Assembly: GCA_963704725.1 (NCBI GenBank)
Contig: OY969934.1
Span: 1,824,001 to 1,888,000, forward strand
Length of the DNA stretch: 64,000 bases
Direction of reading: 5' to 3'
From: an uncultured Actinomycetes bacterium
GTDB taxonomy: Bacteria > Actinomycetota > UBA4738 > HRBIN12
The notes under the pieces were generated by a model. That model made no database searches. It saw nothing but the letters and a program-made list of their open reading frames with translations, and was not told the DNA's origin. Each line of letters starts with the position of its first letter. Position 1 is the first letter of the stretch. Made by a program: the position numbers and the translations under genes. Shown one piece after another: positions 1 to 64,000 of this stretch.

Positions 1-2
1 AC

Positions 3-2420
3 ATGGTGCTCTCGCGCTATGGCGACGACCGGTGCGCGTGCGTGGCGATGGTGGACACGTACCGCGCCCGGGCCGCCGTCCGCGAGGTGGGCAAGGCGCT
101 CGGGCTGCCCGAGACCGAGGTCGACACCGTAGCCAAGGCGTTCCCCCACATCGGCGCGAAGGACCTGCAGGCGGCGATCGAACGCCTGCCCGAGCTGGCG
201 GGCTCGAACCTGAACGGCGGCCAGCTCGGGCTGCTGTTCCGGGTGGCCGAGCGGCTCGACGGCTTCCCCCGCCACATCGCGCTCCACCCCTCGGGCATCG
301 TGCTCTCGAACGACGAGCTCACCACCCGGGTCCCGCTCGAGCGTTCCTTCCAGGGGTACCGGGTGATCCAGGCCGACAAGGACGACGTGGAGCTCCTCGG
401 CTACCTCAAGCTCGACGTGCTCGGCGTGCGGATGCTCTCGTCGATGCGCCATGCCCTGGACGAGATCGCCCGTACCGAGCACCGCAAGGTCGACCTCGAC
501 CGGATCCCGCTCGACGACGAGCCGACCTTCGAGCTGATCCGGGCCTCCGACACGCTGGGGTGCTTCCAGATCGAGAGCCCCGGCCAGCGCGAACTCCTGC
601 AGAAGCTCCAGCCCACGCGGTGGGAGGACCTGATCGTCGACATCTCGCTGTTCCGCCCCGGGCCGGTGAAGTCGGACATGATCAACCCGTTCCTCCGTCG
701 GCGCCACGGCATGGAGCGCCCCACGTACGCCCACCCGGCGTTGCGGCCCGCGCTGCGGGAGACGTTCGGCGTGATCGTCTACCACGAGCAGGTCATGCGG
801 ACCCTCGCCGCCATCGCCGGCTACAACCTGACCGAGGCCGACTTCATCCGCCGCCACCTCGGCCGCGACGACCTGCTGCCGAAGCTCCGCGAGGACTTCG
901 TTCGCCGCGCGAGCGCCCGTGGCATCCCCGATGACGTCGCCGCCGGGGTCTGGGGCGACGTGGCCGAGTTCGCGAGCTTCGGGTTCTGCAAGGCCCACGC
1001 CGCGGCCTTCGCCGTGCCGACGTACCAGTCCGCGTGGCTGAAGACCCACTACCCGGCGCACTTCCTCGCCGGGGTCCTCACGCACGACCCGGGCATGTAC
1101 CCGCGACGGCTGATCCTGGAGGACGCACGGCTCCACGGGATCCCCATCCTCCCGCTCGACGTGAACGCGTCGGAGCCGGAGTACGTGGTGGAGGGGGTCG
1201 CGGGGGAGCCGCGTCCGGTCGCGGCGTCGGGGAGGCGCGCTGAGGTCGGGGGTCCGGACCGGGCTGCTCGTCTCCGCCTTCGCCAGGGGTCCGTGCTCCT
1301 CGACGCCCGTCGGCTGCGGCTCCGCTCGACGACGCCCGGTCCGGACCCCTCCCCGCGCGCCGTCGCCGACGTCTCGACCGACGTGGAACGCCCCGCCTAC
1401 GGGATCCGACTCGCGTTGCAGGACGTGCACGGGATCTCAGACGGCGAGATCCGGTCGATCCTCCAGGCCCGCGCAGATCGTCTCTTCCGCGACGTGGGCG
1501 ACTTCCTGCGTCGCACCTCCGTGTCTCGGCCGGTCGTGGAGGCGCTCGCGCACGCCGGTGGGTTCGACGCCATCGACCGCGGCACCCGCCGCGACCGCCT
1601 CTACACCGCCATGACCACCGCCCCCCAACGCGAAGGCGACCAACTCACCTTCGACGTCCACCAACCCCCGCGAACCGAGGAGCCCGCCGGCGGTGACCCG
1701 CGGGTCACGAGCCGGAGTGAATCCACGCGGGAGCGGCCCACGGAGCGAGGAACGGACACGGCAGGTGGCGGGGATGCCGCGGAGGGGTCGGGGAGGAGGA
1801 GCGAAGCCCGACGGCACCATCTCGAGCACGAGCCCCTGGGCGAAGCGACGAAGGAACCGCGACCCCGCAGCGGCATCCCCGCCACCACCCCGGCGATCTC
1901 TCTCCCCGAGTACTCCGACGCCGAGCGTGTGAGAGCCGAGCTCGAGGTCCTCGGCCTCGACGCCAGCCGCCACCTCGTGAGCTTCTTCGAGCCCCTGATC
2001 GCCGACCTCGGCGCCACGCGCGCGGGCGACCTGTGGCGCTGCCGCGCCGGCGAGCGCGTGATGGTGGTCGGGGTGAAGGTGGCCTCACAGACCCCGGCGA
2101 TCAAGAGCGGCCAGCGGATCATCTTCCTCACGCTCGACGACTCGACGGGGCCCGTCGAGGTCACCGTGTTCGAGAGCGTGCAGCCCAAGGTGGCCAAGAC
2201 GGTCTTCCACTCGCTCGTCTTGGCCGTGGCGGGGACCGTTCGGCGGACGGGCCGAAGGGGCGCGTCGGTGATCGCGGAGGACGTGTGGGACCTCGTCGCG
2301 CTGCATCGCGCCAGGCTCGAGGGCCGTCTTTCCGAGGCGCTCGCGCACGAGGGGCCGGGCGGGTCGGGGAGGGTCCCGCGGAAGATCTGGCATTCGAGCG
2401 GAGGGTCGGCCGGCCGATGA
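3..2420 (+). CDS. dnaE2: Error-prone DNA polymerase III alpha subunit (DnaE2), 5'-truncated by the window edge
   Basis: Motifs HIALHPSG, KLDVLG, CFQIESPGQ, SLFRPGP, FGFCKAHAAAF; C-terminal OB fold; actinobacterial tail RKIWHSSGGSAG; two low-complexity in-frame insertions. Confidence 0.93.
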   Translation: MVLSRYGDDRCACVAMVDTYRARAAVREVGKALGLPETEVDTVAKAFPHIGAKDLQAAIERLPELAGSNLNGGQLGLLFRVAERLDGFPRHIALHPSGIVLSNDELTTRVPLERSFQGYRVIQADKDDVELLGYLKLDVLGVRMLSSMRHALDEIARTEHRKVDLDRIPLDDEPTFELIRASDTLGCFQIESPGQRELLQKLQPTRWEDLIVDISLFRPGPVKSDMINPFLRRRHGMERPTYAHPALRPALRETFGVIVYHEQVMRTLAAIAGYNLTEADFIRRHLGRDDLLPKLREDFVRRASARGIPDDVAAGVWGDVAEFASFGFCKAHAAAFAVPTYQSAWLKTHYPAHFLAGVLTHDPGMYPRRLILEDARLHGIPILPLDVNASEPEYVVEGVAGEPRPVAASGRRAEVGGPDRAARLRLRQGSVLLDARRLRLRSTTPGPDPSPRAVADVSTDVERPAYGIRLALQDVHGISDGEIRSILQARADRLFRDVGDFLRRTSVSRPVVEALAHAGGFDAIDRGTRRDRLYTAMTTAPQREGDQLTFDVHQPPRTEEPAGGDPRVTSRSESTRERPTERGTDTAGGGDAAEGSGRRSEARRHHLEHEPLGEATKEPRPRSGIPATTPAISLPEYSDAERVRAELEVLGLDASRHLVSFFEPLIADLGATRAGDLWRCRAGERVMVVGVKVASQTPAIKSGQRIIFLTLDDSTGPVEVTVFESVQPKVAKTVFHSLVLAVAGTVRRTGRRGASVIAEDVWDLVALHRARLEGRLSEALAHEGPGGSGRVPRKIWHSSGGSAGR
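1216..1380. repeat. In-frame palindromic element 1 inside dnaE2
   Basis: Perfect 16-bp inverted repeat 1249-1264/1334-1349, outer arm blocks (1216-1221/1375-1380, 1225-1230/1366-1371, 1234-1240/1355-1361) and a 69-nt loop. Confidence 0.8.
1764..1886. repeat. In-frame palindromic element 2 inside dnaE2, opposite orientation to element 1
   Basis: Perfect 17-bp inverted repeat 1764-1780/1870-1886, inner 1784-1790/1860-1866; the 69-nt loop resembles the reverse complement of the element 1 loop. Confidence 0.8.
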
Positions 2421-3685
2421 CCGCGCAGCGCACCGCGGGGGTACGCTCGGCCCCGATGCCCTCATCGCCGATCCTCGAGCCGATCCTCCACGTCGACCTC
2501 GACGCCTTCTACGCATCGGTGGAGGTGCTCAAGGATCCCGCCCTCGCCGGCCGGCCGGTCGCCGTCGGCGGTGCCGGGACGCGCGGCGTGGTGATGTCGG
2601 CCTCGTACGAGGCGCGCGCGTACGGGATCCGCAGCGCGATGCCCGCCGTTCGCGCCCGGCGCCTGTGCCCGGACGTGGTCTTCGTCCCCCCCGACTTCGA
2701 GTCCTACCAGGCCCACTCCAACCGATTCCGCGAGGTCCTGTTGGCCGTGACGCCCCTCGTCGAGCCGATCTCCCTCGACGAGGCGTTCCTCGACGTCTCC
2801 GGTGCCTATCTGCTGTTCGGGGAGCCGGCGGCGATCGGGGAGCGGATCCGGCGCTCGGTGCACCAGGAGGTGGGGGTCTCCTGCTCGGTCGGCGTGGGGC
2901 CCTCCAAGCTCGTGGCGAAGCTCGCGTCGCGCCGGGCCAAGCCCGACGGCCTGGTGTCCGTGCCGGCCGGCGAGGTCGAAGCCTTCCTCGACCCGCTGCC
3001 CGCCCGGGCCATGTGGGGGGTCGGTGAGAAGACGATGGAGATCCTGTCTCGACTCGGCGTGCGCACGGTCGGCGATCTGGGCCGGACGCCGCCCGTGGTG
3101 CTGGCCAGGCTCATCGGGGACCAGCACGCCCGAGACCTCATCGACCTCGCCCGCGGCCTCGACGTCCGCGCCGTGGTGCCCTACGAGACCCCGAAGTCGG
3201 TGAGCCACGAGGAGACGTTCGACCGAGACCTCGACGACGAGGGCGAGCTCCTGCGCGAGATCCTGTCGCTCTCCCAGCGGGTGGGGGCCCGCCTGCGGGC
3301 GGACGGGTACCGGGCCCGAACGATCACGCTCAAGGTCCGCCTGGCCAACTTCACGACGCTCACCCGATCGCGGACGATCGACCCCCCGACCGACGTGGCG
3401 GCCGACCTCTACCACGTGACCTCCGAGCTGTTCCGGGCGCTGCCGGGCGCGCGCCGCCGGATCCGGCTCCTCGGCGTGGCGGGCACGGGACTGGTCGCGG
3501 CGGGGGAGGAGCAGCTGGCCCTGCTGCGGGGCGAGCGGTGGAGCGACGTCGAACGGGCGGTGGACCGGATCGAGAAGCGGTTCGGCCGGGGGAGCGCGAT
3601 GCCGGCCGCCCTCCTGGATCGGCAGAAGGAGCCGGGGAAAGGAGCAGGCCCCAGGCTCTTCCCGAACGCAGGGGCGTTTCTATAA
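2417..3685 (+). CDS. dinB: DNA polymerase IV (Y family)
   Basis: ILHVDLDAFYASVE, SYEAR, SLDEAFLD; ATGA overlap with the dnaE2 stop (alternative start 2456). Confidence 0.95.
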   Translation: MTAQRTAGVRSAPMPSSPILEPILHVDLDAFYASVEVLKDPALAGRPVAVGGAGTRGVVMSASYEARAYGIRSAMPAVRARRLCPDVVFVPPDFESYQAHSNRFREVLLAVTPLVEPISLDEAFLDVSGAYLLFGEPAAIGERIRRSVHQEVGVSCSVGVGPSKLVAKLASRRAKPDGLVSVPAGEVEAFLDPLPARAMWGVGEKTMEILSRLGVRTVGDLGRTPPVVLARLIGDQHARDLIDLARGLDVRAVVPYETPKSVSHEETFDRDLDDEGELLREILSLSQRVGARLRADGYRARTITLKVRLANFTTLTRSRTIDPPTDVAADLYHVTSELFRALPGARRRIRLLGVAGTGLVAAGEEQLALLRGERWSDVERAVDRIEKRFGRGSAMPAALLDRQKEPGKGAGPRLFPNAGAFL

Positions 3686-3717
3686 TCGGAACCGACGGAC
3701 GGAGGAACGCAGGGCCC

Positions 3718-4098
3718 ATGCCACTGTCACCGGACGAGCAGCGGATCCTCGAGGAGATCGAGCAGCGCCTGTCCGAGGAGGATCCCCGTCTGGCCGAGCA
3801 GGTCAGCCGGACGTCTCTCTACACGCACCTGGCGCGTCGGATCCGATGGTCGTCGCTCGCGTTCCTCCTCGGGTTCGTCATGCTGCTCGCGTTCCCGGCG
3901 TCCATGTACGTCGCCGTCGCTGGCTTCGGCGTCATGCTCGCGTCGTCGCTGTTGATCTACCGGTACCTGAAGCAGCTCGGGCGCGACCAGGTCCGCGCCA
4001 TGCAGCAGCAGTCGGGGCGGTTCTCGATCGCCGGGTTCCTCGTCCGCCTGCTCGGTCGCTACCGCGGACCGCAGCAGCCGCAACCTCCCGAGCCCTGA
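3718..4098 (+). CDS. DUF3040 family membrane protein
   Basis: MPLSPDEQRILEEIEQRLSEEDPRLA start plus two TM helices; TATAAT at 3681-3686; usual position near dinB and mraZ. Confidence 0.88.
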   Translation: MPLSPDEQRILEEIEQRLSEEDPRLAEQVSRTSLYTHLARRIRWSSLAFLLGFVMLLAFPASMYVAVAGFGVMLASSLLIYRYLKQLGRDQVRAMQQQSGRFSIAGFLVRLLGRYRGPQQPQPPEP

Positions 4099-4164
4099 CC
4101 CGAACGCGCGCCTCGCGTTCCCGGACCCGATCGTGAGAATCGTTCGGCGCCTCTCCCTGCGCGC

Positions 4165-4194
4165 TTGCCAGGTGTGAGTCCCGCGCAGTACAAC
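4165..4194 (+). promoter_or_regulatory. Putative housekeeping-sigma promoter of the MerR regulator
   Basis: TTGCCA (4165-4170), 18-nt spacer, TACAAC (4189-4194). Confidence 0.45.
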
Positions 4195-4318
4195 AGGTCT
4201 CACCTTCCCCGGGGGCGTGACCGTCAACCGCACGTCGAACCTTCCCTCGACGACGCTGGCGAGTCGCAGTGTTGGTGTGGGTGTGGCGAGGTCGGGTCTC
4301 GGAGGGCGCGCGTTCTCG

Positions 4319-4801
4319 ATGGAAGGGTTCACCGCACATCAAGCGACGAAGTTCACGGGCTGCACGCCGCGACAGCTTCGGTACTGGGATCAGATCGGGT
4401 TGGTCAGACCCTCGGTCCAGGGCACCGGGGGTCGCCCCGGCGTCCCTCGGCTGTACTCGTTCCGCGACATCGTCGCGCTGAAGGTGGTGAAGTCCCTTCT
4501 CGACAGCGGGATGTCCCTGCAGCGCGTTCGCCGGGCGTGGGAGTACCTCAACCGTCGGGCTCACCTCGACCGCCATCTGTCCGAGATCAAGCTGATCACC
4601 GACGGCGTGAGCATCTTCAAGGTGGCCCGCCGCAACGGGGAGATCATCGACGCCCTTCGCGAGGGTCAGCTCGCGTTCTTCGTCGCGATCGACGAGATCG
4701 CCACGGGCGTGGAGTCGAAGGTCGGCCAGTTCCGGGAGGATCGCGATCGCTTCGTTCGCGCCCTCCGCGAGGCGGCCGCCCACGCCCAGACGGGTTCGTA
4801 G
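4319..4801 (+). CDS. MerR-family transcriptional regulator (Rv1830-like)
   Basis: QLRYWDQIGLVRPS...RLYSFRDIVALKVVKSLLDSGMSLQRVRRA; GGAGG upstream of ATG 4319. Confidence 0.88.
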   Translation: MEGFTAHQATKFTGCTPRQLRYWDQIGLVRPSVQGTGGRPGVPRLYSFRDIVALKVVKSLLDSGMSLQRVRRAWEYLNRRAHLDRHLSEIKLITDGVSIFKVARRNGEIIDALREGQLAFFVAIDEIATGVESKVGQFREDRDRFVRALREAAAHAQTGS

Positions 4802-4804
4802 AGC

Positions 4805-7129
4805 TCAGAACCCCGGGCGGTACGTCCCGACGATGCGCCGGCCCCACCCCGCGTCCTTGCGCAGATCCGCGATGGCCTCCCGAGCGTCGGCCACGGCGTG
4901 CTCGGCGTCGTCCCTCGACGGCGGATCCGGCGCGTAGGCCGCGCGAGCCGTGACCCGGGCCAGGCGCGACAGGTGGCCGTTCGAGAACGTCACGGCCGCC
5001 GAGAGCCGGGCGCGGTGCTCCTGCACCGTTTCGCCCTCGCGGCGACCCAGGCCGAGATCCGCCGCCTCACCGTCGAACACGCGGTAGGCGGCCAGGGCCA
5101 GCTCTCGCGGGTCGCGGCTCCGTCGCAGCGTGCGGCGCCGCCACACCCACTTCGTGACCGGCAGGAAGACCAGGACCGCCCCGAAAAGGACCGCGAGCCC
5201 CAGGAGGATCCACCGGTACGGGATCGAGTACCCGTCCCGAGCCGCCTGCGCCCCCGGTCCTGCCCGGATGCCGCCCAGGAAGCCCGGCGGAAGCTCGGCG
5301 GCGCCACCCCGGACCCGCCCCACGTCCTCCGCGTTCCGGCAGAGCTGTGGCGGCAGTCGAAGCCCCTCGGCCGTCGTACACCCCCCGCCCGACTGATCGC
5401 CGTTCAACCCGCCCCCGGCGACCTCGCCGCCGGCGCCGCTCGCCGAACCGTCCTCGCTCGGCGCGGTGGGGTCCAGGTAGGTGCCGGGCCCGCCGGCTGG
5501 GTTGGGCCGGCCGGGGGTGGGCTCGAACGGCAGCCACCCGAAGGCGGGGAAGAACACCTCGACCCACGCATGGGCGTCCTTGCTGGTCACGACGTAGGTG
5601 TCCCCGTTCGCGGTCCCGCTGCGGAACCCCACCACCACGCGGGCGGGATACCCAAGCTCCCGCACCAGCACGGCCATCGCCGTGGCGAACTGCTGGCAGA
5701 AGCCCGTGCGAGAGCTCGTGAGAAAGCTCAGCAGGGCGTCGGCGTCGGAGACCGGCTCCACGTCCAGGCTGTAGGTGAACACCGAGGTGTCGGTGAGATG
5801 GTTCTGGATCGACAGGACCTGCCGGTACGGCGTCGCCTCGGGGCCGGCCCACCGCTGCGCGACCTCCCGGACCTGGGGGTCGACGCTCGCGGGCAGGAAC
5901 GTGTAGCCCCCGTACTGCTCCGGAGCCTGGAAGCGGACGAGGTCGAGCTGCTCGGGCGTCGGCTCGACCACCCGGGACTCGACCGTGTACTCGAGGCCCT
6001 CGTCGAGGCCTCCGTCGTGGACGGCGGAGGCGAGGTCCGGGTTGTACCGGATCGGGTCGTCGGGGAACGTCACGATCTCGGCGGGATAGGCCATGGGGAC
6101 CCACGGGTCGTGGATGTCCCGCAGGATCCGGTAGCGCTGGACGAGGGGCTCCGCGGCGACGGGCACGTCCACCGGCAGGCGGGCCGGGGACTGCAGCACC
6201 GCGCCCCGCTCGGCCCGGGGATCCGAGCTGCTCCACGTGGTGCCGTTGAACCGGTCCAGCGCGTACAGCCGCCAGTACGCGGGCCCGCCCGGCGAGGTCA
6301 CCCGGAAGAGATCGATCGGCTCGTCCCGGTCGAGCTGCGCCTGGATCGAGACGAACGGGTCGAGGCCGACGCCGTCTCCCGAGGTCGAGAAGTCGACGAG
6401 GGCCTCGGACCGGAACCCCGGGAGGAGCCAGGGGACGAGCACGGCGGTCGCCACGGCGATCAGGGCGACCTGTCGCGCACCGCGGGAGGCCACGCTCGAG
6501 AGCCGGCGCCCCCGGATCGAGGACCAGATGGGCCCCCACTGGCGGACGCGCCGAAGCCCGTCGACGAAGACTACGCCGAGCGCCGCCACGAGGAACGCGA
6601 TCGCGTAGATCGGCCGGGCCCCGTCCTCGAGCACGGTGTCCGCGAACCCCACCAGCGCCACGGAGGGAAGGATCGCCAGCAGTGGGCTGCCCGAGCGGAT
6701 GGCCAGGGCGTGCGTGGAGAACGCTGCGGTCCAGATGGCCGTCACGGCGGCCAGGAGCAGCGGCGCGAACGCCGGCGTCGGCGCGACCTGGACCCGCGCC
6801 TGCTGGGCCACGAACTCCATGCAGCGCCCGACGGCCCGGAGCGTGCGCAGCGTGGGCAAGCCGTACCAGGCGGTCTGGGGGAGCACGATCCACGTCAGGG
6901 CGAACGCCAGGCCGACCAGGCTGACCAGCAGGGCGACGGCCAGGCCCCGGCGCTCGCAGAGCCCCGCCAACAGGATCGACGTCAGGGCCGCCGCGACGAG
7001 CTCCCACGTGGCGGCGTGCCCGACGAACACGCGGCCGAATGCCAGCCCCGTCACGGCCACGAGGCTCGCGACCGCGCCGAGCGCTACGAGCCGCTGACGA
7101 CCAGTGGACGTGTCCTGCTGGCGTGCCAT
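4805..7129 (-). CDS. Membrane transglutaminase-like protein (DUF3488 + TGase + DUF4129 type)
   Basis: Multiple N-terminal TM helices; GFCQQFATAMAV and HAWVEVFFP..GWLPFEPTP motifs. Confidence 0.9.
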   Translation of the reverse strand: MARQQDTSTGRQRLVALGAVASLVAVTGLAFGRVFVGHAATWELVAAALTSILLAGLCERRGLAVALLVSLVGLAFALTWIVLPQTAWYGLPTLRTLRAVGRCMEFVAQQARVQVAPTPAFAPLLLAAVTAIWTAAFSTHALAIRSGSPLLAILPSVALVGFADTVLEDGARPIYAIAFLVAALGVVFVDGLRRVRQWGPIWSSIRGRRLSSVASRGARQVALIAVATAVLVPWLLPGFRSEALVDFSTSGDGVGLDPFVSIQAQLDRDEPIDLFRVTSPGGPAYWRLYALDRFNGTTWSSSDPRAERGAVLQSPARLPVDVPVAAEPLVQRYRILRDIHDPWVPMAYPAEIVTFPDDPIRYNPDLASAVHDGGLDEGLEYTVESRVVEPTPEQLDLVRFQAPEQYGGYTFLPASVDPQVREVAQRWAGPEATPYRQVLSIQNHLTDTSVFTYSLDVEPVSDADALLSFLTSSRTGFCQQFATAMAVLVRELGYPARVVVGFRSGTANGDTYVVTSKDAHAWVEVFFPAFGWLPFEPTPGRPNPAGGPGTYLDPTAPSEDGSASGAGGEVAGGGLNGDQSGGGCTTAEGLRLPPQLCRNAEDVGRVRGGAAELPPGFLGGIRAGPGAQAARDGYSIPYRWILLGLAVLFGAVLVFLPVTKWVWRRRTLRRSRDPRELALAAYRVFDGEAADLGLGRREGETVQEHRARLSAAVTFSNGHLSRLARVTARAAYAPDPPSRDDAEHAVADAREAIADLRKDAGWGRRIVGTYRPGF

Positions 7130-8316
7130 ACCTCTCGCAATCTCGCCGAGGGTGGGAGCACCAGGATCTCCCAGCCCGAACGGGACATCGACAGCTGTGC
7201 CTGGGACGCCCGCCCCTCGAGCTGCGCCCGCCGGTCCGCGGGCAGGGTGTCGGGCTCGGTGGGGTGCACGAACACCCCGATCTTGGGACCGAAGGTCGCC
7301 CCCGTCCGGATCAGGGAAGCGAGTTCACCCGGCGGCGGGGGCGCGCCGACCACCACCAGGGTGGTGTCGCTGGCGGCCACCATCCGCAGCCGAGTCAGGC
7401 CGGAGGTGAGCGCTCGCGTGGTGTGGTGGGCCACGCCCGCCAGGGTCTCCAGCAGCTGCTCCTCTCCGACGCGCTGTGGCGGGAGCTGCGTCGTGGCCAG
7501 CTTGACCCCAAAGCCATAGCGCATCAGGAGGATGCCGACCGAGGCCGCGCACGAGACGACCTTCTCGAAGCACGCCCCGCGCGTCTGGCCGACGGCCGAG
7601 TCCCGCAGGTCGACGAACAGGACGGCGGTGGAGCGTCGCGTGGACTCGTCCTGGCGGATCATGAGCTCGCCGCTGCGGGCCACGCTCGCCCAGTGGATGC
7701 GCCGCAGGTCGTCGCCCTCGACGTAGGGGCGCATCGTGTAGAACTCGTCGCCGGTGCGGAACAGGTGCTTGGCCAGCGCGAGACCGCTGGTCATGCCGAA
7801 CGGGGAGTCGGGTCCGCCGGTGAGCGTCTCGACCTCGGGCGCCACCACCAGGTCCTCGCGCTCGTCGAACTCGACCCGGAGCTTGGTGAGCGCGAACGGG
7901 TCCGATAGGTCCACCGAGAGCGGCCCGAGCGTGTACCGCCCCCGCTGCCGTGGCGTGAGCGAGTACCGCACCCGCTGCCGATCCTTGCCGGCGAGGGAGG
8001 CGATGACCAATCGGGCCGAGCGCCCGAGCGCCGGCGGAAGGCGGTCCTCGATGAGCAGGAACGAGGTCTGGGTGGGGGACTGGTTCTCCACCTCGAGCTC
8101 GACGTAGACGCGCTGACCGGGCTGGATGCGACCCTCGGACAGGCGGCGGCGGATCCGCAGCCGCTGGCGGCTCCACCTGGCGAACAGCGACGCCCCGAAC
8201 GGGAGCACCACGAGACCGACCGCGATCATGTGCAGGGTGGTCGAGCCGAGAACGCGGCCGGCGGCCCACAGGGCGATCCCTGCGGCGAAGACGAGCACGC
8301 CGCGGCCGGAGGGCAC
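7084..8316 (-). CDS. DUF58 domain protein
   Basis: MRPYVEGDDLRRIHWASVAR..LMIRQDE; lies between MoxR and transglutaminase; GTG start just after the moxR stop. Confidence 0.9.
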   Translation of the reverse strand: MPSGRGVLVFAAGIALWAAGRVLGSTTLHMIAVGLVVLPFGASLFARWSRQRLRIRRRLSEGRIQPGQRVYVELEVENQSPTQTSFLLIEDRLPPALGRSARLVIASLAGKDRQRVRYSLTPRQRGRYTLGPLSVDLSDPFALTKLRVEFDEREDLVVAPEVETLTGGPDSPFGMTSGLALAKHLFRTGDEFYTMRPYVEGDDLRRIHWASVARSGELMIRQDESTRRSTAVLFVDLRDSAVGQTRGACFEKVVSCAASVGILLMRYGFGVKLATTQLPPQRVGEEQLLETLAGVAHHTTRALTSGLTRLRMVAASDTTLVVVGAPPPPGELASLIRTGATFGPKIGVFVHPTEPDTLPADRRAQLEGRASQAQLSMSRSGWEILVLPPSARLREVWHASRTRPLVVSGS

Positions 8317-8318
8317 GC

Positions 8319-9296
8319 TCAGGCCGTCCCGGTCACCGGCACCGCGACCTCGGAGACGAGCTCTTGGAGCACCGCCTGCGAGGTCCTGCCGCCCATCACG
8401 GCATCGGCCGTGACGATGATGCGGTGCGCGAGCACCGGGATGACCAGGGCCTTCACATCGTCCGGGACGACGTAGTCGCGCTCGCCCGAGGCCGCGATGG
8501 CGCGGGCGGCCCGAAGGAGCATGATCGAGGCCCGCGGGCTGGCGCCGAGGTAGACGTCCGGGTGTCGGCGGGTCGCCTCCACCAGGTCGACGATGTAGCG
8601 GCGGACGCCGGGAGCCACGTGGACCTGCCGCGCCTGCTCGATCATGTCCCGGACCTCGAGCGCGTCGGCCACCGGCGAGATGTCGGTCAGCGTCGAGTGC
8701 ACCCCGTGCGTGGCCAGGATCTCGGCCTCCACGTCGGAGGTGGGGTAGCCGATCGCGATCCGCATCATGAACCGGTCGAGCTGGGCCTCGGGCAGGGGAT
8801 AGGTGCCCTCGTGCTCGATGGGGTTCTGCGTGGCGATCACCATGAACGGCGCGCCGAGCTGGTACGTCTCGGTGTCGATCGTGACCTGCCGCTCCTCCAT
8901 GCACTCGAGGAGAGCCGACTGGGTCTTGGGACTGGCCCGGTTGATCTCGTCGCCGAGCACAATGTTGGCGAAGATGGCGCCGGGTCGGAACTCGAAGTCC
9001 CCGCGCTCCTGGTTGAACACGTTCACGCCCGTGATGTCCGTGGGCAGCAGGTCCGGGGTGAACTGGATCCGGCGGAAGGAGCAGTCGATCGAGCGAGCGA
9101 TGGCCTTGGCCAGCATGGTCTTTCCCACGCCGGGAACGTCCTCGATCAGGACGTGCCCCTCCGCGACCAGGGCGGCGAGGGCCAGGCGGATCTCCGGCAC
9201 CTTGCCCTGGACGACCTTCTCGACGTTCTGCTCGATGTCGGTGAACCGCGCGGCGAACCGCTGCCAGTCGGGATGCGATCGCTCTCGGGCCTCCAA
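8319..9296 (-). CDS. moxR: MoxR-family AAA+ ATPase
   Basis: GHVLIEDVPGVGKT, RIQFTPDLLP, DEINRASPKTQSALLE, ATQNPIEHEGTYPLPEAQLDRF; TTG start after GGAGG inferred. Confidence 0.93.
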   Translation of the reverse strand: MEARERSHPDWQRFAARFTDIEQNVEKVVQGKVPEIRLALAALVAEGHVLIEDVPGVGKTMLAKAIARSIDCSFRRIQFTPDLLPTDITGVNVFNQERGDFEFRPGAIFANIVLGDEINRASPKTQSALLECMEERQVTIDTETYQLGAPFMVIATQNPIEHEGTYPLPEAQLDRFMMRIAIGYPTSDVEAEILATHGVHSTLTDISPVADALEVRDMIEQARQVHVAPGVRRYIVDLVEATRRHPDVYLGASPRASIMLLRAARAIAASGERDYVVPDDVKALVIPVLAHRIIVTADAVMGGRTSQAVLQELVSEVAVPVTGTA

Positions 9297-9506
9297 CGGG
9301 ACCTCCGGGAAGTCAGGGCCGGAACATCTTACCGAGGTGTACGTATCCGGCGGCCCGCCGGTTCCCGCGGGCCTGCAGCGCTTGGACCGACCCCGTTCCC
9401 GGGAGGTTCCCGGCCAGTCAAACTGTGCAGGCGGAGCCCGGAGCTCCCCACGACCGTTCCGATCCAACCGATGACGCCGGCTGGTGCCGTGACCACCAGG
9501 GTGTTG

Positions 9507-9569
9507 GCCTCAAGTAGCGCGAAGCGCGATAGGCCCCGATGAGGCTTCGCGAACGCGAAGCCTCATCGG
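9507..9569. repeat. Tandem GCGAAGC-containing hairpins (REP/MITE-like)
   Basis: Perfect 16-bp inverted repeat 9536-9551/9554-9569, preceded by GGCCT..GCGCGAAGCGC..AGGCC. Confidence 0.6.
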
Positions 9570-9570
9570 C

Positions 9571-9677
9571 AAAGAAAAGAGAGAGCGGCGGTGGTGCACC
9601 CGATCGCTGGACGCCCCGCGCGGCCCCTTTTGTTCGCTACTCCAGGCGTCCTATCGAGCGCACGGCCACCGCCGCCT
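9571..9677 (-). ncRNA. Candidate ~105-nt rod-shaped small RNA
   Basis: Nested stems 9585-9594/9666-9675 and 9609-9615/9645-9651; U-rich tail on the minus strand; TTGATG-17-TGTGAT just upstream (weak -10). Confidence 0.4.
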
Positions 9678-9762
9678 GACGAATCACAACATCGGGATTC
9701 GATCACATCAAGCACCCCAGCCGGGTTCTTGTGGTGCCTGCGCTACACTCGCCGGGACCCCT

Positions 9763-10245
9763 ATGGGACGAGCACTGGTGCTCAACGCTTCGCACCAACC
9801 TCTCGCGGTGGTCTCTGCGCGGAGGGCGGTCGTGCTCGTCCTGAAGGAGAAGGCCGAGGTCCTGGCTTCGGACGGGCAGGTGTTCCGATCGGAACGACTG
9901 TCCCTCGATGCCCCCTCGGTGCTCCGTCTGCGGCAGTTCGTTCGAGTCCCCTATCGCGCGACCGCGCCGCTCACCCGCCGCGCCGTCTTCGCGCGTGACG
10001 ATTGGTCCTGTCAGTACTGCGGCGCGCCGGCGGAGAACCTCGACCACGTCGTGCCGAAGTCTCGCGGCGGCACCCACACGTGGGACAACGTCGTCGCCGC
10101 CTGCCGCCGCTGCAACTCGAGGAAGGAGAACCGGCTGATCGAGGACGCCGGGCTCCGCCTCGCCCACCGGCCGGTGGCGCCGGCGGACGGGTTCCGACTC
10201 TCGCTCGGGCGTCTGGAGCCCGAGTGGGTGCCGTTCCTGGCCTGA
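9763..10245 (+). CDS. Small HNH endonuclease (McrA-like, common actinobacterial type)
   Basis: LVLNAS, RDDWSCQYCG, DHVVPKSRGG..WDNVVAACRRCNSRK; -10 TACACT at 9744-9749. Confidence 0.92.
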   Translation: MGRALVLNASHQPLAVVSARRAVVLVLKEKAEVLASDGQVFRSERLSLDAPSVLRLRQFVRVPYRATAPLTRRAVFARDDWSCQYCGAPAENLDHVVPKSRGGTHTWDNVVAACRRCNSRKENRLIEDAGLRLAHRPVAPADGFRLSLGRLEPEWVPFLA

Positions 10246-10314
10246 TCCTCGGCCGCATCCTTCGCCCGAACCCCACTGGAACCCCTCATTGAGGGCCATT
10301 TCTGCCATGACTCC

Positions 10315-10369
10315 TTGACGCAGTGGAGTGCAAGTGGCATAAGAGTGGAGCGCAGTGGAGGAGAAGGGG
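10315..10369 (+). promoter_or_regulatory. dcw operon promoter with MraZ-binding GTGG repeats
   Basis: TTGACG at 10315-10320; GTGG repeats at 10323, 10334, 10345, 10355 with 10-11 bp period. Confidence 0.8.
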
Positions 10370-10376
10370 AGGACGC

Positions 10377-10823
10377 GTGGCCGAACTTCTCGGCACGCAC
10401 AGCTATCAGCTCGACCCGAAGGGGCGCATCAGCCTGCCCGGCCGCTTCCGTGACGCCTTCGCCGAAGGTGCGGTGCTGACGCTGGGGCAGGACGGGTGCC
10501 TCTTCTGCTTCCCCAGGGCCGAGTGGGAGGCCCGGGCGGCCGAGGTCCGCAGCCTCCCCCTCTCCGACGCCGAGAGCCGGGCGTACTCGCGCATGTTCTT
10601 CGGTAAGGCGGAGGCCGTCGATCTCGACGCCCAGGGGCGACTGCTCGTGCCGCAGCGCCTGCGCGCCGAGGTCGGCATCCGCAAGGAGGCCGTGGTGCTC
10701 GGTGTCTTCGACCGGATGGAGATCTGGGACCGCCAGACCCACGAGCGCTACGAGTCGGGGCACGACGGCGCCTACCAGTCCGGTGCCCTCGCACCGGGGG
10801 GAACGAGAGGGGCAGCGGGATGA
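10377..10823 (+). CDS. mraZ: Division/cell-wall cluster regulator MraZ
   Basis: LDPKGRISLP and LDAQGRLLVP repeats; GTG after GGAGG. Confidence 0.96.
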   Translation: MAELLGTHSYQLDPKGRISLPGRFRDAFAEGAVLTLGQDGCLFCFPRAEWEARAAEVRSLPLSDAESRAYSRMFFGKAEAVDLDAQGRLLVPQRLRAEVGIRKEAVVLGVFDRMEIWDRQTHERYESGHDGAYQSGALAPGGTRGAAG

Positions 10824-10936
10824 GGCAACCGCTCCACCATGAGGTTCGACAGAGCTTGTGGCTGATCGTGCTGGCCGCCGCCACGATGGCCGTGTACCTG
10901 GGCGTCGGGCTGCTGGCGGTCCGCGTCTTCGGATGA
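10820..10936 (+). CDS. 38-aa single-TM microprotein MRQPLHHEVRQSLWLIVLAAATMAVYLGVGLLAVRVFG
   Basis: ATGA coupling with the mraZ stop, purine-rich SD, GC3-rich codons; fills the mraZ-rsmH gap; below the ORF-track cutoff. Confidence 0.6.
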   Translation: MRQPLHHEVRQSLWLIVLAAATMAVYLGVGLLAVRVFG

Positions 10937-10946
10937 GGGCCGGGCC

Positions 10947-11801
10947 ATGGCCGACGCCGGGCACGAGCCCGTCATGGTCGCCGAGGTGCTCCGTTTCCTC
11001 GGGGGCGGGGGAACCGTGATCGACCTGACCCTCGGCGCGGGCGGGCACGCCGAAGCCCTGCTCGACTCCGGCGTCGAACGCCTCGTCGGCGTCGATCGCG
11101 ACCCCCAGGCAATCGAGCTCGCCACCGCCCGTCTGGCGCGGTTCGGCGAGCGGTTCCGCGCCGTCCGGGCCCGGTTCTCGAGCGTGCCCGCGGAGAACCG
11201 GGCGGACGGCGTGCTCTTCGACCTCGGCGTGAGCTCGATGCAACTCGACCAGGCCGAGCGCGGCTTCTCGTTCCGGAGAGAGGGCCCGCTCGACATGCGC
11301 ATGGAGCCCGAGGGCGAGAGCGCCATGGACCTGGTGAACTCGGCGCCCGAGGACGAGCTCGCCCGGATCCTGTTCGAGTACGGCGAGGAGCGCCGCTCTC
11401 GCCGCGTGGCCGGCGCGATCGTTCGAGCCCGGGCCCGGGCGCCGATCGCGACGACCGACCAGCTCGCCCGTGTGGTCGCGGGCGCCCTGGGGGCGAACCG
11501 GGGCGGCCCCCACCCCGCTCGCCGCACGTTCCAGGCGCTCCGCGTCGCGGTCAACCGGGAGCTCGAGGAGCTCGCCGCCTCCCTGCCTCGGGCGGCCGAT
11601 CTCCTCGCTCCCGGTGGCCGCCTCGTGGCGATCTCCTACCACTCTCTCGAGGACCGAACCGTCAAGCGCTTCCTCACCGGCCGACCCGATCTCGAGGTCC
11701 TCACGAAGAAGCCCCTGACCCCCTCGAAGTCCGAACGGGCGAGGAACCCGCGATCCCGCGCCGCCAAGCTCCGAGCCGCCCAGAAGCGGGAAGCGGCATG
11801 A
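10947..11801 (+). CDS. rsmH: 16S rRNA m4C1402 methyltransferase
   Basis: HEPVM, TLGAGGHA, DLGVSSMQLD, SYHSLEDR, NPRSRAAKLR. Confidence 0.96.
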   Translation: MADAGHEPVMVAEVLRFLGGGGTVIDLTLGAGGHAEALLDSGVERLVGVDRDPQAIELATARLARFGERFRAVRARFSSVPAENRADGVLFDLGVSSMQLDQAERGFSFRREGPLDMRMEPEGESAMDLVNSAPEDELARILFEYGEERRSRRVAGAIVRARARAPIATTDQLARVVAGALGANRGGPHPARRTFQALRVAVNRELEELAASLPRAADLLAPGGRLVAISYHSLEDRTVKRFLTGRPDLEVLTKKPLTPSKSERARNPRSRAAKLRAAQKREAA

Positions 11802-12244
11802 GCCTCCCCGCCCGCCAGCTCCCCACCCCAGCCCCTCAGCGTCGAGCCCCAGCCAGGCCGACGAAGCGAGGAGACGGAGCGAAGCGCCCCCTGCGGAGCG
11901 AGGCTCCTCGGGGTACCACGCGAAGGCGCCGTAAGCACCAGCTTGGATTCGCCGTCTTCGCCTCCACCATCGTCGGCATGATGGTGCTCGCGATCGTCGT
12001 CCTGCACGTCCTGCTCGCCCAGCAGTCGTTCCGCATCGATGCCGCGGAGCAGCGCGTCGATGCGCTCACGCAGGCACGCCTGCGGCTGGTCACCGAGCAG
12101 GCCACCCTGTCCGCTCCCGGCCGGATCGCCGATTGGGCGTCCCGGCACGGCATGCGTCTCCCCGACGACATCCGGATCCTCCGCGCGCCGAACGGCCCGT
12201 CGGACCCGGCCGGGGCGGGCACCGCATCCGGGGACGAGGGATAG
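11798..12244 (+). CDS. ftsL: Cell division protein FtsL-like
   Basis: One TM helix followed by a coiled coil ending LSAPGRI; sits between rsmH and ftsI. Confidence 0.75.
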   Translation: MSLPARQLPTPAPQRRAPARPTKRGDGAKRPLRSEAPRGTTRRRRKHQLGFAVFASTIVGMMVLAIVVLHVLLAQQSFRIDAAEQRVDALTQARLRLVTEQATLSAPGRIADWASRHGMRLPDDIRILRAPNGPSDPAGAGTASGDEG

Positions 12245-12247
12245 GCG

Positions 12248-13963
12248 ATGCCGCGGCCTCCGGTCGGGCGCCTGGTCGCCCTGCTCTGCGTCCTGTCGAT
12301 CGCCTTCGGAGCGATCTTCATCCGGCTGTCCGTGCTCCAGGTCAGCCAGGCCGCCGACCTGCAGGCCCGGGCGGCGAGCGAGCGCATCACCACCGTCGAC
12401 CTCCCGGCCCAGCGCGGCCGGATCCTCGACCGGACCGGCGATCCGCTGGCGCTGTCGATGCCGGCGCGTGACGTCTACGCCAACCCCCACTTCGTCGTCG
12501 ATGTGGAGGGGGCCGCCGCGAGGCTCTCGCCGGTGCTCGGGCAGCGCCCCCGCGCCCTGGTCGAGGAGCTCACCGCCGACACCACCTTCGTGTTCCTGGC
12601 CAGGCAGGTCGATCTCGACGTCGCGGATCGCATCGCGGACATGGACATCCCCGGGATCGGGTTCCTCCCGGTCAGCAAGCGCTACTACCCGGCCGGTCCC
12701 CTCGCCGGGCAGGTCCTGGGGTTCGTGAACGTCGACGGCGAGGGCATCGCCGGACTCGAGCTCCAGTACCAGAGCCTCCTGGCCGGGGTGCCCGGCGAGC
12801 GGAGCCAGGAGCTCGACCCCTCCGGACGTCCGATCGTCGGCGGCGTCGACGTCCAGCGGCCGCCGGTCGCCGGGTCCACGATCGAGACGACGATCGATCG
12901 CGAGCTCCAGTTCCAGGCGCAGGCGGCGCTGCGGGAGGCAGTGGAGTCCCAGCACGCGAGGGGTGGCACGGTCGTGGTGATGGACCCCCGCACCGGGGAC
13001 GTCCTGGCCATGGCCAGCTATCCCTGGTTCGACCCCAATCACTTCTCGGAGGCCAACCCCGCCACGTACCGCAACCGGGCGGTCACCGACATGTTCGAGC
13101 CCGGATCGACGAACAAGGTGATCACGGCGGCAGCCGCCGTCCAGGAGCACGCGCTGCCGCTCGACCAGCGCCTCGCGGTGCCCTGGACGATGCCGGTGGG
13201 GGAGTTCACGATCCACGACTCCCATCCCCACCCGGTCATGCGCATGACGCTCGGCGACATCATCGCGGAGTCGAGCAACATCGGCGCCGTGCAGGTGGCG
13301 AACCTCCTCGGCGCGGGGGACATGGCGGCGTACCTGTCCCGATTCGGGATCGGACACCGGACGGGCATCGGGTTCCCCGGTGAGGCCGCCGGCCTCACGC
13401 TCCCGCTCTACGAGTGGACCGACACGACCCTGGCCACGAGCGCCTACGGCCAGGGGCTGGCGGCGACCCTGCTGCAGATGGTCACGGTGTACGCCACGAT
13501 CGCGAACGACGGACGGTGGGTGCAGCCGCGGCTCGTTCGCGCCACGATCGATCCCGACGGCACGCGACACGTCGCGGCGCCGTCCCCGACCCGCCGGGTC
13601 GTCTCGGCCGAGAACGCCGACATGGTGAGCCGGATGCTCGCGTACGCCGTGGCCAACGGGACCGGGACGAACGCGCAGATCGCCGGATACCAGGTCGCCG
13701 GGAAGACCGGGACGGCGCGGATCCCCAGGTCCGATGGCCCCGGCTACCTCGTCGGGCAGTACAAGGCCTCGTTCATCGGCTACCTGCCGGCGAGCGATCC
13801 CCGCGTGGTGATCGCCGCGGTCCTGGACCGGCCGGCCCAGGTCTACGGCGGGCTCGCCTCCGCCCCGCTGTTCCAGCGGGTGGCCCGGGCCGCCATCGCC
13901 CGCCTCGGCATCGAGCCGGCCGAGCCCCTGCCGCTGCCACCTCATGCGCTGCCGGTCCCATGA
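12248..13963 (+). CDS. ftsI: Class B penicillin-binding protein FtsI
   Basis: RGRILDR, EPGSTNK (SxxK), SSNIG, KTGT. Confidence 0.94.
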   Translation: MPRPPVGRLVALLCVLSIAFGAIFIRLSVLQVSQAADLQARAASERITTVDLPAQRGRILDRTGDPLALSMPARDVYANPHFVVDVEGAAARLSPVLGQRPRALVEELTADTTFVFLARQVDLDVADRIADMDIPGIGFLPVSKRYYPAGPLAGQVLGFVNVDGEGIAGLELQYQSLLAGVPGERSQELDPSGRPIVGGVDVQRPPVAGSTIETTIDRELQFQAQAALREAVESQHARGGTVVVMDPRTGDVLAMASYPWFDPNHFSEANPATYRNRAVTDMFEPGSTNKVITAAAAVQEHALPLDQRLAVPWTMPVGEFTIHDSHPHPVMRMTLGDIIAESSNIGAVQVANLLGAGDMAAYLSRFGIGHRTGIGFPGEAAGLTLPLYEWTDTTLATSAYGQGLAATLLQMVTVYATIANDGRWVQPRLVRATIDPDGTRHVAAPSPTRRVVSAENADMVSRMLAYAVANGTGTNAQIAGYQVAGKTGTARIPRSDGPGYLVGQYKASFIGYLPASDPRVVIAAVLDRPAQVYGGLASAPLFQRVARAAIARLGIEPAEPLPLPPHALPVP

Positions 13964-15474
13964 TCGGGCGCGCTCTGAGGGGCGGTGACCAGGCGGTAGG
14001 CTCCCTGTCCGTGGCCCCCCGCCCCCGCTCTGCGTCCCTGTCCGACCTGGTCGCGGACCTCCCCGACGCCGAGCTCCTCGGCGACGGTGCGGCAGCCGTG
14101 AGCCGGCTCGTCTACCGGTCCGAGGAGGCCGCTCCCGGTGCCCTGTTCTTCTGCATCCCCGGCACCCGCCTCGACGGGCACGACTACGCCGGTGACGCCG
14201 TGTCGCGGGGCGCGCTCGCGCTGGTCGTCGAGCGGCGACTCCCGCTCGACGTGGCACAGGTCCGGGTGGCGTCCGTTCGCGAGGCCATGGGACCGATCTC
14301 GGCCGCGTTCTACGGCCGGCCGGCGGAGCGGATGCGCCTGGTCGGCGTGACGGGGACGAGCGGCAAGACCACCGTGACGTACCTCCTCGAGGCCGTGTTC
14401 CGTTCGGCCGGGTGGAGGCCGGGGGTCATCGGGACGACCGGGGTGCGGATCGACGGCGACCCGGTGCCGCTCGCCCGGACCACGCCCGAGGCGCCGGACC
14501 TGCACGGCCTGCTCGCCGAGATGCTCGATCGCGGCGTCGAGGCCGTGGCGATGGAGGTGTCCTCGCACGGGCTCGAGCAGCACCGGGTGGGGGGCCTGCG
14601 GTTCGGGGTGGCCGTGTTCACGAACCTGTCCCAGGACCATCTGGACTATCACCCCTCGATGGAGGCGTACCTCGCCGCGAAGGCCGCGCTGTTCACGTCC
14701 GTCTTTACCGACCGTGCCGTGGTGAACCACGACAGCCCCGAGGGACGCAGCCTCGTCGGCCGGGTGCCGACGATCACGTTCGGGATCGACGGGGGCGCCG
14801 ACGTGCGGGCCACCGAGGTCGAGACGACGGCGGAGGGGATCCGCTTCCTCGCCGACGGGGTCCCCATCCGGTCCGCCCTGCGCGGCCTCTTCAACGTGGA
14901 GAACTGCCTGGCGGCCTTCACGACGGGGCGGACCCTCGGTCTGGACGAGCGGGCCGTGGCCGAGGCGATCGGCTCGGTCCGGGGGGTTCCGGGCCGGCTC
15001 GAGTCCGTCGAGGCCGGTCAGGACTTCCTGGTCCTCGTGGACTACGCGCACAAGCCGGACGGCGTCGAGAAGATGCTGCGGACGGCGCGGCCGCTCGCCA
15101 CGGGGCGGCTCATCGTCGTGCTCGGGTGCGGGGGGGACCGCGACCGGGGGAAGCGACCGCTGATGGGCAGGGCCGCCACGGCGAACGCGGACCTGTCCGT
15201 GATCACGAGCGACAACCCGCGCAGCGAGGACCCGCTGACCATCATCGCCGAGATCGTGCCCGGAGCCCAACAGGGTGGCGGCCGGTACGTGATCGAGCCC
15301 GATCGCCGCGCGGCGATCCACCTGGCGCTGGCCGAGGCGGGAGCCGGCGACGTGGTCGTGATCGCCGGCAAGGGGCACGAGACCTCTCAGGAGCTTGCCG
15401 ACCGCACGATCCCGTTCGACGACCGCGACGTGGCCGTCGAGGAGCTCCGAGCGCTGGGCCGGGTGCCGGCGTGA
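13960..15474 (+). CDS. murE: UDP-MurNAc-dipeptide:meso-DAP ligase
   Basis: GVTGTSGKTT, TTPE, DYAH, DNPR (DAP specificity), AGKGHE; start may be GTG 14011. Confidence 0.95.
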   Translation: MIGRALRGGDQAVGSLSVAPRPRSASLSDLVADLPDAELLGDGAAAVSRLVYRSEEAAPGALFFCIPGTRLDGHDYAGDAVSRGALALVVERRLPLDVAQVRVASVREAMGPISAAFYGRPAERMRLVGVTGTSGKTTVTYLLEAVFRSAGWRPGVIGTTGVRIDGDPVPLARTTPEAPDLHGLLAEMLDRGVEAVAMEVSSHGLEQHRVGGLRFGVAVFTNLSQDHLDYHPSMEAYLAAKAALFTSVFTDRAVVNHDSPEGRSLVGRVPTITFGIDGGADVRATEVETTAEGIRFLADGVPIRSALRGLFNVENCLAAFTTGRTLGLDERAVAEAIGSVRGVPGRLESVEAGQDFLVLVDYAHKPDGVEKMLRTARPLATGRLIVVLGCGGDRDRGKRPLMGRAATANADLSVITSDNPRSEDPLTIIAEIVPGAQQGGGRYVIEPDRRAAIHLALAEAGAGDVVVIAGKGHETSQELADRTIPFDDRDVAVEELRALGRVPA

Positions 15475-16835
15475 TCGCCCGGGCGCTGTCCGAGCTCGCG
15501 GCGGCCGTGGACGGCCGGCTGCGCGGCCAGGATCGGGTCGCGACGTCGGTGGCGACCGACACGCGACGGCTCGAGCCCGGCGCGCTCTTCGTGGCGCTTC
15601 GCGGTGAGCGGGCGGACGGCCACGCCTACGTCGGGGCCGCGTTCGAGGGGGGCGCCGTGGGCGCGCTGGTCGAGCGGCCCGACGGCGACCTCGGGCCGGC
15701 GATCGAGGTGCCGGACACCGGCCGGGCCCTGTTGGAGCTCGGGGCGGACGAACGCCGGCGCATGCCGACGGCGACGGTGGTCGGCATCACGGGGGCAAAC
15801 GGCAAGACGTCGACGAAGGACCTCGCGGCCGCCGTGCTGGGGACGCGGTTCCGCACCCACGCCAGCCCGGCGTCGTTCAACAACGAGATCGGCGTCCCCA
15901 TGACGCTGCTCGGGACGGAACCCGGCGCCGAGGTCGTGGTGGTCGAGCTCGGCGCGCGGCGGGAGGGGGACGTGGCGGCGCTCTGCGAGCTGGCCCGGCC
16001 GAGCGTCGTCGCGGTGACGAACATCGGGGTCGCGCATCTGGGGATCTTCGGTTCGTGGGAGGCGATCGTCCGTGCCGGCGCGGAACCGCTGGCGCGACTC
16101 GGCCCCGACGACGTCGCGATCCTGAACGCCGACGACCCGGTCGTTCGGGGGTACGAAGCGACGACGCGGGCCCGGGTCATCACGTTCGGGGTCGATGCCG
16201 ACGCCGACGTGCGGGGATCGGGGGTCGCGATGGGCGACGACGGCCGGGCGAGCTTCACCCTCGAGGCCGGGGACGAGCGCGAGCGCGTCGAGCTGGCGGT
16301 CCCGGGCGAGCACATGGTGCCGAATGCCCTCGCCGCCGCGGCCTGTGGGACCGCGCTCGGGCTCTCGACGGCGGAGTGCGCGGTCGCGCTCAAGGGGGCG
16401 AAGGTCTCCGCGTGGCGGATGGAGACGTTCACGACCGCCGCCGGCACGACGATCCTGAACGACGCCTACAACGCGAACCCGGAGTCGATGGCGGCGGGGC
16501 TGAAGACCGCCCGGTGGATCGCCCGCGCCGGCCGGCTGGCGGCCGTCCTGGGGCACATGGCCGAGCTCGGTCCGATCGCGTTCGACGAGCACGAGCGGCT
16601 CGGCGAGCTCGTGGTCCGCATCGGTGTCGAGCGGCTGGTCACCGTGGGCGACGAGGCCGAGGCGATCGCGCGCGCCGCGATCCGCGAGGGCCTGCTCCCC
16701 GGCGACGTCGCCGTCTGCGCCAATGCCGCCGAGGCCGTGACCGATATCGAGTCGTGGGCTCGCGACGGCGACGTCGTGCTGATCAAAGGGTCCCGGGTCG
16801 TCGGACTGGAGCGCGTGGCGGAGGCGCTGCGATGA
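15471..16835 (+). CDS. murF: UDP-MurNAc-tripeptide:D-Ala-D-Ala ligase
   Basis: GITGANGKTSTK, NNEIGVP, NDAYNANPESM, KGSR. Confidence 0.95.
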   Translation: MIARALSELAAAVDGRLRGQDRVATSVATDTRRLEPGALFVALRGERADGHAYVGAAFEGGAVGALVERPDGDLGPAIEVPDTGRALLELGADERRRMPTATVVGITGANGKTSTKDLAAAVLGTRFRTHASPASFNNEIGVPMTLLGTEPGAEVVVVELGARREGDVAALCELARPSVVAVTNIGVAHLGIFGSWEAIVRAGAEPLARLGPDDVAILNADDPVVRGYEATTRARVITFGVDADADVRGSGVAMGDDGRASFTLEAGDERERVELAVPGEHMVPNALAAAACGTALGLSTAECAVALKGAKVSAWRMETFTTAAGTTILNDAYNANPESMAAGLKTARWIARAGRLAAVLGHMAELGPIAFDEHERLGELVVRIGVERLVTVGDEAEAIARAAIREGLLPGDVAVCANAAEAVTDIESWARDGDVVLIKGSRVVGLERVAEALR

Positions 16836-17884
16836 GACAGATCCTCATCGCGGCGGCCGTCGGGCTCGCGGTGACCCTGCTCGGGACGCCGTTCGCGATC
16901 CGCGCGTTCCGCCTGTGGGGCTGGGGGCAGCGGATCCGCGAGGACGGGCCGCACACGCATCTGGAGAAGATGGGGACGCCCACGATGGGTGGCATCGTCA
17001 TGCTGATCGGCATCGTCGCGGCCTACCTGGTCACGCGCATCGTCTTCCACACGGTGACCGCGGCCGGCCTGGCCGTCCTGCTCGCGACGATCCTGTTCGG
17101 CGTCCTCGGGTTCGTCGACGACTACATCAAGGTCCGCCGGAGGCGGTCATTGGGGCTGTCCAAGACGGCGAAGTCGATCGGGCAGGCCGTGGTCGCGGTC
17201 GTGTTCGGGATCATCGCGGTCCAGGCCGCCGACGTCCCCACCGCCCTGTCGTTCGTGCGGGAGACGGGGTTCGACCTCGGCGTCGTGTTCTACGTGTGGG
17301 TGTTCGTGATCCTGTGGGGGTCCTCCAACGGCGTGAACCTCACCGACGGCCTGGACGGGCTCGCGTCGGGCTCGTCGATCCTGGTGCTGTCCGGCTACGT
17401 GTTCATCGCGTTCTGGCAGTTCCGGCACACGTGCGCGCTCGTCCCGGGAGACGCGTGCTACGGGGTCGATGTGAACGCCGCGCTCGACACCGCGATCATC
17501 GCCGCCGCAGCGGCCGGGGCGGCGGCCGGGTTCCTGTGGTGGAACGCGGCCCCCGCGCGCATCTTCATGGGCGACACCGGCGCGCTCGCGCTGGGCGGCC
17601 TCATCGGCGCGCTCGCCATCGTGACGAACACCCAGCTCCTGCTGATCATCCTGGGCGGCCTGTTCGTGATCGAGACCACCTCGGTGATGGCGCAGGTGAT
17701 CGCGTTCCGCGGGTTCGGCCGGCGCATCTTCCGCATGTCGCCGATCCACCATCACTTCGAGCTGGCAGGCTGGCCCGAGTTCACGGTGATCGTCCGCTTC
17801 TGGATCGTCACGGGGCTCTGCGTGGCCGTGGGGATCGGCCTGTTCTACACGGACTTCGTGGCCCGCGGAGGTGGGACGGGATGA
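16832..17884 (+). CDS. mraY: Phospho-MurNAc-pentapeptide transferase
   Basis: GTPTMGG, DDYIK, NLTDGLDGL, FMGDTG, PIHHHFE. Confidence 0.97.
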   Translation: MRQILIAAAVGLAVTLLGTPFAIRAFRLWGWGQRIREDGPHTHLEKMGTPTMGGIVMLIGIVAAYLVTRIVFHTVTAAGLAVLLATILFGVLGFVDDYIKVRRRRSLGLSKTAKSIGQAVVAVVFGIIAVQAADVPTALSFVRETGFDLGVVFYVWVFVILWGSSNGVNLTDGLDGLASGSSILVLSGYVFIAFWQFRHTCALVPGDACYGVDVNAALDTAIIAAAAAGAAAGFLWWNAAPARIFMGDTGALALGGLIGALAIVTNTQLLLIILGGLFVIETTSVMAQVIAFRGFGRRIFRMSPIHHHFELAGWPEFTVIVRFWIVTGLCVAVGIGLFYTDFVARGGGTG

Positions 17885-19218
17885 CCGGCGCGTTCGCGGG
17901 AGAGCGGGCCGTCGTCGTGGGACTCGGCGTGGCCGGCGCCGCGGCCGCCCGCGTCCTGGCCGAGGAGGGTGCCCGGGTCTGGGTCACCGAGACCCGGCCC
18001 GACGTCGAGATCCCGGCGGAGCTCACGGCGCTCGGGATCGAGGTGGCCGCCGGAGGGCACGAGGTCGCCCACCTCGACGGCGCGACGCTCGTGGTGGTGA
18101 GCCCGGGCGTGGCGCCGAGCGCCCCGATCGTGGCGTGGGCACGGGAGCAGGGGCTGCCGGTTTGGGGGGAGCTCGAGCTCGGGGCGCGCCTGGCGCGCGC
18201 GCCGTACCTCGCCGTGACCGGGACGAACGGCAAGACCACAACGACCGGGATGATCGCCGCCTGCCTCCGCGCCGCCGGCGTCGACGCCGTGGCGTGCGGG
18301 AACATCGGGCGTGCCTTCCCCGCGGCCGCGCGCGAGGAGCACGAGGCGCTCGTGGTCGAGTGCTCCTCGTTCCAGCTCGAGACGCAGGTGACGTTTCACC
18401 CGCGCGTGTCGGTGCTCCTGAACGTCGCGGCCGATCACCTCGACTGGCACGGGTCCTTCGAGCGCTACGTGGCCGCCAAGGCCCGGGTGTTCGCCAACCA
18501 GGACGACGGCGACGCGCACGTCGGCAACCGGGACGACGGCCGCGCCGCAGCGCTCTCGCGGAGCGCGCCGTGCGCGACCACGTGGTTCACGCTCGGCGAG
18601 CCGGCGGATGGCGAGGTCGGGTTCGCGGGCGAGGCGATGCTGGCTCCGGGCCGGAGCGAGGAGACGATCGGCGCGCTCCCGTTCGACACGCCGGCGATGC
18701 GGGCCGACGCCGCCGCCTGCGCCGCCGCCTGTTTCGCGTTCGGCGTCGGGACCGAGGCGATCCGCACCGGGCTGGCCGCGTTCGTGCCGGCCCGGCACCG
18801 GGGAGAGAGGGTCGCCGTCGCCGGCGGCGTTCGGTTCGTCGACAACTCCAAGGCGACGAACCCCCACGCCACCCTGGCCGCGGTCGGCGCCGGGCGGGGG
18901 GTCGTGCTGATCGCCGGCGGAGACGCCAAGGGCGTCGACCTGTCGCCGATCGGGGCGCTCGCTGACCGGCTGGCCGGCGTCGTGGCGATCGGGGCCTCGG
19001 GGGCCGAGGTGGTCGGCCTGTTCGACGGGCGGGTGCCGACCCGCAAGGCGGGGTCGATCGAGGAGGCGGCGCGGACCGCCTTCGAGCTCGCCCCGCCGGA
19101 CGGCACCGTGCTGCTCGCCCCGGCCTGTGCGAGCTGGGACATGTTCCGCGACTACGAGGAGCGGGGCGACCGGTTCGCGGCCGAGGCGAGGGCGATCGAG
19201 CGGGAGGTGCGCCGGTGA
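17881..19218 (+). CDS. murD: UDP-MurNAc-L-Ala:D-Glu ligase
   Basis: VSPG, TGTNGKTTT, ECSSFQL, DHLDWH, NSKATN, PACASWDMF. Confidence 0.95.
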   Translation: MTGAFAGERAVVVGLGVAGAAAARVLAEEGARVWVTETRPDVEIPAELTALGIEVAAGGHEVAHLDGATLVVVSPGVAPSAPIVAWAREQGLPVWGELELGARLARAPYLAVTGTNGKTTTTGMIAACLRAAGVDAVACGNIGRAFPAAAREEHEALVVECSSFQLETQVTFHPRVSVLLNVAADHLDWHGSFERYVAAKARVFANQDDGDAHVGNRDDGRAAALSRSAPCATTWFTLGEPADGEVGFAGEAMLAPGRSEETIGALPFDTPAMRADAAACAAACFAFGVGTEAIRTGLAAFVPARHRGERVAVAGGVRFVDNSKATNPHATLAAVGAGRGVVLIAGGDAKGVDLSPIGALADRLAGVVAIGASGAEVVGLFDGRVPTRKAGSIEEAARTAFELAPPDGTVLLAPACASWDMFRDYEERGDRFAAEARAIEREVRR

Positions 19219-20426
19219 GCGCCGAGGCGCTTCCGGCTGGGCGCCCCCGGCATCTGCGGGTCGTCCGCGACCGCGTCGTCGGCGGGACGTCGCGTAGCCG
19301 GGCGGCCACGCGGCGGACGCTGGCGCTGCTCCTGGGCTCCACGGCGTTCCTCGTCGCCGGCGGCCTGATCATGGTGCTGTCCGCGAGCTCCATCTCGGCG
19401 TTCGCCGAACACGGCGATTCCTTCCGGTACTTCCAGCGGCAGGCGGCCTATGCGCTCGTGGGCGTCGGCGCGCTGTGGCTCACCTCGCGGATGCGCTACG
19501 ACGTCTGGCGCCGGCTCGCGCTGCCGTTCCTCGCACTCACCCTGGCCATGCTCGTGCTCGTCCTGCATCCCGCCTCCGGGGTCGAGGTCTACGGCGCGTC
19601 GCGGTGGTTCCAGCTCGGCCCCGTGACGGTGCAGCCGTCCGAGATCGCGAAGCTGTGCCTCGTCGTGTTCGCGGCGGCCGTGCTGTCGAAGAAGTGGGGG
19701 AAGCTGGACGAGGTGGGCCACCTGGCGGTGCCGCTGCTGCCCGTCGGGCTGCTCGTGTGCGGCCTCGTCATGCTGCAGCCGGACCTCGGCACCACCGTGG
19801 TGATCGCGGGGTCCATCCTGCTGCTGCTGTTCGTGGCGGGGGTCCGGCTCCGGTACCTGACGGTGGCGGGCGTGGTGGGTTCCCTGGTGGGGATGGCGCT
19901 GATCCTGTCCGCCGACTACCGACGGGAGCGGTTCCTGGCCTTCCTGCATCCGTGGCAGGACGCGAGGGACAGCGGCTGGCAGCTCGCCCAGTCGCTGATC
20001 GCGTTGGGGTCCGGGGGGCTCACCGGCGTCGGACTCGGCGCGTCCCGCGCCAAGTGGCAGTACGTCCCGAACGCCCACACCGACTTCATCTTCTCGATCC
20101 TCGGCGAGGAGCTCGGGCTGATCGGCGAGGTCGTCGTGCTCGCGGCGTTCGCCGCCTTCATCTTCGCTGGGATCCGCATCGCCGCCGGCGCCCGCGACGT
20201 GTTCGGCCGCCTGCTCGCGGCCGGCGTCGTGTGCTGGTTCGGCCTCCAGACGCTCGTGAACCTGGGCGCCGTGACCGGGCTCCTGCCGATCACCGGCGTG
20301 CCCCTGCCGTTCCTGTCCTACGGCGGGTCCTCGCTCGTGGTCTCGCTGGCGGCCGTGGGCATCCTCGTCAACATCGCGCGCGCGCCGGCGCCGGCCGCAC
20401 ACAAGGGGAGGGCACGGGCGGCGTGA
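19215..20426 (+). CDS. ftsW: SEDS peptidoglycan polymerase FtsW
   Basis: GASRW, QPSEIAK, QPDLGT, AHTDFIF, TGVPLPFLSYGGSS. Confidence 0.96.
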   Translation: MSAEALPAGRPRHLRVVRDRVVGGTSRSRAATRRTLALLLGSTAFLVAGGLIMVLSASSISAFAEHGDSFRYFQRQAAYALVGVGALWLTSRMRYDVWRRLALPFLALTLAMLVLVLHPASGVEVYGASRWFQLGPVTVQPSEIAKLCLVVFAAAVLSKKWGKLDEVGHLAVPLLPVGLLVCGLVMLQPDLGTTVVIAGSILLLLFVAGVRLRYLTVAGVVGSLVGMALILSADYRRERFLAFLHPWQDARDSGWQLAQSLIALGSGGLTGVGLGASRAKWQYVPNAHTDFIFSILGEELGLIGEVVVLAAFAAFIFAGIRIAAGARDVFGRLLAAGVVCWFGLQTLVNLGAVTGLLPITGVPLPFLSYGGSSLVVSLAAVGILVNIARAPAPAAHKGRARAA

Positions 20427-21520
20427 GGGTCCTGATCGCGGGGGGCGGAACGGCGGGGCACGTCTTCCCCGGCCTGGCGGTCGCGCGGCACCTCGCCGCT
20501 CTCGGCCACGACGTGCGCTTCGCCGGCACGGCGGCAGGCCAGGAGGCTCGTCTGGTCCCCGCGGCCGGGTTCGAGCTCGCCGAGGTCGAGGCGGCCCCGC
20601 TCGTGCGCAAGCTCTCCGTCCGCTCCGCGATGGCGCCGGTCGTCGCCGCGCGGTCGGTCGGCCGGTGCCGCCCCCTCGTCGAGTCCGCCGACGTCGTCCT
20701 CGGCATGGGCGGCTACGTCAGCGTGCCCGTGGCGCTCGCGGCGATCCGCGCCCGCCGCCCCCTGGTCCTGCACGAGCAGAACGCGGTTCCGGGGTTGGCG
20801 AACCGGACGTTGGCGCGCCCGGCTCGAGCCGTGGCCGTGGCGTTCGCGGCGGCGGCTCGGGGGTTCCCCCGGCGAGCCCGAACCGTGGTGACCGGCAACC
20901 CCGTCCGCGAGGACGTCCTGGCCGTGCCGGTGGAACGCGAGCGACTGGCGAAGGAGGCGGCGACCGAGCTGGAGCTCGACCCCGACCTTCGGACGGTCGT
21001 CGTCTTCGGAGGGAGCCAGGGGGCCCTGCACCTGAACCGCGCGTTCGTCGAGGCGGTCCGTGGCCTCGCCCGGCGCGACGTGCAGCTGCTGCTGCTGGCC
21101 GGACCCGCGCACGCCGACGCCATCCGGGCGGCGATCTCCTCGGAGGTCCCGGTGCGTGTGCTCGCGTTCCTCGAGCGCATGGACCTCGCGTACGCGATCG
21201 CCGACCTCGTGGTGGCGCGGGCGGGAGCGACCACCGTCGCGGAGGTGTCCGTCTGCGGCATCCCCTCGATCCTGATCCCGTATCCGTACGCGACCGGCCG
21301 GCATCAGGAGGCGAACGCTCGGGTGCTCCAGCGCGCCGGCGCCGCGTCGATCCTCATGGACGACGACCTGGACGGGGCGGTTTTGGCCGAACGCGTCGAA
21401 GCGATGCTCGACGACGAGGCCGGCCTGCGGGCGATGGGCCGGCGCGCAGCGGAGTGGTCCCGGCCGGACGCCGCGACGGCGGTGGGAGAGGTCGTGCTGA
21501 ACGCGGGGGCGGCGGGATGA
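20423..21520 (+). CDS. murG: Lipid I GlcNAc transferase
   Basis: GGGTAGHVFP, HEQNAVPGLAN, GNPVR, GGSQGA, HQEANA. Confidence 0.96.
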   Translation: MRVLIAGGGTAGHVFPGLAVARHLAALGHDVRFAGTAAGQEARLVPAAGFELAEVEAAPLVRKLSVRSAMAPVVAARSVGRCRPLVESADVVLGMGGYVSVPVALAAIRARRPLVLHEQNAVPGLANRTLARPARAVAVAFAAAARGFPRRARTVVTGNPVREDVLAVPVERERLAKEAATELELDPDLRTVVVFGGSQGALHLNRAFVEAVRGLARRDVQLLLLAGPAHADAIRAAISSEVPVRVLAFLERMDLAYAIADLVVARAGATTVAEVSVCGIPSILIPYPYATGRHQEANARVLQRAGAASILMDDDLDGAVLAERVEAMLDDEAGLRAMGRRAAEWSRPDAATAVGEVVLNAGAAG

Positions 21521-22938
21521 GCGCCTACGTGGCCCGGCCCGGGACGATCCCCACGCTCGACGTCCCGGACCTGTCGGCCGTGCGCCGCGTCCACATGATC
21601 GGCGTGGGCGGGGCCGGGATGCGGAACCTGGCCCGCCTGTTCCTCGCGCGGGGCATCGGCGTGACCGGTTCCGACATGAAGGACTCCAAAGGTCTGGCCG
21701 AGCTCGCCCGGTCCGGGGCGTCGGTGTCGGTGGGCCACGCCGCGGAGCAGGTCGGCGACGCCGACGCCGTCGTGATCTCGAGCGCGATCCGCGAGAGCAA
21801 CCCCGAGCTCGTCCAGGCCCGCCGTCGCGGCATCCCGGTCTGGATGCGAGCGCAGGCGCTCGCCGCGGCCGCCGCCGAGCATCGGGCGATCGCGGTCGCC
21901 GGAACGCACGGCAAGACCACCACCACCTCGATGGTGGCCCTGGTCCTGGAGCGGGCGGGGCTCGATCCCACGTACGTGATCGGCGGCGACCCCAACGAGA
22001 CCGGCAGCGGGGGGCGCTCCGGTCGCGGCGACCTGTTCGTCGCCGAGGCCGACGAGAGCGACGGCTCCTTCCTGTTGATGCGCCCCGCGGTGGGGATCGT
22101 GACGAACGTCGAGCTCGATCACGTCGACTTCTTCCCGGGGGGTCTCGCCGAGATCGAGAGCGCGTTCACCGCCTTCGCGGAGCGGTGCCGTCACGTCGTC
22201 GTGTGCGCCGACGACGAACGGGCGGTTCGCTCGGTGCTCGCTGCGGGCGTGCCCACGACCACGTATGGCACGGCCGAAGGCGCGGACGTTCGTCTCCGTG
22301 TGGGATCCGCGGGACCGGGCGGGGCCACCGGCGAGCTCACCGTGGGGGCCGAGCGTCTCGCCCTCCGGCTCCCGGTCGACGGGGCCCACAACCTCCTGAA
22401 CGCCGCCGCCGCGGTGGCGTCGGCGATGGAGGTCGGGGTCCGGCCGGCGGTCGCGGTGGAGGCCCTGACCGGATTCGCCGGGGTGCACCGCCGCTTCGAG
22501 CTCCGGGGCTCGGTCCGGGGCGCCGACTTCTACGACGACTACGGCCACGTGCCGACCGAGCTCGCCGTGACGCTCGGCGTGGCCCGCCGAACCGGCCCGC
22601 GCCGGCTGGTCGCGGTCTTCCAGCCGCACCGGTACGCCAGGACGCAGGCGCTGTGGCGGGAGCTCGGCGAGAGCCTCGTCGAGGCGGACCTCGTCGTGGT
22701 CACCGACGTGTACGGAGCCGCGCAGGATCCGATCCCCGGCGTGACGGGCAAGCTCGTCGTTCGCGGGATCGGCGCGGCCGCGCCGAGCAAGCGCGTGGTC
22801 TACCTCCCACACCGGGGCGACGTCGTCGAGTTCTTGGACCGAGAGGTCCGGGCCGGCGACCTGGTGATCACGATGGGGTGCGGCGACGTCTGGATGCTCG
22901 GCGACGCCGCCCTGGAGCGGATCTCGGGGTCGGCGTGA
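21517..22938 (+). CDS. murC: UDP-MurNAc:L-Ala ligase
   Basis: GVGGAGM, GTHGKTTT, EADESDGSF, DDYGHVPTE, FQPHRY. Confidence 0.96.
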   Translation: MSAYVARPGTIPTLDVPDLSAVRRVHMIGVGGAGMRNLARLFLARGIGVTGSDMKDSKGLAELARSGASVSVGHAAEQVGDADAVVISSAIRESNPELVQARRRGIPVWMRAQALAAAAAEHRAIAVAGTHGKTTTTSMVALVLERAGLDPTYVIGGDPNETGSGGRSGRGDLFVAEADESDGSFLLMRPAVGIVTNVELDHVDFFPGGLAEIESAFTAFAERCRHVVVCADDERAVRSVLAAGVPTTTYGTAEGADVRLRVGSAGPGGATGELTVGAERLALRLPVDGAHNLLNAAAAVASAMEVGVRPAVAVEALTGFAGVHRRFELRGSVRGADFYDDYGHVPTELAVTLGVARRTGPRRLVAVFQPHRYARTQALWRELGESLVEADLVVVTDVYGAAQDPIPGVTGKLVVRGIGAAAPSKRVVYLPHRGDVVEFLDREVRAGDLVITMGCGDVWMLGDAALERISGSA

Positions 22939-23867
22939 GCGACGGGCTCGAGCGGGCCGAGGCCGTCCTGCGCGCCGCGTGCGGCGACCGGGTGCGGACG
23001 GGATTCCGGCTCGCGCCGCTCACCACGTTCCGGATCGGAGGACCGGCCGCGCTGTTCCTGGAGCCCGAGTCCGAGGGCGACCTCGTGGCGTCGGCGGAGG
23101 CCGTTCGCGCCGGGGGCGTCCCCTTCGTCGTCCTCGGCAAAGGCTCCAACGTGCTCGTCGCGGACGAGGGGTTCCCCGGCCTCGTCCTGCGCCTGGGGCG
23201 GGGGTTCCGATGGGCGGCACGCGAGGGTGAGCGGCTTCGCGCCGGCGCGGCGATGCCCTTCCCGGCGCTCGCCGGGGTCGCCCTGTCCCACGGGCTGTCT
23301 GGGCTCGAGTTCGCCGTGGCCATCCCCGGGAGCGTGGGGGGAGCGGTTCGGATGAACGCCGGCGCGCACGGAGCCGAGTTGGCGGACGTCCTGGAGACGA
23401 TCGAGGTCTTCGAGCTCGAGCAGGGGCGGAGGCGGGCGATCCCGGTGGCCGAGGCCGGCTTCGCCTATCGGCGATCCGCGCTCCCGAGCGATGCCGTGGT
23501 GGTGGGCGCGACCGTCTCGCTCACGCCGGCCGACCGAGAGACGGTGCGCGCGAAGATGGACGACGCGCGGGAGCAGCGTCGGCGGACCCAGCCGCTCGCC
23601 GAGGCCAACTGCGGGAGCGTCTTCAAGAACCCGCCGGGAGACCACGCCGGCCGGCTCATCGACGAGGCGGGAGGCAAGGGCCTCCGCGTCGGCGGGGCGT
23701 CGATCTCCACGAAGCATGCGAACTTCATCGTCACGGCGGAGGGCGCCCGGGCGATGGACGTCCTCGAGCTGATCCGATCCGTGCAGGAGCTCGTCGCGGC
23801 CCGCTCCGGCATCCGACTCGAACCGGAGGTGCATCTCGTTGGCGACCTCGATCCCGCGTCGCGCTGA
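22935..23867 (+). CDS. murB: UDP-GlcNAc-enolpyruvate reductase
   Basis: TTFRIGGPA, GKGSN, IPGSVGGAVRMNAGA, GSVFKNP, KHANF, LEPEV. Confidence 0.95.
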   Translation: MSDGLERAEAVLRAACGDRVRTGFRLAPLTTFRIGGPAALFLEPESEGDLVASAEAVRAGGVPFVVLGKGSNVLVADEGFPGLVLRLGRGFRWAAREGERLRAGAAMPFPALAGVALSHGLSGLEFAVAIPGSVGGAVRMNAGAHGAELADVLETIEVFELEQGRRRAIPVAEAGFAYRRSALPSDAVVVGATVSLTPADRETVRAKMDDAREQRRRTQPLAEANCGSVFKNPPGDHAGRLIDEAGGKGLRVGGASISTKHANFIVTAEGARAMDVLELIRSVQELVAARSGIRLEPEVHLVGDLDPASR

Positions 23868-24576
23868 CCCGGCTCGCCGTTCGGGCCTCGCATTCTGGGT
23901 CCTGCTGTCGATCGCCGTCGTGACCCTGGGGGTCGGCATGGTGCTGCTGTCCCGGTCCTCGATGCTCCACGCGCGGGACGTGGAGGTCACCGGGGCGTCG
24001 CATCTGTCGCGGGCGGAGATCGTGGAGACGGCGGCCGTGTCGAAGAAGTCGAACGTGCTGTGGCTGGACGAAGGCGCCGCCGAACGACGGCTCGAAGCCG
24101 ACGTATGGATCGCGGACGCGGACGTCCACGTGGCCCTGCCGTGGACGATCGAGATCGCCGTCGTGGAGCGAACGCCCATCGCCGTGGCGAGCGACGGGAC
24201 GCTGCAGACGCTCGTCGCCGCGGACGGGACCACGCTGGGGCCCGCCGGCCACTCGCAGGGCCTGGTCCGCATCGCGCTTCCTCCGCGAGTGATGCTCGAC
24301 GGTGGCAGCGAGTCGCCTCGCGGCGCCGCGCTCGCCCTCGGCTCGATGCCGGAGGAGCTGCGGGCCCAGGTCTCGTCGGTGACGGTGGCCGTGGGTGGAT
24401 CGCTGGAGGTTCGGCTTCGAGGCGGGGTCTCCGTCCGGTACGGCTCGGCCACCGAGGTTTGGCGCAAGGCCGAGATCCTGGGGCAGATCCTGGAGTGGGC
24501 AACGGCGCTCGGAGAGGCCGTGGCGAAGGTCGACCTGGTCGCGCCCGAGGCGCCGGCGGTCGTGCTGGCCTCGTAG
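23839..24576 (+). CDS. ftsQ: Cell division protein FtsQ/DivIB
   Basis: One TM, POTRA-like region, IAVVERTP; lies before ftsZ. Confidence 0.85.
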   Translation: MATSIPRRADPARRSGLAFWVLLSIAVVTLGVGMVLLSRSSMLHARDVEVTGASHLSRAEIVETAAVSKKSNVLWLDEGAAERRLEADVWIADADVHVALPWTIEIAVVERTPIAVASDGTLQTLVAADGTTLGPAGHSQGLVRIALPPRVMLDGGSESPRGAALALGSMPEELRAQVSSVTVAVGGSLEVRLRGGVSVRYGSATEVWRKAEILGQILEWATALGEAVAKVDLVAPEAPAVVLAS

Positions 24577-24628
24577 TCGCGGGGTTCGGGAACTGTCACC
24601 CGTTCGTGCAATCGCCGTTCGTCGTCTA

Positions 24629-24712
24629 TTGACGGACCTGCGGTTTACGAGTAGCGTGCCGTATCAACGTGAAGTAGATATAACAATGAACTTCCAGTTG
24701 ACGTTTACGGTT
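24629..24712 (+). promoter_or_regulatory. ftsZ promoter plus imperfect palindromic operator
   Basis: TTGACG (24629-24634)-17-TAGCGT (24652-24657); AT-rich AACAATGAACTTCCAGTTGACGTTTACGGTT at 24682-24712. Confidence 0.65.
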
Positions 24713-24830
24713 CAAGCACGACACGGCACCATGACGAGACACGATCCACAGGAGAGGTTCAGGGAGACAGTACGGCGTTTCCCCAGGTAGTCCGGGGGGC
24801 ATCACCACCCGGGGAGCGGAGGTCGCAGTG

Positions 24831-26003
24831 ATGGATTCTCCTCAGAACTACCTCGCCGTCATCAAGGTCATCGGCATCGGCGGCGGGGGCGTCAACGCGG
24901 TCAACCGCATGATCGAGGGCGGGCTGCGGGGCGTCGAGTTCATCGCGGTCAACACCGACGCGCAGACCCTGTTGATGTCCGACGCGGAGGTGAAGCTCGA
25001 CATCGGACGGGAGACCACGCGAGGACTGGGCGCGGGGTCGGACCCGGACGTCGGTCGCCGCGCGGCCGACGAGCACGCCGACGAGATCGAGGAGATCCTC
25101 AAGGGCTCGGACATGGTCTTCATCACCGCCGGCGAAGGTGGCGGGACGGGGACCGGAGGCGCGCCGATCGTGGCCGAGCTCGCCCGGAACCTGGGCGCGC
25201 TGACGATCGGCGTCGTGACCCGTCCGTTCGGGTTCGAGGGGCGCAAGCGCGCCACGCAGGCCGACATGGGGATCAGCGACCTGAAGAAGGCCGTGGACAC
25301 CCTCATCGTGGTTCCCAACGACCGACTGCTCCAGGTGTCGGAGCCGCAGACGCCGATGGTCGACGCATTCCGCATGGCGGACCAGGTGCTGTTCCAAGGC
25401 GTCGACGGCATCACCTCGCTCATCACGACGCCCGGGCTGATCAACCTCGACTTCGCGGACGTCAAGTCCGTGATGACCGGCGCCGGCTCGGCGCTCATGG
25501 GGATCGGTCACGGTTCGGGAGACGACCGAGCGGAGGAGGCGGCGAAGGCGGCCATCAGCTCTCCGCTCCTCGAGTCCTCGATCGAGGGCGCCCGTGGCGT
25601 CCTGCTGTCGATCTCGGGGCCGACCGACCTGACGCTGCACGAGGTCAACAAGGCGGCCGACCACATCACGAGGGTGGCGCACCCCGACGCGAACATCATC
25701 TTCGGCGCCGTTGTCGACGACGCGCTCGGGGAGGAGGTCCGCGTCACCGTCATCGCGGCGGGATTCGACAAGCTCATGGCCGCGCCGACCGGCGTGCAGT
25801 TCGAGAGCCGTCTGTCCCGCCTGCTGGAGGAGCCCGAGGGCCTGCGCCCCGAGCCGATGCCGGCGCCGGCGGCCGAGGGGGTTCGCGAGCCCGTGCCCTC
25901 GATCCTGGTCGAGGAGGAGGACGAGATCTTCCGACAGACGCCCGAACCCGTGTCCTTCGACGCCGAGGAGGACCTGGACATCCCGGACTTCCTGAAGAGC
26001 TAG
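24831..26003 (+). CDS. ftsZ: Cell division protein FtsZ
   Basis: [26 protein letters not shown]-terminal LDIPDFLK. Confidence 0.98.
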
Positions 26004-26005
26004 GG

Positions 26006-26084
26006 GTCGTGGGGACGGAGACGATCGAGGGTCGAGAGGCGTCCTTCCCCCGCCTCTGGGCCCGGTCTCCGTCCCCGCCACGAC
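26006..26084. repeat. Long hairpin after ftsZ with CCTTCCCC apical loop
   Basis: 12-bp IR 26011-26022/26065-26076; inner 7-bp IR 26035-26041/26051-26057. Confidence 0.65.
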
Positions 26085-26155
26085 GCGCGTCGGCTCCTCC
26101 GCATCTGTTGTTCCTGTCATCGGTTGTTGATCTCTGTTAGCTTGCGTGGTCCCCG

Positions 26156-26845
26156 ATGCCGCGTTCGGAAGAGACCGTGCTCGACAACCTCGCCACCATC
26201 CGAGGCCGGCTCGCGAAGGCGTGCGAGCGCGCCGGCCGCGACGCCTCGAGCGTCCGGCTCGTGGCGATCGGCAAGACGGTGGAGGCCGAGGCGCTGGGAT
26301 GGGTCCGGTCGGCGGGCGTGCAGGACCTGGGCGAGAACTACGTGCGAGAGCTGCGCGCCAAGCGCGAGACGGTCCCCGACGTTCGGTGGCACTTCGTCGG
26401 CACGATCCAGGCCAGCGGGGCGCACCACGTGGCCGAGCTGGCGGACGTCGTGCAGACCGTGGTTCCGGGACGGGCGATGGCTCGGCTGGGCCGCCGCGCC
26501 GCCGAGCGGGGCCGGACCCTGACGGCGCTCGTCGAGGTGGACTTCACGGGCGAGAGGGTCGGCGTGGCTCCCGGCGACGTGGTGGAGGCGTGTGAGGCGG
26601 TCGCTCGGACCGAGGGGCTCGACCTCCGCGGCCTCATGACCGTGCCGCCGGTGACGCGGACCGCGGAGGAGGCCCGGCCGTACTTCCGCCGGTTGCGGGA
26701 GCTCCTGGCGCCGGTCGCCGAGCGCCATCCCGGGGCCGCCGAGCTCTCCATGGGAATGTCGCTCGATTACCAGGTTGCGGTGGAGGAAGGCGCTACGATG
26801 GTTCGGATCGGGACCGCGCTCTTCGGGGCGCGGCCTTCCGCGTAA
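26156..26845 (+). CDS. yggS: YggS/YlmE PLP homeostasis protein
   Basis: LVAIGK, GENYVRE, WHFVG, GLMT, LSMGMS..GATMVRIGT. Confidence 0.93.
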   Translation: MPRSEETVLDNLATIRGRLAKACERAGRDASSVRLVAIGKTVEAEALGWVRSAGVQDLGENYVRELRAKRETVPDVRWHFVGTIQASGAHHVAELADVVQTVVPGRAMARLGRRAAERGRTLTALVEVDFTGERVGVAPGDVVEACEAVARTEGLDLRGLMTVPPVTRTAEEARPYFRRLRELLAPVAERHPGAAELSMGMSLDYQVAVEEGATMVRIGTALFGARPSA

Positions 26846-26856
26846 GGAGGGACGTG

Positions 26857-27336
26857 ATGCCTGGCGTGTGGAAGAAGACGCTCACGTACCTGGGACTGGT
26901 CGAGGACGACGAGTTCGAGGAGCTCGACGAGGTCTCCGCGCAGCCCGAACAGGCCGAGATCCGGCGCTTCCAGCGCCCCCAGGCCGTGCGGGAGGTCGCC
27001 TTCGAGGCGGAGCACGATGGCATCGTCCGGACGATCTCGTCCACCCGCGCGGCGACGGCGGGCTCGATCCACAAGTCGGAGCCGCGCCGGTTCAACGAGG
27101 CCCGCGACATCGCCGACCGCTTCAAGGACGGCGTTCCGGTGATCATGAACCTGCAAAGCACCGACGACACGATCGCGCGCCGTCTGGTGGACTTCGCCTC
27201 GGGCCTCGTGTACGGGCTCGACGGCAAGATCGAGATGGTGGCCAATCGTGTGTACCTGCTGACGCCGGGAGGCGTCGACGTGTCGGCCGAGGACCGCGAG
27301 CGGATCGCCGGCGGCGACCTCTACAACCAGTTCTGA
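26857..27336 (+). CDS. sepF: Cell division protein SepF
   Basis: YLGL amphipathic start, PVIMNL, RLVDFASGL, YLLTP. Confidence 0.94.
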   Translation: MPGVWKKTLTYLGLVEDDEFEELDEVSAQPEQAEIRRFQRPQAVREVAFEAEHDGIVRTISSTRAATAGSIHKSEPRRFNEARDIADRFKDGVPVIMNLQSTDDTIARRLVDFASGLVYGLDGKIEMVANRVYLLTPGGVDVSAEDRERIAGGDLYNQF

Positions 27337-27358
27337 CGAGGGATCCGCGACCTTCCGG

Positions 27359-27655
27359 ATGATCGCGCAACAACAGGGCAATCCAGGGCTCGACATCGTC
27401 TGCATCGTCCTGACGGTCTTCTGGGTCGTGCTCCTGATCCGCGTCATCGTGTCGTGGGCCTACCTGTTCGGCTTCCGCCCCCCGTTGACCGGACCGCTGC
27501 GCAAGGTCCTGGATCTGCTCGAGGACGTCACCGAACCCGTCCTCAAGCCGCTGCGAGCTGTGATCCCGCCGGTGCGGGCCGGCGGGATGGGCCTCGATCT
27601 GTCCATCCTCGTAGCGTTCGTTATCCTGATCGTTCTGCAGCAGGCGTTCTGCTGA
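27359..27655 (+). CDS. YggT/YlmG (SepG) membrane protein
   Basis: IRVIVSW, VTEPVLKPLRAVIPP, LDLS. Confidence 0.9.
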   Translation: MIAQQQGNPGLDIVCIVLTVFWVVLLIRVIVSWAYLFGFRPPLTGPLRKVLDLLEDVTEPVLKPLRAVIPPVRAGGMGLDLSILVAFVILIVLQQAFC

Positions 27656-27668
27656 CGGGGGGAAGGCG

Positions 27669-28430
27669 ATGCGCAGGAAGAAGTCCGAGCAGCAGGCCGC
27701 GCCGGCGCGGGCCGACGGCAGGCTCACCCCGATGGACGTCCAGCAGGTGGAGTTCCGCCTCTCCTTCCGCGGCTACAACGAGCGCGACGTCGACGCCTTC
27801 CTCGATCGTCTGACCGAGGACCTGTCCTGGTACATGGAGGAAAGCCAGCGGCTGCGCGCCGGCGGCTCGTACGCCGGGCCCCCGGCCGACGCGGGGGCGG
27901 CGCAGGGGGAGGCGGACGAGGTCTTGGCGCGGGCTCGCCAGGAGGCCGCGGCGATCGTTCGGCGGGCCGAGCAGGACGCAGCTGCGATCCGGGCGGGGGG
28001 CGGCGCCAGCGGCGACACCCGCGCGGCGGTGGCGCCGTTCCTGAACACCGAGCGGGAGTTCCTGCAGAGCCTCGGTTCGCTCGTCCAGACCCACGCCGAG
28101 GAGGTCAAGCGCATGGTCCTTGCGCTGCGGGCCGGAGCCGGTCACACGGGCCGGAGCGCCGCCCCGGCCGAGGAGGCGCCGGCTGCGGTCGAGGAAGCGC
28201 CCGCCTCGGACGAGCCGGCCGCGCCGGCGGCCGAGGAGGAGGTCGACCTCAGCACGGCGTCGGCGGCGGAGATCCGCGAACGGCTGGGCGAGCCGGAGCA
28301 GGACGACACGTCGGCGTCCGAGCCGGTGCGCGTGGAGAGCGGGACCGAACCCGCCTACAGCGCCGAGAGCGCACAGGCGGGCGAGGGCCGCGAGCGGTCC
28401 CTTCGAGAGCTGTTCTGGGGCGACGACTGA
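27669..28430 (+). CDS. divIVA: DivIVA domain protein
   Basis: LTPMDVQQVEF..RGYNERDVDAFLD; last gene of the dcw cluster. Confidence 0.85.
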   Translation: MRRKKSEQQAAPARADGRLTPMDVQQVEFRLSFRGYNERDVDAFLDRLTEDLSWYMEESQRLRAGGSYAGPPADAGAAQGEADEVLARARQEAAAIVRRAEQDAAAIRAGGGASGDTRAAVAPFLNTEREFLQSLGSLVQTHAEEVKRMVLALRAGAGHTGRSAAPAEEAPAAVEEAPASDEPAAPAAEEEVDLSTASAAEIRERLGEPEQDDTSASEPVRVESGTEPAYSAESAQAGEGRERSLRELFWGDD

Positions 28431-28442
28431 GCCGTCGTCCGC

Positions 28443-31400
28443 TCAGATGCGCCGCAGGCTGATCGTCACCGGCTGCCCGTCGATCGCGGCGTCCTGTCGA
28501 TAGGCCGCGTCGGCCAGGACCTCGTCCCGAACCTCGGTGGCCAGCGTCTCCGCCGCGACGTCGGCCCGGTGCGCCGAGAAGGCGTCCGCGATCTCTCCCG
28601 CGGCCGCGACACCGAGCTCGATGCGATCGCTCACCTCGAGCCCGGCGGCCTTCCGCGAGTCCTGCACGAGGCGGACGAGCTCGCGGGCCAGCCCTTCCCT
28701 TCGAAGCTCCGCCGTGAGCTCCAGCTCGAGCGCGACGGTGATGCCGCCGTCACTCGCGACGCCCCAGCCCTCGAGCGTCTCCTGCACCAGGTCGACGTCC
28801 TCGGGTCCGAGGTCGACCGGCGGCCCCGAGATGGAGACCTCGACGTGCTGGCCTGCGGCCAGGGCGGCCGCGACCGAGCCGTCGTCGCGCTCGAGGGCCG
28901 AGGCCACCTCCTTGACCCGAGGTCCCAGCCTCGGGCCGAGGGCCTTGAAGTTGGGCTTGGCACGCCACCGGCCGAACCGCTCCGCCGACTCGGCGAACAG
29001 GACCTCCTTCACGTTGAGCTCCTCGGCCACCAGCCCCAGCAGCGGGCCGAGCGCTTCGCGATCGCCCGGGTAGTGGATGACGGCCTCGAGGAGCGGTTGG
29101 CGCACGCGAACCTTCGTGTCGGTCCGGACGCGCCGTCCGAGCTCGACGATCGAGCGGGCCGCGAGCATCGCCTCGTCGAGCGTGGGATCGGAGCGCTCCG
29201 CGACCGGGACGGGGTAATCGGTGAGATGCACGGAGTCGGGTGCGCCGGAGAGGCCGCGTGAGAGGTTGCGCCACAACTCCTCGGCCACGAACGGCGTGAA
29301 CGGCGCGAGGAGCCGGGCCACGGTCAACAGGCACTCGTGCAGGGTGGCGAATGCCGCGCCGGTCTCGGTGCCCCCCGCGCCCTCGGGGTCCCAGAACCGC
29401 CGCCGGGCGCGCCGGACGTACCAGTTGGAGAGGTCGTCGACGAACGCCGCGATCCGACGTCCCGCGCCGGTCGCATCGTAGGCCTCGAGGCCGTCGCGGG
29501 CCGTTCGGACGGCGTCCGCGAGCTGCGAGAGCACCCAACGATCCAGGAGCGGCCGCTCCACCACGGGAACGGGCTCGGCGGCGGGGTCGAAGGCGCTCGC
29601 GTTCGCGTACGTGACGAAGAACGCGTACACGTTCCACAGCGTCAGCAGGAACTGGCGCACGACGTCGTCGAGGATGGCCATGCCGATGCGGCGGGAGGCC
29701 CACGGCGAGCCGCTCGTCAGCAGGTACCAGCGGAGCGCGTCGGCTCCCTGGCGGTCGAGCACCTCGAAGGGGTCGATCACGTTCCCCAGGGACTTGCTCA
29801 TCTTGCGCCCGTCCTCGTCGACGATGAGCCCGAGACAGACGCAGTTGCGGTAGGTCGTCGAGTCGAAGTGCAGGACGCCCTCGGCCATCAGGGTGTAGAA
29901 CCAGCCGCGCGTCTGGTCGATGGCCTCGCTGATGAAGTCGGCGGGGAAGCGTTGGTCGAACCGCTCGAGGCCGCGCCCGAGCTCGGGGTGGTAGCCCCAC
30001 TGGGCGTAGGGCATGGCGCCGGAGTCGTACCAGGTGTCGATCACCTCGGGGACGCGAGACGCGGTTTCGGCGCACTCGGGGCAGGGGAACGACACCTCGT
30101 CGATGGCCGGACGGTGCGGGTCGATCGCGGTGACGTCCCGCCCGGCGCGTTCGGACAGCTCGGAGAGCGAGCCGATCGCCGTGTCGTGGCGGTTCGGGCA
30201 GCGCCAGATCGGCAGGGGGGTCCCCCAGTACCGCTCGCGCGAGAGCGCCCAGTCCACGTTGTTCTCGAGCCAGTCGCCGTACCGGCCGTGCTTGATGTGC
30301 TCGGGGTACCAGTTCACCTCCTCGTTCACCGCGAGCAGGCGCTCCTTCACGGCGGTGGTGCGCACGTACCACGAGCTCCGGGCGACGTAGATCAACGGGG
30401 TCTCGCATCGCCAGCACAGGGGATAGGTGTGCAGGATCGTGCCGGCGCGTAGGAGGAGGTCCCGCCCGCGCAGGTCCTCGGTGATGGCGGGGTCGGCCTC
30501 CTTGAAGAAGACCCCCCGCACGAACCCGGGGGCCTCGTCCGTGAAGCGCCCCTCGCCGTCGAGCGGCCGGAACATGGGCCATCCCTCGCGCCGGCCGACC
30601 TCGAGGTCTTCCGGTCCGAACGCCGGCGCCATGTGGACGATCCCCGTCCCGTCCTCGAGCGAGACGAACTCGGCAGCGACGACGCGATGCGCGCCCTCGA
30701 CATTCGGATACAGGGGGGCATAGCGGGCGCCGACGAGCGTCGCACCGTTGGCGCTCCATCCGGCCGGGCTCGCGTCGGGCAGCACCGCGTCCTTCAGCTT
30801 GCTCGCGAGGACGTACCGTTCGCCTTCCTGCTCGACCATGACGTACTGGGCGTTCGCCGCTACCGCCAAGCCCTCGTTGGAGATCAGCGTCCAGGGCGTG
30901 GTCGTCCACCCGAGCAGGTGCGCGCCGACCAGGTCCGCATGCCGAGACTCGGTGACCGTGAACTTCACGAACACGCTCGGGTCCTCCACCTCCGTGTAGC
31001 CCATGGCCACCTCGGCATCGGACAGCGGCGTCCCGCACCGGGGGCAGTAGGTGGTGATCCGGTCGTCCTCGGACAGCAGGCCACGCTGGTGGAGCCGCTT
31101 CAGCGACCACCACACGCTCTCGATGTACTCGGTGTCCATCGTCCGGTAGGCGTCGGACAGGTCGATCCAGAATCCGATCCGCTCGGTGAGTCGCTCGAAG
31201 TCGCCCACGTAGCGCTGGACCGACTCGCGGCACAGCCGGTTGAACTCGGCGACGCCGAAGGCCTCGATGTCGCGCTTGCTCCTGGTCCCGATCTCCTTCT
31301 CCACCTCGAGCTCGACCGGCAGCCCGTGGCAGTCCCACCCGCCCTTGCGCGGGACGTAGTGGCCGGTCATCGCCTTGAAGCGCGGGTACACGTCCTTGAA

Positions 31401-31595
31401 CGTGCGGGGCTCGACGTGGTGGATGCCGGGGCGGCCGTTCGCCGTGGGCGGGCCCTCGTAGAAGACCCACAGTGGCCCGTCCTTGCGCTGCTCGAGCTGG
31501 CGGCGGAACACGTCGGCGTCGCGCCAGAACTCCAGGATCCTCTGCTCGACCTGCGGGAAGCGCACCTTGGGGTCGACCGGATTGAACGGCGCCAT
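28443..31595 (-). CDS. ileS: Isoleucyl-tRNA synthetase, type 2
   Basis: GPPTANG-PGIHH, GWDCHGLP, WTTTPWT, DQTRGWFY, KMSKS; Ile T-box upstream. Confidence 0.97.
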   Translation of the reverse strand: MAPFNPVDPKVRFPQVEQRILEFWRDADVFRRQLEQRKDGPLWVFYEGPPTANGRPGIHHVEPRTFKDVYPRFKAMTGHYVPRKGGWDCHGLPVELEVEKEIGTRSKRDIEAFGVAEFNRLCRESVQRYVGDFERLTERIGFWIDLSDAYRTMDTEYIESVWWSLKRLHQRGLLSEDDRITTYCPRCGTPLSDAEVAMGYTEVEDPSVFVKFTVTESRHADLVGAHLLGWTTTPWTLISNEGLAVAANAQYVMVEQEGERYVLASKLKDAVLPDASPAGWSANGATLVGARYAPLYPNVEGAHRVVAAEFVSLEDGTGIVHMAPAFGPEDLEVGRREGWPMFRPLDGEGRFTDEAPGFVRGVFFKEADPAITEDLRGRDLLLRAGTILHTYPLCWRCETPLIYVARSSWYVRTTAVKERLLAVNEEVNWYPEHIKHGRYGDWLENNVDWALSRERYWGTPLPIWRCPNRHDTAIGSLSELSERAGRDVTAIDPHRPAIDEVSFPCPECAETASRVPEVIDTWYDSGAMPYAQWGYHPELGRGLERFDQRFPADFISEAIDQTRGWFYTLMAEGVLHFDSTTYRNCVCLGLIVDEDGRKMSKSLGNVIDPFEVLDRQGADALRWYLLTSGSPWASRRIGMAILDDVVRQFLLTLWNVYAFFVTYANASAFDPAAEPVPVVERPLLDRWVLSQLADAVRTARDGLEAYDATGAGRRIAAFVDDLSNWYVRRARRRFWDPEGAGGTETGAAFATLHECLLTVARLLAPFTPFVAEELWRNLSRGLSGAPDSVHLTDYPVPVAERSDPTLDEAMLAARSIVELGRRVRTDTKVRVRQPLLEAVIHYPGDREALGPLLGLVAEELNVKEVLFAESAERFGRWRAKPNFKALGPRLGPRVKEVASALERDDGSVAAALAAGQHVEVSISGPPVDLGPEDVDLVQETLEGWGVASDGGITVALELELTAELRREGLARELVRLVQDSRKAAGLEVSDRIELGVAAAGEIADAFSAHRADVAAETLATEVRDEVLADAAYRQDAAIDGQPVTISLRRI

Positions 31596-31619
31596 CTCCA
31601 CCACCTCCTCTCCGAACGC

Positions 31620-31895
31620 ACGAACGCCCCGTCCCCTGATGCAGGGACGAGGCGCATGCCCCGCGGTACCACCCCGCTTGCCGAGGCCTCACGGCCCCGG
31701 CCGCTCGCGGCTGCCGACACAGCCCCCCGCTGTCACGGGCGGGGCCCGGCCGCGCCTACTGCGGGCGCGCGGCTCGCGTCCGGTTCGGGCGGCGGCTCGG
31801 GGAGGATGTTCGCGGGGCCCTGCCCGCCGGGCTCGCACCGTCCCCGGCTCGCTCGGGGTGGGATCCCCGCTACTCGTTCCCGTCGTCGCCTGTAC
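31620..31895 (-). promoter_or_regulatory. Isoleucine T-box riboswitch
   Basis: Long Stem I (AGTAG, AGCGAGCC, GGTGCGA), specifier AUC at 31805-31807, T-box GGGTGGTACCGCG at 31662-31674, downstream hairpin 31625-31654, -10 TAGCAT upstream. Confidence 0.92.
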
Positions 31896-31916
31896 CGGGG
31901 GATGCTACACGTCGTC

Positions 31917-32177
31917 ATGGGCTCGGTCACGGTTCGGGTGGTTCCGCGGTCGGGGCGGACGGCCGTGGAGGTCGGGCCCGACGGTCCGGTGGTCCGCGTC
32001 CGCGCGGCGCCCGAAGGCGGCCGAGCCACCGAGGAGGCCCGCCGGGCCCTGGCCAGAGCGGCCGGGGTCGCCGCCGGAGCGGTCCGACTGCGCACGGGGA
32101 CGCGCTCGCGGACCAAGGTCTTCGAGGTGGAGGGCGTCGGCTCCGAGGAGCTCTTGAGACGCCTGCGAGGTGCCTGA
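31917..32177 (+). CDS. DUF167 (YggU) family protein
   Basis: VRVVPRS, VRVRAAPEGGRA, GTRSRTK. Confidence 0.85.
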   Translation: MGSVTVRVVPRSGRTAVEVGPDGPVVRVRAAPEGGRATEEARRALARAAGVAAGAVRLRTGTRSRTKVFEVEGVGSEELLRRLRGA

Positions 32178-32258
32178 CGAGGGGTCGGAGGCCCGGGCGA
32201 GAACGTGCCGGATGTCCCATTGTCTGGCAACCTGGGCGGTGCTAGCGTCCCCCGGACC

Positions 32259-32645
32259 ATGGCCGCCAAGACCGTCTACACCAAGAAGGAGCTCGAGGAC
32301 CTGCGCGAGCGTCTGCTGACCGAGCGATCCGAGTTGGAAGAGCAACTGACGACCATCGAGGAGCAATCGTTCGCCGCGTCGCAGTCGGACATCTCCGGTG
32401 AGGTGTCATTCGACGAGGAGAACGCGGACGCCGGGACCTTCACGTTCGAGCGGGAGCGGGACCTGTCCATCGAGAACAACGTCCGCGACCTGCTGACCAA
32501 GATCGATCGAGCCCTCGGGAAGATGGGCGAAGGGACGTACGGCATCTGCTCGCGATGCGGCAAACCGATCGAGAAGGCCCGGCTGAAGGCGCTCCCGTAC
32601 GTCGACCTCTGCCTCAAGGACGCACAGGCGCAGTCGCGGCGGTAA
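32259..32645 (+). CDS. TraR/DksA C4 zinc-finger protein
   Basis: Coiled coil with ADAG tip, YGICSRCGKPI..RLKALP..LCLKD. Confidence 0.88.
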   Translation: MAAKTVYTKKELEDLRERLLTERSELEEQLTTIEEQSFAASQSDISGEVSFDEENADAGTFTFERERDLSIENNVRDLLTKIDRALGKMGEGTYGICSRCGKPIEKARLKALPYVDLCLKDAQAQSRR

Positions 32646-32649
32646 CGCC

Positions 32650-33144
32650 GTGACCGACCGTGCTCGCGAGCTCGCCCTCTGGCTCTATGCCACCGCGGCC
32701 ACCGCGTACATCCTCGATCGAGCCACCAAGCTCTGGGTCGAGCGCACGCTCGCCGGGCGGCCCCCCCTGCGGGTGATCCCGGGCGTCCTGACCTTCACGT
32801 ACACGACGAACTCGGGGGGCGCGTTCGGGCTCGGGCGGAGCGCCCCCTGGCTGTTCGCCGCCGCCTCCATCCTCGTGTCACTGGCCATCGTGGTCGCGTC
32901 GTTCCGCCAGTCGCGGTTCGCGCTGTCGGTCGCCCTGGGCCTGATCCTGGGCGGCGCGCTCGGGAACCTCACCGATCGCGCCGTGAACGGGCCCGGGTTG
33001 ACCGGACACGTCACCGACTTCATCGACGTCGGGGTGTGGCCGGTGTTCAACCTCGCCGACAGCTGCATCGTGGTCGGGGCCCTGCTCCTTGCCCTGTCCA
33101 CCGCGGTCCACGACGAGCGCGGGGACGTGCCGCGGGAGGCCTGA
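32650..33144 (+). CDS. lspA: Lipoprotein signal peptidase II
   Basis: NSGGAFG, GGALGNLTDR, VTDFI, FNLADS. Confidence 0.95.
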   Translation: MTDRARELALWLYATAATAYILDRATKLWVERTLAGRPPLRVIPGVLTFTYTTNSGGAFGLGRSAPWLFAAASILVSLAIVVASFRQSRFALSVALGLILGGALGNLTDRAVNGPGLTGHVTDFIDVGVWPVFNLADSCIVVGALLLALSTAVHDERGDVPREA

Positions 33145-33146
33145 GC

Positions 33147-34037
33147 GTGGCCGAGGCGTTCGAGGCGCCCCCCGGCCGGCTCGACGTGGTCGTGGCCGAT
33201 CGGCTCGCCGTGAGCCGGGCGGAGGCGCAGCGGGCCATCGCCTCCGGCGACGTCACCGTCGACGGATCCCCGCGCACGAAGTCCTTCCGTCTGGCCGGGG
33301 GCGAGCGGGTGGTGGCGGACCTCGCGCCGGCGCGGGGCGTCCCCGCCGAGGGAGCTGCGGTGCCCCTGCGGTACCGGGACGGGCATCTCGTGGTCGTGGC
33401 CAAGCCCGCGGGGCTTCCCACGCATCCGACCGAGAACCGCAGGAGCGGCACGCTCGTCAACCGGCTGCTGGCGATGGGCGTCCCGCTCGCCCCGCGCGGG
33501 GGAGCGCTCCGGCCGGGCATCGTGCACCGGCTGGACGCCGGGACCTCGGGGCTGCTCGTGGTGGCCTGCGACGACCGGACCCACGAGGCGCTCGCCGCGC
33601 TGTTCGAGGCCCACGGCGCCGATCGTCGGTACCTCACGCTCGTGCGCGGAGCGGTCGAGCACGACCGGTTCGAGGTCGACGCGCCGCTGGGACGAAAAGG
33701 GGCGAGGATCCGCGTGGACGCCACCGCCGGACGGTCGGCCGCCACCGCGTTCGAGGTGCGCGAGCGTGCGGGACGGGCCACCCTGCTCGAGGCCGTCCCG
33801 AGGACCGGGCGCACCCACCAGATCCGTGTGCACCTGGCCTCCGTCGGCCACCCCATCCTCGGCGACGCCCGCTACGGCGGCGGCGGCGACGACGCCAGGG
33901 CGCTCGGGTTGGCGCGGCCGTTCCTGCACGCCGCGCGCCTCGCCTTCGACCACCCGGTCACGGGCGAGCGGATCGATCTCGAGGAGCCGCTGCCGGAGGA
34001 CCTGGAGGCGGCTCTGGCCCGAGCCCGGGCCGGGTGA
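33147..34037 (+). CDS. rluD: RluA/RluD-family pseudouridine synthase
   Basis: S4-like N-terminus, KPAGL, VHRLDAGTSGL, TGRTHQIRVH, LHA. Confidence 0.9.
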   Translation: MAEAFEAPPGRLDVVVADRLAVSRAEAQRAIASGDVTVDGSPRTKSFRLAGGERVVADLAPARGVPAEGAAVPLRYRDGHLVVVAKPAGLPTHPTENRRSGTLVNRLLAMGVPLAPRGGALRPGIVHRLDAGTSGLLVVACDDRTHEALAALFEAHGADRRYLTLVRGAVEHDRFEVDAPLGRKGARIRVDATAGRSAATAFEVRERAGRATLLEAVPRTGRTHQIRVHLASVGHPILGDARYGGGGDDARALGLARPFLHAARLAFDHPVTGERIDLEEPLPEDLEAALARARAG

Positions 34038-34043
34038 GGAGCG

Positions 34044-35171
34044 TCAGCGCCGGGCCCGCTCGGCTTCCTTGAGGTAGAGGGCGTGCTGGGTGCGGACCTC
34101 CTCGCGCGAGGAGAGCAGACGGTCCTCGACGTCGGGCGGGAGCGTGCGCGACTCGATCAGCGCGTTGAGCTTGCCCGGGTCGATGGACAACACGCCTTCC
34201 CACAGCCCCAGGGGCTCCAGGATCGCTCGCACCTGCTCCTGCAGCGGGGCCGTCACGTGCTGGGGGCGGCGGTCGATGGCCGCCCCGTCCGTCCCGAACA
34301 GGCGGCGGTACCCGTGCTCGTCGGCGAACGCGTTGATGAGCGGAGAGAGCTCGTCCAGACGACGATAGACCTCGCGGCCGCGCCGCTTGAGGTCGATCCA
34401 CTCGTCGACCACGGCGGTCATCCGGGGCGCAGGGTCGCCCTGCTCGCGCTCGGACCGGTGTCGGAACAGGGGGCACAGGGGCTGGTATTCGCACCAGTCG
34501 CAAAGCGGGTTCTGGCGGGGCTCGAACTTGCCGGCCGCGATCCGCTCCGCGACCGTGCCGATCCGCCGTCGGAGCTCGTCGACGTCGGCGGAGGTCCGCG
34601 CCGTCGTCATCCGCTGACCGGGAAGGAGGTAGTACAGGGTGAGCCGCTCGGGCTCGATGCCCCACACCTCGCGGGCGGCCAGGTGATAGATGCTGAGCTG
34701 CAGGTCGCGGTCGATCCGGGCCTGCGGCGGGAGCCGGCGGTTCGTCTTGTAGTCGATGATCTCGTAGCCGCCGCCGGGGATCCGGTCCATGCGGTCGATC
34801 ACGCCCGAGAGCGCGATGCCCTCCACCTCGACCGTGAATCGGAACTCGAGCGCGGCGGGGATGCGGTACTGCGGCGCGTTCTCCCGGTGGTACAGGCCGA
34901 GCACCTGGCGGCCGTGGTCCCGGTACATCTGCTCCTCGGATCCGTCGCGGAACCCGTCGGAGACCCAGGAGATCTCGAGCATCTCGTGGAGCTCCTCGAG
35001 CGAGGGCGGCACCGGCACCGGCCGGTCGTGGAACAGGTGCAGGGCGCGATGAAGCGAGTCCCCGAACGCAAGCGCCGGCGACGTGGCCTGCGGCACCCGG
35101 TCCTCGTACTGGAACTTGAACTTGGCCGGGCAGGTTTCGTAGGTGTTGATGCTCGAGTACGAGAGCCGCAT
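34044..35171 (-). CDS. RecB/AddB-like PD-(D/E)XK nuclease with Fe-S cysteines and C-terminal extension
   Basis: LSYSSINTYETCP, GDSLH, GVIDRMD, IIDYKT, QLSIY, CDWC..LCP. Confidence 0.88.
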   Translation of the reverse strand: MRLSYSSINTYETCPAKFKFQYEDRVPQATSPALAFGDSLHRALHLFHDRPVPVPPSLEELHEMLEISWVSDGFRDGSEEQMYRDHGRQVLGLYHRENAPQYRIPAALEFRFTVEVEGIALSGVIDRMDRIPGGGYEIIDYKTNRRLPPQARIDRDLQLSIYHLAAREVWGIEPERLTLYYLLPGQRMTTARTSADVDELRRRIGTVAERIAAGKFEPRQNPLCDWCEYQPLCPLFRHRSEREQGDPAPRMTAVVDEWIDLKRRGREVYRRLDELSPLINAFADEHGYRRLFGTDGAAIDRRPQHVTAPLQEQVRAILEPLGLWEGVLSIDPGKLNALIESRTLPPDVEDRLLSSREEVRTQHALYLKEAERARR

Positions 35172-35266
35172 CGCGCTCCTCTTCCGGCCGGGCGGTGACC
35201 TCGGCTCTTGTCTGCTCGGTCGAGCGAGTCTATGCTTCGGGTCCCAGGAATCACAAGCATGTAAGT

Positions 35267-35286
35267 TTATCCACACGTTTCCCACA
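35267..35286 (+). promoter_or_regulatory. DnaA box pair in the divergent nuclease/dnaE1 intergenic region
   Basis: Perfect TTATCCACA 35267-35275 and degenerate TTTCCCACA 35278-35286 in an AT-rich patch. Confidence 0.65.
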
Positions 35287-35347
35287 CGGCCGTCCCCAGG
35301 GCCGTACGAGGTCAGGTGCCAAGGGTCGACAAGGAGCCCGGGTCTCG

Positions 35348-38300
35348 TTGAGCGGTCGAAGCTTCGTCCACCTCCACAACCACACCGAGTACTCGCTGCT
35401 GGACGGGGCCTCCCGGATCGACGCGCTGTTCGCGCGGGCGGCGGAGGAGGAGATGCCGGCCCTCGCCATCACCGACCACGGCGCCATGTTCGGCGCGCTG
35501 AGCTTCTACGAGGCCGGGCTGAAGGCGGGCGTCAAGCCGATCCTTGGCGTGGAGACCTACGTGGCGCCGTCCTCACGGTTCGAGCGCGCGCCGGGGGAGA
35601 GCGAGGAGAAGTACCGGCATCTCACGATCCTGGCCAAGGACGAGACGGGGTATCGGAACCTCCTGCGCCTCGTGACCGACGCCCACCTCGAGGGCTTCTA
35701 CCACCGGCCGAGGATCGACAAGGAGCTCCTCGCCGAGCGGGCCGAGGGCCTGATCGGGCTGTCGGGCTGTCTGGCGTCGGAGATCTCGCAGCTCCTGCTG
35801 GCGGGCCAGGACGCCAAGGCCGCCGACGTGGCCGCGACGTACGCGGGGATCTTCGGGGCCGGGAACTTCTTCGTCGAGCTCCAGGACCACGGGCTCGAGG
35901 ACCAGCGCCGGATCCTCGGCAAGCTCGTCGACCTCGCCCGGCACACCGGGCTGCCCCTGGTCGCGACGAACGACCTGCACTACACGGAGCGGGCCGACGC
36001 CAAGCCGCACGACGTGCTGCTCTGCATCCAGCAGCAGAAGGTCCAGACGGACACCAACCGCCTGCGCTTCGACACCGACCAGTTCTACCTGAAGACCGCC
36101 GACGAGATGCGCGAGGTCTTCCGCGACCTGCCGGAGGCCTGCGACAACACGCTCGCCATCGCCGAGATGTGCGATCTGCGACTCGCGTACGGCGACCAGG
36201 TGCCGCTCGAGGAACGCTTCCACGTCCCGCGGTTCGAGCCGCCCGAGGGGATGGACCGCGACGAGCACCTCCGGCGGCTGGTCGAAGACGGGGCGCGGCA
36301 GCGCTACGGCGAGCTGACGCCGGAGATCCGCGACCGCATCGGGCACGAGCTCGAGGTCATCACCTCGATGGGGTTCTCCGGGTACTTCCTCATCGTGTGG
36401 GACCTGATCCGGTTCGCCCGGGAGAGTGGGATCCGGGTGGGGCCGGGGCGGGGTTCGGCCGCGGGGTCCGTGGTCTCGTACTCGCTGCGGATCACCGACC
36501 TGGACCCGCTGCGGTACGGGCTCATCTTCGAGCGGTTCCTGAACCCGGGCCGGATCCAGATGCCCGACATCGACATGGACTTCGACGAGCGCCGCCGGGA
36601 CGAGGTCATCCGGTACGTGGCCTCGAAGTACGGCTCGGACCACGTGGCGCAGATCATCACGTTCCAGACGATCAAGGGGAAGCAGGGGATCCGCGACGCC
36701 GCCCGGGTGCTGGGGTTCCCGGCGAGCGTGGGGGACCGCCTGTGCAAGATGTACCCGCCCGCCGTGCTCGGTCGGGAGCACCCGATCGAGGAGGCGCTGA
36801 AGCTCTCGTCGGAGCTGCGCGACGCGTACGAGCGCGAACCGGAGTCCCGCGAGATCGTCGACACGGCACGCGCCCTCGAGGGTCTGCGACGCGAGGACTC
36901 GGTCCACGCCGCCGGCGTGGTGATCGGCGACGCCCCGCTCGTCAACTACCTGCCGCTCAAGCTCTCCAAGGACTCGCGGGACGACTCACGGCGCATCGTG
37001 ACGCAGTTCGACATGAAGGGGGTCGAGAAGCTCGGCCTCCTCAAGATGGACTTCCTCGGGCTGCGCAACCTCTCGGTGATCGAGGACACGCTGTCGCACC
37101 TGCGCCGCAGGGGCGTCGAGCTGGACATCGACCACGTGCCGCTCGACGACGAGACCGTGTACGCGATGCTGAAGCGCGGCGACACGACCGGGGTCTTCCA
37201 GATGGAGTCGCCGGGAATGCGTCAGCTGATCAAGGACCTCGAGCCGGACCGGTTCGAGGACCTCATGGCGCTCGTCGCCCTGTACCGGCCGGGACCGCTC
37301 AACGCGGGGATGCACACCGAGTACGCGCGGCGCAAGCACGGCCGCCACCCGGTCACGTATCCCCACGACGACCTGAAGGACATCCTGGAGGGGACCTACG
37401 GGATCATGGTCTACCAGGAGCAGGTCATGCAGATCGCGGTGCGCATGGCCGGGTACTCGATGGCCGAGGCCGACATGCTGCGGCAGGCCATGGGCAAGAA
37501 GATCCGCGAGAAGCTCATGGTCCACAAGGAGACGTTCATCCAGGGCTGCATCGACCACGGCTACACGCACAAGCTCGCCACGGAGGTGTTCGAGCTGATG
37601 GAGCCCTTCGCCGACTACGGCTTCAACGCCTCGCACGCCTGCGCGTACGGGTACGTCGCCTACCAGACGGCGTACCTCAAGGCCCATCACGCCGTCGAGT
37701 ACATGTCGGCGGTGCTCACCAGCGTGAAGGACGACAAGGACCGCAAGCCGTACTACCTGAACGCCTGCCGGCTGATGGGGCTCGAGGTCCTCCCGCCCGA
37801 CGTCAACGAGTCCGAGCAGGACTTCGCGCCGGTCTCGAGCGGCGAGGCGAAGATCCGCTACGGGCTCTCGGCCGTTCGCAACGTCGGAGGCGGGGCCGTG
37901 CAGCAGATCATCGACGGCCGCCTGGCCAAGGGCGCGTTCATCGGCTACGCGGACTTCTGCCGCAAGGTCGATCCGAGCGTCCTGACCAAGCGCGTACTGG
38001 AGAGCCTCATCGTGGCGGGCGCGTTCGACTCGCTCTCGTACCACCGCCGGGCGCTCCTGGAGAACCAGGACAAGGTCTCCGCCCCCATCTCCTCCGAGCG
38101 CAAGGCGGAGGAGGCCGGGCAGTTCTCGCTGTTCGGCGGGGGTGACGGCGCGGCCACCGACATCGACGAGTCCGTGCTCTCGGGGGAGGAGTTCGACAAG
38201 CGAACGCTGCTGCGCGAGGAGAAGAAGGTGCTCGGGCAGTTCGTGACGGACCACCCCCTGCTCGCCGTCAAGGACGTCCTGGCGGCGCAGACCGACATGG

Positions 38301-38884
38301 AGCTGTCCGACGTCGGGAACCTGGGCGACGGGGACGTGGTCCGGGTCGGCGGCATCGTGGCCGACGTCTCGCGCAAGTTCACGAAGAGGGGCGACCCGTT
38401 CGCGCAGTTCCGGCTGGAGGACCTCACCGGGGGGGTCACGGTCGTGGCGTTCCCCAACATCTACGAGCAGGTCCCCGAGCTCATCGAGGTCGACGCCATC
38501 GTCCTGGTGAAGGGGCGGGCCGACCTGCGGGGCCGCGAGCTCCAGCTCCGCGCGCTCGAGGTCGGCGAGCCCGATCTCGGCGCAGGCCGGCCCACCCGGA
38601 ACTCCGGCTCGGTACTGGTCGTGGACGTTGCGGCGGCGAGCTGCACGAACGCCACGGTCGCCAAGCTCAAGGAGCTGCTCGGGGCACACCCCGGCCGCTC
38701 GCCGGTCAGGGTCCGGTACCTGTCCTCGCACGGGGTCACGCCCCTCGACGTGGGGACCTTCCGGGTCGAGCCCGGTGCCGGGCTCCTGTCCGAGCTCCGA
38801 GCCCTGCTGGGCCACGCGGCGGTCGCGCTCGTGAAGCGAGACCTGATCGTCGCCGTCCCAGACGCCGCCGGCGCCCGGGCGTAG
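35348..38884 (+). CDS. dnaE: Replicative DNA polymerase III alpha subunit
   Basis: FVHLHNHTEYSLLDG (PHP), GRGSAAGS, MPDIDMDF, YGFNASH, QFSLF clamp motif; TTG after AAGGAG. Confidence 0.97.
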   Translation: MSGRSFVHLHNHTEYSLLDGASRIDALFARAAEEEMPALAITDHGAMFGALSFYEAGLKAGVKPILGVETYVAPSSRFERAPGESEEKYRHLTILAKDETGYRNLLRLVTDAHLEGFYHRPRIDKELLAERAEGLIGLSGCLASEISQLLLAGQDAKAADVAATYAGIFGAGNFFVELQDHGLEDQRRILGKLVDLARHTGLPLVATNDLHYTERADAKPHDVLLCIQQQKVQTDTNRLRFDTDQFYLKTADEMREVFRDLPEACDNTLAIAEMCDLRLAYGDQVPLEERFHVPRFEPPEGMDRDEHLRRLVEDGARQRYGELTPEIRDRIGHELEVITSMGFSGYFLIVWDLIRFARESGIRVGPGRGSAAGSVVSYSLRITDLDPLRYGLIFERFLNPGRIQMPDIDMDFDERRRDEVIRYVASKYGSDHVAQIITFQTIKGKQGIRDAARVLGFPASVGDRLCKMYPPAVLGREHPIEEALKLSSELRDAYEREPESREIVDTARALEGLRREDSVHAAGVVIGDAPLVNYLPLKLSKDSRDDSRRIVTQFDMKGVEKLGLLKMDFLGLRNLSVIEDTLSHLRRRGVELDIDHVPLDDETVYAMLKRGDTTGVFQMESPGMRQLIKDLEPDRFEDLMALVALYRPGPLNAGMHTEYARRKHGRHPVTYPHDDLKDILEGTYGIMVYQEQVMQIAVRMAGYSMAEADMLRQAMGKKIREKLMVHKETFIQGCIDHGYTHKLATEVFELMEPFADYGFNASHACAYGYVAYQTAYLKAHHAVEYMSAVLTSVKDDKDRKPYYLNACRLMGLEVLPPDVNESEQDFAPVSSGEAKIRYGLSAVRNVGGGAVQQIIDGRLAKGAFIGYADFCRKVDPSVLTKRVLESLIVAGAFDSLSYHRRALLENQDKVSAPISSERKAEEAGQFSLFGGGDGAATDIDESVLSGEEFDKRTLLREEKKVLGQFVTDHPLLAVKDVLAAQTDMELSDVGNLGDGDVVRVGGIVADVSRKFTKRGDPFAQFRLEDLTGGVTVVAFPNIYEQVPELIEVDAIVLVKGRADLRGRELQLRALEVGEPDLGAGRPTRNSGSVLVVDVAAASCTNATVAKLKELLGAHPGRSPVRVRYLSSHGVTPLDVGTFRVEPGAGLLSELRALLGHAAVALVKRDLIVAVPDAAGARA

Positions 38885-38901
38885 GTCGGTAGGCTGCGCC
38901 G

Positions 38902-39615
38902 ATGTCCTTCGAGGTGATCCCGGCGGTCGACGTCGCGGCCGGCCGTCTGGTGCGGATGTCCGCGGTCGGGACGACCCCGGTGGGCGCGTTCGACGGCGAT
39001 CCCCTGACGGCGGCGGCCGCCTACGTCGAGGCGGGCGCGCCTCGGTTGCACGTGGTCGACGTCGACCTGGCCCGCACGGGAGACCCGGCCAACCTGCCCG
39101 TGGTGAAGGCCGTGGCGGCGCTCGGCGTCGCGGTCCAGGCGAGCGGCGGCGTGACCTCCTCCCGCCACGTCGACGCGCTGCTGGGAGCGGGCGCGGGCCG
39201 CGTGGTGCTCGGCTCGGCGTCGCTCGGGAACCGGGCCGAGGTCGAGCAGCTGATCGCCCGGCACGGCGACCGCCTCTGCGTGGGGATCGAGGCCGACGGA
39301 CCCACCATCCGACCCCGAGGCGGGGGGCCCGAGCTGGCGCTGTGGGACACGCTGGTGTGGCTCGTCGGCCTGGACGTGCGCCGGTACGTGTTCACCGAGG
39401 TGGGCCGGGTGGGGGAGCTCGCCGGCCCGGACCTCGACGGCATCTGGGCGCTGGCCACCCACGCCGAGCGGCCGGTCATCGCCTCCGGAGGGATCCGCTC
39501 GATCGACGACCTCCGGGCGATCGCCCGGCTCGGCGGAGCCGTGGAGGGCGCCATCGTGGGCCGGGCGTTGCACGAGGGCCTCGACCTGGCCGAGGCGCTG
39601 CGCGCCGTGGCCTGA
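38902..39615 (+). CDS. HisA/PriA-family phosphoribosyl isomerase, divergent (likely TrpF function)
   Basis: IPAVD, HVVD, SGG, IASGGI, GAIVGRAL; first gene before trpCBA. Confidence 0.8.
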   Translation: MSFEVIPAVDVAAGRLVRMSAVGTTPVGAFDGDPLTAAAAYVEAGAPRLHVVDVDLARTGDPANLPVVKAVAALGVAVQASGGVTSSRHVDALLGAGAGRVVLGSASLGNRAEVEQLIARHGDRLCVGIEADGPTIRPRGGGPELALWDTLVWLVGLDVRRYVFTEVGRVGELAGPDLDGIWALATHAERPVIASGGIRSIDDLRAIARLGGAVEGAIVGRALHEGLDLAEALRAVA

Positions 39616-39649
39616 GGCCCGGGGGCGGCGCCGTACACTGCCCCTTCCC

Positions 39650-40426
39650 ATGGGCTTCCTGACCGACGTCGTGGACGGCGTCCGCCGACGGCTCGAGCGC
39701 CGTCCGCTCGACGAGTCCGGCCTCATGGCCATCGCCATGGGGCTGCCGCCCGCCAGGCCGTTCGTCGGCGCGCTGTGGGCCTCCCCCCAGCCGGCCGTCA
39801 TCGCCGAGGTCAAACGGTCCTCGCCCTCGGCCGGCCGGATCGCGGACGTCGACCCCGGGGCGCAGGCGAGGGCCTACGAGGCGGCCGGCGCGTCCGCGGT
39901 GTCCGTGTTGACCGAGCCCGAGCACTTCGACGGCGCCCTGGCCGACCTCCGGGCCGTCCATCTCGCGGTGGGGGTCCCCGTGCTGCGGAAGGACTTCCTG
40001 ATCCACCCGGCCCAGGTGATCGAGGCCCGTGCCGAGGGCGCCGACGCGGTCCTGCTGATCGCGGCGGCGCTGTCCGAGCTCGAGCTCCGGGCGATGCTCG
40101 CGGCCTCCGAGGACCTCGGCCTCGGCGCGCTCGTCGAGGCCTTCTCCGCCGAGGATCTCGAGGCGGCGCTCGCCACCGGGGCCACGGTGATCGGCGTCAA
40201 CGCCCGCGACCTGCAGACCCTCGAGGTCGACGTGGCCCGGGCCCTCGAGCTCCTGCGGCGGGTGCCCGAGGATCGGATCGCCGTGCTCGAGAGCGGCGTG
40301 TCGACCCGCGAGCACGTGCGGCTGGCGACCGAGGCCGGCGCTCGCGCCGTCCTCGTGGGCGAGGCGTTGATGCGGGCGGACGACCCGGGGGCCAAGCTCC
40401 GGGAGCTCGCGGGGTACCAGGCGTGA
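39650..40426 (+). CDS. trpC: Indole-3-glycerol phosphate synthase
   Basis: [32 protein letters not shown]. Confidence 0.95.
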
Positions 40427-41619
40427 GCGCGTCCGCTCCGTCCCTGCCCGACGCCCGGGGGAGGTTCGGCCGGTTCGGGGGCCGGTACGTCCCCGAGGTG
40501 CTGATCCCCGCCCTCGACGAGCTGGCGGGGACCTGGGGCGAGCTCCGGGGGGACCCGGCGTTCCGCGGTGAGCTCGACGCCCTGCTCCGGGACTACGTGG
40601 GGCGGCCGTCCCCGTTGACGTTCGCGGCGCGCCTGTCCGGGGAGCTGGGCTACCGGATCTGGCTCAAGCGCGAAGACCTGAACCACACGGGTGCCCACAA
40701 GATCAACAACACCCTGGGCCAGGTGCTCCTGGCTCGGCGGCTGGGCAAGGGCCGCATCATCGCCGAGACCGGTGCGGGGATGCACGGGGTGGCGACGGCG
40801 ACGGCCTGTGCCCTGTTCGGCCTGCCGTGCGTCGTCTACATGGGCGAGGAGGACACGGCGCGCCAGGCGCCCAACGTTTCCCGGATGGAGCTCCTCGGCT
40901 CAGAGGTCGTCACGGTCCGCTCCGGGAGCCGAACGCTCAAGGACGCGATGAACGAGGCCATGCGCGACTGGGCCGCGACCGTTCGGGACACGCACTACGT
41001 GATCGGGTCGGTGGCGGGACCCCACCCGTTCCCGGCCCTGGTCCGCGACCTCCAGCGGGTGATCGGGGACGAGGCCCGCGCGCAGATCCTGCAGGGCGAG
41101 GGCCGGCTTCCCGACGCCGTCGTCGCATGTGTCGGCGGCGGCAGCAACGCCATGGGGATCTTCGCGCCGTTCGTGGGAAGCCCGGGGGTGCGCCTGATCG
41201 GGGTGGAGGCGGGGGGGCGCGGCGACGGGCTCGGCGAGCATTGCCGCTCGCTCACGATGGGGGAGCCGGGCGTGCTCCACGGGTCGTTCTCGTACCTGCT
41301 CCAGGACGCGGACGGTCAGGTGGTTCCGACGCACTCGATCTCGGCAGGCCTGGACTACCCGGGTGTCGGGCCCGAGCACTCGTACCTGAAGGAGAACGGC
41401 CTGGCCGAGTACGTCTCCGCCACCGACGCCGACGCGCTCGCCGGGTTCCGGGCGCTCGCCCGGACCGAGGGCATCCTGCCGGCGCTCGAGCCCGCACACG
41501 CCATCGGCTGGCTGCTGGCGCGCCCCCTCCCCGAGGGCTCGCTCGTCGTGCTCAACGTCTCGGGCCGAGGCGACAAGGACCTCGACACGGTCCGGGCGGC
41601 GCTCGGATCCGCCGGCTGA
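40423..41619 (+). CDS. trpB: Tryptophan synthase beta chain
   Basis: [49 protein letters not shown]. Confidence 0.97.
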
Positions 41620-42389
41620 TGCACGACCTCGAGGCCGTCCTGCGGGCCCGACGCGACGGCGGCGGCCGCGCCTTCGTCCCGTACGTCACCGGCGGGCTGA
41701 AGGGGGTCGACGCCGCGTTCCTGCGGGGGCTGGCCGACGCGGGCGCCGACGCCATCGAGGTCGGGCTCCCGTTCTCGGACCCCGTAATGGACGGCGGGGT
41801 CATCCAGGAGGCGTCCCGCCTGGCCCTGGAGGCCGGGACGCGGCCCGGCGACGTCCTGGCCCTGGTGGCCGAGGCCGAGCTCGACATCCCCGTCGCGGTG
41901 ATGACGTACCTCAACCCCATCCTGCACCGCGGCCTGGAGCGGTTCGTGGCCGAGGCGTCCCGGGCCGGCGTCTCGGGCCTCATCGTCCCCGACCTCCCCG
42001 TCGACGAGTCCGAGGACCTGGTCGCCGCGTGTCGGGCGGCGGGGGTCGCCGCCGTCCTGCTCGCCGCCCCCGGCTCGAGCCCGGAACGGCTCCGGATGAT
42101 CTCGGAGGCCGGAGGCGGATTCGTCTACTGCGTGGCGACCTACGGCGTGACCGGCGTGCGGGATCGGCTCTCCGCGACCGCCGCTCGTCTGGTGGCCGAG
42201 CTCCGTCCCTTGACCGATCTTCCCCTGCTCGTGGGGGTCGGGATCGCGACGCCTGAGCAGGCCGCGGAGGCCTGCGCGTTCGCCGACGGCGTGGTCGTGG
42301 GGAGCGCGATCGTGCGCCTCGTGCTGGCCGGCGACGGGGAGGCCGCCCTCCGCCTGGCGGGCGCGTTCCGAGCCGCGATCGGGCCGTGA
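41619..42389 (+). CDS. trpA: Tryptophan synthase alpha chain
   Basis: EVGLPFSDPVMDG, MTYLNP, PDLP, GVTG, VVGSA. Confidence 0.95.
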   Translation: MHDLEAVLRARRDGGGRAFVPYVTGGLKGVDAAFLRGLADAGADAIEVGLPFSDPVMDGGVIQEASRLALEAGTRPGDVLALVAEAELDIPVAVMTYLNPILHRGLERFVAEASRAGVSGLIVPDLPVDESEDLVAACRAAGVAAVLLAAPGSSPERLRMISEAGGGFVYCVATYGVTGVRDRLSATAARLVAELRPLTDLPLLVGVGIATPEQAAEACAFADGVVVGSAIVRLVLAGDGEAALRLAGAFRAAIGP

Positions 42390-42551
42390 GGCATCCCGGC
42401 CTACGGTCCGTTGCGTACCTGTTGCCGATGGAGGCGGCTGGCTGAGGCGACCCGGATGTGATACCAACCACCGATGCGGGCAGGACGGGCGCGCGCCGCG
42501 TCACGATGCCTGCCACCGGAAGCGATGGTCCGTGGACCAAAGGGGGGATCG

Positions 42552-43898
42552 ATGAGGAAGCGCAGATTCTTCGCGCTCCTGGCGTTGTTCGGCGCGCTCT
42601 CGCTCGTGGCCGCCGCGTGTAGCAACGACGACAACGGCGGCACGTCGACGACGGGGGGCGGCACCACCAGCACCACCGGCGGGGGGAGCACCGCCGATTG
42701 CTCATCCGACGAGTTCGGCTGCGTGGAGGTCGGGTCGGGTGAGGCGATCCAGCTCGGAACGCTCCTGGCCATCTCCGGCGACGTCGCGTCGCTCGGCCTG
42801 GACAGCCAGTACGGCGTCTCGCTGGCGATCGACTACCTGGACGGGACGCTCGACGGCACGCCCGGCCAGCTCCTCGGTCACGACGTCGAGCTCGTGAACG
42901 AGGACGACGGTTGCTCGGCCGAGGGCGGTCAGGCCGGGGCGCAGAACCTGGCCCCGAACGAGAGCATCGTCGCCGTGATCGGGACGAGCTGCTCGGGGGC
43001 CGCGCTGGGCGTGGCGGACCAGATCTTCTCCGACAAGGGGATCCTGCTGATCTCGCCGTCCAACACGAACCCGGGGCTGACGTCGGAGGAGGCGCACCAG
43101 CCGTTCTACCTCCGCACGGCGCACAACGACCGCATCCAGGGCGCGATCGTGTCCGACTTCGCGCTCCAGCAGCTCGGGGCGTCCACGGCGGCAACGATCA
43201 ACGACGAGAGCCCGTACGCGGACGGTCTCGCGGCCGCCTTCCGCACCAACTTCGAGGCCGGCGGCGGAACGATCACGGACATCGAGGCGATCGACAGCGG
43301 GGACACGAACTTCGAGACCCTGCTGACGAGCATCGCCCAGAGCAATCCGGACGTCCTGTACTTCCCGGACTTCAACCCGGCGTGCGCGCTGATCGCGTCG
43401 CAGGCCAAGGACATCATGCCGGACACGGCGCTGATCGGATCCGACGGATGCCTTGCCTCGACCTTCTTGGAGACGGCGGGCGACGCCGCCAACGGCGTGT
43501 ACGCCTCCTCGCCGGACATCACCGTCTTCCAGGGCGGCGACTTCTACAAGAACGATTTCCTGCCGGCGTACAAGTCGCAGTTCGGCACGGCGCCGACCTC
43601 CGTGTTCCACGCGCACGCGTTCGACGCCGCGAACATCCTGTTCGAGGCGATCAAGACGGCGGCCATCGACAACGGGGACGGCTCCCTGTCGATCCCCCGC
43701 ACGGCGCTCAAGGACGCGATCTTCGCGACCAGCGGGTGGCAGGGGGTCACCGGGACGATCACGTGCACGCCGCTCGGCGACTGCGCGACCGACGTCACCA
43801 TCGGCATCTTCCAGGCGCCGGGGTGGCCCGTCGAGGGCGGGACGCCGGACGCGGCGGCCGTCTTCAGCGAAACCAAGACGCTGGCGGACGTCGCCTAG
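42552..43898 (+). CDS. livK: Branched-chain amino acid (Liv-type) ABC substrate-binding lipoprotein
   Basis: Lipobox AAAC, Thr/Gly linker, EDDGCS, GTSCSG, ISPSNT. Confidence 0.88.
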   Translation: MRKRRFFALLALFGALSLVAAACSNDDNGGTSTTGGGTTSTTGGGSTADCSSDEFGCVEVGSGEAIQLGTLLAISGDVASLGLDSQYGVSLAIDYLDGTLDGTPGQLLGHDVELVNEDDGCSAEGGQAGAQNLAPNESIVAVIGTSCSGAALGVADQIFSDKGILLISPSNTNPGLTSEEAHQPFYLRTAHNDRIQGAIVSDFALQQLGASTAATINDESPYADGLAAAFRTNFEAGGGTITDIEAIDSGDTNFETLLTSIAQSNPDVLYFPDFNPACALIASQAKDIMPDTALIGSDGCLASTFLETAGDAANGVYASSPDITVFQGGDFYKNDFLPAYKSQFGTAPTSVFHAHAFDAANILFEAIKTAAIDNGDGSLSIPRTALKDAIFATSGWQGVTGTITCTPLGDCATDVTIGIFQAPGWPVEGGTPDAAAVFSETKTLADVA

Positions 43899-43987
43899 GG
43901 GCACCACCGAACGACGCGCTCGCGGGCGGGCCGAGGGGGGCCCGCCCGCAGCGCACGGCACGGTGAGGGACTAGGCTCCCGCGGGAC

Positions 43988-45076
43988 ATGGCTGCCTCCA
44001 CCGATCGGGCGCGCGACGTTCGGATGAGCCGCCTCGAGCGGCTGCCGTGGCGCCGCATCATCCTCGTGGTCCTCGGTGCGGCGATCGTGGTCGTGGTCGC
44101 GGTGGGGGTCGTCAAGACGGTCTCCTCCGATGCGTACTCGGGCTCGGCGTACCGGGACTTCCTCGTTGAGGGGATCGCGCAAGGCTCCATCTACGCGTTG
44201 ATCGCGCTGGGGTACAGCCTGGTCTACGGGATCCTGAAGATGATCAACTTCGCCCACGGCGAGGTGTTCATGACCGGGGCGTTCGGCTCCTTCTTCTTCG
44301 CCGACGCCTACGCCAGGAGCGGGTTCCTCGATCGTCACCCCATCCCCGCGCTGGGGATCATCCTGCTGGTCGCGATGCTCACCTCGGTGCTCGTCGCCGT
44401 GCTGCTCGAACGCCTCGCCTATCGGCCGCTGCGCGGCGCCCCCCGGCTGGTGCCCCTCATCACCGCGATCGGCGCGTCGCTCTTCCTGCGGGAAACGGCG
44501 CGCGCCCTGTTCGGGACGAACACCAAGGGGTTCCCCGAGCCCGAGGTCCTGGCGGGGAGCTGGACGATCTCCGGGATCGCACTCGACCGCCTGCAGGTGG
44601 TGATCGTCCTCGTGGCGGCCGTGGCCGTCGGGGCGCTGTCCCTGTTCGTGGCGAAGACGACGACCGGCAAGTCGATGCGCGCCGTGGCCGAGGACTCTGA
44701 GATCGCCAGCCTCATGGGCATCAACGTCGACCGCGTGATCGTCACGACGTTCGCCATCGGGGGTCTCCTCGCCGGCCTCGCAGGCGTCCTGTTCGCCATG
44801 CGGTTCAAGGCCGTGAACTTCTTCATGGGGTTCGAGCCGGGCATCGCCGCGTTCACGGCTGCCGTCCTCGGGGGCATCGGGAGCATCGCCGGAGCGGCCA
44901 TCGGCGGTTTGATCCTCGGCGTCCTCGAGTCGCTCGGCCCCACGATGATCCTGACGGGGTACAACATCCCCTCGCCGATCCAGCTCAAGGGCGCGTTCAC
45001 GTTCCTCGTCCTCGTCCTGGTGCTGATCTTCCGGCCCGGGGGGATCCTCGGCACCGGGGAGGCGGAGAAGGTCTGA
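43988..45076 (+). CDS. livH: Liv-type ABC permease
   Basis: YALIALGYSLVYG..INFAHGE, AAVLGGIG. Confidence 0.92.
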   Translation: MAASTDRARDVRMSRLERLPWRRIILVVLGAAIVVVVAVGVVKTVSSDAYSGSAYRDFLVEGIAQGSIYALIALGYSLVYGILKMINFAHGEVFMTGAFGSFFFADAYARSGFLDRHPIPALGIILLVAMLTSVLVAVLLERLAYRPLRGAPRLVPLITAIGASLFLRETARALFGTNTKGFPEPEVLAGSWTISGIALDRLQVVIVLVAAVAVGALSLFVAKTTTGKSMRAVAEDSEIASLMGINVDRVIVTTFAIGGLLAGLAGVLFAMRFKAVNFFMGFEPGIAAFTAAVLGGIGSIAGAAIGGLILGVLESLGPTMILTGYNIPSPIQLKGAFTFLVLVLVLIFRPGGILGTGEAEKV

Positions 45077-46872
45077 TGGGGCCGATCCCGCCGCGCTCGG
45101 TGATCCGCGCCGGGGTGATCGGCGGCCTCGTCGCGATCTACCTCGCGATGGTCGGGCTCTTCGACCGGTTCGCCGATCTCGAGCTCGTCGGCACCCAGGT
45201 CACGTTCAGCCGGGTCCTGCTGATCGTGCCCGGCCTGGTCGTCGGGTACCTCGTGTCACGGCCCCGGGTGGTGGCGGGCGCGCGGCGCGAGGCCGGGCCC
45301 GGCCAGGCCATGGTGGCGGGGGCGGTCGGCGGACTGATCACCGGAGGCGCGCTCGCCGCGGCCATGTGGTGGGCGGACTGGTTCGGGGTGGATCGGATCC
45401 GTCCGGTGTTCGTCTCCGTCTCGCCGAGCCTCGTGGGGTTCCTCACGTTCGAGCACACCGTCGGCGTTGGCGTCGCGATCCTGCTGGTGGTGGGGCTCGT
45501 GTCCGGAGCCGCGGGCGGGCTGCTCCGCGCGACCAGCGTGCGCGTGCGCCGGCCCCTCGTGTTCGGCGTGGCCTTCACGCTCCTGCTCGGCTTGCTCCAG
45601 CGGATCGTTCCGGTCGCGATGAAGGAGCTCGGCCTGGGGACGGACTGGCTCTACGGGCCGAGCACCGGGCTGACGATGCAGGGCGGCGCCATCGTGTTCC
45701 CCGTGACGTTCGGGCTCACTGCGCTCTGGCAGCGCAGCGGCCAGGCCACGCGCGAGCGGCTTCGGGCCTCGGCGCAGGAGCAGCCGGCGGTGCGGGCCGG
45801 CATCCTCATCGTGATCCTGGCGATCGCCGCGATCCTTCCCCTGCTCGTCGGATCGTCGATCTCGCAGACGCTCGGGACCGTGATGATCTTCCTCCTCCTC
45901 GGGCTCGGCCTGAACATCGTCGTGGGGTACGCCGGGTTGCTCGACCTCGGCTACGTCGCCTTCTACGCGTTCGGCGCGTACGCGATCGCGCTGCTCACCG
46001 GCGCGGCGCTGAACACGACGACGGGCGCGGCGGCACCGGCCTTCTCGGCCGATCTCAGCTTCTACGTCGCCATCTGGATCGTCGTGGCGCTCGCCGCCGG
46101 TGTGGGCCTGCTGATCGGTGCGCCGGTCCTGCGCCTGCGGGGCGACTACCTGGCCATCGTGACGCTCGGCCTCGGCGAGATCGTGAGCACGATGACGCGG
46201 TCGAGGTGGCTCCAGCCGCTGGTCGGCGGTCCGCAGGGCATGCGTGGCGTGACGAAGGCGGAGATCGGAACGTTCGCCTTCACCACCCCGCAGAAGTTCT
46301 ACTACCTGGTCCTGGCGTTCGTGCTCCTGGCGGCGTTCGTGTCGTGGCGCCTGTCCACGTCGCGCGTGGGGCGGGCGTGGAACGCGATGCGCGAGGACGA
46401 GCAGGTCGCCGACGCCATGGGCATCAGCACGACCCGGTACAAGCTGCTCGCGTTCGCCATCGGCGGCGCGATCGGGTCCCTCGGAGGAGCGCTGTTCGCC
46501 GTGCAGATCGGATCGCTGACCCCGGCGAGCTTCGAGATCCTCGTCTCGATCACCGCGCTGGCCGTGGTGATCCTGGGCGGCCTGGGCAGCCTGCCGGGGG
46601 TGGCTGTCGGCGCGCTCGTGCTGATCGGGCTCCCCGGTCTGCTGCGCGAGTTCGAGGAGTACCGCCTCCTGGTCTACGGAGGAGTGCTCGTGGCGGTCAT
46701 GATCCTTCGACCGCAGGGACTGGTCCCGAACGTCCGCCGCACCCGCGAGCTGCAGGAGGAGGAGCGGACCCAGGACGCCTGGGCGCAGGAGCTCGCCGAT
46801 CGCGAGGAGGTCTACGCGAGCGTCGTCGCGGGCGGCAAGCTCGGGGCCGAGACCGAGGAGGATCTCGAGTGA
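45076..46872 (+). CDS. livM: Liv-type ABC permease with long N-terminal TM extension
   Basis: GLNIVVGYAGLLDLGYVAF, RLRGDYLAIVTLG, AMREDE. Confidence 0.92.
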   Translation: MGPIPPRSVIRAGVIGGLVAIYLAMVGLFDRFADLELVGTQVTFSRVLLIVPGLVVGYLVSRPRVVAGARREAGPGQAMVAGAVGGLITGGALAAAMWWADWFGVDRIRPVFVSVSPSLVGFLTFEHTVGVGVAILLVVGLVSGAAGGLLRATSVRVRRPLVFGVAFTLLLGLLQRIVPVAMKELGLGTDWLYGPSTGLTMQGGAIVFPVTFGLTALWQRSGQATRERLRASAQEQPAVRAGILIVILAIAAILPLLVGSSISQTLGTVMIFLLLGLGLNIVVGYAGLLDLGYVAFYAFGAYAIALLTGAALNTTTGAAAPAFSADLSFYVAIWIVVALAAGVGLLIGAPVLRLRGDYLAIVTLGLGEIVSTMTRSRWLQPLVGGPQGMRGVTKAEIGTFAFTTPQKFYYLVLAFVLLAAFVSWRLSTSRVGRAWNAMREDEQVADAMGISTTRYKLLAFAIGGAIGSLGGALFAVQIGSLTPASFEILVSITALAVVILGGLGSLPGVAVGALVLIGLPGLLREFEEYRLLVYGGVLVAVMILRPQGLVPNVRRTRELQEEERTQDAWAQELADREEVYASVVAGGKLGAETEEDLE

Positions 46873-47660
46873 GCGAGACCTCGACGATCCTCGAGCTCCA
46901 GGGCGTGGCGAAGCACTTCGGCGGGCTGTACGCGCTGTCGGGTCTCGACATGGCCGTGAACGAGGGGGAGATCGTGTCGGTCATCGGCCCGAACGGAGCG
47001 GGCAAGAGCACGATGTTCAACGTCGTCACCGGCCTGTACGAGCCGGACGAGGGCGACGTGCGCTTCCGCGGCGAGAGCATCGTGGGCTTCGCCCCGAACC
47101 AGATCACGCGGCTCGGCGTCGCCCGGACCTTCCAGAACGTCCACCTCTTCCCGAACATGACCGTCCTCGAGAACGCCATGGTCGGCCAGCACTGCCGGAC
47201 GAGGGCGGGTGTGTTCGGCGCCGTGTTCCGGCCGCCGGGAACGCGGCGGGAGGAGGAGCGGATCCGGGAGCGGGCCCGGGGCGCCCTGGAGTTCTTCGGG
47301 TCCCGGCTCGCCGGGTTCCGCCAGGAGCAGCCGGCGTTCGTGCTCTCCTACGCGAACCGCCGCCGGCTGGAGATGGCCCGGGCCATGGCCACCGAGCCGG
47401 CACTCATCCTGCTCGACGAGCCCACGGCGGGGATGAACCCGCGCGAGACCCTCGAGCTCCGCGACCACATCGTGCGGATGCGCGATCAGCGCGGGCACAC
47501 GGTCCTGCTGATCGAGCACGACATGCGCGTCGTCCGGGGCGTGTCGGATCGCGTGATCGCGCTCGACTACGGCCGGAAGATCGCCGAGGGCTCGTACGAA
47601 GAGGTTGCGAACAACCCCCAGGTGATCGAGGCGTACCTCGGAACGAAGGCCGGCGGGTGA
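46869..47660 (+). CDS. livG: Liv-type ABC ATP-binding protein
   Basis: GPNGAGKS, ARTFQN, LDEPTAG, IEHDM, VIEAYLG. Confidence 0.93.
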   Translation: MSETSTILELQGVAKHFGGLYALSGLDMAVNEGEIVSVIGPNGAGKSTMFNVVTGLYEPDEGDVRFRGESIVGFAPNQITRLGVARTFQNVHLFPNMTVLENAMVGQHCRTRAGVFGAVFRPPGTRREEERIRERARGALEFFGSRLAGFRQEQPAFVLSYANRRRLEMARAMATEPALILLDEPTAGMNPRETLELRDHIVRMRDQRGHTVLLIEHDMRVVRGVSDRVIALDYGRKIAEGSYEEVANNPQVIEAYLGTKAGG

Positions 47661-48502
47661 GCGAGGGGACGCGGACCGCCGAGCCGCCCGCCCCGGACCC
47701 CACCGAGACGGGCGTGGCCACCCAGCCCGTCGAGGCCCAGGCGCTCCCCGAGCCCGCCGTCCCGGCCCCGGCTTCCGGCGGCGACCGGCGTCCCATCCTC
47801 GAGCTGCGAAACGTGAGCACGCACTACGGGCTCGTCTCGGTGCTGCGGAACGTCAACGTGGAGATCTTCCCCGGGGAGATGGTCTGCCTGCTCGGGGGCA
47901 ACGCGTCGGGCAAGACCACCACGTTGAAGACGATCCTCGGCTACGTCCGCCCCTCCGAGGGCGAGGTCCTCCTCGACGGCGCCGTCGTGAGCGGGCTCCC
48001 CACCGTCGAGGTCGTCCGGCGCGGCATCTCCATGGTGCCCGAGAACCGGCGCCTGTTCTCGAACATGACGGTCTCGGAGAACCTGGATCTGGGCGCGTAC
48101 CAGCGACGAGATCGAGGCAAGGTCGCCGAGGATCGCGAGCGCATCCTCGAGACGTTCCCCAGGGTCCGCGAGCGCCTCAAGCAGAAGGCGGGCACGCTCT
48201 CGGGCGGTGAGCAGCAGATGGTGGCCATGGGCCGGGCGCTGATGGCCGACCCGAAGGTGCTGCTGATGGACGAGCCGTCGATGGGGCTCGCGCCGATCCT
48301 CGTGGAGCAGGTGTTCGAGATCATCAAGACGATCCGCGGGCTCGGCCGGACGGTGTTCGTCGTCGAGCAGAACGCGAACATGGCGCTGTCGATCGCCGAC
48401 CGCGGCTACGTGATCCAGACCGGCCAGGTGGTGCTGGCCGACACGGCGGCGAACCTGCTCAGCAACCCCCTCATGCGGGAGGCGTACCTCGGGGAGCTCT
48501 GA
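47657..48502 (+). CDS. livF: Liv-type ABC ATP-binding protein
   Basis: GGNASGKT, LSGGEQQM, DEPSMGLAP, VEQNA. Confidence 0.93.
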   Translation: MSEGTRTAEPPAPDPTETGVATQPVEAQALPEPAVPAPASGGDRRPILELRNVSTHYGLVSVLRNVNVEIFPGEMVCLLGGNASGKTTTLKTILGYVRPSEGEVLLDGAVVSGLPTVEVVRRGISMVPENRRLFSNMTVSENLDLGAYQRRDRGKVAEDRERILETFPRVRERLKQKAGTLSGGEQQMVAMGRALMADPKVLLMDEPSMGLAPILVEQVFEIIKTIRGLGRTVFVVEQNANMALSIADRGYVIQTGQVVLADTAANLLSNPLMREAYLGEL

Positions 48503-49429
48503 GTGGCCGTCGCCGTGATCGACGCCGGCGAGCTCGCCCGCCTGCTGCCGATGGGGGCGGCGATCGACGCGCTCCAGGCGGGCTTCGGCGCCGAGCGCCT
48601 GCCGGAGGCGCCCCTGCGCTCGCATGTGGCCACGGGGGCCGGGACGCTGTACCTGATGCCGGCGTTCGGGCCGCAGGGCGTGGGCGTGAAGCTCGTCACG
48701 CTGACCGAGGCGAACCCCGGCCGCGGCGAGCCGTTCATCCACGCGACGTACGTCCTGTTCGACCCCGACACGCAGGCGCCGCTCGCGACGATCGACGGCG
48801 GCGCGCTGACGGCGCTCCGGACGGCGGCGGTCAGCGGGTTGGCCACGCGGTTCCTCGCGCGGGCCGACGCGAGGCGTCTGGTGCTGTACGGCGCCGGCGT
48901 GCAGGCCCGCTCGCACCTCGAGGCGATGTGCGCGGTCCGGCCGGTCGAGGAGGTGGTCGTGGTGTCGCGGGGACGGGCCCGGGCCGAGGCGCTGGTGGGG
49001 GAGGCCTCGGCCCGCGGGCTCCGAGCCTCGGTGGGAGCGCCGGGAGCCGAGCGCGACGCCGATCTGGCCTGCACGTGCACGACGAGCGCCACGCCCGTCG
49101 TCGAAGGCGCGCTCCTGCCGGACGGCGTGCACGTGAACGCCGTCGGCGCCTACACGACCTCGACGCGCGAGCTCGACGGTGAGGCCGTCCGGCGGTCGCG
49201 GGTTGCGGTCGAGACGCGCGAGGCCGCGGCGGCCGAGGCCGGGGACCTGGTGCTGGCCGCGGAGGAGGGCGCGATCGGGCCCGACCACGTGCTCGCGGAC
49301 CTGTCGGAGGTGGTCCGCGGGGCCGTCGTCCGAACCTCGGACCGGGACATCACGCTCTTCAAGTCGGTCGGCATCGCGTTCGAGGACCTCATCGTGGCGC
49401 GAGCCGCCGTCGATCGGGTTGGTGCGTGA
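48503..49429 (+). CDS. Ornithine cyclodeaminase/mu-crystallin family protein
   Basis: LMPA, GVKLV, LTALRTAAVS, GAGVQA, FKSVGIAFED. Confidence 0.9.
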   Translation: MAVAVIDAGELARLLPMGAAIDALQAGFGAERLPEAPLRSHVATGAGTLYLMPAFGPQGVGVKLVTLTEANPGRGEPFIHATYVLFDPDTQAPLATIDGGALTALRTAAVSGLATRFLARADARRLVLYGAGVQARSHLEAMCAVRPVEEVVVVSRGRARAEALVGEASARGLRASVGAPGAERDADLACTCTTSATPVVEGALLPDGVHVNAVGAYTTSTRELDGEAVRRSRVAVETREAAAAEAGDLVLAAEEGAIGPDHVLADLSEVVRGAVVRTSDRDITLFKSVGIAFEDLIVARAAVDRVGA

Positions 49430-50580
49430 AGAGCACCGCCGACGTCGTGATCGTGGGCGGGGGCGTGGTCGGCGCGAGCGCGGCCTACCACCTGGCGGTC
49501 GCGGGGGCCGGCCGGGTCCTCCTGCTCGAGCGCGAGGACCACCTGGCCGCCGGGTCGACCGGGGTGTGCGCCGGCGGGTTCCGCGGCCAGTTCTCGAGCG
49601 AGACCAACATCCGCCTCTCACTCGCCAGCGTGCCGATGATCACCGGGTTCACCGAGGAACACGGCCTGCCGCTCGACATCGCGCAGGACGGCTACCTGTT
49701 CCTGGTCCGGGACCGGGCGCTGTGGCGGGAGTTCGTCGCGGCCAACGAGCTCCAGCGATCGCTCGGCGTGCGGGCGGAGCTGCTCTCGCCCGAGGACGCG
49801 GTGGCGCTCGCGCCGGGGATCGCGCTCGAGGGCATCGTCGGCGCCGCGTTCGGGCCGAGGGATGGGATCGCGGATCCGTCGGGCTTGACCCAGGGGTACG
49901 CCACACTGGCGCGCCGCGCCGGTGCCGAGATCGAGGTCGGCGCGACCGTGTCGTCCATCCGGGTGCTCGACGGCCGCGTGACGGGCGTCGAGACGTCCGG
50001 CGGGCCGGTCGACGCGCCGGCGGTCGTGAACGCGGCGGGTCCGTGGGCGGGGGAGCTCGCCCGGACGGCCGGCGTCGGCCTCCCGCTGGAGCCGATCCCT
50101 CGGCACGTCCTGGTGACCGGCGGGTTCCCAGGTCGGCCGCACCGTCGGACGCTGGTGATCGACGCGGTGACGAGCTTCTACTTCCACCGGGAGGGACCGG
50201 GCGTGCTCATGGGCATGGGAAGCGTCCACGAGGGGCCGTCCTTCGACACGAGGGTGGACGAGCGTTTCGTGGCGGAGGAGCTGCTGCCGACCGCGGTGCG
50301 GGTCTTCCCGCCGCTCGAGGAGGCCGCCATCGAGCACTCGTGGGTCGGCCTGTACGAGATGACCCCGGACCGGCATCCCATCATCGGCGAGGCCCCGGGG
50401 GTTCGGGGGCTCTACCTGGCGAACGGGTTCAGCGGTCACGGGTTCCAGCACGCCCCGGTCGTGGGCAAGCTGCTGGCCGAGCTCATCGTGGACGGGGAGG
50501 CGAGGACCGTGGACATCTCGGGCCTCGGGCTCGAGCGGTTCGCCTCGGGCGACCTTGTGCCAGAGGGCCACGTGGTGTGA
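49426..50580 (+). CDS. FAD-dependent oxidoreductase (DAO/sarcosine oxidase beta-like)
   Basis: GGGVVG, NAAGPW, GLYEMTPDRHPIIG, GFSGHGFQHAP. Confidence 0.9.
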   Translation: MKSTADVVIVGGGVVGASAAYHLAVAGAGRVLLLEREDHLAAGSTGVCAGGFRGQFSSETNIRLSLASVPMITGFTEEHGLPLDIAQDGYLFLVRDRALWREFVAANELQRSLGVRAELLSPEDAVALAPGIALEGIVGAAFGPRDGIADPSGLTQGYATLARRAGAEIEVGATVSSIRVLDGRVTGVETSGGPVDAPAVVNAAGPWAGELARTAGVGLPLEPIPRHVLVTGGFPGRPHRRTLVIDAVTSFYFHREGPGVLMGMGSVHEGPSFDTRVDERFVAEELLPTAVRVFPPLEEAAIEHSWVGLYEMTPDRHPIIGEAPGVRGLYLANGFSGHGFQHAPVVGKLLAELIVDGEARTVDISGLGLERFASGDLVPEGHVV

Positions 50581-50588
50581 CGGCCGTG

Positions 50589-50672
50589 TGCCGGGAGCGG
50601 GGCTCGAACCCGCACGTGCTTTCGCACAACGCCTTTTGAGGGCGCCGCCTCAGCCAATTGGGCTATCCCGGC
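50589..50672 (-). tRNA. tRNA-Leu(CAA)
   Basis: GCCGGGA/TCCCGGC acceptor stem, anticodon loop CTCAAAA, long variable arm GTGCGAAAGCAC, GGTTCGA T loop; CCA not encoded; -10 TACACT just upstream. Confidence 0.95.
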
Positions 50673-50691
50673 GTTGCCTGAGTGTACGGCG

Positions 50692-51448
50692 TCATGCCTT
50701 CGGACCGATGAAGGCATCGAGAGCGGCGACCGCCTCCCGGCGAGCGACCGAGATGGTGTTGGGCTTGGAGTTGCGCTGAGCGACGCCGATTGCGTCGCAG
50801 GCGTCGCGGAAGATCTGCGAGATGTCCTCGGAGGTGTTGGTGAAGAGATACCTGGGATAAGCGTACCTGTCGTGCCAGACCCTGTTGATGATCCGGCAAC
50901 CATCTGAGTGGATCAGGCCACGCAGGAGCTGTCGCGGGTATCGGTCGACGACCTGGGTCTGCCACGGGGCCAAGCGGATCGGGCGCTGGTGTTTCAACCC
51001 TGGGGCCGTGTTGGGGGAAGACACACGCCCAGTGGTTCCAGTATGCGGAGACCGCGACGCACCCGATCGAGGGCACGATGCCGACCCTCGACACCTCACC
51101 GCCCAGCATGCGAGCGATCGCATGGCGACCGAGGCCGATGAGGTGCGGATACCGGTTGTCCTGGTAGATGCGGAGCCGGTAGGTCCTCGGCATACGCGTG
51201 ATGTGTCCGTCCCCGAGGTAGAGACCGAGTAGGTACGAATAGGCGGCGTCATCGAGCACCCCGGATCCGCATCGCGGGCACGGCGCACGTTGCCTCCCAG
51301 ACCGATGCGGCCGGTGCCCGGGCGGACTCTGCGTCCGCCACTCGCGGACGGTGCTTCGGTTGACCCCTGTCATCCGCGAGATCTGACAGTTGTTCCAACC
51401 CTCGGCAACCAGCCGAAGTACGGCATCGACGTCGCGCTGTGGATGCGG
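50692..51448 (-). pseudogene. HTH + LAGLIDADG-like protein next to tRNA-Leu, with a +1 frameshift at ~51001 and no canonical start
   Basis: HTH (QISRMTGVNRSTVREW), CPRC, YLLGLYLGDG in one frame and LLRGLIHSDG..FIGPK in the next; joined at FPQHGP/GLKH. Confidence 0.8.
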
Positions 51449-51472
51449 AGGTCGCCTCCGAGTGTGTGAACG

Positions 51473-51494
51473 AGCATATGTGGAGGTACTGACA
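51473..51494 (-). promoter_or_regulatory. RecA-NDp/PafBC-type DNA-damage promoter motif
   Basis: Minus strand TGTCAG-tacctccaca-TATGCT, matching TGTCRG-N10-TANNNT. Confidence 0.65.
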
Positions 51495-51578
51495 CCCCGA
51501 GGTGGGGGGTCTCGGACCGAAACGTGTGCAGGACCCGTACACTGCCGCTCCACCACAGTACAGAAGGAGGTTCGGTCG

Positions 51579-52745
51579 ATCATCCGTAAGGCCCGCTCCG
51601 TCCTCCTGCTGGCGTTCCTGCTCGCGGCCTGCGAGACGGCGGCGCCCGCCGCGACCCGGCCGGTGCCCTCGGCCACCTCACCGAGCCCGTCATCCGCGAG
51701 CGGGTCCCCGTCCGCCAGCCCCTCGCCGCCCGCCGAGGTCTCGGTGGCGTTCCTGTTCGACTCGACGCCGGAGGGCGCGGTGGAACGGACGCTTCCCGCG
51801 CTGCGCGCGGCCCAGCTCGCGTTCGCCACCGCCCTCCTGTCGGGGGCGGAGCCGGTCGTCGTGGACCTGACGCCGCTCGACACGTCCGGGTCGGATCCGA
51901 CCGCGATCGCGGCCCAGGTCGCCGGCGACGCGAGCTACGTGGCCGCCCTCGCCGCGCCCGACCTGCCGGAGCAGGGGGCGATCGCCGAGGTCTTGGGGGA
52001 AGCGGACGTCCCGCTGCTCACCCTGTCGGCCCGGGACGCCGTCGCCGATCCGCCGCCGGGGACGTGGCTGCGGTTCGTCGCTCCGGTGCGGACCCAGGCG
52101 CAGGCGCTCGCCGTCACCGCCGTGTCACTGAAGGCCGCCGGCAAGGGCATGTGCGTGGTCTCGGGACCGCCGGACGGCTCGGACTACACGAGAGCCACGG
52201 TGCGCTCCCTCTCGCAACGGGTCGACGTGACGGAGGCCGGCGGGGCGAGCGCCGCGGCCGAGGCCGGGTGCCGGGTCGTCGTGTGGACGGGTGGGGCGGA
52301 GGGCGGCGCGGAGCTCGCGGCGGCCCTCGCGGGCTCCCACGGGGAGGTCCCAACTCTCGTGGGAGGACCGAGCCTTCTGGAGCGGGCGTTCCTCGACGGG
52401 GCCGGCGACGCCGCCGAGGGCACGATCGCGGTGTGCTCGTGTGCGGACGTCGGCACGTCGCTGGATCTCGCCGCGCAGCGGTTCGTCCAGGACTACCAGT
52501 CGCAGAACGGCTCCCCGCCCGGCCCGTACGCGGTCGAGGCGTGGGACGCCGCCCACGTCCTCATCCGTGGCCTCGTCGAGGGTGGGCGGACGCGGCTCGG
52601 CATCGTCCGATGGCTGGCCAGCGTTCGGACCGTCGACGGCTTGGGCGGCGTCTACACCTTCTCGGGCGGCGAGCTCGTCCACCCCGGCTCGGGGATCCGA
52701 CGGTATCGAGTCACGGGCGGTCGCTGGGTCCTCAGGGCTGAGTGA
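51579..52745 (+). CDS. Orphan Liv-type substrate-binding lipoprotein, divergent
   Basis: Lipobox LAAC, Pro/Ser linker, PGPYAVEAWDAA, DGLGGVYTF; AAGGAGG followed by ATC, start uncertain. Confidence 0.72.
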   Translation: MIRKARSVLLLAFLLAACETAAPAATRPVPSATSPSPSSASGSPSASPSPPAEVSVAFLFDSTPEGAVERTLPALRAAQLAFATALLSGAEPVVVDLTPLDTSGSDPTAIAAQVAGDASYVAALAAPDLPEQGAIAEVLGEADVPLLTLSARDAVADPPPGTWLRFVAPVRTQAQALAVTAVSLKAAGKGMCVVSGPPDGSDYTRATVRSLSQRVDVTEAGGASAAAEAGCRVVVWTGGAEGGAELAAALAGSHGEVPTLVGGPSLLERAFLDGAGDAAEGTIAVCSCADVGTSLDLAAQRFVQDYQSQNGSPPGPYAVEAWDAAHVLIRGLVEGGRTRLGIVRWLASVRTVDGLGGVYTFSGGELVHPGSGIRRYRVTGGRWVLRAE

Positions 52746-52860
52746 GCGCGCTCCGCGTTCCTCTTCGCCTCCTGGCTTGAGCGCGACGCCGGGTTGGGTC
52801 AGGATACCGCCCATGTACTTCGGGGATGCCCCCGGAGGCATCCTGAAGGAGGGGGACGGT

Positions 52861-53778
52861 TTGAACAGAGTGAGGGTTCTGGTGGCGGGGGTGGCGGCGA
52901 TGCTCGTGCTCGCCTTCGCTGCATGCGCGAGCAACGAGGGCGACACCGGTGCCAGCGGGGCCACGACGACCGGGACGACCGGGACGACCGGCACTACCTC
53001 GGGCACGGGGAGCACCGGTACCACGGGGACATCGGGCGCCACGGGTATCCCCGCGTTCACGACGCTGCAGGACGGCGTCCTGCAGGTCGGCTCCTGCCTG
53101 GACTACCCGCCCTTCGAGACCGTGAAGAGCGGACAGGAGCAGGGCTTCGACGTCGACATGGTGGACGAGATCGCGTCCCGCCTCGGACTCACGGTCGAGT
53201 GGGTGCGCGCCGACTTCGACACCATCTTCACGTCGGTCGCCGGGGGCCAGTTCGACATGGTGGCCGCCGCCTCCACGATCACGCCCGAGCGCGAGCAGAC
53301 TGTCGACTTCTCCGATCCGTACTTCAACTCGCGCCAGGCTCTCGTGGTGAACACGAACGAGACCCCCGATCTCACGTCGACCGACCAGCTCCAGTCCGGA
53401 GACGTCGTGGGGGTCCAGAAGGGGACGACCGGGGCGGCCTGGTCGAAGGAGAACCTCGAGCCGAACGGCATCCAGATCCAGACCTTCACGTCGGCCACCG
53501 ACGCGCTCCGGGCCCTCGAGGGTGGGGCGATGATCGGCGTCATCGCCGACGAGCCGTTCGTGGGCGACGCGATCGGCAACCTCCCGAGCCTCGAGGTCGT
53601 CCAAGGGATCGACACGAACGAGAAGTACGGGTTCGCGTTCTCGCCGGACAACACCGAGCTGCGCGATGCGGCGAATATCATGCTGGCGCAGATCATCGCC
53701 GACGGGACGTACGCGGAGATCTTCCAGAGATGGTTCCCAGGAGTGGAGGTGCCGCCCGAGTTCCAACCATCGGCGTAG
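52861..53778 (+). CDS. Polar amino acid ABC substrate-binding lipoprotein
   Basis: Lipobox FAAC, TTG-repeat linker, DYPPFE, GFDVD, TITPERE..VDFSDPYF, QKGTTG. Confidence 0.92.
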   Translation: MNRVRVLVAGVAAMLVLAFAACASNEGDTGASGATTTGTTGTTGTTSGTGSTGTTGTSGATGIPAFTTLQDGVLQVGSCLDYPPFETVKSGQEQGFDVDMVDEIASRLGLTVEWVRADFDTIFTSVAGGQFDMVAAASTITPEREQTVDFSDPYFNSRQALVVNTNETPDLTSTDQLQSGDVVGVQKGTTGAAWSKENLEPNGIQIQTFTSATDALRALEGGAMIGVIADEPFVGDAIGNLPSLEVVQGIDTNEKYGFAFSPDNTELRDAANIMLAQIIADGTYAEIFQRWFPGVEVPPEFQPSA

Positions 53779-53797
53779 GAAACGTGACGTTTCGACA

Positions 53798-53830
53798 GAA
53801 GGGGTCCGCGCCCGGTGCGCGGGCCCCTTC
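53798..53830 (+). terminator. Stem-loop after the binding-protein gene (terminator or mRNA stabiliser)
   Basis: GAAGGGGTCCGCGC..GCGCGGGCCCCTTC inverted repeat. Confidence 0.55.
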
Positions 53831-53848
53831 CGCATGAAGGGGGGTCGG

Positions 53849-55000
53849 ATGGCTGTCGTGGAGGCCGAGGCGGGGCTCCTTCGGGAGGCCCCACCCGATA
53901 CGCGGGGGCGGAGCTCGCCGATCTCCGCCACGTCCCTGTGGCTCGGCATCCTTGCGATCGGCGCCGTGCTCGGCGGCCTGGTCTTCGTCCAGGTGAACTT
54001 CGCCCTCTCCGCGCGGCAGCTCACACGGGAGTGCGTCGACCTCGGCCTGACCTCCGACATCACCGGTGCCGTCGGCGTCTGCAACATCGTCGAGGGCCTC
54101 AGGTCGTCGGAGCAGACGGCCCTCCTCTACGGGGGGATCGTCCTGGGGATCGCCGGGATGGCCGTCGGATGGGGGACGTACAAGCGGATGGATACCCGGC
54201 GGCGGCGCGAGCAGGCCGTGACGGGCGCGATCCTCGGCCTGCAGGCAGTCGTCATCGCCATCGTCCTCCTGTTGTTCCGCGCCGGGCGGCCGGACCTGTT
54301 CGCGAAACACTTCCTGAACTTCGACGTGCTCGGGTCCTACTTCCCCAGGTCCTTCTTCGCGGCGATGAAGAACACGATCTTCCTGGCCTTCGTCGGGGAG
54401 TTCGGGGGCATCGTGATCGGCCTCGCCCTCGCCGTCCTGGCGATCTCGCAGCGCAAGGCTGCCCGCGCCCCGGCGCGCGCATACATCAACTTCTTCCGGG
54501 GGACGCCGCTCATCTGGCAGCTCGCCACCACCTACTTCCTCCTGCTGTTCATGGGCCTCAAGACCTCGGCGTTCACGGTGGCGATGATGGTCTTCGCGCT
54601 CAACACCGGGGCCTACGCGGCCGAGGTCTTCCGGGCCGGCATCCAGTCGATCGAGCGCGGGCAGATCGAGGCGGCGCGGTCGCTCGGGATGTCGTGGTTC
54701 CAGGCGATGCGCTTCGCGATCGTGCCGCAGGCGATCCGTCGCGTGATCCCGCCGCTCATGAACGAGTTCGTGATCCTGATCAAGGACACCGCCCTGGTGA
54801 TCGTCCTCGGGCTGTTGGAGTCCCAGTACGAGCTGTTCACCTGGGCCCGTCAGGGCGTCTCCGACACCTTCAACGCGACGTTCTTCACCGCGACGGCCCT
54901 CGGCTACCTCGCGGTGACCTTGCCGCTGATCCGCCTGGTGAACTCGGTCGAGAAGCGCCTGCGGAGCGGCCTCGTGAGCATCGCCGGAGCGGCTCAATGA
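53849..55000 (+). CDS. Polar amino acid ABC permease
   Basis: [42 protein letters not shown]. Confidence 0.92.
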
Positions 55001-55758
55001 GCGCGGCATCGGTGGCACCGAGCAAGGTCGAGCCCCTGATCCGGATGGAGGGCATCCACAAGTGGTTCGAGGACAACCACGTGCTCCGTGGCGTTGACCT
55101 CGCGCTCGAGCCCGGCGAGGTTCAGGTCATCATCGGCCCCTCCGGCGGGGGGAAGTCGACTCTGTTGCGGTGCACGAACCTTCTCGAGCGGCCCACGCTG
55201 GGCAGCGTGTGGTTCGAGGGCACAGACATCACCGACATCCGCGTGAACCTGAACGACGTCCGGACCCGGATGGGGATCGTCTTCCAGCAGTTCAACCTGT
55301 TCCCCCACATGACCGTGATGCGGAACATCACGATCGCGTTGCAGAAGGTCATGAGGATCGACGAGAAGGAAGCCCGGGAGCGGGCGGTCGAGCAGCTCCA
55401 GCGGGTCGGGCTCGAGCAGAAGGCCGACGCCTTTCCGGGCCAGCTCTCGGGCGGGCAGCAGCAGCGGGTCGCGATCGCCCGGGCGTTGGCCATGAAGCCC
55501 CGTCTCATGCTGTTCGACGAGGTCACCTCGGCCCTGGACCCCGAGCTCGTGGGGGAGGTCCTGGCCGTCATGCGCCAGCTCGCCGACGAGGGCATGACGA
55601 TGATGGTCGTCACGCACGAGATGGGGTTCGCGCGGGAGGTCGGGACCTGGATGGTCTTCGTCGACGGCGGCGTGATCGCCGAGAAGGGGCGCCCGAAGGA
55701 GATGTTCGCCAACCCTGAGACCGAGCGGCTCCGGCAGTTCTTCAGCAAGGTCCTGTGA
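54997..55758 (+). CDS. Polar amino acid ABC ATP-binding protein (GlnQ-like)
   Basis: [44 protein letters not shown]. Confidence 0.93.
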
Positions 55759-55762
55759 CCCT

Positions 55763-56134
55763 GTGCCCGTGACCCGACGCTGGCTGCCGATCGCTGCCGT
55801 GCTCGTCGCGGTGGCCTCGCTCCTGGTCTCGCTCGTGCTGGCCGGCGAGGAGCCCGCTCCGTACGTGATCACGGCGATCAACTACCACTTCCACGACGCG
55901 CACCCGACCTTCCCCATCGCCCCGGGGCGCGACCTGGTGGTCAAGAACGCCAGCCAGAACCTCCACAACGTGACGATCCCGGCGCTGAACTACTCGGAGG
56001 ACGTCAAGCCGGGCGAGCAGCTCGTGATCCAGGACATCGCGTCGCAGTTCGGGGCACCGGGCAGATACACGTTCGTCTGCCTGTATCACCAGGATCGCGG
56101 CATGAGCGGCACGCTCATCATCGCGGGAGGGTGA
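55763..56134 (+). CDS. Exported cupredoxin (plastocyanin-like)
   Basis: N-terminal hydrophobic helix; HNVT and C-x-x-H-x4-M type-1 copper ligand pattern (YTFVCLYHQDRGM). Confidence 0.82.
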   Translation: MPVTRRWLPIAAVLVAVASLLVSLVLAGEEPAPYVITAINYHFHDAHPTFPIAPGRDLVVKNASQNLHNVTIPALNYSEDVKPGEQLVIQDIASQFGAPGRYTFVCLYHQDRGMSGTLIIAGG

Positions 56135-56158
56135 GGCGAGGGGCCTCGGGAAGAGATC

Positions 56159-56235
56159 GACGGGCCGAGGAGCCTTTGGAGCCGCTCACGCCTTCCCCAT
56201 ACGCGAGCGTTGTCTACTCGGTTCCTCGGCCCGTC
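56159..56235. repeat. Long hairpin with CCTTCCCC apical loop
   Basis: Perfect 13-bp IR 56159-56171/56223-56235; inner CGCTCACG/CGCGAGCG stem; loop motif at 56191-56198. Confidence 0.65.
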
Positions 56236-56384
56236 AAAAGGTGGCCCCAAGCGACCTCTGAGCCCGGTCGGCCGGCGTATCCTCCGCCTCGGTGGTCCAT
56301 CCCTTGGGGCTTGCGCCCCTCGGTGTGGCCCTCCTTCTCGGAGGCACTACCCGCCTCCCGGTCCCGTGTCGGCCGCTTGGGACC
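56236..56384 (-). ncRNA. Candidate ~150-nt structured small RNA (6S-like rod or multibranch), family unidentified
   Basis: TTGACA-17-TACTGT promoter places +1 at the 5' arm; 14-bp closing stem 56371-56384/56243-56256; GCAA tetraloop hairpin; ends in UUUU. Confidence 0.7.
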
Positions 56385-56391
56385 GGAGCGA

Positions 56392-56420
56392 ACAGTAGCG
56401 ACGTGCCCTGAGCGTGTCAA
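56392..56420 (-). promoter_or_regulatory. Near-consensus housekeeping-sigma promoter of the sRNA candidate
   Basis: TTGACA (56415-56420), 17 nt, TACTGT (56392-56397). Confidence 0.75.
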
Positions 56421-56606
56421 CGCGTTGAAACGCCTGCACCGCAGGCATGACGGATCGATCCCGCAGGTAGCCCCTTGCGTCGCTGCGATGAAGAAAGAGT
56501 GACAAACGGAACGCGTTCCCGATGCGGCGACTGGACCGCCGATCATTCGGGTCGGAACCGTCCCGGGCGTCGGGAGCGTCGGCGGATCGCGCTAGGATCA
56601 GCCGAC

Positions 56607-59249
56607 GTGACCCCTCGCACGATGGACCCGCCGAAACGACTGTTCCTCCTCGACGGTCACAGCCTCAGCTATCGCGCGTTCTTCGCGCTGCCGACGAGCC
56701 TCGCGACGACGACCGGGCAGGTGACGAACGCCGTCTACGGGTTCACGTCGATGCTGATCAAGCTCCTCGCGGAGGAGCGGCCCGATCTCATCGCCGTCGC
56801 GTTCGACGTGGGCAAGCCGACCGCGCGGCTGGAACGGTACGCCGAGTACAAGGCCGGCCGCCCCGAGACGCCGGACGAGTTCCGGCAGCAGCTGGGCCTG
56901 ATCGTGGAGGTGCTCGAGACCCTGCGGATCCCGGTGATCGGGATCGAGGGACACGAGGCGGACGACGCGATCGGGACGCTCGCGGTCCAGGCCCACGGAC
57001 AGGGCATCGACGTCGTCATCGTGACGGCCGACCGAGACTTCTTCCAGCTCGTCCGGCCCGGCATCACGGTGATGTTCAACGTCAAGGGTATCTCCGACAT
57101 CCGGCGGTACGACGTGCAGGCGGTGACGGAGCGATTCGGGCTCCCGCCGGAGAAGTACCTCGAATACGTCGCGCTCAAGGGCGACGCGTCGGACAACATC
57201 CCCGGCGTCCCCGGCGTCGGGGAGAAGACCGCGTCCAAGCTCGTCCAGGACTTCGGGTCGGTCGAAGAGCTCCTGCGCCGCACCGACGAGCTCAAGGGCA
57301 AGCTGAAGGACTCCATCGAGGCGGCGGGGGAGCAGCTCGCGCTCAACAAGGAGCTCGCCCAGCTCAAGCTCGACGTCGAGCTCCCGGTGCGCCCCGAGGA
57401 CTGCGTGATGGGGGAGTGGGACGTCGAGGCCGTCCGGCGCCTGTTCACGTCGCTCGAGTTCCGCACCCTGTTCGAGCGGCTGGAGGAGGTCGGTCGGAGC
57501 GCCAAGCCGGCCGTCGAGGTGGCCGAGCTCGACCTGCGGGAGGCGGCCGTCCCGGAGGTCGCGGCGCTGCTCGAGGCCGACACGCCGAAGGCGCTCCGCA
57601 TCGACGCCGACGGCGGGCGGATCGTGGGCCTGGCGGTCTCGGTCGGCGGCGGGCAGGCGGCGTACGCGCCCGTCAAGAAGGCGTCGGACGTCGCGAAGAC
57701 TCTGGCCGGCCCGGCGCCGAAGTGGACCCACGACGCCAAGGACACCGAGACGGCCGCGCTCGCGGCGGGGGGGAGTCTCGGCGGGGTTGCCTTCGACACG
57801 ATGCTGGCCGGGTACCTGCTCGACCCGGCGGCCCCGAGCTTCGCCCTCGGGGTCCTGTGCGAGACCTACCTCGGGACCGACGTCCTCGGCTCGACGGTCG
57901 AGGAGACCGAGGGCCAGCTCTTCGGCGAGGCGTGGCGTCCCTGGGCGGCGGAGGCGGCCGCCGTGGCCCTGCTGGCTCCGGTGATCGCCGAGCGGGTGGA
58001 GAAGGCGGGGCTGCGCCATCTTCTCGACGACGTCGAGCTGCCGCTGTCCTCGGTCCTGGCGCGCATGCAGGCCGCGGGGGTCGCCCTCGACGTCGAGTAC
58101 CTCGACGAGATGGCCGAGGGCGTCCGGGACAAGATGGCGACGCTCCGCGAGGAGATCTACCGCCACGCCGGCGAGGAGTTCAACCTCAACTCCCCGCCGC
58201 AGCTCCGGACGATCCTGTACGAGAAGCTCCGGCTCTCGCCGGGCAAGAAGACCTCGAAGGGCCAGCTCTCCACGGACGCCTCGGTGCTCGAGAAGCTCCG
58301 CGACGCCCATCCCATCGTCGACGCCCTGCTGTCGTGGCGCGAGCTCGACAAGCTGAACTCCACCTACCTGGAGGCCCTGCCGCGTCAGGTCGATCCGCGC
58401 GACGGGCGGGTGCACACGACGTTCAACCAGACCGGCGCCGCCACGGGACGGCTGTCGAGCTCCAACCCCAACCTCCAGAACATCCCCGTTCGCGGGGAGC
58501 TCGGCCGCCAGATCCGCCGCGCGTTCGTGCCGGGGGCGAAGGACCAGGTGCTCCTCGTCGCCGACTACTCGCAGATCGAGCTCCGGATCCTGGCGCACCT
58601 CGCAGGGGACGAGGGATTGAAGGCGGCGTTCGAGTCGGGGGTGGACATCCACACGGCGACCTCGGCGAGGGTGTTCGGGCTGCCGGAGGACCAGGTCGAC
58701 CCGGCCACGCGCTCCCGGGCCAAGGCGATCAACTACGGGCTGGCCTACGGGATGAACGCGTGGGGCCTCGCCTCGCGCCTGGAGATCACGCCGGACGAGG
58801 CGCAGGAGTTCATCGACGCGTACTTCGCGAGCTTCCCGCAGATCCGCGACTTCCTCGACCGACAGGTGGCCCGGGCCGCCGCCGAGGGTTTCACCGAGAC
58901 CCTCCTCGGCCGCCGTCGCTACATCCCCGAGCTCCAGGCGGCCAATCCAAGGGTTCGCGACATGGGCCGGCGGATGGCGCTCAACGCGCCGATCCAGGGG
59001 AGCGCGGCCGACGTGTTCAAGCTCGGCATGCTCCGGGTGGACGAGGCGCTCCGAGGGTCCACGCTCGGGTGCCGGATGCTGCTCACGGTGCACGACGAGC
59101 TCGTCTTCGAGGTGGACGGGAGGGATCTGGCGGAGGCCTCCGCCCTGGTGAAGCGCGAGATGGAGTCGGCGTACGACCTCGACGTACCCCTCCGCGCGGA
59201 CCTCGGATCCGGCCCCAACTGGGCCGAGGCCGTCCCGGCGGGCCACTAG
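56607..59249 (+). CDS. polA: DNA polymerase I
   Basis: LLDGHSL.YRAFFA, EADD, TGRLSS..PNLQNIP, DYSQIELR, AKAINYG, VHDEL; likely leaderless GTG after TAGGAT (alternative ATG 56622). Confidence 0.97.
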   Translation: MTPRTMDPPKRLFLLDGHSLSYRAFFALPTSLATTTGQVTNAVYGFTSMLIKLLAEERPDLIAVAFDVGKPTARLERYAEYKAGRPETPDEFRQQLGLIVEVLETLRIPVIGIEGHEADDAIGTLAVQAHGQGIDVVIVTADRDFFQLVRPGITVMFNVKGISDIRRYDVQAVTERFGLPPEKYLEYVALKGDASDNIPGVPGVGEKTASKLVQDFGSVEELLRRTDELKGKLKDSIEAAGEQLALNKELAQLKLDVELPVRPEDCVMGEWDVEAVRRLFTSLEFRTLFERLEEVGRSAKPAVEVAELDLREAAVPEVAALLEADTPKALRIDADGGRIVGLAVSVGGGQAAYAPVKKASDVAKTLAGPAPKWTHDAKDTETAALAAGGSLGGVAFDTMLAGYLLDPAAPSFALGVLCETYLGTDVLGSTVEETEGQLFGEAWRPWAAEAAAVALLAPVIAERVEKAGLRHLLDDVELPLSSVLARMQAAGVALDVEYLDEMAEGVRDKMATLREEIYRHAGEEFNLNSPPQLRTILYEKLRLSPGKKTSKGQLSTDASVLEKLRDAHPIVDALLSWRELDKLNSTYLEALPRQVDPRDGRVHTTFNQTGAATGRLSSSNPNLQNIPVRGELGRQIRRAFVPGAKDQVLLVADYSQIELRILAHLAGDEGLKAAFESGVDIHTATSARVFGLPEDQVDPATRSRAKAINYGLAYGMNAWGLASRLEITPDEAQEFIDAYFASFPQIRDFLDRQVARAAAEGFTETLLGRRRYIPELQAANPRVRDMGRRMALNAPIQGSAADVFKLGMLRVDEALRGSTLGCRMLLTVHDELVFEVDGRDLAEASALVKREMESAYDLDVPLRADLGSGPNWAEAVPAGH

Positions 59250-59465
59250 GACTCGATCTCCGACCCAGGCGGAGAGAGGATCGGACCATAGGGATGGCAC
59301 GGCCTGAAGGGCTCCGTCAAGGCGTTACTCGGCCGCCGCCTCCTGACCGGGGGTGTGGCGACGGACTCCTGGTGGTCCGGTCTGTCGCCGCTTGCATGAC
59401 TGAGCTGGCCGATGCCGGGTCGCCGGCGCCCTGATCGTCGTCGTCGCCGGGCGTGCCGGATTCGC

Positions 59466-59504
59466 TGTCAGACCCATGCGCTACGCTATCGAACGTACGT
59501 TCGG
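59466..59504 (+). promoter_or_regulatory. RecA-NDp/PafBC-type promoter plus LexA (SOS) box
   Basis: TGTCAG (59466-59471)-N10-TACGCT (59482-59487), then TCGAACGTACGTTCGG (59489-59504). Confidence 0.8.
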
Positions 59505-59535
59505 GAAGGGGAAACAGGGGGAAGGGGGAAACCAA

Positions 59536-60725
59536 CTGAGCGAGCTTCGCTCCGCGATCGGCGTGTGGCAGTCGGAGATCTTGGCCGAGCTGCCCGATGC
59601 CGTGATCGAGGAGGACTTCGCGGATCTGCACCGTGTGAGCGAGCTCGTGGAGTCCGAGCGGCTTCGTCGTCTGGCGGAGCTCGAACGCCGAGGTGTCCAC
59701 GAGCGAGACGGCCACGTCTCGGTCGTGAGCTGGCTCGCCTCGCGCTTCAAGGTCGCCTGGGGAGCGGCACGAGACAGCGTTCGGGTGGCTCGCTCGCTCG
59801 AGCACATGCCTGTCGTCCGTCGTGCTCTCGAAGACGGTGAGCTCTCGCTCTCGGCCGTGCGCGCCCTTGCCCAGGCTCGGGAGGTCGAGCCCGAGGCCTT
59901 CGCTCGGTCGGAGTCCACGCTCGTCGAAGCCGCCGGGGTGCACTCGGTTGGGGATCTGCACCGCGTGCTCGCCACTGGCGGGTGCTTGCCGAGTCCCAGC
60001 GTCGGGGCGACCCCGAGGCGCGGGCCCACGTCCGACGGCGCCTGCACGCCTTGCGGACCTTCCTCGGCATGGTCAGAGGCGACTTCGAGCTCGAATCGGA
60101 CGGTGGGGAGACGGTGCTCACGGCCGTTTCGGCCGTGGTCGATGCTGATGCCCGTTCAGGGACAAACGACGACCGCACGTCGGCCCAGCGCCGTGCCGAC
60201 GCGCTGGTAGAGATCTGCCGGCAGTTCCTCGACCGCTCCGACCGGCCGAGTGTGGGTGGTGAGCGTCCCCACGTGACGGCGACCGTGCCGGTGGAAGTGC
60301 TCGCGGCAGGCTCGGCGGGGCCGGCGGAGCTGGATCAGCTCGGACCGGTGTCCGCCGAGATCGCCCGGCGACTCGCCTGTGACGGCTCGCTGAGGCGGAT
60401 CGTGCTGTCCGCGCGCTCGGAGCCGCTCGATGTGGGAAGGCGTACCCCGACGGTGCCGCCTGCGCTTCGGCGGGCGGTGATCGCCCGGGTTCGTCACTGC
60501 CGGTTCGGGGACTGCGACCGACCTTCCTCGTGGTGCGACGTCCACCATGTGGTGCCGTGGTCCGAGGGCGGGCCGACCTCCCTTGCCAACCTTGTCCTGC
60601 TCTGCCGGCGGCACCACCGGGCGGTGCACCCGCCCGGACGGTTCCGACTGGTGACGGTGGCCGGACGGCCGACGGTGTTCCGGCCGGATGGGACGGTGCT
60701 GGAGCAATCGGGCAGGCCGCCCTAG
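59536..60725 (+). pseudogene. DUF222-HNH (REP13E12-like) element, frameshifted at ~59973
   Basis: AQRRADALVEIC, RPHV, ARRLACD, PLDVGR, CRF..C..WCDVHHV.PW..GGPT..NLVLLCRRHH; two ORFs joined by a 1-nt deletion; CTG at the expected start. Confidence 0.85.
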
Positions 60726-60834
60726 CCATTTGACGGTGTTTCCGCAGGTCAACTACCATCCCTGAGCCGCGGGGGCAGTTTCGCGCCCGGCGAAATCCCA
60801 AGACGCCGGGAGCGCGCCTGCGCGGTGGAAGGAG

Positions 60835-62268
60835 ATGGTCCGGATCGACACGACGACGAGTGAGACGAAGGCCGCGCCCGAGCGCGACCTGACGCCGGAG
60901 GAGCTGCGCGAGGCGATCGAGTCCTCGCTGCGCGACTTCAAGGAAGGGGACATCGTCGAGGGGGAGATCGTGAAGATCGACCGCGACGAGGTCCTGCTGG
61001 ACATCGGCTACAAGTCCGAGGGGGTCATCCCCGCCAAGGAGCTCTCGATCCGCCACGACGTCGACCCCAACGAGGTCGTCAAGGTGGGCGACCACGTCGA
61101 GGCCCTCGTCCTGCAGAAGGAGGACAAGGAGGGCCGGCTGATCCTGTCGAAGAAGCGCGCGCAGTACGAGCGCGCGTGGGGCAGGATCGAGGAGGTCATG
61201 ACCTCGGGCGGGACGATCAAGGGCCCCGTGATCGAGGTCGTCAAGGGCGGGCTGATCCTGGACATCGGCCTGCGGGGGTTCCTCCCCGCCTCGCTCGTGG
61301 ACCTCCGGCGGGTCCGGGACCTCCACCCGTTCGTGGGCACCGAGCTCGAGGCCAAGATCATCGAGCTCGACCGCAACCGCAATAACGTCGTGCTCTCGCG
61401 CCGCGCCTTCCTGGAGGAGTCGCAGAGCGAGGGTCGCAAGAAGTTCCTGGAGTCGCTCCAGAAGGGCGAGCGCCGCAAGGGCTCGGTCTCCTCGATCGTG
61501 AACTTCGGCGCGTTCGTCGACCTCGGCGGCGTCGACGGCCTTGTCCACGTCTCCGAGCTGTCGTGGAAGCACGTCGACCACCCCAGCGAGGTCGTGGCGG
61601 TCGGCCAGGATGTCGAGGTCGAGGTGCTCGACGTCGACCTGGAGCGTGAGCGCGTCTCGCTCAGCCTGAAGGCCACCCAGGAGGACCCCTGGAAGGAGTT
61701 CGAGCGCAAGTACTCGGCCGGCGAGATCATCGACGGCCAGGTCACCAAGCTCGTCCCGTTCGGCGCGTTCGTCCGGGTGGCGCAGGGCATCGAGGGCCTC
61801 GTCCACATCTCAGAGATCAGCGACCAGCACATCGACTCTCCGGAGTCGGTGCTCTCGGTCGGCGACCAGGTGCGGGTGAAGGTGATCGAGGTGGACGTGC
61901 CGCGCCGGCGCATCAGCCTGTCCATGAGGCAGGTGGGCGGGGCGCTTCCCACCCCCAAGGAGACGGAGATCCAGGAGGAGGAGGCTCCCGCCGTGGTGGC
62001 CGAGGCGGCCTCGGTTCCAGCCTCCACAGCGCAGCGGGACCAGGAGCCCGCCGTTGCCGTTCCGGCCGAGGCCGCTACCGCCGGGGGCGCAGAGTCGGCT
62101 TCCGCCGAGGCCGCCCCGGCCGTCGCGACCGAGGCGCCGGTCGAGGCACCGGCCGAGGTGCCCGCTCCGGCCGAGGTGCCCGCTGAACCGGCGGCGGAGG
62201 AGGAAGAGGACATCAGCCTCGAGGCGATCCTGGAGGATCTGAAGCGGCGCGAGGGGCGGTCGGAGTAG
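60835..62268 (+). CDS. rpsA: 30S ribosomal protein S1
   Basis: Four S1 repeats (DIGYKSEGVIP, GFLPASL, DGLVHVSEL, EGLVHISE); Ala/Glu/Pro tail. Confidence 0.97.
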   Translation: MVRIDTTTSETKAAPERDLTPEELREAIESSLRDFKEGDIVEGEIVKIDRDEVLLDIGYKSEGVIPAKELSIRHDVDPNEVVKVGDHVEALVLQKEDKEGRLILSKKRAQYERAWGRIEEVMTSGGTIKGPVIEVVKGGLILDIGLRGFLPASLVDLRRVRDLHPFVGTELEAKIIELDRNRNNVVLSRRAFLEESQSEGRKKFLESLQKGERRKGSVSSIVNFGAFVDLGGVDGLVHVSELSWKHVDHPSEVVAVGQDVEVEVLDVDLERERVSLSLKATQEDPWKEFERKYSAGEIIDGQVTKLVPFGAFVRVAQGIEGLVHISEISDQHIDSPESVLSVGDQVRVKVIEVDVPRRRISLSMRQVGGALPTPKETEIQEEEAPAVVAEAASVPASTAQRDQEPAVAVPAEAATAGGAESASAEAAPAVATEAPVEAPAEVPAPAEVPAEPAAEEEEDISLEAILEDLKRREGRSE

Positions 62269-62272
62269 GGCG

Positions 62273-62881
62273 GTGCTGCTCGTCGGGCTGACGGGCGGGA
62301 TCGGGTCGGGCAAGTCGACCGTCTCGCGGATGCTGCAGGAGCGCGGGGGCGTGGTGTTCGACGCGGACGTGCTCGCGCGGGAGGCGGTCGAGCCGGGGAC
62401 GCCCGGGCACGACGCGGTCGTCGAGCGGTTCGGGGCGGCCGTGCTCGGGCCCGGGGGGGCGGTGGACCGGGAGGCGCTCGCGAGCATCGTGTTCGCGGAT
62501 CGGGCGGCGCGGCGGGATCTCGAGGCGATCGTGCATCCCGAGGTCCGGCGGCTGTTCGCGCAGGGATGCGAGGTCTACCGCGACACCGACCGGGTGGTCG
62601 TCCTCAGCGCGCCGCTGCTCGTCGAGACGGGCATGCACACCGCGTTCCAGGTCCTCGTGCTCGTCTCGTCGCCGGTGGACACGCAGGTCGAACGCCTGCT
62701 GCGCGATCGCGGGATGTCGGAGCCCGAGGCGCGGGCCCGGATCTCGGCGCAGGCGCCGCTCGAGGACAAGGAGGCCGTCGCGGACGTCATCGTCGACAAC
62801 GACGGCCCGTTGGACGAACTCGAGCGGCAGGTCGACCGGCTCTGGGAAGAGCTTCGGGCCCGGGCCGGATCGCCGGTCTGA
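62273..62881 (+). CDS. coaE: Dephospho-CoA kinase
   Basis: GLTGGIGSGKSTV, DADVLAR, LEAIVHP, PLLVE. Confidence 0.95.
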   Translation: MLLVGLTGGIGSGKSTVSRMLQERGGVVFDADVLAREAVEPGTPGHDAVVERFGAAVLGPGGAVDREALASIVFADRAARRDLEAIVHPEVRRLFAQGCEVYRDTDRVVVLSAPLLVETGMHTAFQVLVLVSSPVDTQVERLLRDRGMSEPEARARISAQAPLEDKEAVADVIVDNDGPLDELERQVDRLWEELRARAGSPV

Positions 62882-62918
62882 CCCGGCTTCCACCTCCGGC
62901 TGGCTATCCTTGCGGCCG

Positions 62919-63626
62919 ATGCCGTACGCCGCGGTGTTCTTCGACGCCGGAGAGACGCTGGTCCATCCCCACCCGACGTTCCCCGACCTGTTCGCCTCGA
63001 TCCTTCGGCGCGAGGGGCACGACGTCGATCCCGAGACGATCCGCGACCGGGTCCACGTGGTCTCGGACCGGTTCAAGGCTGCCGCCGAGACCAACGAGCT
63101 GTGGACGACCTCGCCGGAGAAGTCGAGGCGGTTCTGGCACGACGTCTACGCGATCTTCCTGCGGGACCTGGGGATCGACGGGAACGGGCTCGTCGACACG
63201 GTCTATCGCGAGTTCACCGACATGGCGAACTACGCGCTGTTCGACGACGTGCCCCCGGTGCTCGACCGGCTCCGGGCGGCGGGCATCCGGCTCGGCGTGG
63301 TCTCGAACTTCGAGGAGTGGCTCGAGGGCCTGCTCGAGCACCTCGGCGTGCGCTCGTACTTCGACGTCCGCGTGATCTCCGGCGTCGAGGGCCTGGAGAA
63401 GCCGGACCCCCGGATCTTCGAGCTGGCCATGGAGCGAGCGGGCGTCGAGGCCGTGGCCTCGGTGTACGTCGGCGACAGCCCCGAGTTCGACGTGGAGCCT
63501 GCCCTGGCGCTGGGCATGTTCCCGGTGCTGGTCGATCGCCGCGACCGGTTCCCCGACGCCGTCGTCGCCAGGATCACGTCGATGGCGGACCTGCCGGCCG
63601 TCCTCGGGCTGGACCGCGATGGCTGA
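62919..63626 (+). CDS. HAD-IA family hydrolase
   Basis: FFDAGETL, VVSN, EKPDPRIF, YVGDS..DV. Confidence 0.9.
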   Translation: MPYAAVFFDAGETLVHPHPTFPDLFASILRREGHDVDPETIRDRVHVVSDRFKAAAETNELWTTSPEKSRRFWHDVYAIFLRDLGIDGNGLVDTVYREFTDMANYALFDDVPPVLDRLRAAGIRLGVVSNFEEWLEGLLEHLGVRSYFDVRVISGVEGLEKPDPRIFELAMERAGVEAVASVYVGDSPEFDVEPALALGMFPVLVDRRDRFPDAVVARITSMADLPAVLGLDRDG

Positions 63627-63990
63627 GGAGCGGATCTACTCGGTCGAGGAGGCCAACGCCATGCTCCCGGACCTCCGCGAGCGGCTGGCGCTGATCCGCG
63701 AGGCGCGCCAGTCGATGCTCCGGGGCGCGGAGCTGGTGAAGGAGCGGATCGCGACCGACGGCGGTGGGACCTCAGGGGGCGAGTACTGGCGGGCGCAGCG
63801 GACGCTCCGGTCCGAGATCGAGCGCCTGGCCGAGGAGAACATCGTGCTCCGCGACCCCGAGACCGGTCTCGTGGACTTCCCGGGCGAGCGCGAGGGCCGT
63901 CGCGTGTGGCTGTGCTGGCGGCTCGGGGAGGACGCCGTGGCCCACTGGCACGACCTCGACGCCGGGGTCATCGGGCGGCAGCCGCTGTGA
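63619..63990 (+). CDS. DUF2203 family protein
   Basis: YSVEEANAMLP, LRDPETGLVDFP, LCWRLGE..WH. Confidence 0.85.
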   Translation: MAEERIYSVEEANAMLPDLRERLALIREARQSMLRGAELVKERIATDGGGTSGGEYWRAQRTLRSEIERLAEENIVLRDPETGLVDFPGEREGRRVWLCWRLGEDAVAHWHDLDAGVIGRQPL

Positions 63991-64000
63991 GCCGCGTCGT

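Follow-up and report, generated by a model that had tools for sequence, protein, structure and literature searches.

Within the window, i.e., the whole 64-kb stretch of DNA that was analysed, the region between polA and a cupredoxin gene carries a predicted RNA gene on the minus strand, whose features are collected in Table 1. The polA gene, on the plus strand, has its start at about 56607 and is divergent from the RNA. On the other side, the next gene (55763-56134, plus strand) encodes a cupredoxin, is preceded by a gene for an ABC ATPase and is convergent with the RNA, the 3' hairpin of which is located 25 nt past the cupredoxin stop codon. Since this gene is convergent and no gene lies downstream of the RNA on the same strand, a riboswitch or a cis-acting leader was rejected, in line with a preliminary description of this DNA, in which a free-standing structured RNA had been proposed. 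Regarding polA itself, a GTG at 56499 is in the polA frame (56499-56606, plus strand) and GAAGAAAGAG lies ahead of it; therefore, PolA could start 36 codons before its conserved N-terminus at about 56607. In relatives, conservation of such an N-terminal extension did not go further than the shared DNA block.

The preliminary description had also placed a promoter, TTGACA-17-TACTGT, so that it points away from polA. The positions of both hexamers were confirmed, and the pattern TTGACA-N16-18-TANNNT was matched only once in the 64-kb window, for 0.02 matches expected. A stricter scan for TATAAT-type promoters called none in 55500-57000. Among the homologues, the TANNNT form of the -10 hexamer was kept in 30/30, with a spacer of 17 nt in 23 of them and 18 nt in the other 7. 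In these aligned sequences, the closing stem of the RNA began 6-7 nt past the -10 (7 nt here). The promoter retained by the gene is of the sigma-A type, with a perfect -35, and the +1 is predicted at about 56384.

The predicted transcript runs on the minus strand from about 56384 to about 56150, i.e., about 235 nt, and has two domains: a rod of 142 nt comes first, followed by a 3' hairpin of 77 nt. A simple terminator scan made no call on the U/C-rich tail (56148-56160). Folding of a 149-nt stretch of the minus strand yielded -95.3 kcal/mol (z -7.45, with 0/200 shuffles as good), vs. -71.6 kcal/mol (z -2.37) for the plus strand of the same stretch. The minus strand is far more stable because of its G-U pairs, and the strand of the RNA is set by these pairs together with the promoter. 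When the 3' hairpin was included, the fold reached -146.9 kcal/mol (z -7.17). These features are best explained by a structured, stable non-coding RNA that is transcribed independently.

Three conserved DNA blocks were noted ahead of the promoter. In the 3.45-Mb genome, the 12-mer core of block 1 was found at 4 sites (0 for the control); one of these sites precedes a further locus, locus C, which is described below. Block 1 was also present 26 nt ahead of the -35 of a paralogue of the RNA (paralogue B) in 5 of 15 loci. These upstream blocks may be the site of a shared regulator. Sequences resembling blocks 2 and 3 were also seen, by eye, ahead of the short form of the RNA in other classes.

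Table 1. Positions of the sequence features of the RNA gene, its upstream region and its paralogue.
Feature	Position	Strand	Basis or remark
Upstream block 1, TTTGTCACTCTTTCTTC	56490-56506	minus	85 nt ahead of the -35
Upstream block 2, GCTACCTGCGG (also given as GCTACCTGCG)	56461-56471	minus	conserved
Upstream block 3, small palindrome/hairpin of the type TTGCGgCGCAA	56433-56445	minus	conserved
-35 hexamer, TTGACA	56415-56420	minus	sequence read; TTGACA in 29/30 homologues, TTGACT in 1
-10 hexamer, TACTGT (TANNNT type)	56392-56397	minus	17-nt spacer from the -35
5' rod domain, 142 nt	56243-56384	minus	MFE -95.3 kcal/mol, z -7.45
P1 closing stem, 5' arm, GGUCCCAAGCGGCC	56371-56384	minus	pairs with 56243-56256
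P1 closing stem, 3' arm, GGUCGCUUGGGGCC	56243-56256	minus	pairs with 56371-56384
Rod interior helix, CCUCCG with CGGAGG	56339-56344 with 56281-56286	minus
Rod tip, GGGGC-GCAA-GCCCC, GNRA-type tetraloop	56306-56319	minus	sequence and fold
Repeat CACCGAGG, two copies	56318-56325 and 56287-56294	minus
Linker from rod to 3' hairpin, ACCUUUUGA	56234-56242	minus	its GA pairs with UC at the hairpin base
3' hairpin, conserved core of the family, 77 nt	56159-56235	minus	covariation and cross-class matches
Internal loop, 5' strand, GAGUAGACAAC	56209-56219	minus	near-invariant, consensus GAGUAGAnAAC
Apical loop, AUGGGGAAG, within invariant GGGGAAGG	56192-56200	minus	30/30 class sequences, kept in other classes
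Internal loop, 3' strand, GGCUCCAAA then GG	56175-56183	minus	consensus GGCnCCAAAGG
U/C-rich tail, likely 3' end	56148-56160	minus	tails of relatives also U/C-rich
Paralogue B, whole short RNA	G000:C1:~1988610-1988755; L188 ~1436-1590	plus

Rod and hairpin domains of the RNA

The 14-bp stem with G-U pairs that the preliminary description had seen starting at the predicted +1 was recovered as the closing stem P1, in which two of the 14 pairs are G-U. In the 30 aligned sequences, its 13 consensus pairs were 100% paired; nine were invariant, three varied on one side and one shifted between A-U, G-U and G-C. Because the stem is mostly invariant, with 1/13 pairs changed on both sides, its pairing rests largely on conservation and energy. 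The remainder of the rod, with the CCUCCG/CGGAGG helix and the GGGGC-GCAA-GCCCC tip as previously drawn, was returned by the fold of the minus strand, and three pairs of the tip showed both-sided changes in 2-5 of the 30 sequences. The repeat CACCGAGG, pointed out earlier without any claim on its conservation, does occur twice but was not conserved in relatives.

The shape of the rod was kept while its interior aligned poorly. Indeed, all 30 homologous rods folded with a 4-nt tip loop and 26 of them were unbranched, and the z-scores of 14 distant rods ranged from -3.9 to -7.05. When 34 nt were trimmed from each end, 28/30 of the interiors still formed one end-closed hairpin, with a median z of -3.2 at a median pairwise identity of 63%. 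No large central bubble was predicted in the MFE folds of the 30 rods, the largest internal loop being at most 5+5 nt.

The preliminary description had treated the hairpin at 56159-56235 as a possible extension of the RNA. The extension itself was supported, to about 235 nt, but its optional status was reversed: the hairpin is the most conserved part and the rod is the lineage-specific addition. This is illustrated by BLAST comparisons, in which the segment 56256-56159 was found at 81-90% identity in other families of the order and the middle of the rod diverged. RNAalifold, run on the 30 sequences, predicted the 3' hairpin in its entirety, as well as the closing stem and the tip of the rod.

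Covariation was then observed at two scales. In the alignment of the whole RNA, whose 30 homologues span eight families, 98.4% of the cells were paired vs. 29-49% in slid controls, 13/43 pairs had changed on both sides and the covariation score was 0.229 vs. 0.03-0.08. With a set of 80 distinct sequences of the core hairpin, which takes in other classes, 88.7% of the cells were paired (31-41% in slid controls), 22/27 pairs had changed on both sides and the score was 0.548 (0.05-0.08 when slid). In these figures, the sequences are relatives, so that counts are not independent, and alignments made with the model lean towards its structure. The covarying homologues by which the preliminary description had proposed to judge the RNA were thus obtained for both the whole molecule and the core. 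One predicted pair inside the internal loop was refuted, being unpaired in 69/80 sequences.

Both the lower and the upper stem of the hairpin covary, and the internal loop GAGUAGAnAAC / GGCnCCAAAGG and the GGGGAAGG apical loop are nearly fixed. In the family consensus, CCGAGUAGAgAACG is followed by a stem of 7-9 bp, a loop that ends in GGGGAAGG and the return strand, and then by GGCnCCAAAGG and a lower stem of 14 bp; a variant of the internal loop was seen in some genera belonging to the same family. Two further ideas on the apical loop were discarded, namely a mini-ORF (AUG...UGA), which is not kept in other classes, and a pseudoknot with the CCUUUU linker, which varies when the loop does not and is missing from distant forms.

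Distribution, genomic neighbourhood and paralogue

Only one copy of the RNA gene was found in the genome, a single contig of 3.45 Mb, where the next best match had an E-value of 0.45. BLAST searches against 40 relatives gave strong matches in 38; in the other two, whose genomes are 69% and 81% complete, only chance-level hits were obtained. A covariance model of the 3' part of the RNA (R1, the E-values of which are rough) matched 147/151 genomes of the class, the four misses being 79-90% complete, and 100/101 of those at least 90% complete, the class being a single order among the genomes sampled. Outside the class, 27/140 genomes of a phylum sample were matched, in a few families (10/10 in f14, 6/10 in f18, 4/10 in f9 and 4/5 in f31, plus f11, f23 and f40). 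Across Actinomycetota, the module was carried by 38 of 151 sampled genomes. The tallies for the 40 relatives, for R1 in the class and in the phylum sample and for DUF4193 (see below) include genomes flagged as unpublished; such genomes are also the source of three alignment rows, namely L014 and L026 in alignments A1 and A2 and L192 in A4, and no conclusion rests on these genomes alone.

In public species genomes, pattern scans retrieved at least 118 and at least 120 records. Among the matches listed, all titles were metagenome-assembled Actinomycetota, except one labelled Gemmatimonadales, and no cultured organism appeared. A variant 23-mer was present in 15 records, 3 of them titled Candidatus Solincola.

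In the other classes, a TTGACn-17..19-TAnnnT promoter is located 10-100 nt ahead of the hairpin and a U-rich tail behind it, the 5' part being a short hairpin or nothing, for an RNA of about 90-170 nt. Because these classes have a promoter-led short hairpin RNA without the rod, the rod is a 5' extension specific to the present class, added to an older and shorter RNA of which the 3' hairpin is the ancient core.

Within the class, polA was found divergent and within the 1.7-kb flank in 19 of the 29 loci where the motif was located. In six of these 19 it is directly adjacent to the RNA and in 13 a gene-sized gap of about 1.1-1.6 kb intervenes, occupied by an FTR1-family permease gene on the strand of the RNA in both gap loci inspected (L015 543-1394, L027 235-1080). 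A cupredoxin and/or ABC ATPase gene was present in the flank of 24/30 loci, with the convergent orientation checked for part of them. The RNA was kept where the cupredoxin is absent, and different genes surround it in the f18 loci. In 3 loci of other classes, translations inspected by eye again showed polA diverging from the RNA on one side and an ABC ATPase gene converging on it from the other. By these arrangements, the position of the RNA beside polA is old. As a separate observation, the FTR1-family iron permease gene lies on one side of the RNA in the two gap loci inspected and a cupredoxin gene on the other side in many relatives, and the RNA gene therefore sits inside an apparent iron-uptake gene pair.

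Most genomes of the class contain a second R1 site, here at C1:1988674-1988750 on the plus strand (45 bits, E 1e-7). In line with this, the pattern of the internal-loop module occurred in exactly 2 copies in the genome, against 0 for the control. This paralogue B has a TTGACA-18-TAGCGT promoter, a 5' hairpin, a second hairpin with the module and a U/C-rich tail. It shares the internal loop (CUGAGUAGAGAAC / GGCCCCAAAGG), and its apical loop differs, without GGGGAAGG. A DUF4193 gene lies 3' of it on the same strand in 15/15 class loci, the C-terminal part of the protein, used as tblastn query, starting about 330-540 nt past the RNA; in family f9, the DUF4193 gene is within a few hundred nt 3' of the module RNA in 2/2 loci. 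Paralogue B may be the leader of the DUF4193 gene, or else a separate small RNA.

In a 2026 preprint, the DUF4193 protein ML1026/Rv2699c is reported as essential; AlphaFold3 predicts that it contacts RNA polymerase by binding the beta and beta' subunits, and its depletion leads to rifampicin sensitisation (preprint 10.64898/2026.07.15.738315). This neighbour would provide a weak and indirect tie between the RNA family and transcription. DUF4193 was detected in 71/151 sampled genomes. It was not found in two families that carry the module, f31 (0/5) and f23 (0/1), and, conversely, none of 30 DUF4193 loci from other families showed a copy of the module (0 matches at E<0.1). Because f31 and f23 carry the module RNA but showed no DUF4193, the protein was rejected as an obligate partner.

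Locus C (G000:C1:~698330-698615, plus strand; L190 1312-1600) is a candidate structured RNA of about 285 nt, with a TTGACC-18-TAGATT promoter, a strong terminator and a fold of -163.5 kcal/mol (z -5.8). It is preceded by two of the upstream DNA blocks that also precede the polA-side RNA, matches R1 weakly (20 bits) and had no Rfam match. Its flanks carry GT/GNAT genes and a TetR gene, according to ORF translations read by eye.

Proposed function, alternatives and known RNAs

A scan of Rfam 15 (4227 families) gave no match to the locus at E<=10, which agrees with the suggestion of a new ncRNA class in the preliminary description and covers the 6S, SRP and Y RNA families named there. Likewise, nothing relevant was returned for paralogue B or for 17 distant homologues (the latter at E<=1). 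A tRNA gene at 50589-50672 (minus strand) was the sole Rfam match at gathering level in the window. In the literature, nothing relevant was found on the motif sequence or on structured RNAs near polA in Actinobacteria. The homologues share a promoter, covarying lower and upper stems, the GAGUAGAnAAC / GGCnCCAAAGG loop and the GGGGAAGG apical loop. We thus consider that the RNA represents, on sequence grounds, a new family absent from Rfam 15 and defined by a promoter-led hairpin, covarying stems and fixed loops. To our knowledge, it is rare for a structured RNA to be conserved in almost all genomes of an entire bacterial class, and the known class-wide ones (RNase P, SRP, tmRNA, 6S and Ms1) are all central machines or regulators. 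The present one is near-class-wide, in a lineage known only from metagenomes, and is without a match to a described family.

Loops that stay unchanged between covarying stems usually point to recognition by a protein or a ligand. The reading that we favour, and which stands about equal chances of being right or wrong, is a trans-acting RNA whose fixed loops bind a protein, perhaps in competition with the DUF4193 leader, the rod being accessory. Action in trans is suggested because no same-strand gene follows the RNA. The fixed unpaired nucleotides would form a protein-recognition surface, and the RNA would work by binding or titrating a protein and not by mimicking an open promoter. Since the second RNA, upstream of DUF4193, carries the same internal loop, the free-standing RNA might compete with the DUF4193 leader for one common factor. 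The rod could serve as an added scaffold or stability domain. The module is compact, about 20 nt, and is present in two different RNAs per genome, which makes it a handle for a partner search.

A base-pairing seed would account just as well for the fixed apical loop. In a base-pairing small RNA, the G-rich GGGGAAGG would seed C/U-rich sites in mRNAs or in another small RNA and the rest would provide stability, an alternative that is unlikely without being negligible. Such a role would fit the invariance of the apical loop in 30/30 class sequences, its retention across classes and a free-standing gene that has a promoter of its own and a 3' end resembling a terminator. However, a single seed is insufficient because the internal loop is equally fixed and is shared by a paralogue in which the G-rich loop is missing. 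Moreover, for the one specific target tested, the 3' tail of the organism's own 16S rRNA, the duplex reached -7.5 kcal/mol, and 86% of shuffled loops were as good or better; a decoy for this tail was rejected for the same reason. Extremely improbable, by comparison of the features above, is the view that there is no RNA gene and that the locus is either the palindromic remnant of a mobile element or a long bidirectional terminator, or another 3' element, belonging to the convergent cupredoxin/ABC operon. The hairpin does lie 25 nt past the cupredoxin stop codon, and long palindromes fold on both strands. Nevertheless, the promoter is conserved and precisely spaced, G-U pairs strongly favour the minus strand and the loops are invariant while the stems covary. 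The RNA also persists without the cupredoxin gene and in f18 loci with other neighbours, and a mobile element was rejected because the sequence is single-copy. Beyond the favoured trans-acting, protein-binding RNA, the module hairpin might define a class of transcription-machinery RNAs in deep-branching Actinomycetota without 6S. In this scheme, which we regard as quite improbable, the polymerase or a factor bound to it would recognise the internal loop, the DUF4193-side copy would feed back on the synthesis of DUF4193 as a predicted polymerase subunit and the abundant polA-side copy, enlarged here by the rod, would titrate the factor.

The relationship to 6S or Ms1 put forward in the preliminary description was not borne out, and a divergent RNA of this type, in which the rod would mimic open promoter DNA to bind and sequester RNA polymerase, now seems very improbable. 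The RNA nonetheless shares several features with 6S: it is free-standing, single-copy and rod-shaped, has a strong housekeeping-type promoter and a closing stem in which its two ends pair, and occurs in almost all genomes of the lineage (near-universal in the class). The genome is also without a 6S match, RF00013 (gathering score 46.4 bits) having matched neither the locus (E<=10) nor any other site genome-wide. However, 6S is generally missing in Actinobacteria according to the literature, and its absence here gives no specific pointer because it is usual for the phylum. Unlike 6S, the RNA has its core outside the rod, no large central bubble is predicted in any of the 30 rods (loops of at most 5+5 nt), and relatives in other classes keep the gene without the rod; no Rfam family at all matched the locus at E<=10. 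Ms1, from mycobacteria and Streptomyces, is described as an RNA of about 300 nt with a central bubble and short 5' and 3' terminal hairpins, i.e., a rod plus extra terminal hairpins, and with a HAD-IB hydrolase and an oxidoreductase as flanks in its synteny criterion (PMC9130861). Like Ms1, the present RNA is actinobacterial and longer than 6S, and its rod plus 3' hairpin partly resembles this description. It differs by its length (about 235 vs. about 300 nt), by the lack of a predicted bubble and by its flanks, which are polA, the FTR1 permease, the cupredoxin and the ABC ATPase and not the HAD-IB hydrolase/oxidoreductase pair (PMC9130861). None of the 4227 Rfam families matched the locus at E<=10. 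In favour of a polymerase-related RNA, the paralogue adjoins the gene for a protein whose binding to the polymerase is predicted (preprint 10.64898/2026.07.15.738315).

Other known RNAs were considered. As in bacterial Y RNA, a conserved stem is formed by the 5' and 3' ends; Y RNA was rejected because no TROVE (PF05731; Ro/Rsr) protein was found, with 0 matches in the 95%-complete single-contig genome, and there was no Rfam match. The SRP RNA of the genome is matched elsewhere (RF00169 at C1:294777-294876, 76.4 bits), and the locus is without such a match. The own 5S rRNA (L329, G000:C1:2030252-2030368) has two stretches in common with the RNA: the 9-mer CCGGUCCCA, also present in the 5' arm of P1, and GAGUAG, also present in the 5' strand of the module. 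A 5S rRNA mimic was rejected, the shared matches being not collinear and differing on the opposite strands, and they were judged to be due to chance.

The 6C RNA is an actinobacterial hairpin RNA with a C-rich loop; like it, the present RNA is an actinobacterial hairpin with fixed loop nucleotides and varying stems. Unlike 6C, the loop is G-rich on the transcribed strand and there is no Rfam match. GlmY/GlmZ and CsrB/CsrC are decoy small-RNA pairs, and the sharing of one structured module by paralogous RNAs recalls them. Here, one form is free-standing and the other lies beside an mRNA, with related DNA motifs ahead of them; there is no sequence relationship to these pairs, and a decoy logic would be by analogy. 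A free-standing bacterial structured RNA is familiar as a kind, whereas the family and its module are new. If the link with DUF4193 is true, it would provide a third route coupling RNA and transcription in bacteria, beside 6S and Ms1.
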